Below are positions 1 through 64,000 of a stretch of DNA of 64,000 bases, one piece after another. Below the pieces are notes generated by a model. That model was not told the origin of the DNA. It saw only the letters and a list, made by a program, of their open reading frames with translations, and did not search any database. The DNA lies in contig MU008173.1 in the NCBI GenBank assembly GCA_010909165.1, positions 1,240,001 to 1,304,000 of the forward strand. The letters are read 5' to 3'. Made by a program: the position numbers and the translations under genes. The stretch is from Anthoceros angustus. Lineage: Eukaryota > Plantae > Anthocerotophyta. Every line of letters starts with the position of its first letter. Positions within the stretch are counted from its first letter, which is position 1.

Positions 1-144
1 CCTACTATCACCATCTTTGTTGCATACCAATGTGTGTAGTTTGCTGCAATCCAGTGGAGCATGATGAATCGGGAGTAGCAGGAGCAGGATGCATGTCTGA
101 AGAATGCCAGATGTAGGAGAGGGTTGATGACTTGAGTGCCATCA

Positions 145-1611
145 TCATGGCAGGGGAGGGGTGGAGGCGGAGATGAGCTCTTGATACCCGTAGCGAGTTG
201 GTTGTCGAAACATGTCAGGGGAAGGGGATTGCCTCCCTCTCCTTGTGCGGTGCCTGTTGTATGCGCCCCAGGCAACAAATCCCAACAGTGACAGCAACGC
301 CAGGCACATGGAGCCGAACACGCCCACAATCAGCCTGCCGTGCATCGTGCCACTGTTTTGTGTTCCGGGCTCTTGTTGGTCTTGTTCTACAATAGATGAT
401 TCTTTGGCTCTCTTTTCCTGGCTGGCGTCCCCGGACACCAGCACTCCAGGGTGCTCCTGGTCGGGCTCAGGCCAGCTCTGGACGTCGTCGTCCTTGTTAG
501 GGCTGGAGTTCTCTCTATCCTGCTGCGAGGCAGGGGGGGAAGGGTGTTTGTACGTGGGCTTGTCTTGGTGGAAGGGAGTGATGGTGGCTGGATCATGCTC
601 GTCTAGATCGTCGTCCGGTTCTTCCATGGCTTGGTGCTGGTCCGTCACAGCCCTGTTGTTGTTGTTGTTGTTCTTGTCGTCGGCATCGAAGTCGCAGAGC
701 TTGAAGGGATAGCCCTCCTCCCCTTTCCCGCTCCCGAAGCACCACGAGTGGATGAGATGCTTCAGGGGGTTGTCCCCGGCCGAGGAGCTGAAGCCCACGA
801 ACATGTTGTGGTTCACCAGGCTGCGCAGATCCAAATCCAAGGAAAGCAGAGGCACTGCGGGCCGGGGGCTCCCGTCCCTCCCCAGCCGCACCTCCAGCAG
901 CTTCCTGAACGCATCGTAGTCGATCCAGGCCAGCAGCCTTTCCCCGCCCGCGAGCCTGACGCCCACGTCGGAAGCATTTCCCGTGGCCACAGACACCAAG
1001 CTCTCGATGTCCACGCCCACGTGGTTGTCGTTGGGGTCCAGAAACTCGGGATTCCAAAAGCAGTCCAACTCCACGGCGAAAACCTGCGGAGCCGATCTCC
1101 GATGCACCCACCCCGCCGCCGCCTCCTGCATCTCGTCCAGCGACACCATCCCCAGAGAGCCCCAGTCCAGAGACACGTTGTCGGGAACCAGGACGAAGGC
1201 GAACCCATCTCCCGGCGCACCCCCCCTCTCCCTCTCCCGCCCCCTCCTCAGCCGTTCCCGCACCATGGAGAAGGAGAAGGCGGTGGAGAAGGAGGCGAAG
1301 GTGGTGCCGTACTCCTCCTCCGTCTGCAGCGGCACCGGCTTCTTCCACAGGAAACGGCCCACTGTCCGCTTCTGGGACCCGGAAAGCTGCACCGCTACGG
1401 AGGAATTGGGACTGCTGTGATCCGGAACCATCTGCGCATCTCCTAGGCTGATGAAGTCATCGTCGCCACCATCGCCTCGGAATGACCCAACAGAGAAGGC
1501 GAATTGGGCACCAGCAGGCGCATCGGACGCCGCTGCGAGCCTGAGAAGCATGAGCAGAAGCAAAGGCGGGAGATGAGACCGCCATCTCCGGCAGCCTTCA
1601 CAAGGACCCAT
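145..1611 (-). CDS. L-type (legume) lectin receptor-like protein: signal peptide, lectin domain, acidic stalk, TM helix, no kinase domain
   Basis: Single ORF. First plausible ATG at 1611 (MGPCEG...LLLLMLLRLAAAS signal). Lectin motifs ASFSTAFSF, GDGFAFVLVP, FAVELD, DPNDNHVGVDIES, AWIDYD, MFVGFSSS. TM segment LIVGVFGSMCLALLSLLGFVAWGAY followed by basic residues. Confidence 0.85.
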   Translation of the reverse strand: MGPCEGCRRWRSHLPPLLLLMLLRLAAASDAPAGAQFAFSVGSFRGDGGDDDFISLGDAQMVPDHSSPNSSVAVQLSGSQKRTVGRFLWKKPVPLQTEEEYGTTFASFSTAFSFSMVRERLRRGRERERGGAPGDGFAFVLVPDNVSLDWGSLGMVSLDEMQEAAAGWVHRRSAPQVFAVELDCFWNPEFLDPNDNHVGVDIESLVSVATGNASDVGVRLAGGERLLAWIDYDAFRKLLEVRLGRDGSPRPAVPLLSLDLDLRSLVNHNMFVGFSSSAGDNPLKHLIHSWCFGSGKGEEGYPFKLCDFDADDKNNNNNNRAVTDQHQAMEEPDDDLDEHDPATITPFHQDKPTYKHPSPPASQQDRENSSPNKDDDVQSWPEPDQEHPGVLVSGDASQEKRAKESSIVEQDQQEPGTQNSGTMHGRLIVGVFGSMCLALLSLLGFVAWGAYNRHRTRRGRQSPSPDMFRQPTRYGYQELISASTPPLP

Positions 1612-2050
1612 CACGGAAGCGGCGGAGAAGCAGCAGGAGACGCAGAGCCAGCAAGGGCTGGTGCTGGTGTTGGTGAGAGGGCCTCCGCGTGGCCAGAGTG
1701 GCGCGCGCAGAACGCAGACAACCCACCTGGCGTACCCGCAATGCGCAACGAAACAGGCGCTGAAACCCGTGATGGGTCCCAGAGGCAGGATATGGAGGTG
1801 CCAGCGTGGGTGGCTGTCGCACTGCTCTTCTCCGCCCCTTCCCCCGACCCCCGGACGCATCCTGATAGCTGCGTTTTAACTGCACTATTACCAGCTCTGC
1901 CGTTGCCTGTGAGCTGCTGCGGCGGGGGATCTTTTTCTGATTGTTGCCGGGATTCCTGCTTAAGGGATCTGAGATGGTGCTCGCACTCTGGTAGCTGCAG
2001 GCGCTGCAGTTTCTGAAGGACCCTAGGTTGGGGTGCAGGAGGGGGCCGTC

Positions 2051-4657
2051 ATGGTTACTCTCATCCTGGACACCGCGCATCCTATTTGGCCTCTGAGCGA
2101 GGAGGACGCCATGGATTTTGGGTCGGGGTGGTGGTGGACTTACTTGGCCATCTCGGCCGGCCTCGTGATGTTTGCGGGGATTATGTCTGGACTTACTCTG
2201 GGGCTCATGTCGCTCTCGCTCGTGGATTTGGATGTTCTTCAGCAGAGTGGGACAGAGCAGGAAAGGAAGCAGGCAGGTGGGTGTTGCGGCCGCCGAAAGG
2301 ATGTGCCTTGCCAGGCTGCAGAATTGCACACGTTTGAGTGCTTGTCGGAAGTGGGCCTCCCTGTGCTGTGGTTAACCACACTCTTGTGTTCCTTCAGCTG
2401 TAATTAAACCGCTTGTGACGAAGCAGCACCAATTGCTGGTTACGTTACTCCTCTGCAATGCTGCTGCAATGGAGGTATGAAAGTGTCGTGCTCTATAGTT
2501 TGAGCTTTAGCTTGCTGCTGGCAGGCTGGGCGGGGTCCTCAGTTTCTCTGTCCTTCGCCTTTGCAGGCTCTTCCTATTTTTCTCGACAAAATGTTCCATC
2601 CAGTTGTGGCAGTGGTGCTGTCAGTCACGTTTGTGCTCTTCTTTGGAGAGGTAACTTCCTGTCGTCCATGTCTTCTCGGCGGCACAAGCATGATGCTTTA
2701 AGAAATGAAGTGATTTTTGTTTTTTGGTTCTGCATTCTCTCCTGCCTACAGATCATCCCTCAAGCTGTATGTACACGTTTTGGGCTCGCAGTGGGTGCAA
2801 ACCTGGCGTGGCTTGTGCAATCTCTCATGGTCATCTGTTTCGTAGTCGCTTATCCCATTGGGAAGGTAGCGTGCACCCAAAGTTTGTTACTCTCTAAGCT
2901 TTTCTTCTGAGATCGCTATACTTCTAGAAATGTGTGATATGTGAAGAGCTTGATGGTGCTGCACAGGTTTTGGATGCTGTTCTGGGGCATCACGATGTTT
3001 TATTTAGACGAGCTCAGCTGAAGGCTTTGGTATCTATTCACGGGGAAGAAGTAAGTTCCATGTACGAAGTTATCCTGCATTTGTACTTACAGTCTGCCTA
3101 GCTACGGCTTTTCAAATGGATAGCATCGGATCGCATAGTATGTTTTGGATTTGTTCGTTTTCTCTTGTCGTTGAAGCATGCGTGGTTGCACAGGCAGGGA
3201 AAGGTGGAGAGCTCTCTCGTGATGAAACTATGATTATAAGAGGAGCGTTGGATCTTAGTCAGAAGACCGCTGACCAGGCCATGACGCCAATAGAGTCCAC
3301 ATTCTCCTTGGATGTGAATACTAAATTAGATTGGTGAGCTCCTACACATCCATGCAGCGTTTGGTGACCTGTGAAACTCTTTCTTAGGGGACAACTCCTT
3401 TTTTTTGCCAGGGAAGCTATAGGCAAAATCATCACTCGGGGTCACAGCCGTATTCCAGTCTACAAAGGAAGTAAGCAGAATATTATTGGCATCTTACTGG
3501 TAAGCTGATGTTCCGCACTTGCAGATTCTGAGGAGTTTGTTTCGCGTGAGGACTACGATTTGACGAGAAGAACCATGCTGCTTGTGATGCTATTAGGTGA
3601 AGAGCCTCCTGACTGTGCGAGCCGAGCAAGAAACTCCAGTCAGTGCCGTCGCCATCAGGAGAATACCACGGTATGCCCGTGCCTTTTGATATTGCTATGT
3701 AACCTATGTTTGTTTCATCTGTCCACCACTATTTCGATCTGCTGTTCACCATTCCTCTACATGTGCTGTGTTTACCAGGGTACCCGCCGACATGCCTTTG
3801 TACGACATTCTGAACGAGTTCCAGAAGGGTAGTAGTCACATGGCAGCTGTCGTGAAGGCGACAAGCAGTAACTGTAAGGGGAATGCTAGCCAAGGGCATG
3901 CTAGTCAGACAGAGGCATCAAAACCCGCTCAAACGGTAGTCAGATTTGATCTTGAGAAAGGAGAGACCTACAACTCCACAGCTGAAGAAGACGAACCTCC
4001 AAGTGAGGGGCAAGCATATTTTGTGAACGGCAGCCCGGCTGAAGGTTCTAGTCTTGTTCCTGAGGACATGGATGAGGGAGAGGTGATTGGGATTATCACT
4101 TTGGAAGACGTCATCGAGGAGCTTCTGCAGGTATGTGTTGGAACTGTCTTGTACTGTTGATACCTCCTTACAGAGATCACATCTAACAGCGTTCCTATCT
4201 GCAGGAAGAAATTGTGGATGAGACTGATGAGTATGTGGATGTCCACAAAAGGTAATCTGCCAAAAGCCTAGAAATGATGCCTGGCCTTAAACCCTTTTGA
4301 GGACGTCTCGTTTCGTTGCTCACTTTTCTATGTGCATTTGATTTCGTAGAATTCGGGTTGCGGCTGCAGCAGCACACATAGCTAGGAAACCCTCGGTCCG
4401 GCGGGGAAGCTCTTTTCGTGCTATTGTGAGTTGCCATCCGCCTTTCTTCTTCTTTACCTCGCAGAGCTCTGTCGAAAGCCGCGTATACCGCTTCTCCTGG
4501 ATTCACCATGATGTTAACATGGCTTGTGCTTGTGTAGGCTGGGAAACCTGAAAAAACTGCTACAGGTGATGATACGTCAACTAGGGGTAAAGGGGGAACG
4601 TTTAGCATGAAACGAGAACATAGCTTGTCGGAACCCTTGCTGGGACGTCCGCTCTGA
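2051..4657 (+). CDS. CNNM/DUF21 + CBS domain protein (putative Mg/metal transporter), multi-exon
   Basis: Exons give [132 protein letters not shown] introns. Last exon ends ...SEPLLGRPL* at 4657. Confidence 0.93.
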
Positions 4658-5929
4658 CTCTTCTATGTGAATGTACATATGGAGTACGTGACTCTTTGAA
4701 GCATACAACCTGAAAACGGCTTAAAAACCTGAAAACGGATGGCAAAATTACTGAATTTAGAGGTTTTTCAAAGATTACCTCGAAGCCCCGCCCTGGGATT
4801 TCCCGGATTTTGACATGGAGAAACCCTGTAGGACACTATAGTGTGCGGCGTGCGGGGACGATGGCATGAACCATGAACCCCATCGGACCATGTTCCCCAT
4901 TTGCATTACAACCGTTGGAGCGTTATTTGATTTAATAAGTCATCAATTTATAGTTTTATTCTTCATAATATAAGTAGGTACAGTAACACCCCTCACTGCG
5001 CAGCTAATAAGGAAGCGACAAGTGCTGGCTTCCCAGCGGTCTAGGACCTCGCCAATTCACTCCACAAGAGACTTGCGATTCTCGGCCTCAACTGTCAACA
5101 CATCACTAGGCTGGCAGCTGGCCGTCATCGACGACTCGCAGCCACCTCCTCGAGGTGCTGCTCTTTATTATAAGAATACAACGATGGAATCTGGCTATCT
5201 ACGCCCAACTGGCTACTGCCCTTGATTCCATGACAAGCTCACTAGCTAGCTCTCCACAGCTCTCTCAAAGAGTGAGTCCCACTTGTTTCTCAAAGCCCTT
5301 GCTCTAGCCCGCAGCATGACCTTAACTAGGCAGCTGTTAAATCTAGGGATTCTTACAGACCACTTATCACTAAGAGTCCTCTCTAGGCAGCTCTTCATTT
5401 GTGGCTGTAGCAATTGCTCTCTATCATTGCATGAAGCATGCAACACATGCATCTTCTTAACAGGGCAGCTACTAACTTAGCTTTTTACCTTTTTCAACTT
5501 TTCACCTTTCTACCTTATTTTACCAGTGCCGTTACTGGTACACCAAATATCTCAGTTGGTGTGATAAGGGTGTTTTTCTTTCGACTAAAAACCACGACGG
5601 AGAATTCAAAGAGTAGTTCGCCATATGGAGATTCCAGTCACCCGATTATGGTCGAACTAAGTGCAGAATTTAGCTATATGTATGCCCTAAGGCGGAGCGG
5701 CTAGGTACATATTGAGAAGTGACGGGGAGGAAGGGGAGGCTGATTATGACCAAGTGGACGAGAATCAGAAAATCATCGATGATGTTGAACACAAAAGTTG
5801 GCAGGATGGGTTCGGGGGACCATAGCGTCAAAACCTGAAGGAGCACTGTGGCATTGACAGCAAATGCGCTGGCTTTGAATGACTACTCGACAACTAAAGA
5901 GTCAAATGACACCGGCGACAGCTTTGTCT

Positions 5930-6120
5930 TTGCACGGCGTGTACGCTTGCAAGGAGTCAGCACTATAATGGATGGCCATTGCTTCAGAATCTGCCCTTGC
6001 ACGGCGTGTACGCTTGCAAGGAGTAAGAACTACAATGGATGGCCATTGCTTCAAAATTTGCCCTTGCACGGCGTCTACGCTTGTAAGGAGTAGGGACCAT
6101 GGATGGCCATTGCTTCAGAA
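5930..6120. repeat. Tandem repeat, about 67-bp unit x3
   Basis: Unit TGCACGGCGTGTACGCTTGCAAGGAGT...ATGGATGGCCATTGCTTCAGAA recurs three times with substitutions. Confidence 0.9.
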
Positions 6121-6139
6121 GAATTGAAAACTATCCAGC

Positions 6140-7012
6140 CTAATAAAAATAAGGTTCACCAAAATTTTCAAAACCCAGACATGACCAGAGCGAGTGGAGC
6201 GGGTGCGACAGCTTGTCCGAGCAAGCTTGACCGTGAATCTCCATGGTGACCATGTGGTGTTGGTACATTATCCGGAAGCAGTAGCTGAGCACGTCATGCA
6301 CCCCGCTGTAGTCCACAAAACCCTTCCTGTTGGCTGTCATGAAGCCCTTGAGCACACGCGTGTGCTCATCTCCCAGATCCCAGCTAGTGGTAGCCCAGCC
6401 AACCTCATTCTTCCAGGGAGAATGCCACCGCTCTGGCCGCTCCAGGTCACCAGACGCTATGAGATGGTTGAGGAAGACGTAGAATTTGAGGCAATCATAG
6501 GCGAGATCGGAGAAGCCGAAGCCGTGAATGTGCGTGGTCCTACATTCCAGATCTTGGATACCAACTCCTGTGTGCGCCAGCAGCAAAACAGCCTCCATGT
6601 TGTTCGCGTTGAACAGCGCCTTCACAACCCCGGCTACATTCCCTCCCTCGTATCCTGACGAGCATGGCAACCTCGGCCTGGAGCGCCAGAAGTCGACCGA
6701 TTGGTAACCGGGCCACAGGATGTCGGGATCGACGACGTCGCTGAGACATCCGTCGTCGTACACTGTTGTCCGCTTCAGGATACTGTCCAGGTCGTATTTG
6801 CGCCTCTCAGTGGCCGCGAAGTTGGAGATGGTGGACTCGAACCGGGCAGTGAAGTGACGGATTTTCTTCGCCTGCCGCACCCTCTCTTCCTCCGTCTCGC
6901 ATCGCTTGGCCCGCAGGCGTGGTGGTCTGGGATTGTTGCGGTAGTAGAGCACCTCAAGGCAATCTACCAGAGCGTCCCACGGAATGTTGTGCCATTGATG
7001 ACACCTCGCCAT
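6140..7012 (-). CDS. Intronless hypothetical protein (about 290 aa), no recognisable plant family
   Basis: 873-nt ORF from ATG (MARCHQWHNIPW) with globular composition and GC-rich codons. Confidence 0.6.
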   Translation of the reverse strand: MARCHQWHNIPWDALVDCLEVLYYRNNPRPPRLRAKRCETEEERVRQAKKIRHFTARFESTISNFAATERRKYDLDSILKRTTVYDDGCLSDVVDPDILWPGYQSVDFWRSRPRLPCSSGYEGGNVAGVVKALFNANNMEAVLLLAHTGVGIQDLECRTTHIHGFGFSDLAYDCLKFYVFLNHLIASGDLERPERWHSPWKNEVGWATTSWDLGDEHTRVLKGFMTANRKGFVDYSGVHDVLSYCFRIMYQHHMVTMEIHGQACSDKLSHPLHSLWSCLGFENFGEPYFY

Positions 7013-7406
7013 GGCAATCACTAGCAAACCGTGCTGTCGAATCACTGTATAGTTTGTCACATCCCGCTAGAATGCGAGGATACATGTGATTACACGCAGC
7101 TTCCGTGTTTGTTAAGGCAACCCTCGGCTCCTTCCAAGACTTCCGTGTTTCCTGAGGCAACTCTCAAGACTTGAATGCATATGCTTGGGCATTCCTTCTT
7201 TTCCTGTATCGATTATGTTTTTCATTTCTCGTCCAGCAGAAACTAATAGGGAATACTGAAATTCCTCCAATGACGCTGCTCTCTGCTTGGGCATGTTGTT
7301 TGATAAATGCGTCTCGCGCTCGCGTCTCGCGCTCTTCTACAAAATGTAAAGTGCCGATACTCTTCACGTCCATCTTTGAAGCAAGGGCTCTCATTCCTCT
7401 GCAGAC

Positions 7407-10151
7407 CTACTTTTGGTAGAGGAAAACAAGCCCGAAAATGAAAAAGGCCGCCATCTGCACCAGAACGACCCACAATTTCAAAGTCCGCGCACGCAACATG
7501 TTCACAAATCAACCAGGATGCGTACCGAGTTCATTGCCACATACCATGGAGAAGGACGCGCCATAATAAGGAAAAGCGGCCGGAATAAACCTCTCGTACT
7601 CATTGTGCCTGAAGGGTCTTACAGGTATCTGCACAAATCTGGTGAATTAACCATGTCCTTCGCCGTGCATGCAAATATGCAAATCCGTTACCTGTTTGCT
7701 CAACGTCAATGAGGTATACCCAAGCCTCCAATATTCAACTTTAAACTGAAAGACTCCATACACATCTGGGACTTGAAACTTGGTATGATAGTGACCCTGC
7801 CAAGATATAAAGTCAGTGATACGGTCTTACCCTCACGAGATTTACACTACAACATCATTGAACAAGCGCACCTTCCCATCATGCGACAATGTCTTCCTGA
7901 TATAAGGAGACATCATGTAAAATTGTACTTGCACATCATCTGCCTGATATGGGTGCCAGTGCTTGCCTGTCCACTCATAAATGTCTACAGAGAACTCCTG
8001 TTGTTCGGATATTGTTCCAGCACGTTAGGACTCAAGCAAGCCTTCAATTAATTGCGCCACTGGATTAAAAAAATAGCAGTCTTGTACCAGATTGTCTGTG
8101 ATTCTGTACATTGAAGGTTCCCCCTCCTCGTCAACTTTTTTGTGCCGGAGATTCACAGCCTGCAGCAACACACAGACATATTATGCTTATGATAGACTGC
8201 ATTCAAATGACTTGTACATAACATTGCATAACAAGAGCCCACAGGGCACATAAGCCACCCCCTGGAACTCTCATAACAAAGAGGTCCACCTCACCTTTAG
8301 ATGACCCCGCTCATGGAAAACCCACTTGGTCAGCTCGGTCGCAAATTTCTCATTTCCAGATTTTGGATACCTGGCGTAAGTGGACAGCACATTACAATGA
8401 TCCAGCATCTATTGCATAGCATGATGTGCAGAGAAAAAATAGGGGACGGACCATTCTGAAAGGATGAAGCACCTAGCCAACTCTGCTTTCATAGCCTATA
8501 AGATACATAAAGGAAAGGCAAACTCACCTTTTTGAATCTGTGGCTTGACGAACCTCAGACTTGAAGAATCTGCAGCATTCCCATGGTTGAAAATCAATCT
8601 CTATATGACACACTTTACAATCTCCTCTAAAACTTCTGAAGATAAGTTTTCTAGATGAAAGTGAAAAAAAGGTTATCACATACTCGTCGCTGAACAGATC
8701 CAATGAGCCTGATATCAGAATTCGAGCATTGTTCCTTGCCTGGTACATCTCATAAGTGGGTACGGCACAAGGCCTGAAAACAATATTGACTGCTCTCATA
8801 ACAAAGTTCCAAATTTCTGTAAAAGCAGCTTTACCTGCACCACTGACACTAATCCAATGGAGGTCCCACTGAGGACTGGTGGTTCTTTCAGAGGAACAAA
8901 TAGCTTTCCAGAATATGCTGATGGAGATGCAGATAAGACCTTCACCACCTGCAAAACCGAAGTCAGCAAGGTATTCAAATCTCACCGTCTGGCTATGCAC
9001 TTGAAACCTAAGGAAGGTGGAAAGAAGGGCCAATTTGTGTAACTCTCCGTCCAGATCCACACAGATCCAGAAAGGTCTCTTACCAGCTCACTTGTATTCA
9101 CAGAATGCCCAATCCCCCGAAACAGAATAGGTTCCTGCAAGGTGACGCATCAGACGACAGAAGCTGGCCATAAACTGAAATCTGAAGAAAGTGATGTAGC
9201 CGTCCAAAATTCCACCTTTATGCCATCCTTGCCCAGAATCACTGAGGAGTCTATCAACTTGTCACCAACAATCAAAGAGCGATCCCCATGTGCTGTCTCT
9301 GCAAAGCTGATGTGGTCAATAACCACGGACTCTGCATCCTGCACACAAATTTTAACAGAGCACAGACCATGGTCTTAACAGCAGCAGGAGCTGAGCAAAC
9401 TTGCCTACCTACCTACGCCAATGTCAGCCTAGTCCGCAGGATTGGTCATACATCCAGATTACCAAACATATGACTGCGATATGTGTCACAACCTCATTAA
9501 AATCCACGCCACATTCTGTGGCAATGTCTCGAATGACATCAGAAGTGGATACATCAGCAGCCAGAACAAGATCATGCCCGGAGTCCACGAAATCCAGAAC
9601 TGCAGCAGCATCCAAAGAGCCGCCAAAACCTGATTTGTCAAATTATACCAACAGTAAATCAGATTGCAGCTTAAATGGCGACAGATACAGCAACAGTGAG
9701 GCCGGTCTAAGACTTCCACAGTAGCAACCTGTACCAATTCAGAAAAGTCCAAAGGCTACGAAGTGCAGACTCACGCTCAACAGAAGGAGCGAACAAGATC
9801 AGAGCATCGTAGAGATATTTGCCATATCTCTGGAGTGCAAGTTTGGGGTCCTCAGCCAGGTTGAAATCCAGCTCATAGCCGCGATCTGGAATTCCACAAA
9901 GTAAAGACAGCGGGGTAAGGAACAGACTGCCACAACAACGAATTGCTTCCTGCGAACCTCATGTGCTTACCTGTAAGCGACTGGAAGTAGACAGAATGTG
10001 ATGAGCGGCGGCTGAGATCATCTAATAGCACCAGCACCTTCTGGTCGGATGGGAATTCCTCCGAAAACGCTCCGCACTGAGCCGAGAGCAGGGCGACGAG
10101 GAAGCAAGCCCCCAGGCAGGACGCCCACACCGTCCACGGGCCGCGCTCCAT
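7407..10151 (-). CDS. OST48: Oligosaccharyltransferase 48 kDa subunit (OST48/WBP1/DGL1), multi-exon
   Basis: Signal peptide then [18 protein letters not shown]; [18 protein letters not shown]; [14 protein letters not shown]; [18 protein letters not shown]; terminal exons [22 protein letters not shown] and [15 protein letters not shown]. Confidence 0.95.
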
Positions 10152-10285
10152 CGCTCTCACCTTGGCACGAGGGCAACCAGGCGCCAAATTGTCGCACAAG
10201 GACTACCTAAACGGAGTTGGCATAGAAAAGCGGATGAAATAAAACAGGTTCCGTTGTACAACTGTTCTTTTGAACTGCGCTTTCC

Positions 10286-10979
10286 ATGGGCTTCCAGTGG
10301 ACCTTCGATCGCAGTGGCGGGGGCGACCAGCAGCCGGCCTCGGACTCACCTCCTGTTGCTGCCGCAGGTGTGGCGCCCGGTCACACTGACGTTGGTGAGG
10401 ATGTTAAGGAGATCGCCCAGCCTGTAGCGCAGGAGCTGCCCAGGACCACCGTGGTTCGGTATCCGAAGCCGGTTCCCAAGCTGCAGCAGAAGCTGGAGAT
10501 TGGCAGCGAAGATGGCAAGGGGTCCTCCTCCAGCAACATGTGGCAGGTTGGCCTCTCGCTTTCCTTGCCATAGAAACCGCTTTCTTTTTCATTTTTCTCC
10601 AAGCTGCTGCATAGAGTCGTATTGCAAAACATGCCCCTCTTAATTGGACACCTGATAGCGTCTGTTGCTGCTTAGCTGTACTCCAAGGTCAGGGTGCGAG
10701 TTTGTTTGGCCTCTGCCGGGAGTGTGGCATCACTGCTCTCCTGCGTTTAGGGTTGAAGGTTCCGGTTTTGCTCATCGGTCGATTCCAGCTGACACACCAC
10801 TGTGCTCACGCTACCATGGTTTCTTTGCTCGCTGTTTGCTGACCTCTAGGCTGCGGTACTTTTCTGTTGGCTTTTTGCAGGTGTATGCAATGGCAGGGTT
10901 TATGGTAGGTCGCTGGATCTGGGCTCGGGTGAAAGAGAGAAGAGCACGAAGATTTAATCGGGAAGATGAAGACTTATAG
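10286..10979 (+). CDS. Small two-exon protein with C-terminal membrane anchor (uncharacterised)
   Basis: Exon 1 ends ...SSSNMWQ|gt. Exon 2 after ttttgcag gives VYAMAGFMVGRWIWARVKERR...EDL*. The MWQVYAxxGFxxxRWxWAR motif resembles, from memory, a conserved small plant protein family. Confidence 0.7.
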
Positions 10980-11791
10980 CCGTAGTTGCAAGTGATTTGA
11001 ATCTGAACGTATTCTGGCTCTCAATACCTACCCTGGTAGTACTGGTACCCTTGTATTACCTTCTGGAGGTTTAGGAGTTCAGAGTTTAGGTCTCTTGTGA
11101 TCTCGTGTCCAGCTGTGAAGGAAAGTTTTGTTTTATTTGAACTGTAATCTATTTATTCCAAATTGATTTCAGCAACCCAGTCTTGTTTCTTACATGTAGG
11201 TGGTTGGGGGGGGAGGAGGGGGGACCGGCAATTACTGTAGTGGGTACCAGAAGCAAATGCAAGGAGCGATGTACCGTAGTCTGGTGGTCTCTCTACCCGT
11301 ATGTAGTTTCTGCTACCCGTGACCTTGTCTGGTGTGTACAAGTATACATGGACACACTGAATTGTGAGTCATACGCTCACCTGCAACTTTTCTGGTGGAG
11401 ACCTTGCGTGCAAGACTAGGCAGTGGTGGAGGTGTCAGAGTCAGCAAGGACGATGTCTGTTAAAGGAGGCAGATGCATCACTTCTTTGTGAGACGCGCTT
11501 TTCATGGCGAGTCAGACTCTGTAGAAAGAACGGAGAGACTGACTCATACAAGGAGCCAGCTTATAATCAGTTCTCTAAAAAGAGAGGAGTGCATGTACTC
11601 GTCTACATCTACACGGCCCTATTGCGGCCATGGAAAATGGCATTGTGTCGGCAAGCCAAGAGCCTGGAGAAAAGCCTGGCACAGCCAGCTGCTAGACTTT
11701 GTTGTAATAAAGCCAGCTGATAGACTATGAATAAAGTCGCCTGAGAAGAGAGTATAGTACATGTACAGACAGGCTAGCTTAAGATTAAGGT

Positions 11792-13223
11792 CTAAACATG
11801 GTCAAGTCCGGGGCCGGGCGCTGCCTGAGATGCCAAGCCGTGGCGGGGGCTCAGCGGAATGGACACGAAGGTGACGCCCGACTGCTGCTTCGAAGTCTGA
11901 GTGTTGGCTTGTTTGTTGCTGGCGCTCTTTTCCATTTGGATGTAAGAGCCGTTGGATTTGGTCGTGTCTAAGGAATCGCTGGTCAGGCCATCGCCTTCGA
12001 CGGCCAAGGGCACTGCTCTTCGGTAAAAGACGTAAAGGCAAAGCTGCACCACGCCGGAGAGGCAGCCCAGTCCATTGGGGATCTGGCACCAGAGAAAACC
12101 GGAAAAGAGACTTTCAATTCAAAAACACTAGTCACCAAGTCATCATGCAATGCAGGCAATTGTGAGCACTGTAACGATAGTAGTAAGAGAGCTGTAGCGA
12201 TGGTTAAGCTTACCGCAATGTAGATGTCCTTGGCGACCACGGCGTAGCCACTCCACACAGTGCCATTGATGAAGACGAAGAGGGACAGGAAAAACGGCAT
12301 GAATTCTACGCTCCTGGTCCTTATCACCATCCTCTGCGATCATGAATGAGCAGGGTCCTCTCCATCAGTCGCGACGGCTGGTTGGAAGTTGAAGCGCGAT
12401 GGCACAGGCACGCACGAAAAAACGACGGCACGTACCATGACTCCCAGGGGCGCGGCATACATGCTGATGGCGAACACGACGCACAGCAAGCCGATAACGA
12501 GTTTTCTGCTGGAGTAGGGAATCGCGAACACTGTGACCAGGCACAGAAAAGTATAGAAGACGGCGGTTGCCAGCAGCATTTGGAAAACCTTCACCTGCAA
12601 CCAGGCAGGCAGATGAGTGTAGGAATCCAGGACTCGAGTAGGAGGTGGAACGAATGGCGATGAGGTACTTACCCGCTCCTTTCTAGCGCAGTAGGTGAGA
12701 AAAATGGAGAGGTAGACCAGCTCGAAGACGACGCCAGCGCCGTTGATGGTGATGATGAGCAGACCGTTGGGCTTGACGAGGGGAAGACCGTAGAGGATCC
12801 ATAGCAGGCAATTGAGCAAGGTACAGACGTAAGGAAGGCCCGAGAAATCTTGCGTCGTCTTGTTCTTAAAGATTCTCCAGAATGTCGGCCTTAAGAGTCG
12901 AAACAGGATGGATGATTAAGATGCGCCCGTGCAGGTTGGCCAGCTACGACACCTACTGCAGTGTACTTGCTAACAATTGCAGTGCGTCTGGAGCACAGGG
13001 AAGCAAATGAGGCCTAGCAGACCTGCTACCACCCCGAGTCCAATTCAAAATACTTACGCAGGTGACGTGAAGAGAGCGATGGCTGTCATATTTCCTGAAT
13101 CAGAACATTGAAACCGTTGTTGTAAGCATGCAGGCAAAGCTTGTTGTAGAATTCATGACAAACACTGTGAGTCTGGAGTGTCGATTACTAACCAAGAATG
13201 CCGAGAAGCGTGAGGAAGTCCAT
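11792..13223 (-). CDS. SWEET: SWEET (MtN3/saliva) sugar transporter
   Basis: MDFLTLLGILG-NMTAIALFTSP-PTFWRIFKNKTTQDFSGLPYVCTLLNCLLWILYGLP, ITINGAG, MYAAPL, VIRTRSVEFMPFFLS, IPNGLG. Typical six-exon SWEET layout. Confidence 0.95.
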
Positions 13224-13483
13224 GACGTGGACAGCAGCTGTGACCACGGCGCCGGCGGTTCCAAGCAGCAACGGCAGGCCACGCGTGCTGCGATTTGAAG
13301 TCGGAGCCCAGGCTGGGAGTACCAGTGCGGGAGGCACAGGCTTGGCAGGCAAGCGACCTGATGAGCAGAGCAGAGCGGTGCTGGCGAGCACTGCCAGGAA
13401 GAGCGGATTTGCGCACGCGTGCTGCTGCAGTTGCAGTGAAGAATCGGACAATTGAGCAGGCAGCAGGCAGCAGGCAGCGGGCA

Positions 13484-13485
13484 GG

Positions 13486-13517
<32 letters not shown>

Positions 13518-13623
13518 CGTCCTGCCAGAAGTGGCACCACGCCAATTCCTCGTGTGCTGGTGCGTAGGCTAGGCACAGTGTGCCTGCCTGAGCCTGAGCC
13601 TGAGCCTGTGCCTGTGCCTGAGC
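13484..13623. repeat. Hexamer microsatellites (GGGTGA)n and (CCTGAG/CCTGTG)n upstream of SWEET
   Basis: Directly visible repeats in the probable 5' leader. Confidence 0.85.
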
Positions 13624-14853
13624 CTTAGCCCCGGCCGCTCAGCTCGCTGCACGCTGTGTTCCGCCTGCGGGATTGACAGATCGCTGCTCCGGATCCTCTC
13701 AAGGCAGATTCTGGATGGAGATGGAACTGAACTGGACCGCTCACTGGCCAATGGCCATGATGTTGTGACGCACCAGTCTCTTATAACCAGCGCCAGGTTC
13801 TTGATGCCTTCGCACAGCTATGCGCACGGCCACAGGCGATGACAGCACCTCGTTCCCGCCCTCTTATCAGCTGGCAATCAGAGGGAATGTCCGTCTTATG
13901 ATCACGTGACCCGAGATTGGGCCCAGATCCCACCTACACCTGCCGGTCACCACGGTCGGATAGCGATGCCCCATCAGAATGCTCAGTATGTATGTACAGC
14001 GGTTTACACAGCGTGGGCGCAGCGCACGTCTCGTCTGTTCAACACAAAAGAATCTGAGCACAGAAAGCACACCTTCAGAGGGCGTGGCCAATAGCGCGAG
14101 CGTGAAAGCGGCCGGTCGGCAGGGTCGTGGAGTCCATGAACATGGACCCGCCTTCGCTGCGCTGCGGCATAGAATACGTGTGACCCCCTACCTACCGGCT
14201 CAGTACCCTTGTCCCCTCCCCCAGCCCCAACCGACTTTAACCCTCGTCACCGACCAACAATCGGCAAGGCATTAGGCTGCCAATCTTGTAGCGAAGGATA
14301 GGTCTGTAGACTAGGTCCCTTCATGCGCGGCATCGCCTATCGCCTTTCAGTGTGGATCCCATCATGTCACCTACCTGGCTACCTCATCATTGCAAACAAG
14401 CAGCTTAACTTAGACTAGAGTTCAGGAACAAAGGACATCTTTACTTCCTCTCGCTCTACTGTACAAGTCGCAGCCTACCTAGTAGCTAGGAAAATGGAAC
14501 TTGTAGACCATAAGAAGGAGGATGCCACACAAGACATGCGATATCCCCTCCAGGCCAAGAATTGGCAACTATGCTAACCCGCCCACTACAATAACGAGGC
14601 CAGGGTCTGCCAAGCTCAAATTGCTGCAAAACACACACCAGTACAGCAACCAACATTTGCCACTGTCAAACACGGCGCACACCCACTGCAGCCAGCGCAA
14701 ACCACTACGCATATCCAATGTTCCTCAAAAAGATTGTACGCATACTATACTACGTTGGTGGTGCGCGACTTACACAGCTTGGGTTACACATGCCAACTTG
14801 CACCAACCACTGCGCCTGCGTCACTACTACTCCTTCCTAACAAATTGCCTTCC

Positions 14854-17800
14854 TCATGCCCCATAATCCCCTCTTGCAAAATTTTCTTCAGGGTAGTACA
14901 CTGCAACCACAGAGTTCCCTCCGAATTTGCGTCCATTCAGCATGCTCCTTGCTTTTGCCGCTTCTAGTAACTCAGTATACTCAACAAACACCTGCAGGTT
15001 TACAGACAATACACTCGAGTGTTAAGTTAGGAAGATTGAAATGGAAGGTTGCACATCACACGGATGGCAGCAATTTATCCACTACCTTTCCAACTCCAGG
15101 AACATCTTCACCCGTCCTCGGGCGAGGTATGACTAGGTTAACAATATTGCCTGATCACAGGACACCACCACAAGCACCATCGGACAAAGTAGTTAGCTCA
15201 GCACAGCAAATAGAACTGAAAGGAAACACACATTAACAACAATCACTACCATATTTCCCACACTCTTCCTTCATGTCCTCCAAGATCTCGTCATACTCTT
15301 CGTCGTCTCTCAACTCATCGGCAGTCACAACCTGAGGCAACAAGAAACTCTCATTATTTTTCTCCCAAACACCGATACTGGGAATGTGTTACATTTCACG
15401 CCAATATTCCTCACCTGAGTTAAGCACACCACTTTTGTAGCATTTTCGGAAATAGGTGACAGACCATTGCCCATGCCTGCCACCATACCAGGCATCAAAC
15501 CAGGCATCCCTGGCATAAGCCCAGGCAAGTTCCCCAGCGGTAGGGCATTTGCTCCACTAGCCTGTAAGGCAAGCTTCTGCAGCACAGGATAGAAAAATAG
15601 GTATAAAAATAACCCTGTACTCAGACCCTGGCTGGTGCTTGCACTAGATCAATGCTGACCTGCAAGGCAATGCAAGCACCAAAGTAATGCTTACCTGCAA
15701 AGCTATTTGTTGCTGAGCTTGCGCCAACACATTCGCTTGATCAGGCTTCGGCTGTCCACTGCTGACATCCAATCACTTTCAGAGCTCAGCAAGAACATAA
15801 CATACAAAGCATCGTAAGAACCGAAACCTGACACCCACAGCAACCTAGACAACTTGTGGCCCCATTCAAAGACACCCATAGTAATGCAAAAGACATCTAT
15901 GACTGCACGTGCAAGTGTTTGCTGTGACCAGTGCACCCAAACCCAACAGTGTTTGCGCTCATAACCTCCAGCACCTTCAGGAGCTACCAGCAGGTTCTCC
16001 ATAACTGTATTGACCTACTACGACTGGACCCTGACTTGCATACACATGTGTGAGTTGACATATGCCAACCTCGCAGTGGCACGGCGGACTGTCAAAGTCT
16101 TGTCATCCATTTTCATGCCATTAAGCGTTGCACAGGCTATGTCCACAACTGAAGGATCCTGCACATTAAGCATGCAAATCACAAGCAGACAGGGAGTAAG
16201 ATCAAAGCATAACCCCACCTGGCTGTCGCCCGACGCACGGTTAAGGTCTTATCACCCATTTTCAAACCATTAAGCGCAGCACAGGCAACATCTGTTACGG
16301 ACGTCTCCTGCATGTTTTATCGCAGTTGGGACAGATCCCAAATATAAGTCAGCGCAGTCAAGTTAGAACACACGAGTATCCGTTCAGTCATAGACACAGT
16401 TAACACAGCTGCTGCTGTGGGAAGCTCTTGTACTACACGGAAATCCAGCAGTCACAATAATGTGACCATGGCTGTTACCAGCAACCTTAGCCACCGTCAA
16501 GCATCTGATCAGCTCCTGCTGTATCTATTCATTCGCACAAATCCCACAGCACACACAAAAAGCAAGTTGGAACAGTACCTGGTACACACAAAATCCGTAT
16601 CCCTTTGAATTTCCCGTGTCCCGGTCTTTGACAAGGTCAAAACCTCGCAACGGGCTGCAACCAAGTCATAGGTTATCTATAGTATGCAACCCAATAAGCA
16701 CTTGTCCCCCTCATCCTCTAAACCACTGAACCCAGCCAGCAATCTTATTCGAAACTACAACTCACCCAAAAGATTCCAGCAACTCCTTAATCTGAACCTC
16801 CGTTAAATAATATGGCAGTCCTCCCACAAATATTCGATCTGGGCCATCTGCTCCCCCCGCCGCGCTGCTACAAGAATTGATAAAATACTTGGGAGCAGGT
16901 TAGTAGGCACATAGAGGTCACTGCCGACGTTAGCGCATAACCAGAGTACAGCTTACTCAAATTCCAATTCAAAGTGAGAAATGAAATGCACTCACCCAGG
17001 TGTCAGGCCAACAGCAGCAAGATTCAGATGTGCACTGGGCTGACTGGGCCCCAGAGTAGCTGCCATAGATGGATTATAGTCACTTGGCCTCCTTACCCTC
17101 ACAGACACCCCCTGACCGAAGGGCAAGAACATGTGAATACATGAGGGAGCAAGCATCCTGGAAACAATTCTAGAATAACAATCTGCACAGTGTCCCCACC
17201 TCAAATATGATGCCATCCAGAGCCATTGCATTACTTGCTTCTTCAACTGTTCGCATCTCAACAAATGCAAACTTCTTTTCTTGATTGATATATACATTCA
17301 CCACAGCATCGCCTGTGAGGACCAATGCAAGTAGTGAGTTTAAAAGAAGAGTCACACTGAAATAGCATGGATCAAAAGCACACAAGAGGCTCAGCAATTC
17401 CGAAGATACCTGGTCCAGCAGTGTTTCCACCAACAGCTGCCATGACTTGACTGAAAAATGTTGCAATAGTCTGAACACAACAAGAATCAGCTCGGAGCCA
17501 AAGTGACCATCACACCACGGCATGCAAAAGCTGAAATGTAATTGTGCAAACTGTAGATTTTACTGAAAACACACCTGTTCATTTGCCATCGGTGGCAAGC
17601 CACCCACATAAACTCTTCGGGCATGTCTTGTAGCCTACATGACAGAGGGCACACAGTATCAATCAGGTATGTCACATAGTATCAATCAGGTTAAGTAGCT
17701 AGCAACAATCGAAGGACCAGCCCACCTGCTGCGTCATTGCCTGCGCAGGCATCGCTGGCATCCCCCCGAACTGCAATGTGTGTTGCAACACTTTTAATGC

Positions 17801-19903
17801 AGCACAGGGAACTCTTTGGAAGCAGAAGCGTGCAAACAAAACAGTGCCAGCAAATGCAGCTCACAGAAGCTTACACAACAGCAAATACTGCAGCCCAAAA
17901 TGGAACAGAAACTTGACTTTCACAACACTAAACAACTAAGAAGCAGGAAAATACCTGAGTTCCACCAAAAGAAAACATTCCTGGAAACACTCCAGCCATC
18001 GGTTGAGACATTCCTGGTATCTGGCCTGCATAACAACAAGTCCCAATTTAACATACACTTAAGATCCGTTACTATTGATTCTCAGACGCAATACAAATCA
18101 TTACCAAGAGGTGACAGGTTGCTGCCGGGATTCATAGCTGCAGTTTGAAGCATCCCTGCTTGCATATTTATCAATGAACCTCAGGAACTTAACTGTCAGC
18201 TGACATTCTATATGCACAGCACTTTTTGTTCAAAAGCGCTATATTGCGGGTGAAGATAAATATCCACCAACTAATGTGTTTCAGTCCCTCGTTGTACATA
18301 CAAGCCATTGGATGCACGCTCGTGGTTGGGGACAGAAGGCCATTGGGCTCCTGATGCCTTCCGCCCACAAAGCATACAAAGACAACCACAAACGACAACA
18401 AACCAGAAAAAGACAAACAAACAAGCAAACAGTCTCCTCAGTGCCAGTCCAAATCAGGGGCGATAGACCAATCAAGCTAAATTGAACAACTTGAAGTGCT
18501 ATCTTGAATTATGAACAGGATTCCTCAACATATACTAAAAGCTATACAGACTATCCACTCCAACACTGACCTTGATAACCAACATGCATGTGGTACACCC
18601 TAGAGACTAAAAAATTCTGTTCCAACTAAAGAGATTTAGGGCTAAATTGAAGGAAGATATGATATAAAACGGACCTGGCATAGCACCTCCTGGAACGACC
18701 GCTGCACCTGGTGGAGCCATATCAAAGCCACTAGTCCTCTTGCTGCAACAGTCAAAAAGTTGAGTTAGAATAAGAAGCACCTTGGGAGGGTCATCGTGGC
18801 AAAGTCCAGCCTCCAACAAAAGAGATGTACCTTCTCCTATCCCGGGATGGTGACCTTGATCGCGAGCGAGACCGGGAGTAGTCACGGGGAGACCGGGATC
18901 GGTGTCGGTGCCGCCTGTCTCTCTCACGGTCATATTCTCGGCTACGCCTGCAGTACAGAGCAAATACTTCTCAAAACGGGCTTCATCCAGAAAAGCAGCA
19001 TCCACCTTGACAAGGGAAAATTAAAAAACTTCAGAGCAGTAAAGATTGTTACATAAAACAGTCACTGGCAGATAATTTTACCTTTCACGATCATGACCTC
19101 TATGTCTGTCCGTCCGATGATCTCTTTCAATTCTGTCACCCCTATCTCCCCTATCCCGATCTCTGTCATCTCTGTGCCGACGATCCCGGTCTCTTTCCCG
19201 GTCTTTGTCTCTGCTTTTCTCCCGCTCTCTGTCCGGCTCACGAGAGGATCGCTGATGATTAAATAAAAAGTCAGCAAAACAACAGCATGCGTCCAAACCA
19301 AATACTGTGATACTCACTGCTCCTTAACCGTTCTTCTTCAAAACTAAGCACAGAAAGGAACAACGGCAAACACAGAAAACCCAATCAGATTCTACCGAGG
19401 CGTTGCTTGAGTGCCATTCGCTCAAAATCAATGCAAAACTTGAACAAGCAAAACACGGATCAGCGGAGTGAATCGCAACAACCAGCCCCACTCCGCACAA
19501 ACCGGATGCAAGACTAGAAAGCTAGGTCACTACCCGGCATTAGAGAAGAGGCCCTTCGCCCGGATCAACCCTAGAGGGCAAAACGACCTAACAAGCAAGG
19601 GTTCTCGGGGATTTTGTGCAACACGGCTCCATGACGGAAGCCCAGGCAGCAAATCGCAATGCCGTGCAGAGAGAACCAGGGAGAAGCGGCAAGCAGCACA
19701 GACGGCCATCAAACCGGCCACCCTAGCAGTTAAAATCTTGGCACCAGGGCGCGCAATACCTCCCGCTCCCGACCTCCATTCTCCCGCTCCGCGTGCAGCT
19801 CGTAGGCCGGCATGGCCCCGTAATCTCCATGACCGCCCCTGGGGCCGGGCGAGTTCCCGTCCTCGTACTGGCCACCGCCATCCTCGTGGCCAGCCATCGC
19901 CAT
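14854..19903 (-). CDS. U2AF65: U2 snRNP auxiliary factor large subunit (U2AF65)
   Basis: RD/RS-rich N-terminus, SGFDMAPP, ATRHARRVYVGGLPP, KKFAFVEMRTVEEASNAMALDGI, PDRIFVGGLPY, FDLVKDRDTGNSKGYGFCVY; C-terminal UHM TKVVCLTQV...EILEDMKEECGKYG...GRKFGGNSVVAVYYPE. Start MAMAGHEDGG at 19903, stop at 14854. Confidence 0.95.
16070..16158 (-). other. U2AF65 RRM2 exon, variant B (DPSVVDIACATLNGMKMDDKTLTVRRATA)
   Basis: 89 nt bounded by cag and gt; same phases as variant A. Confidence 0.85.
16219..16307 (-). other. U2AF65 RRM2 exon, variant A (ETSVTDVACAALNGLKMGDKTLTVRRATA)
   Basis: 89 nt bounded by cag and gt; phase 0 in, phase 2 out. Confidence 0.85.
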
Positions 19904-20232
19904 CAGCCTCGCCGTGGCTGCGGGTTTCGTCGGACTTAGCCAAGATGTCCTGAGAGCTGCAGAAGAGCAGGATAAACCCTCCCTCGAGGGACACCGAGGG
20001 CTCGTATGGAGAGTTTATACACAAACAAAAGCCTCGACCCGATTTCCAGTTCGGTTTCTCATCCAGCAAACTTTATTACCAAGCTAGGGCTTTGTTCCCA
20101 AAATTGGAACGTTCCCCTTCCCAGTTCTCAGATGGACTATCTGACGGAGAAAGGAAAACATGAAGAGGACTACATTCTTGGCTGAGCTAGCTGCAGAGTG
20201 CAGATGCGAGAAGGCAACGATACCCCTCAATG

Positions 20233-21548
20233 TTAATCCGCATCTTCGCAGTCTTCAGTTTCAGGAACGGCTTGCAGAGGCCCATCTTCTGATTGATACG
20301 AGAAGCTGCTGTCGATCATGCGAATCTGAGGTTCCATGGTGTTGATCTTGTTCCAGTCCTCGTCGGATAAGGACCAGTTGAGGACATCAAAGTTCGAAGC
20401 AATTCGGTCGGGTCTGAGACTACGAGGTAGCACACTGGTTCCTCGTTGTACTCCCCAACGCAAGATCACCTGCCCACAGGCAGAAGATATGTCAAAGAGT
20501 GGGGAGCATGAAGCAGCAGCGTTCTTCGGTTAAAGGCATTATCACTTTGCAACGATTTTCCTACCTGAGCAGGTGTCCTTTTTAAACGGTCTGCGACCTC
20601 AGCAACAGCGGAAGTCCGAAGCATGGGTGCATGTACAGAGCAGGATCGGGAGAAGGTGATGGCGCTAGAAGAAGAAGACTCAGGCTCATCTTCTCCAGAC
20701 ATGTAGCCGGCGGTAATCTCCAAATTGCTGCCAGGAATTCCAAGGGGAGTGTGAGCTGAAACATGGATGCCCTGTGACTGGCAGTAGTCGATCAACTCAT
20801 CCTGCCTCCAATATGGATGCAACTCAACCTGCCACAGGCAGGCAAAATCATCCCATGAGCAATCCTGAAGCACAGCATCCGAGCCATGACATCTAGAAAC
20901 AAATCATCCAGAGGGGCATGCAATGCTGAGGTGAAGATAGAGGATGTAGAAAGACTATGTAGAAGGAAGGAGGTGCACCTGATTCACCGCCGGCACCACA
21001 TTTGCAACGCTCAGTATCTCTTCCACTTGAGAGATGGAGAAGTTGCTCAGTCCTATAGCCCTGACCACCCCCTTCTCCACCAAACCCTCCATGGCAAGCC
21101 AAGTTTCCTCCAGACGCCGAGACGGTTTGATCATCAACTCCCCTCCCCCCTTTCGGCTAGGAGGATCCGTGGCATCCCCCAGGGCAGGCAGAACCGGCCA
21201 GTGCAGCAGGTAGAGGTCCAAATACGTGAGCCCTAAATTCTTGAGAGAAATCTTGACGGACTCTTCGGCTCTTTTAGGTGCATTGGTGGTGCACCAGAGC
21301 TTGGAGGTGACGAACACCTCCTCCCGCCGGAGCCTGGGCTTGGGGCCGGAGAAGGCATCACGAAGGGCCTGGCCGACCTCCACCTCGTTCCCATACAGAT
21401 GCGCGCAATCCACATGCCTGTACCCGACATCCAAGGCCGTGGCCACAGCAACCCTGCAAGAAGCACCGTCAGCCTGCCAGGTCCCCAGTCCCACAGCTGG
21501 AATCCTTGCTCCCGTGTTGAGCACGAAGTAATCCTTGTTCCGATCCAT
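20233..21548 (-). CDS. Aldo-keto reductase (plant AKR4-like), 3 exons
   Basis: [48 protein letters not shown] (D-Y-K-H tetrad intact), [14 protein letters not shown]|VELHPYW, TPAQ|[10 protein letters not shown]. Confidence 0.95.
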
Positions 21549-21628
21549 GGCCCTCCCTCACTGGCCCAATCCAATCCACTGCAATAAATAAAATGCGCTG
21601 CCGTTGCTGCTCCCGATCGATCGCGCCG

Positions 21629-21630
<2 letters not shown>

Positions 21631-21660
<30 letters not shown>
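21631..21660. repeat. (CTG)10 microsatellite upstream of the AKR start
   Basis: Directly visible. Confidence 0.9.
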
Positions 21661-21663
<3 letters not shown>

Positions 21664-22871
21664 CTAGCATCCGCCCGGGCTGCTCGCGAACTCCGCGTCC
21701 GACGTAGGGTTACGGATCACAATTCCGCGCAGCAGGGGCTGCTGCCGGCACCATTTTCCGATCTCGCCTTCCCCAAGCTCCGCATACAGTGTCCACGGCT
21801 CCCACGGTGCTCCGGCAGCAGACCAGGCGCTGCCAGCCCGCCGTGTGAAAGGCAAAGGCAGAATGGAAAAGCAAACCGAAGGACGCCCCGTGCCTCTTGG
21901 CAGGCAACCCACGGTGGCCTGCGCCCGAGCTGGCTTGTGTGGTTTGTGCTTGTGCGGTTGGCAGGGAAGTGCGGTAAGCATGCAATTGTCTGGCTCTGTA
22001 ACTCTGCGCAGCTGCGGGCGATGGGGGAAGAAAGTGGGCCAGCAGACGGGCTAAGTCGACAGTTAGAGTTGCTGGAACCTTCTTCGGCCCGGCCGCCGAT
22101 CATGGAAACCTGGATGGCGCAGCATCCCAGAGGTTCGCATCCGACAGCGACACGCGCACACCACTGCACTGCATTTGCGTTTTACCGCCGCCGGCTCGAC
22201 CCATTTGCTATTTTAGACCCCTCCTCCCACGGACGGGAGGCTGGGACTCGCTTGCTACAAAGCCTATATATATGTACCCAAATGTCCTGTGCTTTTCAGC
22301 ACAACCAATTTTTGCTCGTCACAGTGCCCTCGTAACCTCCCCGAATGCGTGACGCATTTTACCCTTTTCTTCAACCCAGTAATTTGTGAAAATAATATGT
22401 GTCCCTTTTCCAATTTCCAATTTTTTGTCATTTTCTGACATCGTGATAATTTGAGGACGTTGTGCGTGGGAGACTCCATCAGATTTCAACCATATCTTCG
22501 GTGATGATTTTGGTGAAAACCTTACAAGATTGCTGTACTTGCATCAGCTGTAATCTGCCCATCTTAGTTATGGGGTAAGCAATGGCAAGGTAGTCTATGT
22601 GCGGCCATGAGTGGCAAGGTACATATGTGCCCATCTGCCATCAATTCAGCACGTTGAAGGTGAGAAACATGGGACCGTTAAATGATAGAATCACCTCAAG
22701 CAGCCAGACTTCAGGGACACGCCATTTGAAAGCTCAATGCTATCTGTGGGGCATGCATCGTATGCGAAGCCCCGGCAACTAGAAGGGAGATCTTTGAAAA
22801 CCCGCAAACTTCTTCTGGGCTGCTGATGGTTGCATGGGGAGCTTCACTGCTTGATCAACACGTCTCCCTTA

Positions 22872-23099
22872 TCACTTCGTAGGAGGAGGGGGGCTACGGG
22901 GAAACGGATAGCAATGGCATTCTGGATCCGGAGAGTTATTTTCGCAACAAGGTGCTCCATATCTGCAGGATAGAAGCCGCCGCTTGTGGTCGGAGATTCC
23001 ACCATCCGGATAGGATGCCATAGCGCCGGCAAGAGCCACAAGCTGCAGGCACACAATCGTGAACGTGATGAAGATAACAACAGCTGCGCGCTTCGCCAT
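22872..23099 (-). CDS. Small secreted cysteine-rich prepropeptide (75 aa)
   Basis: MAKRAAVVIFITFTIVCLQLVALAGAMA signal peptide, short pro-region ending KRRLL, then SCRYGAPCCENNSPDPECHCYPFPRSPPPPTK. Confidence 0.65.
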   Translation of the reverse strand: MAKRAAVVIFITFTIVCLQLVALAGAMASYPDGGISDHKRRLLSCRYGAPCCENNSPDPECHCYPFPRSPPPPTK

Positions 23100-23490
23100 C
23101 GGATCCGTATTGGCAGTCCCAGTAGTGCAATTCAAGCGAGTTACGTGGTCGATATCACAGTTGAAAGGATGACACACAACCCATTTGGTTGTTCGAACAA
23201 CCAACGCCATGGAAATCTACCACTTGCAATACCTGAGAGCGTCGCAGGGGTCTGTCTCGGAGAGAACGCGTTGGGATTTGCGACAAGTTGTGTGGCTGTT
23301 TCCAGGGATTTTGTTGTGTGACAGAACAACATCCCTGGGAAGATCCGCGCAACACGGGAAGACAGTACTGTGTATTAGAATGTAAGCCAGCAGGAGCTGG
23401 GACACAAAAGCACACAACAGTCCGTCGGCTCCACAATCCACATTGTCCCACAGTGGACCTACGTATACAGCGTACGTCTTTCATCAGACA

Positions 23491-25500
23491 GATACACGTG
23501 GTCGGAAAAACGTTGTTGGAGTCCTACACGAGCCTCCGCTATCTTCCACACAGCAAACCTATGGCAGCAAACGGGAACGCTCACATCAGCGGACACCATA
23601 CCGATCTTGTAATCAAACAGCAGGCTCTGGATCTATCTTTGACACAAGCATGCGCAGCCAGACAGTTTGCAAAATGGCACACAAAAAGGTGACCTCATGC
23701 CGGGTGTGCAGCGTCATGGATTTGCTTCCCGCCCAGGCAGAAGGTGCGCAGCGCGCTGATCCACAGGACATGATAAAGAATCTGGTCTACACGCTGCGTT
23801 CCGCCGCTGGTCGCAAACAGCCTTGTTAATATGTATGCCATGAGGCAGGAAATGCTGTGTCTGGTGACTTGTGTTTAGCAGATGGCCGTGGTGCAGCACC
23901 GGGAGGTGGATCTCCGGAGGCAACCCGAGTCTTCCCACATCAGGGTTTTCCATAGTCCTCCCTCTTACACACGAGACAGGGAGCACCTCCCCCCATTCCT
24001 TCCTGCTCATCTTTCCTTTCTGTTGATCGTTCTTCTTTTCCTGTGTGTTCTCTTTTCCCCTCCCTTCCCCTTCCACCCTCGTCCCTCCCCCCGTTCCCCT
24101 TCCTTCCTCCGACCGTCCTACATTCCGCCTCGAACATTCCGATGGTCGGAACGGGTGCCAGACATGCGAGGGCTCAAGACGGTCCTGCCTTCTTCGACCA
24201 GGGCTGAAGTTGAAGAAGCTGAAGATGCCCTCACAACGCACAGCGAATCAACAAGGAGAAGTACTCAACTCTCAGCAGCAGTTGGTAGCCCTTGATGGTG
24301 GATTGACTCAGGAAAGCTTTTGCCCAAGATCGGCCAGAGGACCAAAACACCTGGGGAACTGAAGAGGGCAAAAAAACCTTGGAGACCCGAGGGCCGAGGG
24401 CCCGGCATTCAGTGGCTCTTGCCCATTATCCCAGCCATGAGTCCACACACAAAATTAGTCTTCACCCAGCTGCAAGCGGGAGCCATCACAGCCTCAATGG
24501 GGTCATCGCTTTTCTTTTCGGAGACCGGAGGCGTTATTTGCATCCTTGCCTTGTAAAGTCCTGACAAAAAAATTGTACCGTATCGCAGGCCTATGCTTGA
24601 TAAACCCGATGCTCCCGACATCCTCGTGTTTCAGGCAATGGAAGCGTGAGCAGGTTCTTGGCACTGCTGGCGGAAATGCCACCTAACCGGAGCCTCCATG
24701 TCTAGGAAATCGGCAAACCTACACCTGATTGTGACGCCGATTCTTACAACCGGGACATGTGGCACGGTGGCCCTTCCTGCTCGTTCCGTGTCCCTCGTGG
24801 CTAACGACATGACAGACTCTTTGGTGTCACAGTCTTCATCACGAGCTCACTCACCACCATACGCATATGTGCTTGCTCAAAGAACATGTCGTGGACTCGT
24901 GGATGTAGTTCTTAATAATCCATGCCATAGCTGGTCACCAGTTGCCAGCTTCCAGCACTCTGCAACCAACTCGATGGGCAAGATGGTGTCCCCGCAGACA
25001 CACAAACCATCTCGCGTCCAAACGGATGCCTATTGTGCAAGGACACATCAGACCATCTAAAACCGAACACCTCGATCTCACTCACACAGCTGCAGACACT
25101 TGCACGAGACAGGAAAGCTCTAGCAACATACAAGTTACGATAAACTGCACCTATGGAAAGCCAGGAAGGACTCCATTCCACGTCCTCTCATGTGCCAAGA
25201 AAGGAGCTGGTCATTCGACGCGTACCGCCAGAAGATGCATCATGGTCACCACCCGCAGCAAGCATGCATGTACAAGCCGGAGCCTGGGATGTCATACGAA
25301 GAAGATCATGAGCCTGATCTAGCCCTGGTCCGATATGGAGAACATAGCCAGCCAGATATTCGTAGACGAAAGGAATTGTTCTCATCGGGTTGCAGAACGT
25401 TCGTTGAGAAGGTGGCCATGGCAGCAAGCATAACTACACCAGCATGCCAGCCCTTTCAAAATACCTCAGGAAGCGTCTGACAGTCTGACGTCATGCCTGG
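23491..25500 (+). pseudogene. Possible heavily degraded PLS-type PPR pseudogene
   Basis: Scattered PPR-like fragments in shifting frames (VVGKTLLESY, QALDL, LVANSLVNMYA at about 23808-23840, GKL*..YDKLH, DLALVR..HSQ) with stops and frameshifts. Confidence 0.3.
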
Positions 25501-26573
25501 CAGTCGTTGTGATTCAACAAACATCAACCCATGATACTTCCAGGCTTCAGAGTTCAGACCACCGGCGTCGATTCAAAAGTACTTCAGTGAGCAAACCCCA
25601 TCCGTAGGCCTTGCAATTCGTCCCAGGCAACCTAGGTTGGAAATAGCGACATCCTCCGCACCGTGCACAAATCCAGTATCTGCCACCACAGCATAGCTGC
25701 ACAGAATCTTAAGGTTGTCAGCATAAGTTTACGAGGAAGTTCAATGATCCATTCATGCTGCCGCGCCCCGTACAAAAAATATGTTCCTAAACAGCAGTTC
25801 CCTGATTCGGAAACCGACCATGCGCCTGAAGCCCGTCCCCAAAGCCCTCCTCGCCAGCCCGGAGACACAAGCCATGTGAAGGATATCGCCTCGGTGTGCT
25901 ACACATAGAAGTCTGGCGTTCGCACATACTTGCGCAGGGCACAGGGTTTAGGTGGTGCGGTCAGACGTGCTTTTGCGAAACCCAACCTTGGTGACCGGAA
26001 GGGAGCTTTCCATACGGAGGCAGGACTGACTACATACTGTGGCAGCGTCCGGGACAGGCTTCGCAGCGTAGGAAGCTTTGATGACACGGACGCAGCGGGC
26101 AGCTTGATTAAGCCTGCGTTCAGACGCGCGCACCGAGCTTCCCTTCATCCTTTCCCGCAAACGCATCCTCCTCGCCCCCCGCTCTCGGTATCTGTTGCCT
26201 GCGCTCGTGGCAATGCAGCCTGGTCCCTGATACGTGCCCTATCCATTGTTGCAACAAATTTTGAGCCAGATCCGGGTGCGAGGCCAGGGGCACCAGTCCA
26301 GGGAGCTGATTAGGGAAACGATGTTGTGAAGCTGGCAGGGAAGCGAAGCGGAGCAGGGAAGCAGGAAGCATGCGGCTGGTTCTTGCAGATTGTTGATACA
26401 TCTTGGTGTAATGTAACTGGTTTCTTTCGAGCAGTTGCGGGGGCCGAGTGAGTGAGGCTTTTTTTGTTGTTGTTCGCCAACGGAACTGGTCAGGTGCTGT
26501 TATCAGGTCAGCAGGGTAGAGGTAGAGGTAGAGGTCGGAGTGGAAGGCGTCTTTCCGGACACCACGCTCATCC

Positions 26574-29500
26574 ATGGAGCTTCCCTGCGACCCCAGCGAC
26601 TTCTGCCTGGTGTGCAGAATTCTGCCCCCGGACAAGGAGGTTATTTTCTGTGATGGCTGTGATGGGCACTGGCACATGAAGTGCCTCCGGCAGCCGCTGC
26701 TGGAGGTGCCCGAGGGGGACTGGTTCTGTCCCGACTGCCTGCAGCTGCCGGAAGACCAAATTGCAAAGAGAAAGAGGCGGCTGGAGAGTATTGGAGAGGA
26801 TGAGGAGGAGGTACTGGTCCGCAAGATCAAGCAAATTCAATCGCACCCTCATCTAAACGAGAAGGAGAAAGCCAAGATTCTCCAAGAACTCATGCAGGAG
26901 ACTCGGCAAGAGATAGAGGGCCCCGTGGACGATGAGGATGCGCCGGGTGTGGCTGGGAGGGGCCTTCACAGACAGCATACCCGCAGCTTAGAGGAGAAAG
27001 CTTCGTCTTCTAGGCTTTCTCTCACACGAAAGAGCGTTGTGGGCGAAGAGAGGGACACTGAAATTTATGCCATCTTCAAGAGCTACCTTTCTTGCGAGAT
27101 CTGCCATCGATTCCCGAATTTTATTGTCACTGTAAGCTTCTCTCATGTCTGTATGTGTTTCTGGTACATGTTCACATGCTGTATGTCGACACATGACAGC
27201 ATTCTCGTTTCTGCCTCCCGCTGCCTGTCAGCCTCAGACTGAGTGTAACCCGTTCCCTCTTGCAGACACCTTGTGGTCACAACTTTTGTGGAGGATGTAT
27301 TAAGCATCTCAAAACATGCACGGCTTGTTACTCCCCGCTGCCTCTTGCGCGGAATCAAGGATGCACAGAGCCCAACAGTTATCCCCGCACCAACTTTGTG
27401 CTGGAATGCGCGATAAGGCTGGCTAAATGTGGAGTGATAGCTGAGCCTAATCAAGCTGGCGTGTCCAATGAGGAGAGGCCAGACAAGGCGTTCACCACAT
27501 CTAATGCCAAGCTCCCTGGTCTTGCAAATGCGTGTAGTGGGCGCATATATGCAACCGTTCCAGATCACTATCTTGGGCCCATAACTGCTGAATACGATGT
27601 TAACAAACGAGGGGTCCGTGTAGGTGATACTTGGGAAAATCGTCTGGCCCTCCGCCAGTCTGGAGCTCATCGTCCTCATGTCACCGCATTTGCTGGAACG
27701 GTTGGAACAGGATGCCCCTCCATTGTGCTCTCTAAGGGCTATGACTTTGACATCGACCATGGGGACTACTTCATTTGTACTGGATGGTTAGTTGTTACTT
27801 TTCCACATCTGACTCGCTTCTCTCATGTGTCTCTGTGGTTTTCCAATGAACTCCAGCGGGACACACTTGCTCGGGCTTCGCTTCCAGCAAGCAGCAAGGC
27901 TTCGGGCTCTGCATCTTAACGAGTTGAGTGCCTTGGCTGGCTCTGGTGCAGTGGTGGTTGTGATCTTAGTAACAACAAGCGAACTGGGAAGCTGGCGTTT
28001 GACCAAACCTTTAGCCGTGCTAATCAAGCAATGCGCGAGAGTTGTATACGGGGATACCCAGTCAGGGTTATCAGGTTTAGTATCGATCCACCGATAGTGT
28101 TCCCTTCAAAGACCCTCACTCTCGATCATGACAGCCTTTAAACAGTTTGTCTAAGTTCATGTTGCGAATGTTTGCAGTACCGTGCTGAGATATGTTGTTG
28201 TGTCCTATCTCAGGTCATGCAAGATCCAGCAGTCGAAGTTCAAACCACAGAGTGGTTTACGATATGATGGCATCTACCGTATTGAGATGTGTTGGCGGAT
28301 CATGATAGATGAGGTTTGTTCTCAACTCGATCTCCGATGTTGGGATGTACTCCTTACACCAGCATGTTAGCAACCTAGACGGCTTGTAGTCTTTCAGCTC
28401 GTCAAAGACCAGGCTTCCGCCACTAAAGCACATGGACATGCTGGAAAGAACAGTCGTCACTTTGGTCTTCGTACTTGTTGTGCAAGCCTTGCCTCCTGCT
28501 CTTCTTAGTACGCTCTAAATATCAAGCCTGGAATTCACGAGGCCTAATCAGGTTCATCACATGCAGGGCATTCGGGTTTGCCGCTTTCTTTTCGTACGGT
28601 GTGAGAATGAGCCAGCTACATGGAGGAAGTAAGACATCTGTCCGCACTGGAAATCATGGTTTTCAAGACAAGCTGCCAAGGGCGGGTTTGACGGTGCTTA
28701 TCTCTGGGCGTGATTTCAGGACCAAGGAAGGTGATAAACCTCGCAAGCCACCTGCAGTGGAGGAACTGAAAGATGCCACTGATGTGACAAAGCGGACAGG
28801 TCCTCCTCATTGGGATTTTCAGGTATACAATGAGCGTTACATGATGCTTTTGGAATTTGGAGATGAACAAGATGATGACTAGTCGCAATTCAGCGTTTCC
28901 TTGGCAGTCAGTCGATGGAGCTCACAGAAGTCGAGCATCGTGGCTAATGGTTGGTTCTTGTTTGTTTGAGCAGGCTGGAGTTTGGGGCTGGCGTGGCAAG
29001 AATCCTTCGTTCAAGTCCAAGCCTGCTCCAGAGATCGAAAGATTTTTTATCGAGAAGGACATGACCGTGAAGCGAAAAATTGTTCGAGGTACGCGTCTCC
29101 TCGTCTTTGTGATGAAACATACACTGTTGCTCGCCGTTCTGTTTGTTTGAAACTACGTTGTCAGGTGGCTTTCCAGCGAAGAATGCCGTGTGGTTGAGCC
29201 ATCACCTGGGTAGCTGTAGCTGTAGCTGATTCTGTCCACTAATATTTGTTGCTTTTAGACCCATCCTTTGATCCGTGACCTCGTTGGCTGCAGACTTGCT
29301 CTGCGGGATCTGCACGGAAGACATGTTAGAGCCAATCCTGGCTCCGTGTGGTCATATGTATTGCAAGGCATGTTTGGATGACCATTTTAATAAACTCCTG
29401 CCATTCCAAAATCCCAGTGGCTACAGCACGATGCATAGGCGAGAGCGAAAAGCTGTTCAAAGGTGTCCCAAATGCCCTGCCATTTTCGGCGACATGCACT

Positions 29501-31076
29501 TTGATGTAAGTGACGACAGAGTCATGATGATTCCAGACTGGCTGGTGTTTTGAGGGATGCATGAGGGAGTTCTTGACTGGAAATCGTGGGATGTTGTAAC
29601 AGGTCAATGTCCAACTTAAGAGCGTGATTGAAGCCATTGCTCTGGCCAGGGACGTGAAGCCAATCGTGACTCCTCCCCCCGGGGTCGCTTTGAGGGCAAG
29701 GGAGGTGAAAACGGAGGTGAAAGCGGAGGTGAAGGATAGAGGCTACTCCTCTCAGGTGTCTGGCCCTTCTAGCCAGCCTCTTGGCAAGAGGAAGGGGTTG
29801 CTCGAAGACAGACAGCAGCGTGCTCGCATGACTTTGATGCAAGAATTCTCAGATCCTCCTCGCCTGACCAGAAAACAGAAACATACTCCACGTAAGACAA
29901 TTGGCTTGTCATCTTACAGCAGAGGCGAGGCCCAAGTCGGCAAGCTGCAGACAGGACGATTTATTCAGATTGATGGTTCAGACTCCGAGCGTCCTATGGA
30001 TACTCCTGCGAAAAGCCATCATGAAATATCAAGTGCCTCAGGTGGGCTGGATGAGGAGGCTCCAGTGTCTCCAGATTCTGCAGTTCGACACTACAAGCGC
30101 AGAAAGAGAGGGGAAGGTCCTGCTGATAGCGGGAGTAAAAGATCATGCGAACTTGTCAGCACCTCGGAAGGAAGTGGTGCAGATGGAGCAGGTTCACCTT
30201 GTGAAGCACCTGGTGAAGCAATCACCTCTGCAGATTACAAGCGACGGAAAACAGAGGATGACAGAGCGTCCAGCATGCAAGCAAGTGAGGCGGAGTCTGG
30301 CGAGAAACGTGACAGAGGCACCATGGTGGAGAGCGCTGCTGAAAAACTGGAGAAAGGGGATGGCGATGAAGGGATCGAGGCCGTGGCTGATGACATCGTC
30401 GTCGATGTTCGCTGCGTGGACGTGGTTCAGGTCTCTGTCCAGGGTGATGGCTGCCATCATGAAGAGGAGGAGTTAGAGGTGCCTCGCAGGACTGTCAAAG
30501 TAAATGATGCTTACGAAAGAAGTGGCCATGGTCCACCTAGCAAGGAGCAGGCACCGTTGGAGTCCTTGCCAGCTGATAAAGCGGAACACCAGGACAAAGA
30601 TGCTGAGGCAAACACCGAATTGCAGACTTTGACTACTGATGTCTGCATAATTAATGTGGAAGTAGTCCAGGACCCCGTCGATGTAGATGGTGAAATCGTG
30701 GTAGAAGAGATTCCCGTTGCTGGTGGCGATGTCCACCGGCAAAGAGATGATAACACGTCGGTAAATCCTCCGGCATCTGAGCAACAGAGGGAGGAGGATG
30801 GAGCAGCAAGTCCGAAGACAGCCTTGGATGCGTTTTGTGAGCAGATCCGGAACTTAGCCAACAGAGAGGTATTACATGGACAAACTGTGTCGAGACGCCC
30901 CACTCTGTTTCAACAACTTGCCATTTACTAACTGCGCTTGCACATGATTGCTACAGGGGCCGAAGGAACAGAGCTGGGGACTTCTCACAAGGTGTATGCA
31001 AGAATTCAGACAGAGCTGGACGCAAGGAACAATCGGAGCAATATCTCAGACTCTTGGCCCGACTTTTGACAAGTAA
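26574..31076 (+). CDS. ORTHRUS/VIM (UHRF1-like) E3 ligase: PHD-RING-SRA-RING with long acidic C-terminal tail
   Basis: PHD CLVC...CDGCDGHWHMKCL...DWFCPDC; RING1 CEIC...TPCGHNFCGGC; SRA NEERPDKAFTT, GVRVGDTWENR, GAHRPHV, TG|SGG, GYPVRVIR, GLRYDGIYRIE, CRFLFVRCENEPATW; RING2 CGIC...PCGHMYCKAC...CPKC. The 3' end is uncertain: 30931 if unspliced, 31076 with a last intron. Confidence 0.9.
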
Positions 31077-31384
31077 CCAGGGACCTTTGAGCAATTAGCA
31101 CTGAATATCTGGAATGAACAGGTGGTTATAAAACGCAACTGAGTCACGTTGCGTCTGCTAGCGTTAAACAACTGGTGAGCAACTGGTCTTGCTGTTAGAG
31201 TACCTATAGGTGAAGAGTACCTATAGGTGAAGTGATGTTACCTGTAGATTGACAAATGTTTCCAGCCATCGGGCATGACACTATCCCATTTGACCTGCTC
31301 CTTATTTAGTTCGGCTTTTCAGTTTGATCGATCGGTTCGCATTGTCAAGAAGTGTGTCTCCTCTGGCGGGTTTCAAATATTTCC

Positions 31385-32859
31385 TTACGCTGACGCCTTG
31401 GAGGTCGAATTCGCATCCTCCTCTGGTTTGGGCAGCATCATGGACTCCGCAGGCCTTTCTCCCTTCCGGAGGCAGGTGTCCCTCAGTCGGAGGTAGTCGA
31501 GGTAGAGTATCGAAGCATAGACAGGAGGATTATGTGCAGTCAGGAGCTGTGGAGCTGGGGCCAGCGTGGTGTTGGCTGTTGGGGTGAAGAAGACCACCAG
31601 GGACATGCGCTCGTTGGTGGAGCTCACCACAGCCCTATGCTCCACACTGGGATACTTCCCATTGCTAAAGATCTGAATCAATCCCACAAGTCCAGATCAT
31701 TCAATCTGCATTCGTACCAAAAACTGGATTCGTCTCAACTCTCGTCAGTCTGGACAGATTACCTGCAGGACGTCTCCTACGTTGACCACAAGAGCTCCTG
31801 AGATGGGCTGGATTGGCACCCACTCTCCCTTGTGGCGGATCTGCAAACCAGACACTGTACCTGTCTGAAGAAGAATGGTGATGGTGCCAGCATCAGAATG
31901 TGGGTTCACTCCCAGCACCACATCTGGCTGGGGGCATGCCGGGTAGTAGTTGGTCCGAATGATTGATGGATTCTCCCCCTTTGAGCTTGCAAACGCCTCC
32001 TTGATGCGTCCTGGGCTGAGGCCCAAATTGAGGGACAAAATCTGGTACAGGTGGTCGGCCACACCCTGTATTCCCAAATTGTATCGATGGATCTTTTCCC
32101 TGCAGCAGTCCCACGTAATCCAGACTGAGTTGGTTGCAAAACCTGTGCATTCTTCACTAATCGGTCACTGGCCCTGGAGTCTGGAGTCCTGGACCCGCCC
32201 ATGTACCTGTAATCTGCAGGTTGCGCTGGCCATTGTGTGCCCATTTGGTTTTGATCAACCGGAGCTAGGTGATGTGCCAGGATGTCGTTCCACCCGTTTT
32301 GCGAAGCTCGACCGTATCCAACCCAGCCTCCGGGCTTGGTTGCATACTCCACCTTGTCCTTGAACGGAAGCTTGAAAAATCGCCTGGAGACATCTAAAGC
32401 GTCTTCAAGAACAGACTGAGCAATCCCGTGATTCACCAGCTGCAGCAGTACCCCCCACGTTACAGAAAACCATTCTGTCCTAAGCTTGGGCTACCACATC
32501 TAGACTTGCATCATTTACTGGCAGGATCTAGACGATCATGCTACGTATACTTGGTAGTCTGTCGTTGGACTCACTTGGAAGTAGCCCCACTCTTGGCATG
32601 CCTGGGCCACCTCTTCTCGTATCCTGGCCTTGGCTTTGTCGCCTCCATGAAGGTAACCGGACAAATCAATGACAGGCACAAGTTGAGTGTACGGCGAGGC
32701 TTGCTCGGGTTCAAGCTTGATCCTGGTTCTGAATATTGCTGGAACTTGCTTCGCCCCTGACTCCGCTATCTGCTGCACCGTCTGTAGCTCTGCCGCACCC
32801 AACACACCTTTGATATCGTATGCCAGATCGTCCACTCGTTGGCCATCTGCTGGAGCCAT
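31385..32859 (-). CDS. 2-oxoglutarate/Fe(II)-dependent dioxygenase (DOXC class), 4 exons
   Basis: VPVIDLS, ACQEWGYFQ|LVNHGI, NYYPACPQP, HSD...H metal triad (PHSDAG, SVEHRA), RxS motif (ERMS), LVVNVGDVLQ|IFSNGKY. Confidence 0.95.
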
Positions 32860-33910
32860 GGATCAGATTCTGAGGAAACTCCCAGAGCATGCAATTCAAT
32901 TACTGCTCCTACAACATCGCTTGCTCGGAATGGATCTAGATCTTGACTGTTGTGGAGGTGGACTCGGAATATGTCCCGGACTTGCCAGGACGTGATCCCC
33001 GAGTGCCTGACAATACGTGTTTTGTCTGATTACCCGAGAGATTCTGCTGCGAATCTTGCGAAAAACGGTTCTTTCAAACTGGCCCTGCCTTCCTGTCCTG
33101 TTCCTGCGACAGACTGCGGCACATCGGAGTAGGATGAGATCATTTGTATGTTTAAGTATGCTTGCACTTTGGGAACCAGCGGCTGGACAGGACCTTTGCG
33201 GCTTTGGACGAGCATCTTGGTGAGTCTTAGAAGGGATGGATAAGTGGAGGATTGTATAGTGCACTGACGGGCTCTGAAGGAGATGGAGCAACTGTGGTGT
33301 TCCCGTCATGGTGGGGCTGCATTCAGCTGCAGGGAGAATCTGCTGCCTGAACACATCAAGCAGCAGATGCTGTAGGCGAATTTGAATTAGGAGATTTCCT
33401 AGGCTCATATCTGAAGGATGGTTATGTCTAGTGGGGCCGGGCTTGCCGCCTCTGGCACTTGCACCCCAGGATGTATTGATGAATCCGGCAGCCCGTTAGA
33501 GAATGTTCTACAGGTGTGATGCTCCGGAATGATCATCGATCAATGGTACCAGAACTTGCCTGGCCTGAGCCCTGATAGCTGGCCGCTGCTAGGCCATCAT
33601 CATCATCATCATATTCCATCACCATTGCCTTTTCTAGCCTGTTGGCAGCTGGTGTGAATTTGTACTACGCCGAATTCGAGGTGAGCCCCTGCCACTCCAT
33701 TGTTATGTTCAATTGTGAGCAGTTTGTCCGCCACTTGAATTCCTCCATCAGTTTGGTGTAAAACGAACTGCGAAAACGATGCACTATTCACTGCACGTTG
33801 GATTGCCGTCTCCGACACCCCTAGACAGGCCGGATTTCTGCAAGGTTTTCAATACAGAGGAGATCCTTACAACTCAAATAGGCAGGAGTTGCCTCATCGT
33901 TCCTCTTGTC

Positions 33911-33950
33911 CAAGCTTCTTGCAAGCTTCTTGCAAGCTTCTTGCAAGCTT
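33911..33950. repeat. 11-bp tandem repeat (CAAGCTTCTTG) x about 4, upstream of the PPR gene
   Basis: Directly visible. Confidence 0.85.
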
Positions 33951-34037
33951 AATGACAAACTGTTGCCCCTTGGTAGCGATGATGCATATCCCTAATACCA
34001 GGAGGACACTAACGCCACCAGTAGTCGCAGCAGGAGA

Positions 34038-36721
34038 ATGAAGCAAAGTGGCGGCGTTCTGGTCGTATCGCGCCTGGATCGATGCAAAGGGACATGGTGC
34101 AGACGTCTTTTAGCACTTTGTGTCGCAGCGGAAACACGGAATGTTTCAACCAGCCCTCTCGGTAACGGCTGGCCTCCATGCTCTTCGATCATTCGAGCTG
34201 CTTTCATGGTGTGGCAAAGCCTTCAGGTTGACGGTATACTCTCTTCGCAGTGGATCAATTGGCACGGAGAGGCTCGCCGGAAACAGAGGTCCTCCATCAC
34301 TTGAAGAAGGTAAGGTGTGCCAGAAATTGGTACTTTGCCACTGCGTGGCTGACGCCCTGGTCAGGGCACACAGCAAAGCAGGTTTTGGCGGGCAGCTGAT
34401 CTGTGCATATAATTCATGCAGAGCAGCAGGGGCCAGGCCTCGTGGCCAGCACATGTTGCTGGTTCCTCAGCACCAGCACCTCGTGTCGATTCTGACAGGT
34501 ACAGTCTCGTAAAAATTCTCAGCTCCATCAGCGGAGTACCACAAGTTTTCAGAGTTTGAGAGTCTCATTTTACAGGTTAGCAAGGTATGAAGGGGCTACG
34601 AAGGTCGGGAATTTCAGAGATCTATGTCGGCAAGGACAGCTCAGTGACGCCTGTCAAGCACTGGACTCCCTCTTGCAGCAGCGCACTCATGTCTCCATTG
34701 GCATGTTCTATGACGTTCTCAAGGGCTGCATTGCGCAGAAGGATTTGGATGTTGGGAGACGTGTCCATGCACTTGCGGTTAGAGCTGGGTACGATTCAAA
34801 CATATTTGTTGCCACCAACCTCATCCGCATGTTCGGGTCTCAGGGAAGTTTGCTGGAAGCACAGCAAGTCTTTAGCAGACTGCCTGCTCCAGACAGTTAC
34901 GTTTGGGCTTCCATCATTTTAGCTCATGCTGAACATGGGCAGCCTAAGCAGGCAATACAACTCTATCGTCACATGCAACAGTCGACCATAAAGCCTGACA
35001 ACCATATCTTTGTTGCTGTTCTTAAAGCATGCGCTAGAGCTGAAGACTTGGGTTCCGGGAAGCAAGTGCATGCCGACTTGATGAAAAGTAGTGGGAAACC
35101 TAATCTCTTCGTTGGAAACACTCTCTTAGACATGTACTCGAAATGTGGAAGCTTGGAGGATGCTCGCAGAGTGTTTGACTTGTTGTGCACACGAGATGTG
35201 GTGGCCTGGAATGCAATGATCGCGGGGTATGCGCAGCAGGGGCTTGGCAGGGAAGCTCTTAACCTTTACACAAGGATGTGCAAGGAAGGTGTGGTTCTGG
35301 CCAACAGAGCTACTTATGTATGTCTCCTGAAGGCTTGCGCAAGCATAGGGGCTGTACATGAGGGGAAGCAGGTGCATGCTGAAATACAAGGACGGGGAAT
35401 GGAAACAGATTTGGTTGTTGGTACCAGCCTGGTGGACATGTACGCCAAATGTGGGCACTTGGAAGATGCTCGCAGAGTCTTTGACAAGATACCCACAAGA
35501 GATGTGATTATATGTAATGCCATGCTTGCAGGTTATGCTCACCATGGGCTTGGTCACGAAGCCCTTAGTCTATATGCAAGTGTAAGTAAGGATGCAATAA
35601 GTATAGAGGATACTGTAACTTTTGTCTGTCTGCTGAAGGCATGTGCAAGCATTGGAGCTCTACAAGAAGGGATGCAGTTGCATAGACATGCCAGGGAAGC
35701 AGGGCTTGAAGCAGATGTTGCTGTCGGCACCAGCCTGGTAGACTTGTATGCAAAATGTGGCAGCTTAGAGAATGCTCGCAGAGCGTTTGACAGACTGGCC
35801 ACAAGAGATGTAGCAGCCTGGACTGCTTTGTTGAATGGGTATGGCCTGCATAATGACTGTAGGACAGCCATACAGTGTTTTCATGAAATGCAGCAGCACG
35901 GAGTTCAGCCCAATGATGCCACTTTCATCTGCCTCCTAGTGGCATGTAGTCATGAGGGGCTGGTCAATGAGGGTAAAGAGTATTTCAAACAGATGGTCGA
36001 AACCTATGGCATTGCACCCTCTGCTCATCATTATAATTGCATGGTTGATCTGCTGGGCCGGTCAGGCCACCTGGCTGAGGCAGAAGCTTTGCTGGAGAGC
36101 ATGCCATTTAAAGACAACCCAGTCGGGTGGAAATCGCTGCTCAGTGCATGCAAAAGTCATGGTGATGTAGAGTGTGGAAGGCGATGTTTTAATCATCTTG
36201 TCAAGTGCGAACCTCAAGAGGGTTCTGGATATGTGCTTATGTCGGGTATCTATGCAAACGCCAACAGGTGGGAGGACGTGGATATGACAGAAAGTTCCAG
36301 AAAATCTGCCGGTGCTTTTAAGAAGCCGGCTAGGACCTGGATTCAAATAGACAGCAAGGTTCATGAGTTTGTTGTGGGTGAAGATAGGGATGACGTTTCG
36401 TCCAAGCTAAGGAGTTTGAACCTGCGACTGAAAGAGGAGGGCCATGTGGCCCATACAGAGTTAGTGCTAAAGCCAATATCTGACAAGGAGAAGGAGGATG
36501 CATTGTGTGGCCACGCAGAGAAATTAGCACTTGCTTATGGTCTCCTGAATACGCCAGAGGGTATACCCTTAGTGATCACGAAAAATCTCCGGATGTGTAA
36601 TGACTGTCACAGTGGTACCAAGATCCTTTCCAAAATTGAGGGGCGTGAGATTGTTGTGAGAGATTCGCACCGCGTTCACCATTTCAGGGATGGGGTTTGC
36701 TCATGTGAAGATTCTCGTTGA
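34038..36721 (+). CDS. PLS-class PPR protein with E1-E2 and DYW:KP-type deaminase domain (organellar RNA editing factor)
   Basis: Proposed exons 34038-34161, 34251-34309 and 34499-36721 are phase-compatible. Arg/Ser-rich N-terminal transit-like peptide; about 14 L/S/P motifs; E1, E2; then [34 protein letters not shown]. The two 5' exons are less certain than the main exon. Confidence 0.93.
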
Positions 36722-39687
36722 CAAAGTTTGAAGTATTACAGACATCATCCGTGCATTGGAACGATGGGCGTCCGGCCTAATAGGTCTGACATCGTGTTCT
36801 CATCTTTGGGCACGCATTTGCGCGGCTGTTGTGGTGAGTGTCGGCAACCTCCAGGTAGTACTTACTTTGCAATCAGATAGCTGGCCTCAGGTCCATGCAA
36901 AGCTGCGTATCTGTTGGCTGCACCAGGTCTGTCTTGGTCGTTGGAGAGGGATCACAACATTGGTGCCTGACACGCTTGCTTGGTTGGATACAGTTCAAAA
37001 GTCAAGGCGTGACCGATACTGCGGTTGTGAAGATGAGCCCGTTGGAAGTCGGCAACAGAGTAATGGATGATGTTCGGCTCCCAAACCTTGCCTAGGCTGG
37101 TCGAGTTAGTCTATCCCAAGTTCTACCCTTGTGTATCAATCTCGAAAACATATGGTCTCACACCTGCAGGCTTTTTGGTGATCAAGTGACTTCGTGAGTA
37201 CGTCTTGCTACCGATGCTGCTAAATTCTGAAATGACAGGGAAACTCATTGACACTTCTATCCAAAATGGACGAGCTATAGAATGTCGGGTGAGAATGATA
37301 AGTCCGGTCTATGTGAGCCCACCAACTGCTCAAACCATCTAATACGCTCCATATTCCCAGGAAGGCTTAGGAAGCTCTCTTATAGTGCAGTACGTAATTC
37401 TGGACAATGAAAGGAGCCATATATTGTGTATGAAAAGTTAGCATAGAAGCTGGGCACTGAGCTATTTGTCCAGCTTAACTTCAAACGGATGCAATAATGA
37501 TATCTAATTCAAGAACAACAGACTTAAGCTCACTCTAGCTGGCGTTGAGACAAGAACACCTTGATATGGATCAAGGCTCTGAAGAAAGTAATCAAATTCA
37601 TTTATAAAAATATTAATTATTTATCAATTTGAATAATAGCTCTGCAGAAAGTGCTGGCTAAATCCTGTTTATAGGACGGCTACGTGCATAGGACTAACCA
37701 AATGGACACACATTTATAAGAATGCCGTGATAAAGCGTCCTGAGCCAAATGGACACACATTTAAAATGGACACACATTTATAAGAACGCCGTGATTAAGC
37801 ATCCTGAGCTTGGATCGGTACTTAGATGGGGTGCCTAAAGGGAGTGGATGTTCTTGGTGCAAGTAGCTTAGGCACACCATGGTACAAGTTGTTAAGTACC
37901 AAGTCCCATGATGGAAATCCGTCCTTAGTGGACTTAAATAAAATTCTTCTTCTCTTCTTCTTCTTTTTGGGTTGTTCCTCCTCGGACTTCAGGGGTAGAT
38001 GGGAAATTTCTTCTCTTCTTCTTCTTTTTGGGTTGTTCCTCCTCGGACTTCAGGGGTAGATGGGATTTCCCATCTCATCTATGAATAACGTCTACTCTAT
38101 TCTTTTTCATCTGAATAATAATAATTTTTATATGTATTAATTATACCCTGCCGGAAATATAACACCAAGATCCTTTCCAAAATTGAGGGGCGTGAGATTG
38201 TTGTGAGAGATTCGCACCGCGTTCACCATTTCAGGGATGGGGTTTGCTCATGTGAAGATTCTCGTTGACAAAGTTTGAAGTATTACAGACATCATCCGTG
38301 CATTGGAACGATGGGCGTCCGGCCTAATAGGTCTGACATCGTGTTCTCATCTTTGGGCACGTACTTGCGGCTGTTGTGGTGAGTGTCGGCAACCTCCAGG
38401 TAGTACTTACTTTGCAATCAGATAGCTGGCCTCAGGTCCATGCAAAGCTGCGTATCTGTTGGCTGCACCAGGTCTGTCTTGGTCGTTGGAGAGGGATCAC
38501 AACATTGGTGCCTGACACGCTTGCTTGGTTGGATACAGTTCAAAAGTCAAGGCGTGACCGATACTGCGGTTGTGAAGATGAGCCCGTTGGAAGTCGGCAA
38601 CAGAGTAATGGATGATGTTCGGCTCCCAAACCTTGCCTAGGCTGGTCGAGTTAGTCTATCCCAAGTTCTACCCTTGTGTATCAATCTCGAAAACATATGG
38701 TCTCACACCTGCAGGCTTTTTGGTGATCAAGTGACTTCGTGAGTACGTCTTGCTACCGATGCTGCTAAATTCTGAAATGACAGGGAAACTCATTGACACT
38801 TCTATCCAAATGGACGAGCTATAGAATGTCGGGTGAGAATGATAAGTCCGGTCTATGTGAGCCCACCAACTGCTCAAACCATCTAATACGCTCCATATTC
38901 CCAGGAAGGCTTAGGAAGCTCTCTTATAGTGCAGTACGTAATTCTGGACAATGAAAGGAGCCATATATTGTATGAAAGTTAGCATAGAAGCTGGGCACTG
39001 AGCTATTTGTCCAGCAACTTCAAACGGATGCAATAATGATATCTAATTCAAGAACAACAGACTTAAGCTCACTCTAGCTGGCGTTGAGACAAGAACACCT
39101 TGATATGGATCAAGGCTCTGAAGAAAGTAATCAAATTCATTTATAAAAATATTAATTATTTATCAATTTGAATAATAGCTCTGCAGAAAGTGCTGGCTAA
39201 ATCCTGTTTATAGGACTACGTGCATAGGACTAACAAATGGACACACATTTATAAGAATGCCGTGATAAAGCGTCCTGAGCCAAATGGACACACATTTAAA
39301 ATGGACACACATTTATAAGAACGCCGTGATTAAGCATCCGAGCTTGGATCTTTAGATGGGGTGCCTAAAGGAGTGGATGTTCTTGGTGCAAGTAGCTTAG
39401 GCACACCATGGTACAAGTTGTTAAGTACCAAGTCCCATGATGGAAATCAAGTCCTTAGTGGACTTAAATAAAATTCTTCTTCTTCTTCTTCTTTTTGGGT
39501 TGTTCCTCCTGGACTAGGGGTAGATGGAAATTCTTCTCTTCTTCTTTTTGGGTTGTTCCTCCTCGGACTTCAGGGGTAGATGGGATTTCCCATCTCATCT
39601 ATGAATAACGTCTACTCTATTCTTTTTCATCTGAATAATAATAATTTTTATATGTATTAATTATACCCTGCCGGAAATATAACACCA
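36617..39687. repeat. About 1.55-kb near-identical tandem duplication (36617-38163 and 38164-39687)
   Basis: Both copies start ACCAAGATCCTTTCC and end GGAAATATAACACCA. Identical ORF translations appear twice in the ORF track. Each copy contains smaller internal direct repeats. Confidence 0.95.
38164..38268 (+). pseudogene. Duplicated 3' fragment of the DYW domain
   Basis: Copy of 36617-36721 ([34 protein letters not shown]) with no upstream coding sequence. Confidence 0.85.
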
Positions 39688-40556
39688 GCATCGCTGCACC
39701 GGCCATTTTATAGCCTGGTTTGTTGGGGGTGTACGAACAAACTTATGCTTTTTTGGCTGAGTATGATATTTATGTACTTGTGATTTCGATATAGGGTTTC
39801 TTTTGATTCTATTGGTGTAGAACTTTTGGGTATTCTATCTTCGGTTGCATTCCTCTTGGTGACTATATGCAATCCGATACTTTACAAGCATATGGTTTCT
39901 TTTAAGGTGCATCGGACGAGTTTAGGCTATGCTGACAGGGTGTAATTTTTAAGTACATGTGATTTCGACATAGAGTTTGTTGGTGTGGGTTGCATATTTT
40001 ATCTTTCATTCATGTATGTCGGCCACATTTTCCTTCACAGCAATTGCACGGCCATGCTTCCCTTCACAATAGTTGCTACCATACAAAAACTACAAGGCAT
40101 AATCTCATTCTCGTAGAACACTTGTTTATCTATTTAGTAGACTATCTTTGTAATTCAAGAATAAACTATCAAGTTATCTTAAGTACATAATATATAAATG
40201 AATGTACACAAATCTATATGTTTGAACAATATCTTCACATTGGAGAAGTATATACCTTGGATTTAGCATTTTTGCAATTTGGTTCTCGAGATATGGCATT
40301 CTTGCAGTCTATATATGTCGTTTCAGTGACGCATTTATTTATGATCTCAGATAGTCTGCGAAGAATCACCTATTTGCTATTTGACATAAATAGTGCAATG
40401 CGAAGTGTTTAAAATCTGGTATGTAAAATTTTTGGCAGATTGTTACAATAGTTTGACACTTGGTACAAACTATAGATCTAACTTGATAAGAATTTGAATG
40501 CAAACATGAATTAGTTCATTCCTCACAGAAAGAAGGAAAAACACCTAAAATCGAAC

Positions 40557-40649
40557 TGGACCCGCCGTGAATCAACCTTCTGATCTGGAGTCAGGTATCG
40601 AACGCGCAGCCTTCTGATTTGGAGTGAGATATCGAACACGCAGCCTTCT
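40557..40649 (-). pseudogene. tRNA-Trp(CCA)-derived fragments in a 34-bp tandem repeat
   Basis: Minus strand reads AGAAGGCTGCGTGTTCGAT..CTCACTCCAAATCAGAAGGCTGCGCGTTCGAT..CTGACTCCAGATCAGAAGGTTG-ATTCACGGCGGGTCCA. This matches the anticodon arm, T arm and 3' acceptor strand of plant cytosolic tRNA-Trp; the 5' half is absent. Confidence 0.7.
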
Positions 40650-40656
40650 AACTTGC

Positions 40657-42495
40657 ATGGTACATAGTGTTCTTTTTTACAATATGTATAGGATACATAG
40701 TAAATTTTCTATATGGTCACATTTGATAAAGTCATGTTCTTACAGTTACAGTTTTTATGGGCAGCAATCTTGTACTAAAATGGATATAATTTCATCGCAA
40801 AGTTTAAGGACCGTACATGATTCGATCGATAAGAATATTGGTGAAGGAAGAGGTACATCATATATTGTACCTCCAAAATACTATTTAAATAACCATGAGT
40901 ATGAAAGTCATAAGATGCAAGATACAAACTTTGAAGAGAATGATAATGCTCTCCAAGAAGGAGAGTGGAGTACATATTTGAACTTATCAGCTCCATTGCC
41001 TTCTGAAGAAGAGCATAATGATGTGGATTTGGTGCTCGAATCATCGCCTCCATTTTCATCTTCCAATATCTTTGGTAATTCAGGACAAGACATGGTAGAG
41101 GATGTACCTGCATATTCTAACACTTCTTTCTTGTCACAGCTTGATGACAATCTATTTCTTGTTCTTTTTTTTGGACAAGGAGATGAACAACTATATCAAT
41201 GCAAGGAAGCAGATGTAGGAGAATATAACTCTCCACTACCATACATTCATACAACTTTAGAAGAAAGGGATCATGGTCAATTCGCAAATGCTGCACTTGC
41301 AGAGGGAGATTTCACCACAACTACGTCATTACAATGTCATGAAGAGGTATCAGTTTATAATAATTGCCTAATAGAGGAAATGTGTCCTGATGTTTCATAC
41401 ATGAATCTTCAACCTTCATACTCGGAAATAAGATGTGCTGATGGCTTGGGAATGGTAGCTTCAAACATGCAAGAATCGCAGATGAGTACATCAAAGGAAA
41501 TGAGTTCTAACAACTATGACAAAGAATCTTCTTCTTATAATGCATCATATGAAATGTCTCAAGACTTGATTATAGTTGAAATGCTATCCAAAATTATGAG
41601 CACTCTTGAAGCTTGGACATTACTTGGATATTCTATGAAAAATAATGAAGGAGATTTTTTGAAGACATGTCCTACAAAGGAAGACCTTGAAAACATGGTA
41701 AAATTTGGCCAAGCAAGAGTTGGTCACTCTTCACGATCGAAAGCTGATTTTCATGGGGTGACGCAGCACAAAAAAACAAAAATTTATGATGGTCAAATTT
41801 GGATTAACGAAGCACATATGACAACCGATCCAAACGAAAAAAATACTCTTGATGCACAAAGGAATATGGATGAGAAGGCTACAAGTATCAATTTGACCAC
41901 TAAAACTCGCAAAAGGGAAAAAAAAGGAAGACAAATATATTTGGGAGGGTCCAAAAACAATCCGATTTGGGTTGCACAACAAGTGGATAGAATGAAGCTA
42001 AAGATGTATCTTTGTGGGCTCTCATCCGGGCATGTAATAGATTTCAATTTTGCGCCCGTAACGTATCTGGCAGATATGTGTCACCCTGATGTGCAAGCCA
42101 TAACCAATTGGATGGACTATCGCACGTACCTACTATCACAGGATACAGATATCTTTCTAGAAAACAAAAGAAAGCTAGACGGACTTATTGGTGTTTATAC
42201 CAGGGTGAATGAAGTACCAGCTTCGTATTATACATACGTCCATGTAGATGGTAGAAATGGGAAAAGAGAGGTAATAGGAAACTTTAATACAGGTATTGAG
42301 GCAGCTATAGCTTACGATTGTAACATCATAGCCCGAGGATATTTCATGGATAAAAAACTTTTTTTGAGGCGTTTAAACTTTCCACTGAGAAACTATCCAA
42401 GAGAGATAGAGAGTTATATTATTTTAAAACTAAACGGAAAACAACCTCTAGGAACTTCAGAAATAGAGGATCAATATGCCTCATCCTCATCCTAG
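40657..42495 (+). CDS. Highly divergent intronless double-AP2-domain protein (ANT/WRI-like)
   Basis: AP2-R1-like FHGVTQHKKTKIYDGQIW...KKGRQIYLGG...VAQQVDRMKLK...FNF and AP2-R2-like IGV...IGNFNTGIEAAIAYD...LNFPLRNY. Long acidic N-terminus. Start is 40657 or 40780. Confidence 0.75.
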   Translation: MVHSVLFYNMYRIHSKFSIWSHLIKSCSYSYSFYGQQSCTKMDIISSQSLRTVHDSIDKNIGEGRGTSYIVPPKYYLNNHEYESHKMQDTNFEENDNALQEGEWSTYLNLSAPLPSEEEHNDVDLVLESSPPFSSSNIFGNSGQDMVEDVPAYSNTSFLSQLDDNLFLVLFFGQGDEQLYQCKEADVGEYNSPLPYIHTTLEERDHGQFANAALAEGDFTTTTSLQCHEEVSVYNNCLIEEMCPDVSYMNLQPSYSEIRCADGLGMVASNMQESQMSTSKEMSSNNYDKESSSYNASYEMSQDLIIVEMLSKIMSTLEAWTLLGYSMKNNEGDFLKTCPTKEDLENMVKFGQARVGHSSRSKADFHGVTQHKKTKIYDGQIWINEAHMTTDPNEKNTLDAQRNMDEKATSINLTTKTRKREKKGRQIYLGGSKNNPIWVAQQVDRMKLKMYLCGLSSGHVIDFNFAPVTYLADMCHPDVQAITNWMDYRTYLLSQDTDIFLENKRKLDGLIGVYTRVNEVPASYYTYVHVDGRNGKREVIGNFNTGIEAAIAYDCNIIARGYFMDKKLFLRRLNFPLRNYPREIESYIILKLNGKQPLGTSEIEDQYASSSS

Positions 42496-43301
42496 GATTG
42501 GTCTTATGTATATTAAACATATACAAACTGTGTCCGTACTGAGGCGATAAGGTATTAAAGGTTGAAAAGCTTTTCGGTTACTAGTGTTAAAGGTTAAGAA
42601 AAGCTCTCGCTGCTCCTATACTAGACTTTTAGACAGTTAGCTCTCTCTTTGATGTTTGTTGGTCTTCAATTGGCCTCATTTTTTGTAATATTTGTATTTT
42701 TGTTCACAAAAAAAAAAAAGCTTTATGTTTCTTGGTGTTAAAGGTTGAAAACCTCTCAACTTTTGGTGTTTGAGCAAATGAAAGCTCTGGTGCTAAGAAA
42801 TTAGATTATCCCTTTGCATGGAAACAGTTTCTAGGTCGTGTGTGACGACGCATATCCCTCCTTCCACTCCTTTCTTTACCCGTAGAGGCAAGTTTCCACT
42901 TTAGGTGTGAAACCATGTGCTGGTGATGGAGAACCGTGTGGTATACATTAGGTTGCATCATCGGGAGACTATATCTCCGTGGAGAGAGTCCACATATATG
43001 AAACATGGATATACTCGCTGTGGATCGCACAACTGACATCTGATACTGATGGTTGACTCCTCTCAAGGGATACCATCTGGTTGGGTGGACTAGACAACGA
43101 AACGAGTTTGAAAGCGTCCAAGTTCAAATGTACAATGAAGTGCAATATTGGATTCATACTAGCCAGCCGAAACTTAGCTAGCTGTTTGGTGACTCCACTC
43201 CCATTGTACATAACAAGAAAAGTTTAGGGAATGCAACAATATACCAAGAGAAATTATCGGAACTAAACTTATGTTTGACCAAAAGTATTGCATCAACCTA
43301 T

Positions 43302-43408
43302 CATTCTAACACCACGACTGATATTCATTATAATTCCATTCTAACACCACGACTGATATTTATTCTAATTCCATTCTAACACCACGACTGATATTCATTC
43401 TAATTCCA
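43302..43408. repeat. Tandem repeat, about 35-bp unit x3
   Basis: CATTCTAACACCACGACTGATATT(C)ATT(C)TAATTC repeated. Confidence 0.9.
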
Positions 43409-43832
43409 ATCGCTTCTCCTCATGAGGCTTGGAAGTAGGAACAGTGGTGAATGAATACAGCTCTTGAATAAAGCTTTGGCATAGATTTGCTTTCTCTTAA
43501 GTAAAAATTGTAGACTTTGCACCTCATTTCGTTGTTAATCATTGCGTGCTCGTGGTTCTGGAAAAGAATGGGAATTAAATATCTTAATAAATAAAAGGTT
43601 TTTGTGTCGAAACCTACATGAATGAAACGCCTGAAAAATGGTCCCGAGAGTTTGTGTGAAACTCTAGCTTTATTTTCACGGAATGCCCTAAGAGCGAGTT
43701 AAGTTCGACTTGTATGTGAGAAAACGATGGCGGGAACGGTACGAAGCTGAGGCATAAGGAGAACTTGAGTAGACCTGCTAGTAGATTGTGTTGAGCCCGC
43801 TGTCGTTGCAGTCCTCCCCAAAGGACTTCAAG

Positions 43833-46087
43833 ATGTTGTGGGTGGATAAGTACCGTCCTACAAAGCTGGACAAGGTGCAGGTTCATGTAGATGAAGCGCA
43901 GCATCTGAAAAAATTGGTAAGCTCTCGAGCTTCACAATTCCAATTTTGCAGCCCCGGCTTTGGGATTTCTTCTTCAGAAGACCTGTTACTTGTTTGCAAG
44001 GGGATGGGGATCTGCAGCTGAAGCCCAACGACGTCGTGTAAATACTCAACTTGGATTGCATTGCAGATTGCGGAGGGGGACTGTCCGCACCTATTGTTCT
44101 ATGGGCCTTCAGGAGCTGGCAAGAAAACACTTATCATGGCTTTGCTGAGGCAGATGTACGGCCCTGGTGCTGATAAGGTCTTGCGCGGCTTGCTCATGCA
44201 TTGTCTTAGTTTTCCAGCAGGTTGTTTTGGAGATCCATGCATTGGCAGGTAGGACATAAGCAAAAGTTTGACGGCATGCGTCGGCGCGTGCAGGTGAAAG
44301 TGGAGAACAAGGGCTGGAAAATTGAGGTACTGCAGTTTCGCCATAGCCTTACTGATGTGATATACGTGTTTTTTTTTGGAATTTGGGATGTGTCGTTGGC
44401 ATGTTGTCTGATGAGTGTCTTTGGTTTTGTAAGGTTGGGGCGAGGAAAATCGAAATTGAGTTGACAACTGTGTCCAGCAACTATCATGTGGAGCTGAATC
44501 CCAGCGATGCAGGCTTTCAAGATAGATATGTGGTTCAGGAGATTATCAAGGAGATGGCTAAAAGCAGACCCATCGATGTGACTGGTCACAAGAGCTTCAA
44601 AGGTTTGTGTGCTTGTTTTAGCCCTTTTTCAGTACAAAATGTATGCATACTCCATTTCTTGAACATGAAGCAGTACTATTGCCATAAATGGTCACTGCGG
44701 ACATTTTGCTGAAACCGAACGTGTGAATGGCAGTCCTTGTCCTCAACGAGGTTGACAGACTTTCAAAGGAAGCTCAGCACTCGCTTCGCCGGACTATGGA
44801 AAAGTACAGCTCTGCGTGCAGGTTGATTCTGTGCTGCAACAGCCCATCCAAAGTCATTGAGGCTGTGAGGTCCCGGTGTCTAAACATCCGCATCAGTGCA
44901 CCCTCCGAGGCTGAGGTGAACCATTTTTCTCTAAGACAAAGTCGGTGTGAGTGTGTAATCAGTTTGTCATGGAAGGCCTCATTGTTAACAACCTACGGCT
45001 TAAGAAATGTAGTCACTTGAGTTGTGATGGATTCTCAGTTACCACTCTTTGGTGCAGATTGTCAAGGTCCTGCAATTTGTAGCCAAGAAGGAGAATTTGA
45101 TTCTTCCTGATGCTTTTGCTGCACGCATTGCTTCTGTTTCAAATAGAAACTTGCGGCGGGCCATTCTTTCTCTTGAAGCTTCCAAAGTGCAGAGGTATGT
45201 GTTTTATTTATTGAGATTCATCATCCAATCAACCCTGGGCTCCATTCTGTGGAGTCCTTCAAGTTGCTGTCCTATCAGTTTAGATTTATAGTCGTCTCTA
45301 GGTCAGAACTTGAATTCCCCTGCAGGTGGTAAGGTTCTCAACCCATTTGCTTCACAGATATCCGTTTACAGAAGACCAGGAGGTTCAAACAACGGACTGG
45401 GAACTCTATGTGGCCCAGATTGCAAATGACATCATAACTGAGCAGAGTCCGAAAAGGTTCATGCCCCACTCGTTTCTGTCATAATTTTTGGGCTTTATGT
45501 GAGCATTTCTCGTTTCTCACTCGACAGTGGTTCATAGGTTGTTCACAGTGCGGGGAAAGCTCTACGACCTCCTCATCAACTGCATACCGCCTGAAGTTGT
45601 TCTCAAGGTTTGCTCAACTTCAGTCCCCATTTCCTTTCTCCTACTCCATGCTGATAGCGTCTAAGATCAAGCATCACGCAGAGGCTGTTGTTGGAGTTGA
45701 TGAAGAAACTGGACTCTGAGCTCAAGCATGAGGTCTGTCATTGGGCGGCTTACTATGTAAGTACTTAGCATCCGCGCACCTTACGTAAGCCGTGCACTCT
45801 CTCTAAGTTCGTTAACTAACAGCTCATTTTCCTGATTGTATTATTCACCTGCGTCCTTGTGTTACCTAACAGGAGCACCACATGCAGCTGGGGCAAAAGC
45901 CCATATTCCACATCGAGGGTATGTCTACAGTCTTTTGGAATTCTCTTATTGTCATGATTTCTCACTGTGGATCTGAGCCAGCCTGTGGCGACGCTGGGTC
46001 TGAAGTACTTGCGTTGGTGGTTGTGCAGCTTTTGTGGCCAAGTTTATGAGTATCTACAAGCGTTTCCTTATTTCAACCCTTGGGTAG
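43833..46087 (+). CDS. RFC3: Replication factor C small subunit (human RFC3 / yeast Rfc5 orthologue)
   Basis: MLWVDKYRP, PHLLFYGPSGAGKKT, HVELNPSDAGFQDRYVVQEIIKEMA, VLNEVDRLSKEAQHSLRRTMEKYS, SRC motif, RNLRRAIL; last exon AFVAKFMSIYK...*. Confidence 0.95.
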
Positions 46088-46577
46088 ATCCTTGTGAGAG
46101 AGTGTACATTGCATCGACACCAGCTGGATGCAATCAATCAAGCACTTGTCATCGGCTGTACTGTGTATCATAGCGCATAGTATCCACCCTGAAGCCTCGA
46201 TTGCGGCAAGAATGCCGTGTGGGTCACTTCCATTCCTCCGATTCCTTTTCTTTTCAATCGCAGCCGGTGATTACAAAGGTAAGAAACATCCTTTAGTGTG
46301 CCGTGTTAGGAGGGGGCAGGAGTTGGAGGTGTCGGCGCTGTCCATCTGATTCGCGCACGCTTGTCCCGGGTAGTAAGTTAGGCTTTTACAGCCTTATTGT
46401 TGCAAGGTGTCGTCACTGTCATTTGATCTGACTGGCGCACGCGTCTCCTGAGCAGTAGGTGAGGCCTTCCTTTGCAGCATTGTTGCTGAAAGGCAAGAGC
46501 TTAACCTACTGGCCAGGAGACGGGTGTAGCATCGGGCTTTGCGAAAGCAAGAATGTTTGAAGAGCAACAGTAGTCAG

Positions 46578-47837
46578 TCAAGGCGCCACCAGCCTCTGCG
46601 CCCACTCACCACCGAACGGCACTCGGATCCTTCCTCCCCACTCAACTTCAAACAAAGTCTCAATGGTTCCACCGAACATCCACTGCAGCTCCTCCTCGCT
46701 GAACAAGCCGTCCTGAGCGGACAAAATGGCCCACGCCTTTCCATAACCACACGCCGGTTCCACGAACGGGAAGTCGGTGCCCCACATCACCCTCTGCGCT
46801 CCGAACACATCCAACAGCTTCCGCAGAAGCGGCCATGTGTCCCGATACGGAAACTCGTCCCTGGAAACCCTAAAGAAGGCGCTGGCCTTGACGTAGAGCT
46901 GCGGAAACCTAGCGAGCCCGAGGAGCCGGCTCCAGGCCTCCTCCTCCGCGACGTCCGAGGGAGGCTTGCAGAAACCTAGATGATCCAGCAGCACAGGTGT
47001 GGCAGGGAACTGGGAGCACAGCTCCTCGATCTCGTCCACATGCAGCATGAGGCCCTTGAAGCACATGAAGCCGACGGGGATTCCCAGCTCCCCGGCTTTG
47101 GCGAAGAGCGCCTTTCCCACGGCGTCCGTCATCTTGCGGCCGTCCGGCCACAGGTAGGGATTGAACCTGACGGCCCGGAATCCGTCCTCCTCCACCAGCC
47201 GCTGCAGCTCCTCCACTCCGACCAGCCCCGCGTGGATCCGCCAGGCAGCAGCCGACCAGCGTCTGCGGGTACCGCCGCAAGATGGCGGACAGGTAGGAGT
47301 GGTCGAAGCCGTGGTTGATCGGCTGCACCACCAGCGCCCCGTCCACCCCGCGTCCGCCATGGCCGCCAGCAGCAGGTCCGCTCCCGCCGGGATGGTCGGC
47401 TGCTGGCCCGGCGCGTAGGGGAAGCGCGCCGCCTCCTCCGCGGGGGCCCAGACGTGCACATGCGCGTCGATCTTCCTGGCGTCCGGCAGAGCCGGCGGCC
47501 CCTTCATGGCTCCCTTCCCCCGCCCCCGCCTGAGCAGGAACAGTGTGGCCCCAGCGGACAGCGCCAGCAGCAGCCGCACCGGCAGCGTGTTCTTGGTCAA
47601 GCGCAGCGGCTGTAGCTCCTTCCCGGATGGATTCGCAAATCCCGGCGGCGCTGCCTGCAGCGACTCGGATTCGCCTCCCCCTCCCTGCTGCAATGCTGCG
47701 CTCACCTTCAGCCGCCTACAGCTCGCAACGCTATCCCTCCAGCGCCTCGCCTGGTGCTGTTCTCGGACTGAGAAACACGGCGGCCCCAACACCGCCTGCC
47801 GCCCGATCGTGACGCTCAACCCTAGCGCCATTTTCAT
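46578..47837 (-). CDS. Amidohydrolase_2 family protein with plastid transit-like N-terminus; two compensating frameshifts in this sequence
   Basis: IDAHVHVW, RAVRFNPYLWP, LLDHLGFCKPP, YVKASAFFRVS, FGAQRVMWGTDFPF. The conserved VDGALVVQPINHGFDHSY...GCCLADP segment is in another frame (about 47235-47346). Confidence 0.88.
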   Translation of the reverse strand: MKMALGLSVTIGRQAVLGPPCFSVREQHQARRWRDSVASCRRLKVSAALQQGGGGESESLQAAPPGFANPSGKELQPLRLTKNTLPVRLLLALSAGATLFLLRRGRGKGAMKGPPALPDARKIDAHVHVWAPAEEAARFPYAPGQQPTIPAGADLLLAAMADAGWTGRWWCSRSTTASTTPTCPPSCGGTRRRWSAAAWRIHAGLVGVEELQRLVEEDGFRAVRFNPYLWPDGRKMTDAVGKALFAKAGELGIPVGFMCFKGLMLHVDEIEELCSQFPATPVLLDHLGFCKPPSDVAEEEAWSRLLGLARFPQLYVKASAFFRVSRDEFPYRDTWPLLRKLLDVFGAQRVMWGTDFPFVEPACGYGKAWAILSAQDGLFSEEELQWMFGGTIETLFEVEWGGRIRVPFGGEWAQRLVAP

Positions 47838-50207
47838 GTCTCGTTCCTCACTCTTGGAACTCGAATATCTACATGTGGCAACAGGCTATTTACCTCTCAC
47901 AATGAATGCGGACGGTGCATGAAGCAGGCATGCATTGGTTCAGTGTCGTTAGTCAGGCGTGCATTGGTACAGGAGCCTTCAAGAAGCCAATCCCTACACA
48001 AGGGGGTAAGCATGTCATCACGTCCTCATCAGGGATAGGCAAGACACACATTGTCAAGATCGACTGGACGTCTGTATGGCACCATGGGCTGCCATACTCA
48101 TCCGCATCTCCTTAGACTCAAACTATGGACGCCCTTCATCCTCAAGATGCGCTAGAGAGCTTGGAAATAAAGTTTTCAAATAAGACACTCAAGGTCGTCT
48201 GGAGGCTGATGAGTTTATGTGGTGCGTATAGGTTTCCAAATTATTTTAAAGAGAATTCTTACCGGATAGACACTCAAGGACCTTAGGTTTGATGAGTTTG
48301 TGTGGCACGTATAGTATCATCTATATGAATCCATCATGGATCTAGAGCTGCTGCAATAGGATTGACATCCTAACATTCTTACATGTGTGAAGTCGTCTCA
48401 TTCATGACATGCTCACATGAAAAAAAAATTATGGACCACCTTTGGAACAATTAAGGCACATATGAACTCAATACCTTGATTTAGTCATTTTCACAATGTA
48501 AATAAGTAGACTAAAGTCTCAACACATAAGCCTTGTCTGTTAGATATTATTGGCACTCTCATTTTGATTTTGCCGTTGTGAGATAGTTTTCCTCAATCAC
48601 AGCAGCACGTATTATCATCGAATTGATTCCAATATCATTAAATAAAGCCTCTGCAGAATGTTCACAATGTTGTCAAACATGGGAGACTAAGAGACCTTAT
48701 TTTGAAAAAGAGATGAGAAACCTACCTACCCACAAGAAGAGGAACAACTCATAAGGATATCAAACATGAAGATTACCAAGGACCTCCCAAGGAGCAATAA
48801 AAAAGAGGAGCAAGCACCGTGTTGCAGGTAGCATGCTAAGAGTCTTCAACTCATTCAACTCAACCTGGCATGTCAAATAGAGAGCTATGATGCTCCAATC
48901 TACTAAATCTTTAAAACTAAGAAAATATTGGAGCACCTGTACTCTCAAGCCATTGAAAGCTGTGGACACATTGGACACTACTACGTACCTTCATCACATA
49001 ATAAGTTCAAACATCCAAAAAATGTCCATGGTCCTCCAAGGGGTTTTGGTCTGCCCAAGTTAGTGACCCTCATAGTCTCCCCAAGTTACTTGTAGCTCAG
49101 ACCTATGTACATAGAAGGGATGGACGGAAGGACCCAGCAATCCCGCCTGCGGTCTCGCCTCGTCCCTCGGGCCTCACCCGAGCACACCAGGAAACCAGGA
49201 AATCAGGAAACCAGCAAACCAGCTGAGCTGTCGATCCCCATCCGAGGAGATCCACCAGTTGGTCACCTTGACTCCGTACCATTTAGCAGCCCGACTGGGT
49301 TTAATGAAGCAGTGGAGCCTTTATCAGCTTGAGGGCAAAGTCGTACGATCGAGTTTATGGACGCCTCGCTTCGGTTTCAGAGCATCTGGCTGTGAAAATT
49401 GATGGCAGAGCTTCTAGAAAGAGAGGGCAGTGGCAGCGCGGTCACGGGCGACGGCCACGGGCGTGAGTCGTGACACACTGTATACGACGATGATGATTGT
49501 GATTGGTGGAGGCGTGAAAACGAAAAGCAGGGAAGTGAGCGAATGATGATAGCGGGGGAGGGGAGGAGAGAACGTGGGCGGGAGATAAAAATAGTGGGAT
49601 ATCCATTGAAAAATGTGCAAGAGGGGAATGGAAAATTGGGCATGTCAGAAGCCGCTTATCCAGAGCAGGGCAGCGAAAGACGAAAGACAGGAAGGAAGAT
49701 GTGTTGGGGCCAGGCCATGCCAGGCCAGGCCAGTGATGAGAAGGCACCACAGTACCACACACTCCCCAGTCCAGGCGGGGCGCTACAGGACACAGCTGCC
49801 CTGCCCTGTCCTGTCCACTCTCCGACTGTCGCGCGTGCTTGCTTCTTGCTTCTTGCAGCTTGCAGCTTGCCCGGAGCCGCACCGTTCCCCGCCTTGCTTT
49901 CCTCCACCCGACAAGACGCGCTCGCCGGGCGAAGAAGTGGCCCATGTCCGACCCCGACCCCGACTCCGAATCCGACTCCCTCTCCCTCTCCCTCTCCTCC
50001 CCGAGTGGACCGGCTTCGGCTCCGGCTCCGGCTCCGGCTCCCCGGCTGCTGGCTGGGTCTGGCTCGTCCGCAGGGAAAGGAAAAGCAGCCCCCAGCCCCT
50101 CGGTCCCCCTCGGAGTCCCTGCATTGGCATGGTGAGGCTGCAGTTCCTGCTCCTGCTCCTGCTCCAGCTCCCGCTCCCCCTCCCGCTCCCGCTGCAGCTG
50201 CTCTCCG

Positions 50208-51950
50208 ATGCCTGAGGCGGCTGCGGGACTGGACGCCCCGGAGGCGGACGCCGGGGCGGCGGGGGAGTTCGATTTCAGAACTGCAGCTCGCTTCGCAGGG
50301 GAGGGGAACGGGAACGGGAACGGGAGCGGGAACGGGAACGGGAACGGGAACGGGGAGTGGTCGCCCTTGCACCCGCGGGCTCTGCCGGGGGCCGCCGGGA
50401 ATGGAGCTCCTGGAGGGGATGCCAGGCTCAAGGCGCTCAAGGAGGCGCAGAAGCAGCAGCAGCAGCAGATGTGGAAGTGGCCTTTGTATCCTGGCACTCC
50501 CGCTAGGAATTTCGCGCAGTCGCAGCCGCAGCCGCAGCCGGCCGTGGCTATGGCGGAGAAGCGGGCCGTCGGGGTGGAGGCGCCTTCCGGAGGAAATGTG
50601 CCGCAGAGGTTCGGTGCTGTGAAATTCAATACTGCCATCGCGGTGAAGCCGCCTCGGTCCAAGTGGGACGACGCGGAGAAGTGGCTGGTGAACACGGGAG
50701 CCGGGGATTCCCCTGCGCATCCGCAACAGCAGCAACAACTGTTACAGCAGCAACAGCCACAGCAACAACATCTGATTCTGCAGCAACAGCAGCAGCAGAT
50801 GCAGGTGCAGGTGCAGCTGCAGAGCAAGTACCTTCGGGCAAGAGGAGGAGGCTCGTCCTCGATTGCGGAGAGCTCGGATGGAGAAACCGGATCCTCTCGC
50901 ACTGCGGAGTTCGTGTTTCCCACGGCGGGGGCCGGGGCTGTCCCGGCGGCCACCTCCCCACCTCCCAGGCACAAGCAGCTTCTGCAGCAGCCGCCCCGGC
51001 GGAACGCGGGGACGGGGATGTCGGGGAGGTTCTTCTCCGCAGAGGATGTGCCGAAGAGGAGTGCGCGGCCGGCCGCGGAGCAGGAGGCGGAGGCGGAGGC
51101 GGGGGGAAGCGCCCTGTTGGATGCTGCGGAGGACGGGATCGGTAGCTCCATGGGAAGCGAGGCGTTCAAGGACAAATTCGCGGACTCCGTGGTGGAGCAG
51201 CAGCCGCAACCGCAGCCGCAGTCACCGCAGGCGCAGGAAGGTCAGATTGTGGTGTCGCACCGGGACATGGGGACACAAATGACTCCCATTCCCAGCCAGC
51301 GGGCGTCCAGATGCGCCACGCCGGGCCGGGCCAACTCGCCGTCCCGCCACAACACGCCGTCCCGGAGGTCCGCGTCGCTGGGATCCATCTGCCTGGACCT
51401 GATCGAGCTGCAGACCTGTCACCTGGCCAAGCTGGAGCTGCGGCAGCTCTCGGAGGGCGTGGAGGGACCGGGGGGCGCCATGCTCGTAAACGGCCAGGGC
51501 GCGGAGCACGGCAGCAGCAACTGGAGCACCAAGGAGGAGGAGGAGGCGGAGAGCAGCAAGCGGCTGCGCCAGATCGACCTGGCCGAGGTGCGCAAGAGCG
51601 TGATCGAGGCCCGCACTGCGGCGTGGCAGGAGGCCGAGCAGGCCAAGTACCTGGCCAGGTTCAAGCGGGAGGAGGTGAAAATTCAGGCGTGGGAGAATCA
51701 CAAACGGGCGCAGGCGGAGGCGGAGATGAAGCGCATCGAGGTGAAGCTGGAGAAGATGCGGTCCCACGCCAACGAGAAGGCCATGAACAGGCTCGTGTCC
51801 GCCCATCGGAAAGCCGAGGACATGCGCGCCATGGCTCAAGCGAAGCGCAGCGAGGCTGCTGCTAAGACCGTTGCTGGAGCCCAGCAAATTCGCCAGACGG
51901 GCCGCATCCCGCATCGTCCTTCATGCTTCTCGTCCTCCTGCGCCTCCTGA
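50208..51950 (+). CDS. Remorin (long N-terminus, group 6-like)
   Basis: SKWDDAEKWL, RDMGTQMTP, WSTKEEEE, AAWQEAEQAKYLARFKREEVKIQAWENH coiled coil, C-terminal Cys-containing anchor. The start may be 49944 via a 66-nt intron (50132-50197). Confidence 0.92.
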   Translation: MPEAAAGLDAPEADAGAAGEFDFRTAARFAGEGNGNGNGSGNGNGNGNGEWSPLHPRALPGAAGNGAPGGDARLKALKEAQKQQQQQMWKWPLYPGTPARNFAQSQPQPQPAVAMAEKRAVGVEAPSGGNVPQRFGAVKFNTAIAVKPPRSKWDDAEKWLVNTGAGDSPAHPQQQQQLLQQQQPQQQHLILQQQQQQMQVQVQLQSKYLRARGGGSSSIAESSDGETGSSRTAEFVFPTAGAGAVPAATSPPPRHKQLLQQPPRRNAGTGMSGRFFSAEDVPKRSARPAAEQEAEAEAGGSALLDAAEDGIGSSMGSEAFKDKFADSVVEQQPQPQPQSPQAQEGQIVVSHRDMGTQMTPIPSQRASRCATPGRANSPSRHNTPSRRSASLGSICLDLIELQTCHLAKLELRQLSEGVEGPGGAMLVNGQGAEHGSSNWSTKEEEEAESSKRLRQIDLAEVRKSVIEARTAAWQEAEQAKYLARFKREEVKIQAWENHKRAQAEAEMKRIEVKLEKMRSHANEKAMNRLVSAHRKAEDMRAMAQAKRSEAAAKTVAGAQQIRQTGRIPHRPSCFSSSCAS

Positions 51951-51965
51951 TCTCCTGACCCTCAT

Positions 51966-52092
51966 CTCTTCACTCTTCTGGCTGCTGGCTGATTTTTTGT
52001 TCAAGGCTTGTTAGCAACTTTATTCAAGTAACTCTTCTCTTCACTCTCCTGGCTGCTAGCTGATTTTTCTCAAGGCTTGCTAGCTACTTTAC
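51966..52092. repeat. About 65-bp direct repeat x2 in the remorin 3' region
   Basis: TCTCTTCACTCT.CTGGCTGCT.GCTGATTTTT..TCAAGGCTTG.TAGC.ACTTT occurs twice. Confidence 0.8.
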
Positions 52093-52381
52093 TCATTTAC
52101 TTGTCTTCAGCTGCTTGATAGTTGTAATATGCCGCAAGGAGCGTAGGTAGCAGAACTGAGTGCAGATGGTTACCCTAAGCTTTTAGAAGCTTGTAGACCT
52201 TCTACTTGTCTAAAGCTTGCTTGCACGTATTGCTCTACATACTGCGTACAGACAGGGAATACTGGAGATTGTCTCCACTTCAAAACTGAGCAGTCTTTTA
52301 GCGCTTGTTGCACTAAATGACGTGACTGCCTAAAAGGAATCCTGACATACCTCTTTCCATCACAGCCCTAGCCAGTAGCCA

Positions 52382-53697
52382 TCAAGAGACAACCTTCTGC
52401 AGAAACTTATCTGTGGAGCTCTCCTTCTGTTCTTCTAGATCATGTGCAGAAAGCAACTCCTTCACCTCCTCATCTGCTACGGGGCCTGGGGGAGGGGGCG
52501 GTGCAGGGCCTGACACAGTCTGTTGATACAGAACTCCTCCGAAAATACAGACCAAAAGAGCCAGAATGCCCAGGGGGGACGCATGCTTGTTCCACATAAG
52601 CACGTTTATGACAACCGTGAGCAGCTTGTTTACTACTCCAACCACGGTATAAGCTGTAGCTGAGATTGCCTTCCGAGCCGAAAAGCCGAAGAAGGAGATA
52701 CTCAGCCCAAACACGCAGGAGGCAAGCACAGGGAGAACCACTCCTGGTGACAGCCAGTTCGATTGCGACCACATGGTAAATATCTCCCTTTCCTCTCCCA
52801 TGACCAGTAGCGTGGGAGGGAAGAATGCCTGCACATCACGTGACTCGTGATCAGTCGCACATACGAGCATCAGGCGTCATGGCATTCGTGATGGTGCCGA
52901 GAAGGGTTCCGAAACTAAAAGAGGTATTGGTGTGTACCAGAGCGATAAGATTATTGTACAAAACTAAGCCCCACGTTTTGAGCCCCACTGTCATGACCAC
53001 ATGCTTGATATACACCATCTGCAGAAACAGTTGGCAAGCTGTGAGCGCGCCTGTGCGGAAACCGAGTCAGGAGTAGTAGGCGGCAAAGATCGGAGTAGAA
53101 AATACCTCGAATGTGATGGTGGCTAGGTAGGACAAGGCCCAGAAGTAGGCAGTCACGGTGAACTGGGAGTCAGAAAGCACATAGGCAACTGCACCCGCCA
53201 GAATCACTAGCAAGGAGCCGAAAGTGCTCCGGGAGGGCCAAGGCCTCCCCATGAAGAACGAGTCCGCTATAGCCACCATCAGAGGTGTTGACGATCGAAA
53301 CACAATAAACGTCTGCATTACACAGCAAGAAGCCGCGTGGTGAGCGCATCAGCCTGGCAAACACAAAGGGAAAACCTAACAATGCATGAGACTGTGCATC
53401 TCATTGATGTACCTCGACGTTGGCGTGCTTCAACAACTCTGTGTTGGTGAAGATGGCAACGTAAAAGACGGCGGCAGCAGGGAGAAACTTCTTAATCATC
53501 TCCCAGCTTATGGCATCGTGCTCCACCACCTTGAACTTCCCCAAGACGAGCACCACCAGAGTACACGCGAGGTACTGCAGCGCCGTGAGCACGGCAGGGA
53601 AGGGGAACACGGTCACCGCATACTTGTTGATGATGGCCAGCATGCTGGAGCTGAAGGCATAGCCGAACACCACGGTTCCCACGGCTAGGAAATTCAT
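52382..53697 (-). CDS. Golgi GDP-sugar transporter, GONST3/GONST4(GFT1) type
   Basis: LAIINKYAV, LTALQY, KKFLPAAAVFY, FTNTELLKHANVE|TFIVFRS, MVYIKHVV..GLKTWGLVLYNN, SCVFGLSISFFGF, GDP-sugar motif GVVNK. Confidence 0.92.
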
Positions 53698-56600
53698 GGT
53701 GCCCCTCCTGCTCGGAAGCAATGCAGCAAGCTCCTGGAATAAAACCTGCTCTACCAAACTGAGGCGCAGCGACGTGCTGTGCACCACAGTCTCGAGCACG
53801 GCATCATCCTCAAGCTCACCCCAGTGTCACCCGATCTTCGCCACCGCCTCCAGAAGTCCGCACAGGCCGCATTCACCTTCCGAGCTACGCAATTCCCGTT
53901 GGTGGCAAAATGCGAGAAACCTGATTCACGATTGAGGTGCGCGCTGCGCCGGAACCCGCAACCCGCAACCCGCAACCCACGGCTTTCAGCGTTCCGAGAA
54001 TAGTCGGGGACGTGCTTAGCGTGGGACAAGGTGGGAAGAACGAAAGAATTCGTCAACGTCTCCGCCGCTTCTCACTGGTCCGATCGGTCACTCCTTCTCC
54101 GGGGCATGTTGTCGTCACGAACGCCGCTTCACGACTGGAGTGAATATCTTTTGCGTGATTAAATTGCGACAGCTTTTTCCTTTCCTTTTCCACATGGTCA
54201 CTACCAACCATGTATGTACTGGTAGGATACGAACTGGTTCACAGGCATTTCAGACAATAAGCAAAACCATAGCACAAAACCGCCAAAAGCAGTTATTCGA
54301 ATAAGCAGAAATAAAATATGTACAAAGCTGGCACCAAAACGATGCCAGAAATGCCTATGGGTAGGTACTACCTGGGCGGTCAGGCCCCGCCAGTCCAAGC
54401 ACGAGATGCCTTTATTCCTTACTCCTGGCAAACCAACTACCTACATACTTGGCACTCTCTACCTCTGTAAGCCAAGGACTGGCCAGGCCGCCAGATAGCT
54501 CTTGACACGCTTCAGAACTGAACATCAGCCTTCCCATATCCTTGTCCGCATAGATGAACCTGCACCACTAAGCAGCTTGGGCACATGGGCTGTCGCATGC
54601 GTGCAAGCATATGGCCACCTCAGGACTGACCGCGCCCAACACAGCGCATGACACGAGAGGGCACGATCTGGAATAAGCCTGCCTGAAAAGACCTGACCGC
54701 CACAATACGCGTAGCAATTCTGGGCACCAAGCCGTCGCCCTCTGCAAAACAAAGTTAAATGGGTGGGGCGCCTGCGTGCGTCTGCTTGTGGCTTGTCCCA
54801 TTCTGTACCAGCCATTTGCGAAACACACAAAGGGGAGATACCCAAAGACCACTCAGAGAGCACAGCTTAAACAAATCATGCCAAATGTAATGGGCCACCA
54901 GCAATAGAACAGCAGGGTTAGCATCGACCGCACAACTGGGATGTACCAATTCCCCGGCCAGTGTACTTGTCGCCAGTGGCATCGCCTACGCCTGTTGGCA
55001 AGCTCCATTATCTCACAATCCCGTTCACAGATGACCTCCGTCGCAGACACAGCCACTCCAGCCACTCAGAGGCCAGCAGAGACCTGAAACGGTGGGACTT
55101 GTGGCCTTACATTGTCACAAACTTGTGCACGGGCACACTCCTCCCAAGTTTTGGACATTCCCCCGGCCCCCTCAACCCAATACCCAAAAATAAACAATCT
55201 AAAACAAAGGGTGTCAATCTGAAGAGAACAGGAACTCGTACAACTCCATTCTAAACTTCAAAAGCAACCTGATAGACAATGGTATGCCTTTCAAAAAAAC
55301 TTGAAAGCGTTCACAACTACCATTGAAGGCAAGCAACAACAGGTAAGAACTCGAGGTCATGATCTTGGCAGCGGACAGCCGGCCAACAGATCAGAGGGTC
55401 CAGTACAGAGCCTGCTGGAGGGGTGACTATTGGCTGGGAAGGGAGCAGAGCTTGTAAGACCCAGACAAAACTTCCGGTGTTAATCATAGATACACAGGTG
55501 TGAGGTTTGGTTAGCTCTTGGGTGGTGGGTGGCACCCACCAATCCATACATCACATGAAATAGACGGATCACACCACATCCATGTCATTCAAGTGTCAAA
55601 ACTTATTCTCAAGCAAACTTCAAACCTTAGGGTGCATGCATGACAGGACTCACAACAACAGCAAGAGCAAGACCAACTATGCACAGTTCGACACGTAGCA
55701 GCGGAAAACCAGATATCCAATATGATAAGAGAAATCGGGATTACAAAGTGCGAAGATGCACATATCAACTTAGTACACAACCACGGACGAAAGAGACTCG
55801 TGCCGTACCGAACTGTGCAGTAGCTGTGCTCCATCTACCACATGTCACTGGACCTGTAGGGAACTTCTTCAAGGCTCACTCTCATGACAGGCAGGAAGAA
55901 TATACACAATGTGGCCAGAACGTGGGGTTATACATAGTCTCCACAAGATTGCAACCAGTCTAAAAGCCTAAGACAGAGACCGAATTTAGAGTTGCAAGGT
56001 CAGCTCCTCTTGTCCAAAGCCAATCTTTTGGCACATGTACACTCTCCAAAGGAGGGGAACTATGGTTAAGAAAACATGTGATATATGCACACATTGTGCA
56101 AACGTGTTTTGTCATCCAAGAGCCACCTTTGAAGAGAAACAAGGTGACGAAGATCTGCTACTGGGCTGAGAAGCAGGAATAACTTGTCAAGGCACACAGT
56201 CCTTTTCTCAGAAATGTTACCAAAAAAGACAACTGCCAGACACAGTTCTCCTCCTTCTGTTCCATTTGTCTCCACTCATTAGAAACCCAAATTAGTACGT
56301 CACGAACTCAAAGGCTTGAGCGATATCCCACATCAATGGAGAAGGGAAGCAATGGATCTGATCGGATAGGCGAGGACGCAGGAAAACTGGCCAAGATCAA
56401 GAGAAGAAGGCCGAATGTGACAGGTGACAAGATATGAGACCAGGACGGGTTTTGTGGCAGGACAGATGGAAGTCCTTATACAACAGGCACATCTAGCCCT
56501 ACACACAAGAGATATGTATACCCAAGAGAGTGTCCACGGGAGGCCAGAGGGGATAGAGACGGGACGGAACGAGAGGAAGCTGCAGTAATAAGTCTCCTGC

Positions 56601-56769
56601 ACATCGTTCACAGCTCACCTAGCCTCTGGCAGGAAAGTGGGGCAGACTTACAGAGAGGTAGTAGTAATTAGGCGGTCTTGGTTGAGCTCCATAATCCACC
56701 CCCTTTCGTAAGAAGTCATCGAGCAGACAGGCAGCAACCAATAAGGTTTCCAATTACGACATATCAGCT

Positions 56770-58653
56770 TCACTTGATCGCATTGTCGGGTGCCTGTGCC
56801 TGTGCCTGTGAGAACTTAAAGCCGATCACTGCAGCAATGTTCTGATTGAGAAGTGCGAACCCCTCCAAGAGCTTCTCCAGCTTGTCATTCACTCGCTCAA
56901 GCACACAAAGCTGAGGCCTGCGGCTTTCCTCCCCAGTGTGCCCCGTCCTCTCCACATGCTCCATGTGCTGCGTCAGCAGGTCCATCATCAGCTCAGCTCG
57001 ATACTTCATGGCCTCCTCCCTCTTCTCCGAAGCCTCCAGCTGCGCCTTCATCAACATTTGCATCTCCTTCAGAGAAGAGCTGATGCCGCGGGTCTTCTTC
57101 TCAACAGGATTCACACAGCCGGGGTCGTTGGCAGAATACAGGATATCCTCTCTCCCAAAATCCGCCGCGAACGCATCACCACCGTCCTCCAACCGAGGGT
57201 CCCCGCCAAACACGTCTCCCTTGGAATCAAGATTGAGATACTTGTCCTCCAAGGCGTGCGCAACGGGAATCGCCCTGGCGTCTTGCGATGCCCCAGCCGC
57301 ATACCCGGACCCGGCAGCAGCCAAGCGGGGAAGCGGAGTGAGGTTCTTCCCCGACACCTCGTACCAAACATCATAAAACTTAGGCTTGAGAAGCTCCCGC
57401 CCGGCAATGCTAGGATTCCAGGACGGCTCTGAGCGTGCAATCTTAGCAGAGAGATACCTGTAGTCCGTGCACTCCCGCCTCACGCTCCAGTACTTGCTCT
57501 GGCACTGCTTCTTGGAGAAGTGCTTACCGAACCTCTCCTGCATGGCCTTGAGGATGGGAGTCCACTTCTTCTGGTACTTCACCTGGCCGTTGCTCTCCTC
57601 CCACAGCCGCTGGTGGATGGCGTCGTAGGTCCGGAAGAGGAACTTGACGGACTCGTCCGTCCACGTGATGGCCTGATCCGGGGACGCGCTCTTCCTCTCG
57701 TTCTTCTTCTTCTTCTTCCCATCGCCGCCGGCCCCGGCCTCCCTCGATGTCTCCTTGCTGCTGGATCCGCTGTAGAGCGCGGAAGGGGAGCAGAGGCCGG
57801 GCGCCGCCTCCGCCTCCTCCACGCCCCCGCGTTTGCGCTTCTTTTTCTTCTTCTTGCCGTCCTCGGACTCGTCCACGTCCGACTCGTCGTCCCTGGCTCC
57901 CACCCGCTTGGCCTTCCTCCGCCCGGGCTCCTTCCCCGCCAGGCCCTTGTCCCCGTGCCGCTGCAGCGGGTCCTCCCTGGGAGACGTCCTCTTGGCCGAG
58001 CGGGCCCGCGCGGGCTCCTCCTCCTCCTCAAACGGGATGTCACTGCGGTTGCTGAATTCCGGACTCCCGGTGGAGTTCTCACTGCCCTCGCCGCCTTCCA
58101 TCTGTCCCTCTCCCTTGAGGAATGCGCGGCCGGCCGCGCCCCCGCCGCCGCTCCTCATGATGCTGTCCACCACCACGCCCTCGCTCTGCACGAGGTGCTG
58201 CCACGCCGAGGACGCCAGGAACTGCTCGGAGAAACCCGGCAGAATCTGCTGCAGCGGCGAGCCCTGCAGCAGCAGCTGGCCGGCCGCTCCGCTCGCGGAG
58301 CCCGGCTGCTGCATCCAGCCCGCGCCGGGCAGGCCTGGGGCCCCGGATCCGATTCCGCACCCGCCGCTCACCGTCCATCCCGGCCCGTAGAGCTGCGAGA
58401 AGAAGGAGGCCCCGGCGGACGGCGAGAAGGGCGCGGGCACGAAGAATGAGGGCAGGAGGCCCGGGCGGAAGCCGGCGTCGTCCCCCGAGCTGCCGGAGGT
58501 CCCGGAATCCTGCTTCTGCAGATGCTGCGCCTGCTCCGCCCACAGGCACTCCTGCTCTTCCAGCTGCACTTGCAGCGGCCCATCGCGCAGCGCCTCGTCC
58601 GGAGACGGCGAGGACGCGGACTCGGACCTCGCCAGCTTCATGCTCTCACACAT
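56770..58653 (-). CDS. Myb/SANT-like (trihelix/MADF-type) DNA-binding protein with C-terminal coiled coil, intronless
   Basis: 627-aa ORF; WTDESVKFLF...KKWTPILKAMQERFGKHFSKKQCQSKYWSVRRE; poly-Lys NLS-like tracts; helical E/K/M-rich C-terminus. Confidence 0.8.
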   Translation of the reverse strand: MCESMKLARSESASSPSPDEALRDGPLQVQLEEQECLWAEQAQHLQKQDSGTSGSSGDDAGFRPGLLPSFFVPAPFSPSAGASFFSQLYGPGWTVSGGCGIGSGAPGLPGAGWMQQPGSASGAAGQLLLQGSPLQQILPGFSEQFLASSAWQHLVQSEGVVVDSIMRSGGGGAAGRAFLKGEGQMEGGEGSENSTGSPEFSNRSDIPFEEEEEPARARSAKRTSPREDPLQRHGDKGLAGKEPGRRKAKRVGARDDESDVDESEDGKKKKKKRKRGGVEEAEAAPGLCSPSALYSGSSSKETSREAGAGGDGKKKKKNERKSASPDQAITWTDESVKFLFRTYDAIHQRLWEESNGQVKYQKKWTPILKAMQERFGKHFSKKQCQSKYWSVRRECTDYRYLSAKIARSEPSWNPSIAGRELLKPKFYDVWYEVSGKNLTPLPRLAAAGSGYAAGASQDARAIPVAHALEDKYLNLDSKGDVFGGDPRLEDGGDAFAADFGREDILYSANDPGCVNPVEKKTRGISSSLKEMQMLMKAQLEASEKREEAMKYRAELMMDLLTQHMEHVERTGHTGEESRRPQLCVLERVNDKLEKLLEGFALLNQNIAAVIGFKFSQAQAQAPDNAIK

Positions 58654-59218
58654 TCCCGTCTACCCGCACGCACCACGCTGCCAAAACCCCGGAATCCCAC
58701 CCTGCCACCCCCTCGCCGTTCCGTTCCTGGTCCGCACCCCGTTGCGGATATTCCACGCCTCCGCGCACATGGGCAACCTATCCCGCATTTTCGCCCTATA
58801 CTTTTCATGCCTGCCCCATTATCTTATCTACCTATGTACGTACGTATCACTTTTAACCCAGCCACGGAGCCACAGGGCCACAGGGCCACCACCAAGTTTC
58901 TAATTACAGTCCACGTGAGGACTTGAGCTCGTTTAAAAGTCTGATAATCTGGTCAATTGTAAATGCAAGTATTAAAAACTTTGATCACCTTATCCATTGT
59001 AAATACAAGTGCATTTACGTAGGCTGAGAGGAGTGCTGCCATCTCAAGTCAAACATCAATGAACTCAAGATCTCCTACTTAGTGGAGGTAGAAGCTTTAA
59101 CCAACAACAACAACAACTTTATTTGTCATGGGTCGGAGATAGTACACAGCGTAAACGAGGAGCTATCTAAGATGGTTTTGTCAAAAATTCTTAAAGACAT
59201 CCTAATGTTTTGAAAACT

Positions 59219-59851
59219 GGCATGAGTACAACAAATAAGAGTGTTCGACCCTATGGCGTACTCTGGATAAGGAATTGCATGAGTACGATTGCATGAGTAC
59301 GACAAATGAGAGTGCCTGACCCAATGGCGTACTCTGGGTAAAGGAATTGCATCACGAGAGTGCCTGACCCTATGTGTACTCTGGATAAGGAATTGCATGA
59401 GTACAACAAATGAAAGTACCTTGCATTTACTCTAGTTGCCATTACTTTGGAAGACATATAAACTAATATACAAACTTGACATTGTCGTACCATATACAAT
59501 CCACCATTTAGACCGAGTAAAAATATTATTTAATTTCCATCTCGGCATCTCATCATCCCTGTGCCACATATGTACATTCCGTCATTAGGACCACATACCA
59601 TTCCATCATTCGTGTCATCCCCGGTGCCACATATATTCCACCATTTGGACCACGTACAACATTCGGGCACTACGTTGCCGAGGTGATATTCCACCATTTG
59701 GACCACGTACAACATTCGGGCACTACGTCACCTCGGCATCGTGATATTTAGCACTGTGACATTTAGGCATCCCGTTATCCCGGCACTATGACATCTAGGC
59801 ATCCTGTTATCCCGGCACCCAGTCGGTGCTACATCCCGTTATCCCGGCACC
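59219..59851. repeat. Cluster of three unrelated short tandem repeat families in an AT-rich island (probable TE remnant)
   Basis: About 57-bp GCATGAGTAC..GAGTG..GACCC.ATGGCGTACTCTGG units (59219-59410); CCACCATTTGGACCACGTACAACATTCGGGCACTACGT x2 (about 59638-59729); GTTATCCCGGCAC x3 (about 59774-59850). Confidence 0.75.
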
Positions 59852-60876
59852 TAGTTAGTGCAGCATACATTCTGCTATTATGACCACGTACCTTTACTCA
59901 AAAGAACGTTTTGATTTGTCCTATTATATTGAATAGAAGCAAAGTGATAACAATTTGCAGCCTACGTTGAACATCCTCAACCATGTACAAAAAAATGCTA
60001 TTACTATTGTGAGGCATGTGAGAGTTCAAACTTTTATTATAAGAAGTGTATTCTACAACACTATGCAAATCACAAACACACGCAGATATAATAGATAGCG
60101 GATGAGTAGGTTGTAAGAGGTTGTTAAAAACTAGGTACGTGTATAAAAGAATCAACGTTAAACATGACAATAGATAAAATTGTAAAAGTGACTATAAATT
60201 TCTTAGAACAGAAAAGACATCAAAATTGAAGACAGAGTTTGGGTTTAACACAATGTTTATGTTGTGGCCATAAAATGTTTGGCGTGAAATGGTAACATTG
60301 TAGCATCAAATGCTATATTAATGTACAGACCCTAAAAGCCCTTTATTGCATTGATTCCATGTGAAATATATTTACCAACTAAATATTCCGAAGGCGAAAA
60401 TTTTGGAGGAAATTACTTGACCTGCAGTGTAATAAAGGTATCAAGAGAAAGTGAAGACATTAATAAACAAGAAGGATCATATGTTGATGAACAACTTAGA
60501 GGAGTAGTTCTGATGTGTTGGGTGGGAGTGATAGAAATCTATAAAATTGTTATAACATATATCATATTAAGATTTTTTTTCAAAAAAATTAGAAGTATAT
60601 ATATTGATAATACTTAGATCAGAATAGAATTCGAGATAATGCCAAGCCCAAGTGCTATATATGTACTAGGTATTACTGCACATAATGTACATATTGAACG
60701 TGAGATTTATTATTTTCCCAAAGAGAAGCCAGGACAGGTAGTCTGACTACCTATTGAAGTCAATTAGGGCTTCGGCCTTCACAACCGCGTCCACGGTGAG
60801 TGTGGCTGTCGGCACTTCCTAAGTCCTCAGTCCATGAACAGCATTTTACTGAGGTCGGCACGCACCAAACGTGGAC

Positions 60877-61216
60877 ATGTCGCCGCAGTCTTCTCGTCGA
60901 ATTGGGAGGAAGGTTGCGGACGTAGCTTACAAGGGTGTGACGGCGGGCCTTGGGGTCTGTACTGTTTTTTTCTTCGGAAATCTCATGTTCAACGTCGGCC
61001 GAGGCCTAGCTTGGCACATGTCTCAAGCTGTATGTGGTGCTCTTCGCTGTGGCTCTTGGATTTGAGTGAGGCTTATGTTTGGGCTTTGGCGTTCTGCACC
61101 TTTTGGATAGCTGTAGGCCACACTGGAAGAAGCTTCTGATTTACTGTTGGCATGTGCAGAGGGAGCAAGAGCAAGAGGCCGCGGCGCAGCAGAGTTCCCA
61201 GCGTGGTTCGCAGTAG
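60877..61216 (+). CDS. COX14-like cytochrome c oxidase assembly factor (69 aa, 2 exons)
   Basis: Exon 1 60877-61029 MSPQSSRRIGRKVADVAYKGVTAGLGVCTVFFFGNLMFNVGRGLAWHMSQA|gtatgt. Exon 2 61160-61216 REQEQEAAAQQSSQRGSQ*. The GxxxADxxYK motif, single TM helix and Q/E tail match the COX14 pattern as remembered from the animal protein. Confidence 0.7.
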
Positions 61217-61228
61217 GGTTTAGGGTTT
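61214..61228. promoter_or_regulatory. Double telo-box (TAGGGTTTAGGGTTT, reverse complement AAACCCTAAACCCTA)
   Basis: Directly visible. Telo-boxes are typical near the 5' ends of plant ribosome-biogenesis and translation genes. Confidence 0.65.
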
Positions 61229-62557
61229 ATGGTATATAGGCCTGCTGAGGGGGAGGCTGACGCTCCAAGGTTGCAGCGGCAGTTTGCAGCTTCGCTGAGG
61301 CCGGAAGACTTTGGGATGGATGATGTAGAAAGTCCAAAACAAGCTGTGAAACGAGAAGGTGAAAAGGGAAAGAAGAAGAAGAAGAAGGCCGAATGTAGTG
61401 AGCAAGGGAAGGAGGTGAAACAAGCGGTTGGCAGTGAGATGGCGGAGGAACGAATTGTGAAAGATGATAGCTTGTCGTGGAAGGAGGAGGAAATGAAGGT
61501 TGTCATGGGTGATGCTCCGGAGTTGCTAGGCCTTCTTGATGAGCTGAAGGGATCTCTTGAGGAGTTGGAGCAGAAGGTAATCTCTCTTGAAGAGAGAATG
61601 CGATCCGGTGGACTTCCTACAAAAGATGGCTTGAGCTATTTGGAGGTGAAGCATCTGCTTCTGTTGAGCTACAGTCAGGCCATTGTGTTCTATCTGCTGC
61701 TCAAGGCTGAAGGTCGGTCTGTAAGGGATCACCCTGTGATTCCACGTCTTGTCGAGTTGCGTTTGTTCATGGAGAAGATGCGTCCTCTGGACAAGAAGCT
61801 TGAGTACCAAGTCGAGAAGCTCCTTAAGTCTACTGAGCTGAGCAATGGTTCCGAGGGTGTGAAGGATAAGGATGCGTTGAAGTACAGACCTAATCCCAGT
61901 TTACTCGTGCCTAAAGTTGACACAGACACTAAAGAAGCCGGAGGTGTGTATCGTCCGCCTATGCTAGCTCCAACTGCCATGAAGGAAGACATGAGGCCCG
62001 CTGACAAAAGGTCTAGGGATCGGGCAGAAAAGGAAGTCCGCCGTAGGGCAGCACGCAGTTCATTTGTGAAGGAGCTTGCGGACGACTTGGAGGGTAGACC
62101 TGAAGAATTGAGGTTCCCTCAGTTCTTCATCGGGGCTGAAAGTAAGGAACTGAATAGAGAGCGGGAGAAACTGGAGGCTCGTGCTAGGCAAGAGGAAGAT
62201 TTGTTTGCTAGAGTTCCTCTCTCTAAAGCCGAAAGGACGAAGCTGAAGCACATGAAGAGATCAAGGAGTGGCCTGATGGGCATGTTTGATGACTTTGATG
62301 ATGGAGTCGCGGATCTGGTGGAGATGGAGGACGGAAAGGCAAGGAAGGGTGTGGGCGGGCCGCCTGATGACTTGTTGCGGTCTCGAAAGAGTTCACAATT
62401 TATTGCTGAATCAGGTCGTGCTTCTAAGAAGCAAAGGGTGGCTTCTCATGCTGCTGTCCTACCGGTTAAGGATGATACTGGGGAGAGACGGAACACGCAT
62501 GACATCCAGAAGGCTTCTAGGAAGCAGGTACCGAGGAGAAAGGGCAGACGATCCTGA
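61229..62557 (+). CDS. Neuroguidin/Lcp5-like protein of the Sas10/Utp3/C1D family (SSU processome), intronless
   Basis: DGLSYLEVKHLLLLSY...HPVIPRLVELRLFMEKMRPLDKKLEYQVEKLL, LKYRPNP, GVYRPP, RPEE, EEDLFARVP. Confidence 0.9.
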   Translation: MVYRPAEGEADAPRLQRQFAASLRPEDFGMDDVESPKQAVKREGEKGKKKKKKAECSEQGKEVKQAVGSEMAEERIVKDDSLSWKEEEMKVVMGDAPELLGLLDELKGSLEELEQKVISLEERMRSGGLPTKDGLSYLEVKHLLLLSYSQAIVFYLLLKAEGRSVRDHPVIPRLVELRLFMEKMRPLDKKLEYQVEKLLKSTELSNGSEGVKDKDALKYRPNPSLLVPKVDTDTKEAGGVYRPPMLAPTAMKEDMRPADKRSRDRAEKEVRRRAARSSFVKELADDLEGRPEELRFPQFFIGAESKELNREREKLEARARQEEDLFARVPLSKAERTKLKHMKRSRSGLMGMFDDFDDGVADLVEMEDGKARKGVGGPPDDLLRSRKSSQFIAESGRASKKQRVASHAAVLPVKDDTGERRNTHDIQKASRKQVPRRKGRRS

Positions 62558-64000
62558 GGACTTGATAAGGCCTGATGAGGACAATTTCTACCTACAGGCC
62601 AAAGACCTGCAGGCGTTCAAGAAGGCTGCAAAGTCTGCCAAGTACCTCCAGGGAGCAAACATTGACTTCGGCCGAGGAAGATGTCGAAGGTGAAAGAAAA
62701 AATCAAGGCAGATGGAGAAGAAAATTAAGTCTATCAGTTTTATGCTACCGTTTGATTAATGTGCTGCAAGCAAACGTCGTCCATTGTTAGAAACGTCTTG
62801 TCAAATATATGAACCTGCTTCATTGATTATTTTTCAATTAAAAAAGTTCCCTAAAACCCTTTTGCAAGTTCTTTCCTTTGACACCGCTCATGCTCCTATC
62901 GGCGCTCATGCTCATCCAGTATGCCGCAAGAACCACGGTTAGAAATGCTTTAACTGATTCTTTCGCTTCCTGGCTTGATTCTTTGGGTGAAATGAAATTA
63001 ATTTGCTTTGAGCCCAAAAAACATTAGGCCAAGTTTCTCGGTGACCCTTGAGTTTCCGCCCAAAAGATAATATTTTACTGTAGACTTTTTAATTTTTATT
63101 TAGGCTAGAAACTAACTCAAAGTCAGTTCCATGATCCTTATGTAGTTAAGAATTATCTTATAACTTGTTAAGGCAAAACCCTTAAACTTTCAATACCAGG
63201 ACTTCCCTTAGCTTTTCAACCTTCTAGCTTCAACCTAGAAAAAAAATGTTTCCCATCTAATAAACATCCTTACGACTCAATGTCACAATCACAAACTAAA
63301 TAGAGGAAGACACAACTGAAGAGTCCTACGAAGAGTTTGAGGGAACGTATGAAAATTCAAAGATTTTTAAGCAAATGCACACAACTTTAGAGTTTTTCAC
63401 ATGTTTTGATTTGTTTTTGGGAAAGTGATGGAGGGTTAACTTTATTGGATTACATATATAATATATAAAGATATTACAAATAGCTCATCTCATGCCTTGC
63501 ATCGTTCTTGCAGTGCTCTCGATTAAGCTGTCGACTTCTCATGTAGAGCATTATGAAATACTAGTAGTAGTTGTTGGCACACGCAAGTTCTTTTCATAGC
63601 TGTTCTGCTACGTGTAGTGTGAATTGAACCTTAACACTGCAAACGGTGGCCGTGTGGCAGATTTGTCTGTGCATTCTATGATCCCTGCCACTCCAATAAA
63701 ATTCCAGGATGGCCTCTTCGAAATTTCCTTGCCCTGGCTGTCCAACCGTGGCAACCGACGGACCTGCAAGTGCTGACCTGGGCGCTGTACTCGACCCTGT
63801 CAAGCGAGTTCCATGGGTGCATGTCAATTGATCTTTTTGGCAGTATCCTCAGTCTGAGGGAATCTTACCGCTCTCAGGCTAGCTTCATCAGATGCTGATC
63901 TCAACTCTACGCTTGCTCCTGAGATACCTGAGAATTGACAAGACCTGGAGTGTATTATGTTTGCTCTTGTGCAAAGGCCTCTGCAAGCGACACGTACAAG

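What the first reader, a model, noticed from the sequence alone, without database searches (positions are those of the whole stretch)
16070..16307. Tandem homologous 89-nt exons in U2AF65 RRM2: candidate mutually exclusive splicing in a core splicing factor
Seen: two exons of identical length and phase, each with an intact CAG acceptor and GT donor, 60 nt apart. They encode ETSVTDVACAALNGLKMGDKTLTVRRATA and DPSVVDIACATLNGMKMDDKTLTVRRATA (22 of 29 identical) with many synonymous differences. Either joins ...GFCVYQ to SGQPKPDQ in frame; including both or neither shifts the frame. Established: mutually exclusive exons are rare in plants, and RRM2 binds the polypyrimidine tract. Inference: both copies are under purifying selection and give two U2AF65 isoforms, possibly with different 3' splice-site preferences, analogous to the duplicated exon of vertebrate U2AF35.
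Basis: partly seen in the sequence, partly recalled or inferred. Interest (0 to 1): 0.85.

Follow-up and report, generated by a model that had tools for sequence, protein, structure and literature searches.

The report
Ancient swappable exon in splicing factor
In this hornwort, a core splicing protein (U2AF65) has two look-alike versions of one piece of its RNA-binding domain, only one of which can be used per message, and the same pair has been kept almost unchanged in liverworts and mosses, so these plants can probably switch between two forms of the protein that picks intron ends.

Summary
The window is a hornwort (sister to Nothoceros). The same ordered pair is in the liverwort Riccia fluitans, a second liverwort-like locus and two mosses. 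Independent duplications are rejected, synonymous sites are unusually conserved, and Physcomitrium RefSeq already lists two 560-aa isoforms differing only here. Sphagnum-like loci hold a decayed B; two lycophytes and seed-plant loci have one exon. In four hornwort-like RNA assemblies only B shows listed splice joints; A appears in intron-keeping contigs, with indirect hints of spliced A. Spliced A is shown in moss cDNA contigs. Likely mechanism (inferred): a conserved branch-point-like motif 17-22 nt behind A's donor blocks A-B joining, and decay removes frameshifted forms. The swap spares RNP1, RNP2 and strand 4 but changes the positions matching human G319 and G326, so any effect on 3' splice-site choice would be indirect. 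No paper found; the scan had not noted it before. A new member of a known kind.

The parts
14854..19903 (-). U2AF65 gene, class-2 land-plant paralogue. Exons from 17634 to the stop at 14854 checked; the start near 19903 was read by eye only.
   Evidence: open frame over 12 exons; 94% identical to Nothoceros P0192
16579..16654 (-). Upstream constitutive exon U (76 nt), holds strands 2-3 of RRM2 with RNP1
16308..16578 (-). Intron U-A (271 nt), kept in low-depth contigs of all four runs; 99 nt without AG before the acceptor
16219..16307 (-). Exon A (89 nt): helix 2, hairpin and strand 4 of RRM2, the version like vascular plants; no listed splice joint in the hornwort runs
16159..16218 (-). 60-nt spacer, shortest intron in the checked part of the gene (next 83 nt); 60-79 nt in all six loci with the pair; no AG before B's acceptor
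16194..16202 (-). Conserved motif ATCTT-R-CTC at +17 to +25 from A's donor: candidate branch point for B, also complementary to A's donor; missing where B has decayed
16070..16158 (-). Exon B (89 nt): the version with listed splice joints in the hornwort-like runs; peptide identical in Marchantia, Riccia fluitans and Nothoceros; carries Thr at position 11 and Asp at position 18
16053..16069 (-). Conserved 17 nt behind B's donor (GTTGGC, 4 variable letters, GTC-N-ACT), possible small hairpin over the donor; no compensatory change
15759..16069 (-). Intron B-D (311 nt), kept in low-depth contigs of three runs
15695..15758 (-). Downstream constitutive exon D (64 nt)

Best explanation
An ancient tandem exon duplication, older than the split of hornworts, liverworts and mosses, gives two mutually exclusive versions of the C-terminal third of U2AF65 RRM2. 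B is probably the main form in hornworts and A a minor or conditional one. Shown: the pair, its frame logic, its conservation, spliced B in hornwort-like runs, spliced A and B in mosses. Inferred: (1) A and B cannot be joined because B's branch point lies only about 17-22 nt behind A's donor, so U1 and U2 cannot both load, and pairing of that motif with A's donor may add to the competition; (2) forms with both, neither, or a kept intron carry early stops and are degraded or held back; (3) the protein swap (Ala/Thr at the human G319 position, Gly/Asp at G326) changes how RRM2 packs on RRM1, and so tunes how strictly weak 3' splice sites are read. My odds: real mutually exclusive coding pair 0.85; branch-point exclusion 0.55; open/closed tuning 0.3.
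For: Pair in the same order, phase and near-same spacing in L001, L002, L067, L088. Exon tree rejects separate duplications in the window (p-AU 0.006) and in mosses (0.026). Versus Riccia, 12/54 codons of A+B differ silently against 87/148 in flanking exons (Fisher p 6e-6; versus a moss 17/49 against 86/146, p 0.005). Physcomitrium XP_024385754.1 and XP_024385755.1: 560 aa each, 9 differences, all in residues 369-394. Moss proteins P0293 and P0294 carry A joined to both neighbours on 1.4 and 2.1 kb contigs, so are spliced cDNA. A 3-nt insertion in moss A keeps the phase. Joints U-B and B-D in runs X1, X2, X7, B-D in X20; no A-B or U-D joint listed. The +17 motif is lost with B in Sphagnum-like loci. 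Branch points 25-41 nt from the donor enforce the OGDH pair, with a proposed limit near 50 nt (PMC7969005). D215R/G319R stabilises the closed form of human U2AF2 (PMC7261175).
Against: No listed U-A or A-D joint in any of four hornwort-like runs; A lies only in contigs that keep intron U-A. The branch point is not mapped. The hairpins show no change on both sides. Selaginella splices a 47-nt intron in this same gene, so spacer length alone does not prove a steric block in plants. Nothing here tests protein function.
Confidence: 0.8

Rival explanations
1. The pair is real, but its job is dosage control, not two protein functions: two competing weak exons slow splicing of this region and send part of the RNA into intron-keeping or frameshifted forms, letting U2AF65 regulate its own level. 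The residue differences are close to neutral.
For: Only the three introns around A and B are kept in contigs; neighbouring introns are at or near zero depth. All such forms have early stops. Silent sites and intron stretches are strongly conserved. Sphagnum-like genes do without B.
Against: B's Thr11 and Asp18 occur together only in bryophyte B (15 of 184 long proteins) and have been kept across three lineages, which dosage control does not require. This reading can also hold together with the main one.
Confidence: 0.3
2. In hornworts A is no longer a coding exon but a decoy or regulatory element; all productive mRNA uses B.
For: No listed A joints in four runs from four studies; the first codons of A vary between relatives; Nothoceros transcripts seen here carry B.
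Against: Hornwort A differs from liverwort A by one residue in 29 while 8 of 27 codons changed silently, which points to selection on the peptide. In X1 a contig ends exactly at A's donor, and in X20 a second contig of depth about 8 covers A's first 42 nt plus the 3 letters shared with U's end, then leaves; both are what spliced A would leave in an assembly graph (indirect). Contigs drop rare variants.
Confidence: 0.12
3. A dead recent duplicate or an assembly error.
For: None beyond the missing A joints.
Against: Contigs of three related organisms run through A, the spacer and into B; the pair is in liverworts and mosses; real decay looks different, as in Sphagnum-like loci.
Confidence: 0.01

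Closest known systems
Vertebrate U2AF1 (U2AF35) duplicated exons 3 and Ab (PMC5224494; PMC6821156)
   Same: Tandem homologous exons in a U2AF subunit, one used per message, two near-identical isoforms, one dominant.
   Different: Small subunit in vertebrates versus large subunit RRM2 in bryophytes; separate origin; here the exons are only 60 nt apart; regulators and isoform functions here are untested.
OGDH exons 4a/4b and similar pairs enforced by branch points near the upstream donor (PMC7969005)
   Same: Size-restricted intervening intron, AG-free stretch before the second acceptor, candidate branch point well under 50 nt from the first donor.
   Different: Branch points are mapped in OGDH and only predicted here; the spacer is much shorter and has no long U-rich tract; the steric limit comes from animals.
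Physcomitrium patens RefSeq isoforms XP_024385754.1 (X1) and XP_024385755.1 (X2)
   Same: The orthologous event: two 560-aa isoforms differing only in this exon.
   Different: An automatic annotation; two plant U2AF65 family surveys do not mention mutually exclusive exons (PMC8635922, PMC12027700).
Temperature- and CDKG1-dependent splicing of Arabidopsis U2AF65A (own knowledge; related papers)
   Same: Alternative splicing of a plant U2AF65 gene.
   Different: From memory that event is not an exon duplication; seed-plant loci seen here have one copy of this exon.

Membership tests
U2AF65 (U2AF large subunit) | RS region, two RRMs and a C-terminal UHM-type RRM, orthologous to plant U2AF65 | tested here: met
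   Tree places the window with Nothoceros U2AF65, 100/99; orthologue has three RRM_1 stretches; PDB match to human RRM2; RS-rich exons read
Tandem duplicated mutually exclusive exons | Adjacent homologous exons of equal length and phase with intact splice sites | tested here: met
Tandem duplicated mutually exclusive exons | Each exon spliced to the same upstream and downstream neighbours in transcripts | tested here: inconclusive
   Met for B in hornwort-like runs and for both in mosses; for hornwort A only indirect hints
Tandem duplicated mutually exclusive exons | Never joined to each other, never both skipped, in stable mRNA | tested here: inconclusive
   No A-B or U-D joint listed, but contigs cannot show absence
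Tandem duplicated mutually exclusive exons | Both copies conserved across species | tested here: met
Steric exclusion by a branch point near the upstream donor | Mapped branch point under about 50 nt from the upstream 5' splice site | not testable with these tools
   Candidate adenines at +17 and +22, conserved context and AG-free tract; no lariat data
Docking site / selector RNA structures | Competing long-range pairings with compensatory changes | tested here: not met
   Consensus fold gives only local helices, covariation term +0.8; donor hairpins have no change on both sides; five sequences only, and outer intron parts were not aligned

The most novel reading that the evidence does not exclude
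A mutually exclusive exon switch in U2AF65 arose before land plants (a zygnematophyte-like alga, L003, has a pair in the same order), was kept for over 400 million years in bryophytes and lost in vascular plants and Sphagnum, and acts as a global dial for 3' splice-site strictness by shifting the open/closed balance of RRM1-RRM2.
Probability: 0.15. Interest if true: 0.85.

Novelty: new member of a known kind. Interest (0 to 1): 0.6.

Why it matters
Protein-swapping mutually exclusive exons are uncommon in plants (general knowledge), and one kept across all three bryophyte lineages in the factor that reads intron ends has, as far as these searches reach, not been described. It parallels the vertebrate U2AF35 switch on the other subunit. 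Marchantia and Physcomitrium allow exon-specific knock-outs, so it offers a direct test of whether plant alternative splicing makes functionally different core spliceosome proteins and of how plants enforce mutual exclusion. Sphagnum gives a natural loss for comparison.

Tried and rejected
Coleochaete Trinity isoforms i1 and i2 differ in this exon but also at 24 other places, so they are paralogues, not an exon swap. Database proteins with two matches at the top are larger duplications, not this pair. Chara CBR_g28571, Physcomitrium class-1, Selaginella and one Diphasiastrum gene have one exon. A docking/selector structure was not supported. Whether the algal pair is orthologous could not be decided: p-AU 0.42 for a separate duplication, 0.52 for B grouping with bryophyte B. 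Nine paper searches found no description (bear on it). Pfam does not score the 30-aa exons alone. The spliced model was searched exon by exon by reference; the joined protein was given to no search or folding tool and was built only inside local scripts.

Full report
Observation. A and B share 63 of 89 letters, with 15 silent and 7 replacement codon differences. Both together stop after 7 codons of B, neither stops after 5 codons of D, and keeping any of the three introns also gives an early stop. The gene is U2AF65. A 12-exon model from RRM1 to the stop is open, is 94% identical to a Nothoceros protein and groups with it at 100/99, so the window is a hornwort. The gene belongs to the second of two land-plant paralogue classes in that tree.

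RNA. I laid contigs of four runs from four studies on 15380-17330. The runs are only guessed to be RNA, but they give spliced contigs and near-zero depth in constitutive introns. U-B and B-D joints are listed in X1, X2 and X7, and B-D in X20. No joint with A, no A-B and no U-D is listed. A lies in low-depth contigs that keep intron U-A; in X2, X7 and X20 the spacer and intron B-D are kept too. So this region is spliced late or incompletely, unlike its neighbours. Contig depth cannot rank isoforms and contigs drop rare variants. Two indirect hints point to spliced A. In X1 a 389-nt contig ends exactly at A's donor, where only a join to D would branch (the spacer and B both begin with G, D with T). 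In X20 the bin depths need a second contig of depth about 8 that covers 16266-16310, that is A's start plus the CAG shared with U's end, and then leaves. These are inferences from assembly shape, not junction counts. X1 may be the window's own sample.

Conservation. The same ordered pair with an unbroken phase is in L001 (liverwort-like by its spacer), Riccia fluitans (L088) and two moss loci (L002, L067), with spacers of 60-75 nt. B's peptide is identical in the window, Riccia, Marchantia and Nothoceros and differs by one residue in mosses. Its Thr11 and Asp18 are in 15 of 184 long homologues, all bryophyte B. Silent change is strongly reduced: versus Riccia 8/27 codons in A and 4/27 in B against 87/148 in five flanking exons (p 0.006 and 3e-5), so RNA-level signals overlap the code. 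Exon trees group B with B (94/91) and reject separate duplications (p-AU 0.006 and 0.026). Physcomitrium RefSeq has X1 and X2 of one gene differing only in this exon, and moss cDNA contigs carry A joined on both sides. Sphagnum-like peat loci keep A; several hold a decayed B without its acceptor at the expected place, and the conserved spacer motif is gone. Selaginella, one Diphasiastrum gene, Chara and seed-plant loci have a single exon, weakly A-like in the lycophytes. An algal locus that groups with Closterium (L003, 98/96) has its own pair 79 nt apart, but 89 letters cannot tell shared origin from a parallel event.

Mechanism of exclusion (inferred). The spacer is the shortest intron in the checked part of the gene (60 against 83 or more), has no AG before B's acceptor, and carries an invariant ATCTT-R-CTC at +17 to +25 in hornwort, liverworts and mosses. 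Its adenines sit in branch-point-like contexts. Branch points 25-41 nt from the donor enforce the OGDH pair, under a proposed limit near 50 nt (PMC7969005). The motif can also pair with A's donor, and 17 conserved letters behind B can fold over B's donor, but neither helix shows a change on both sides, so structure is possible, not shown. Against a pure length argument, Selaginella removes a 47-nt intron in this gene. Frameshift-linked decay would clean up leaks.

Protein effect (inferred). The moss B isoform aligns without gaps to human RRM2. With the usual numbering of that construct (my offset, checked by G319 and K329 falling on those residues), the exon covers D309-A335 and two more residues: helix 2, the hairpin and strand 4. 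RNP1 and RNP2 are in constitutive exons and strand 4 is the same in the window's A and B; human K329 there binds uridine by its backbone (PMC4786784). The differences fall at T313, Q315, G319 (Ala or Thr), M323 and G326 (Gly or Asp). D215R/G319R stabilises the closed form that masks RRM1 (PMC7261175). The simplest reading is that the swap tunes domain packing or a partner surface, not base reading. This is untested.

Comparison and verdict. It works like the vertebrate U2AF1 exon 3/Ab pair (PMC5224494) and is laid out like branch-point-enforced pairs, but it is a separate event in the other subunit. It meets the layout and conservation tests for a mutually exclusive pair; spliced use of A in hornworts and the branch point remain open. 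Two plant U2AF65 family surveys and my searches do not describe it, though the moss annotation already contains it. The joined spliced model was not sent to any search tool. New member of a known kind, interest 0.6.

Noticed in passing
L003:2426-2621 (Logan SRR23617307): The alga-like locus also has the upstream RNP1 exon twice (76 nt each, 44 nt apart, both with AG and GT, 76% and 96% like the window's), so two exon pairs in a row could give four RRM2 versions, one with Trp next to RNP1.
   Followed up: partly
L068:1649-1680, L073, L079, L082: Decayed remnant of exon B in Sphagnum-like loci, acceptor and spacer motif lost; a natural loss of the switch.
   Followed up: partly
L002:2837-2928: Moss exon A has a 3-nt insertion (92 nt) that keeps the phase; one Physcomitrium paralogue (P0249, P0302) is annotated only with this version.
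   Followed up: partly
window 16304: Runs X7 and X20 differ here, turning A's second codon from Thr to Pro as in Riccia; X20 shows no difference over 16132-16295, spacer included.
   Followed up: partly
window 15380-17330: All four runs hold contigs of a second expressed U2AF65 paralogue that align at lower identity and give false joints.
   Followed up: no
window 15756-15761 and 16865-16870: Tandem acceptors (CAGCAG before exon D, TAGCAG before 16867); contigs use 15758 and 16867.
   Followed up: no
window 18025-18670: One long intron (about 650 nt) in a gene with short introns, upstream of RRM1; could hide another alternative exon.
   Followed up: no
window 20230-21000, minus strand: 3' exons of an aldo-keto-reductase-like gene end about 330 nt before the U2AF65 start (read by eye).
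   Followed up: no
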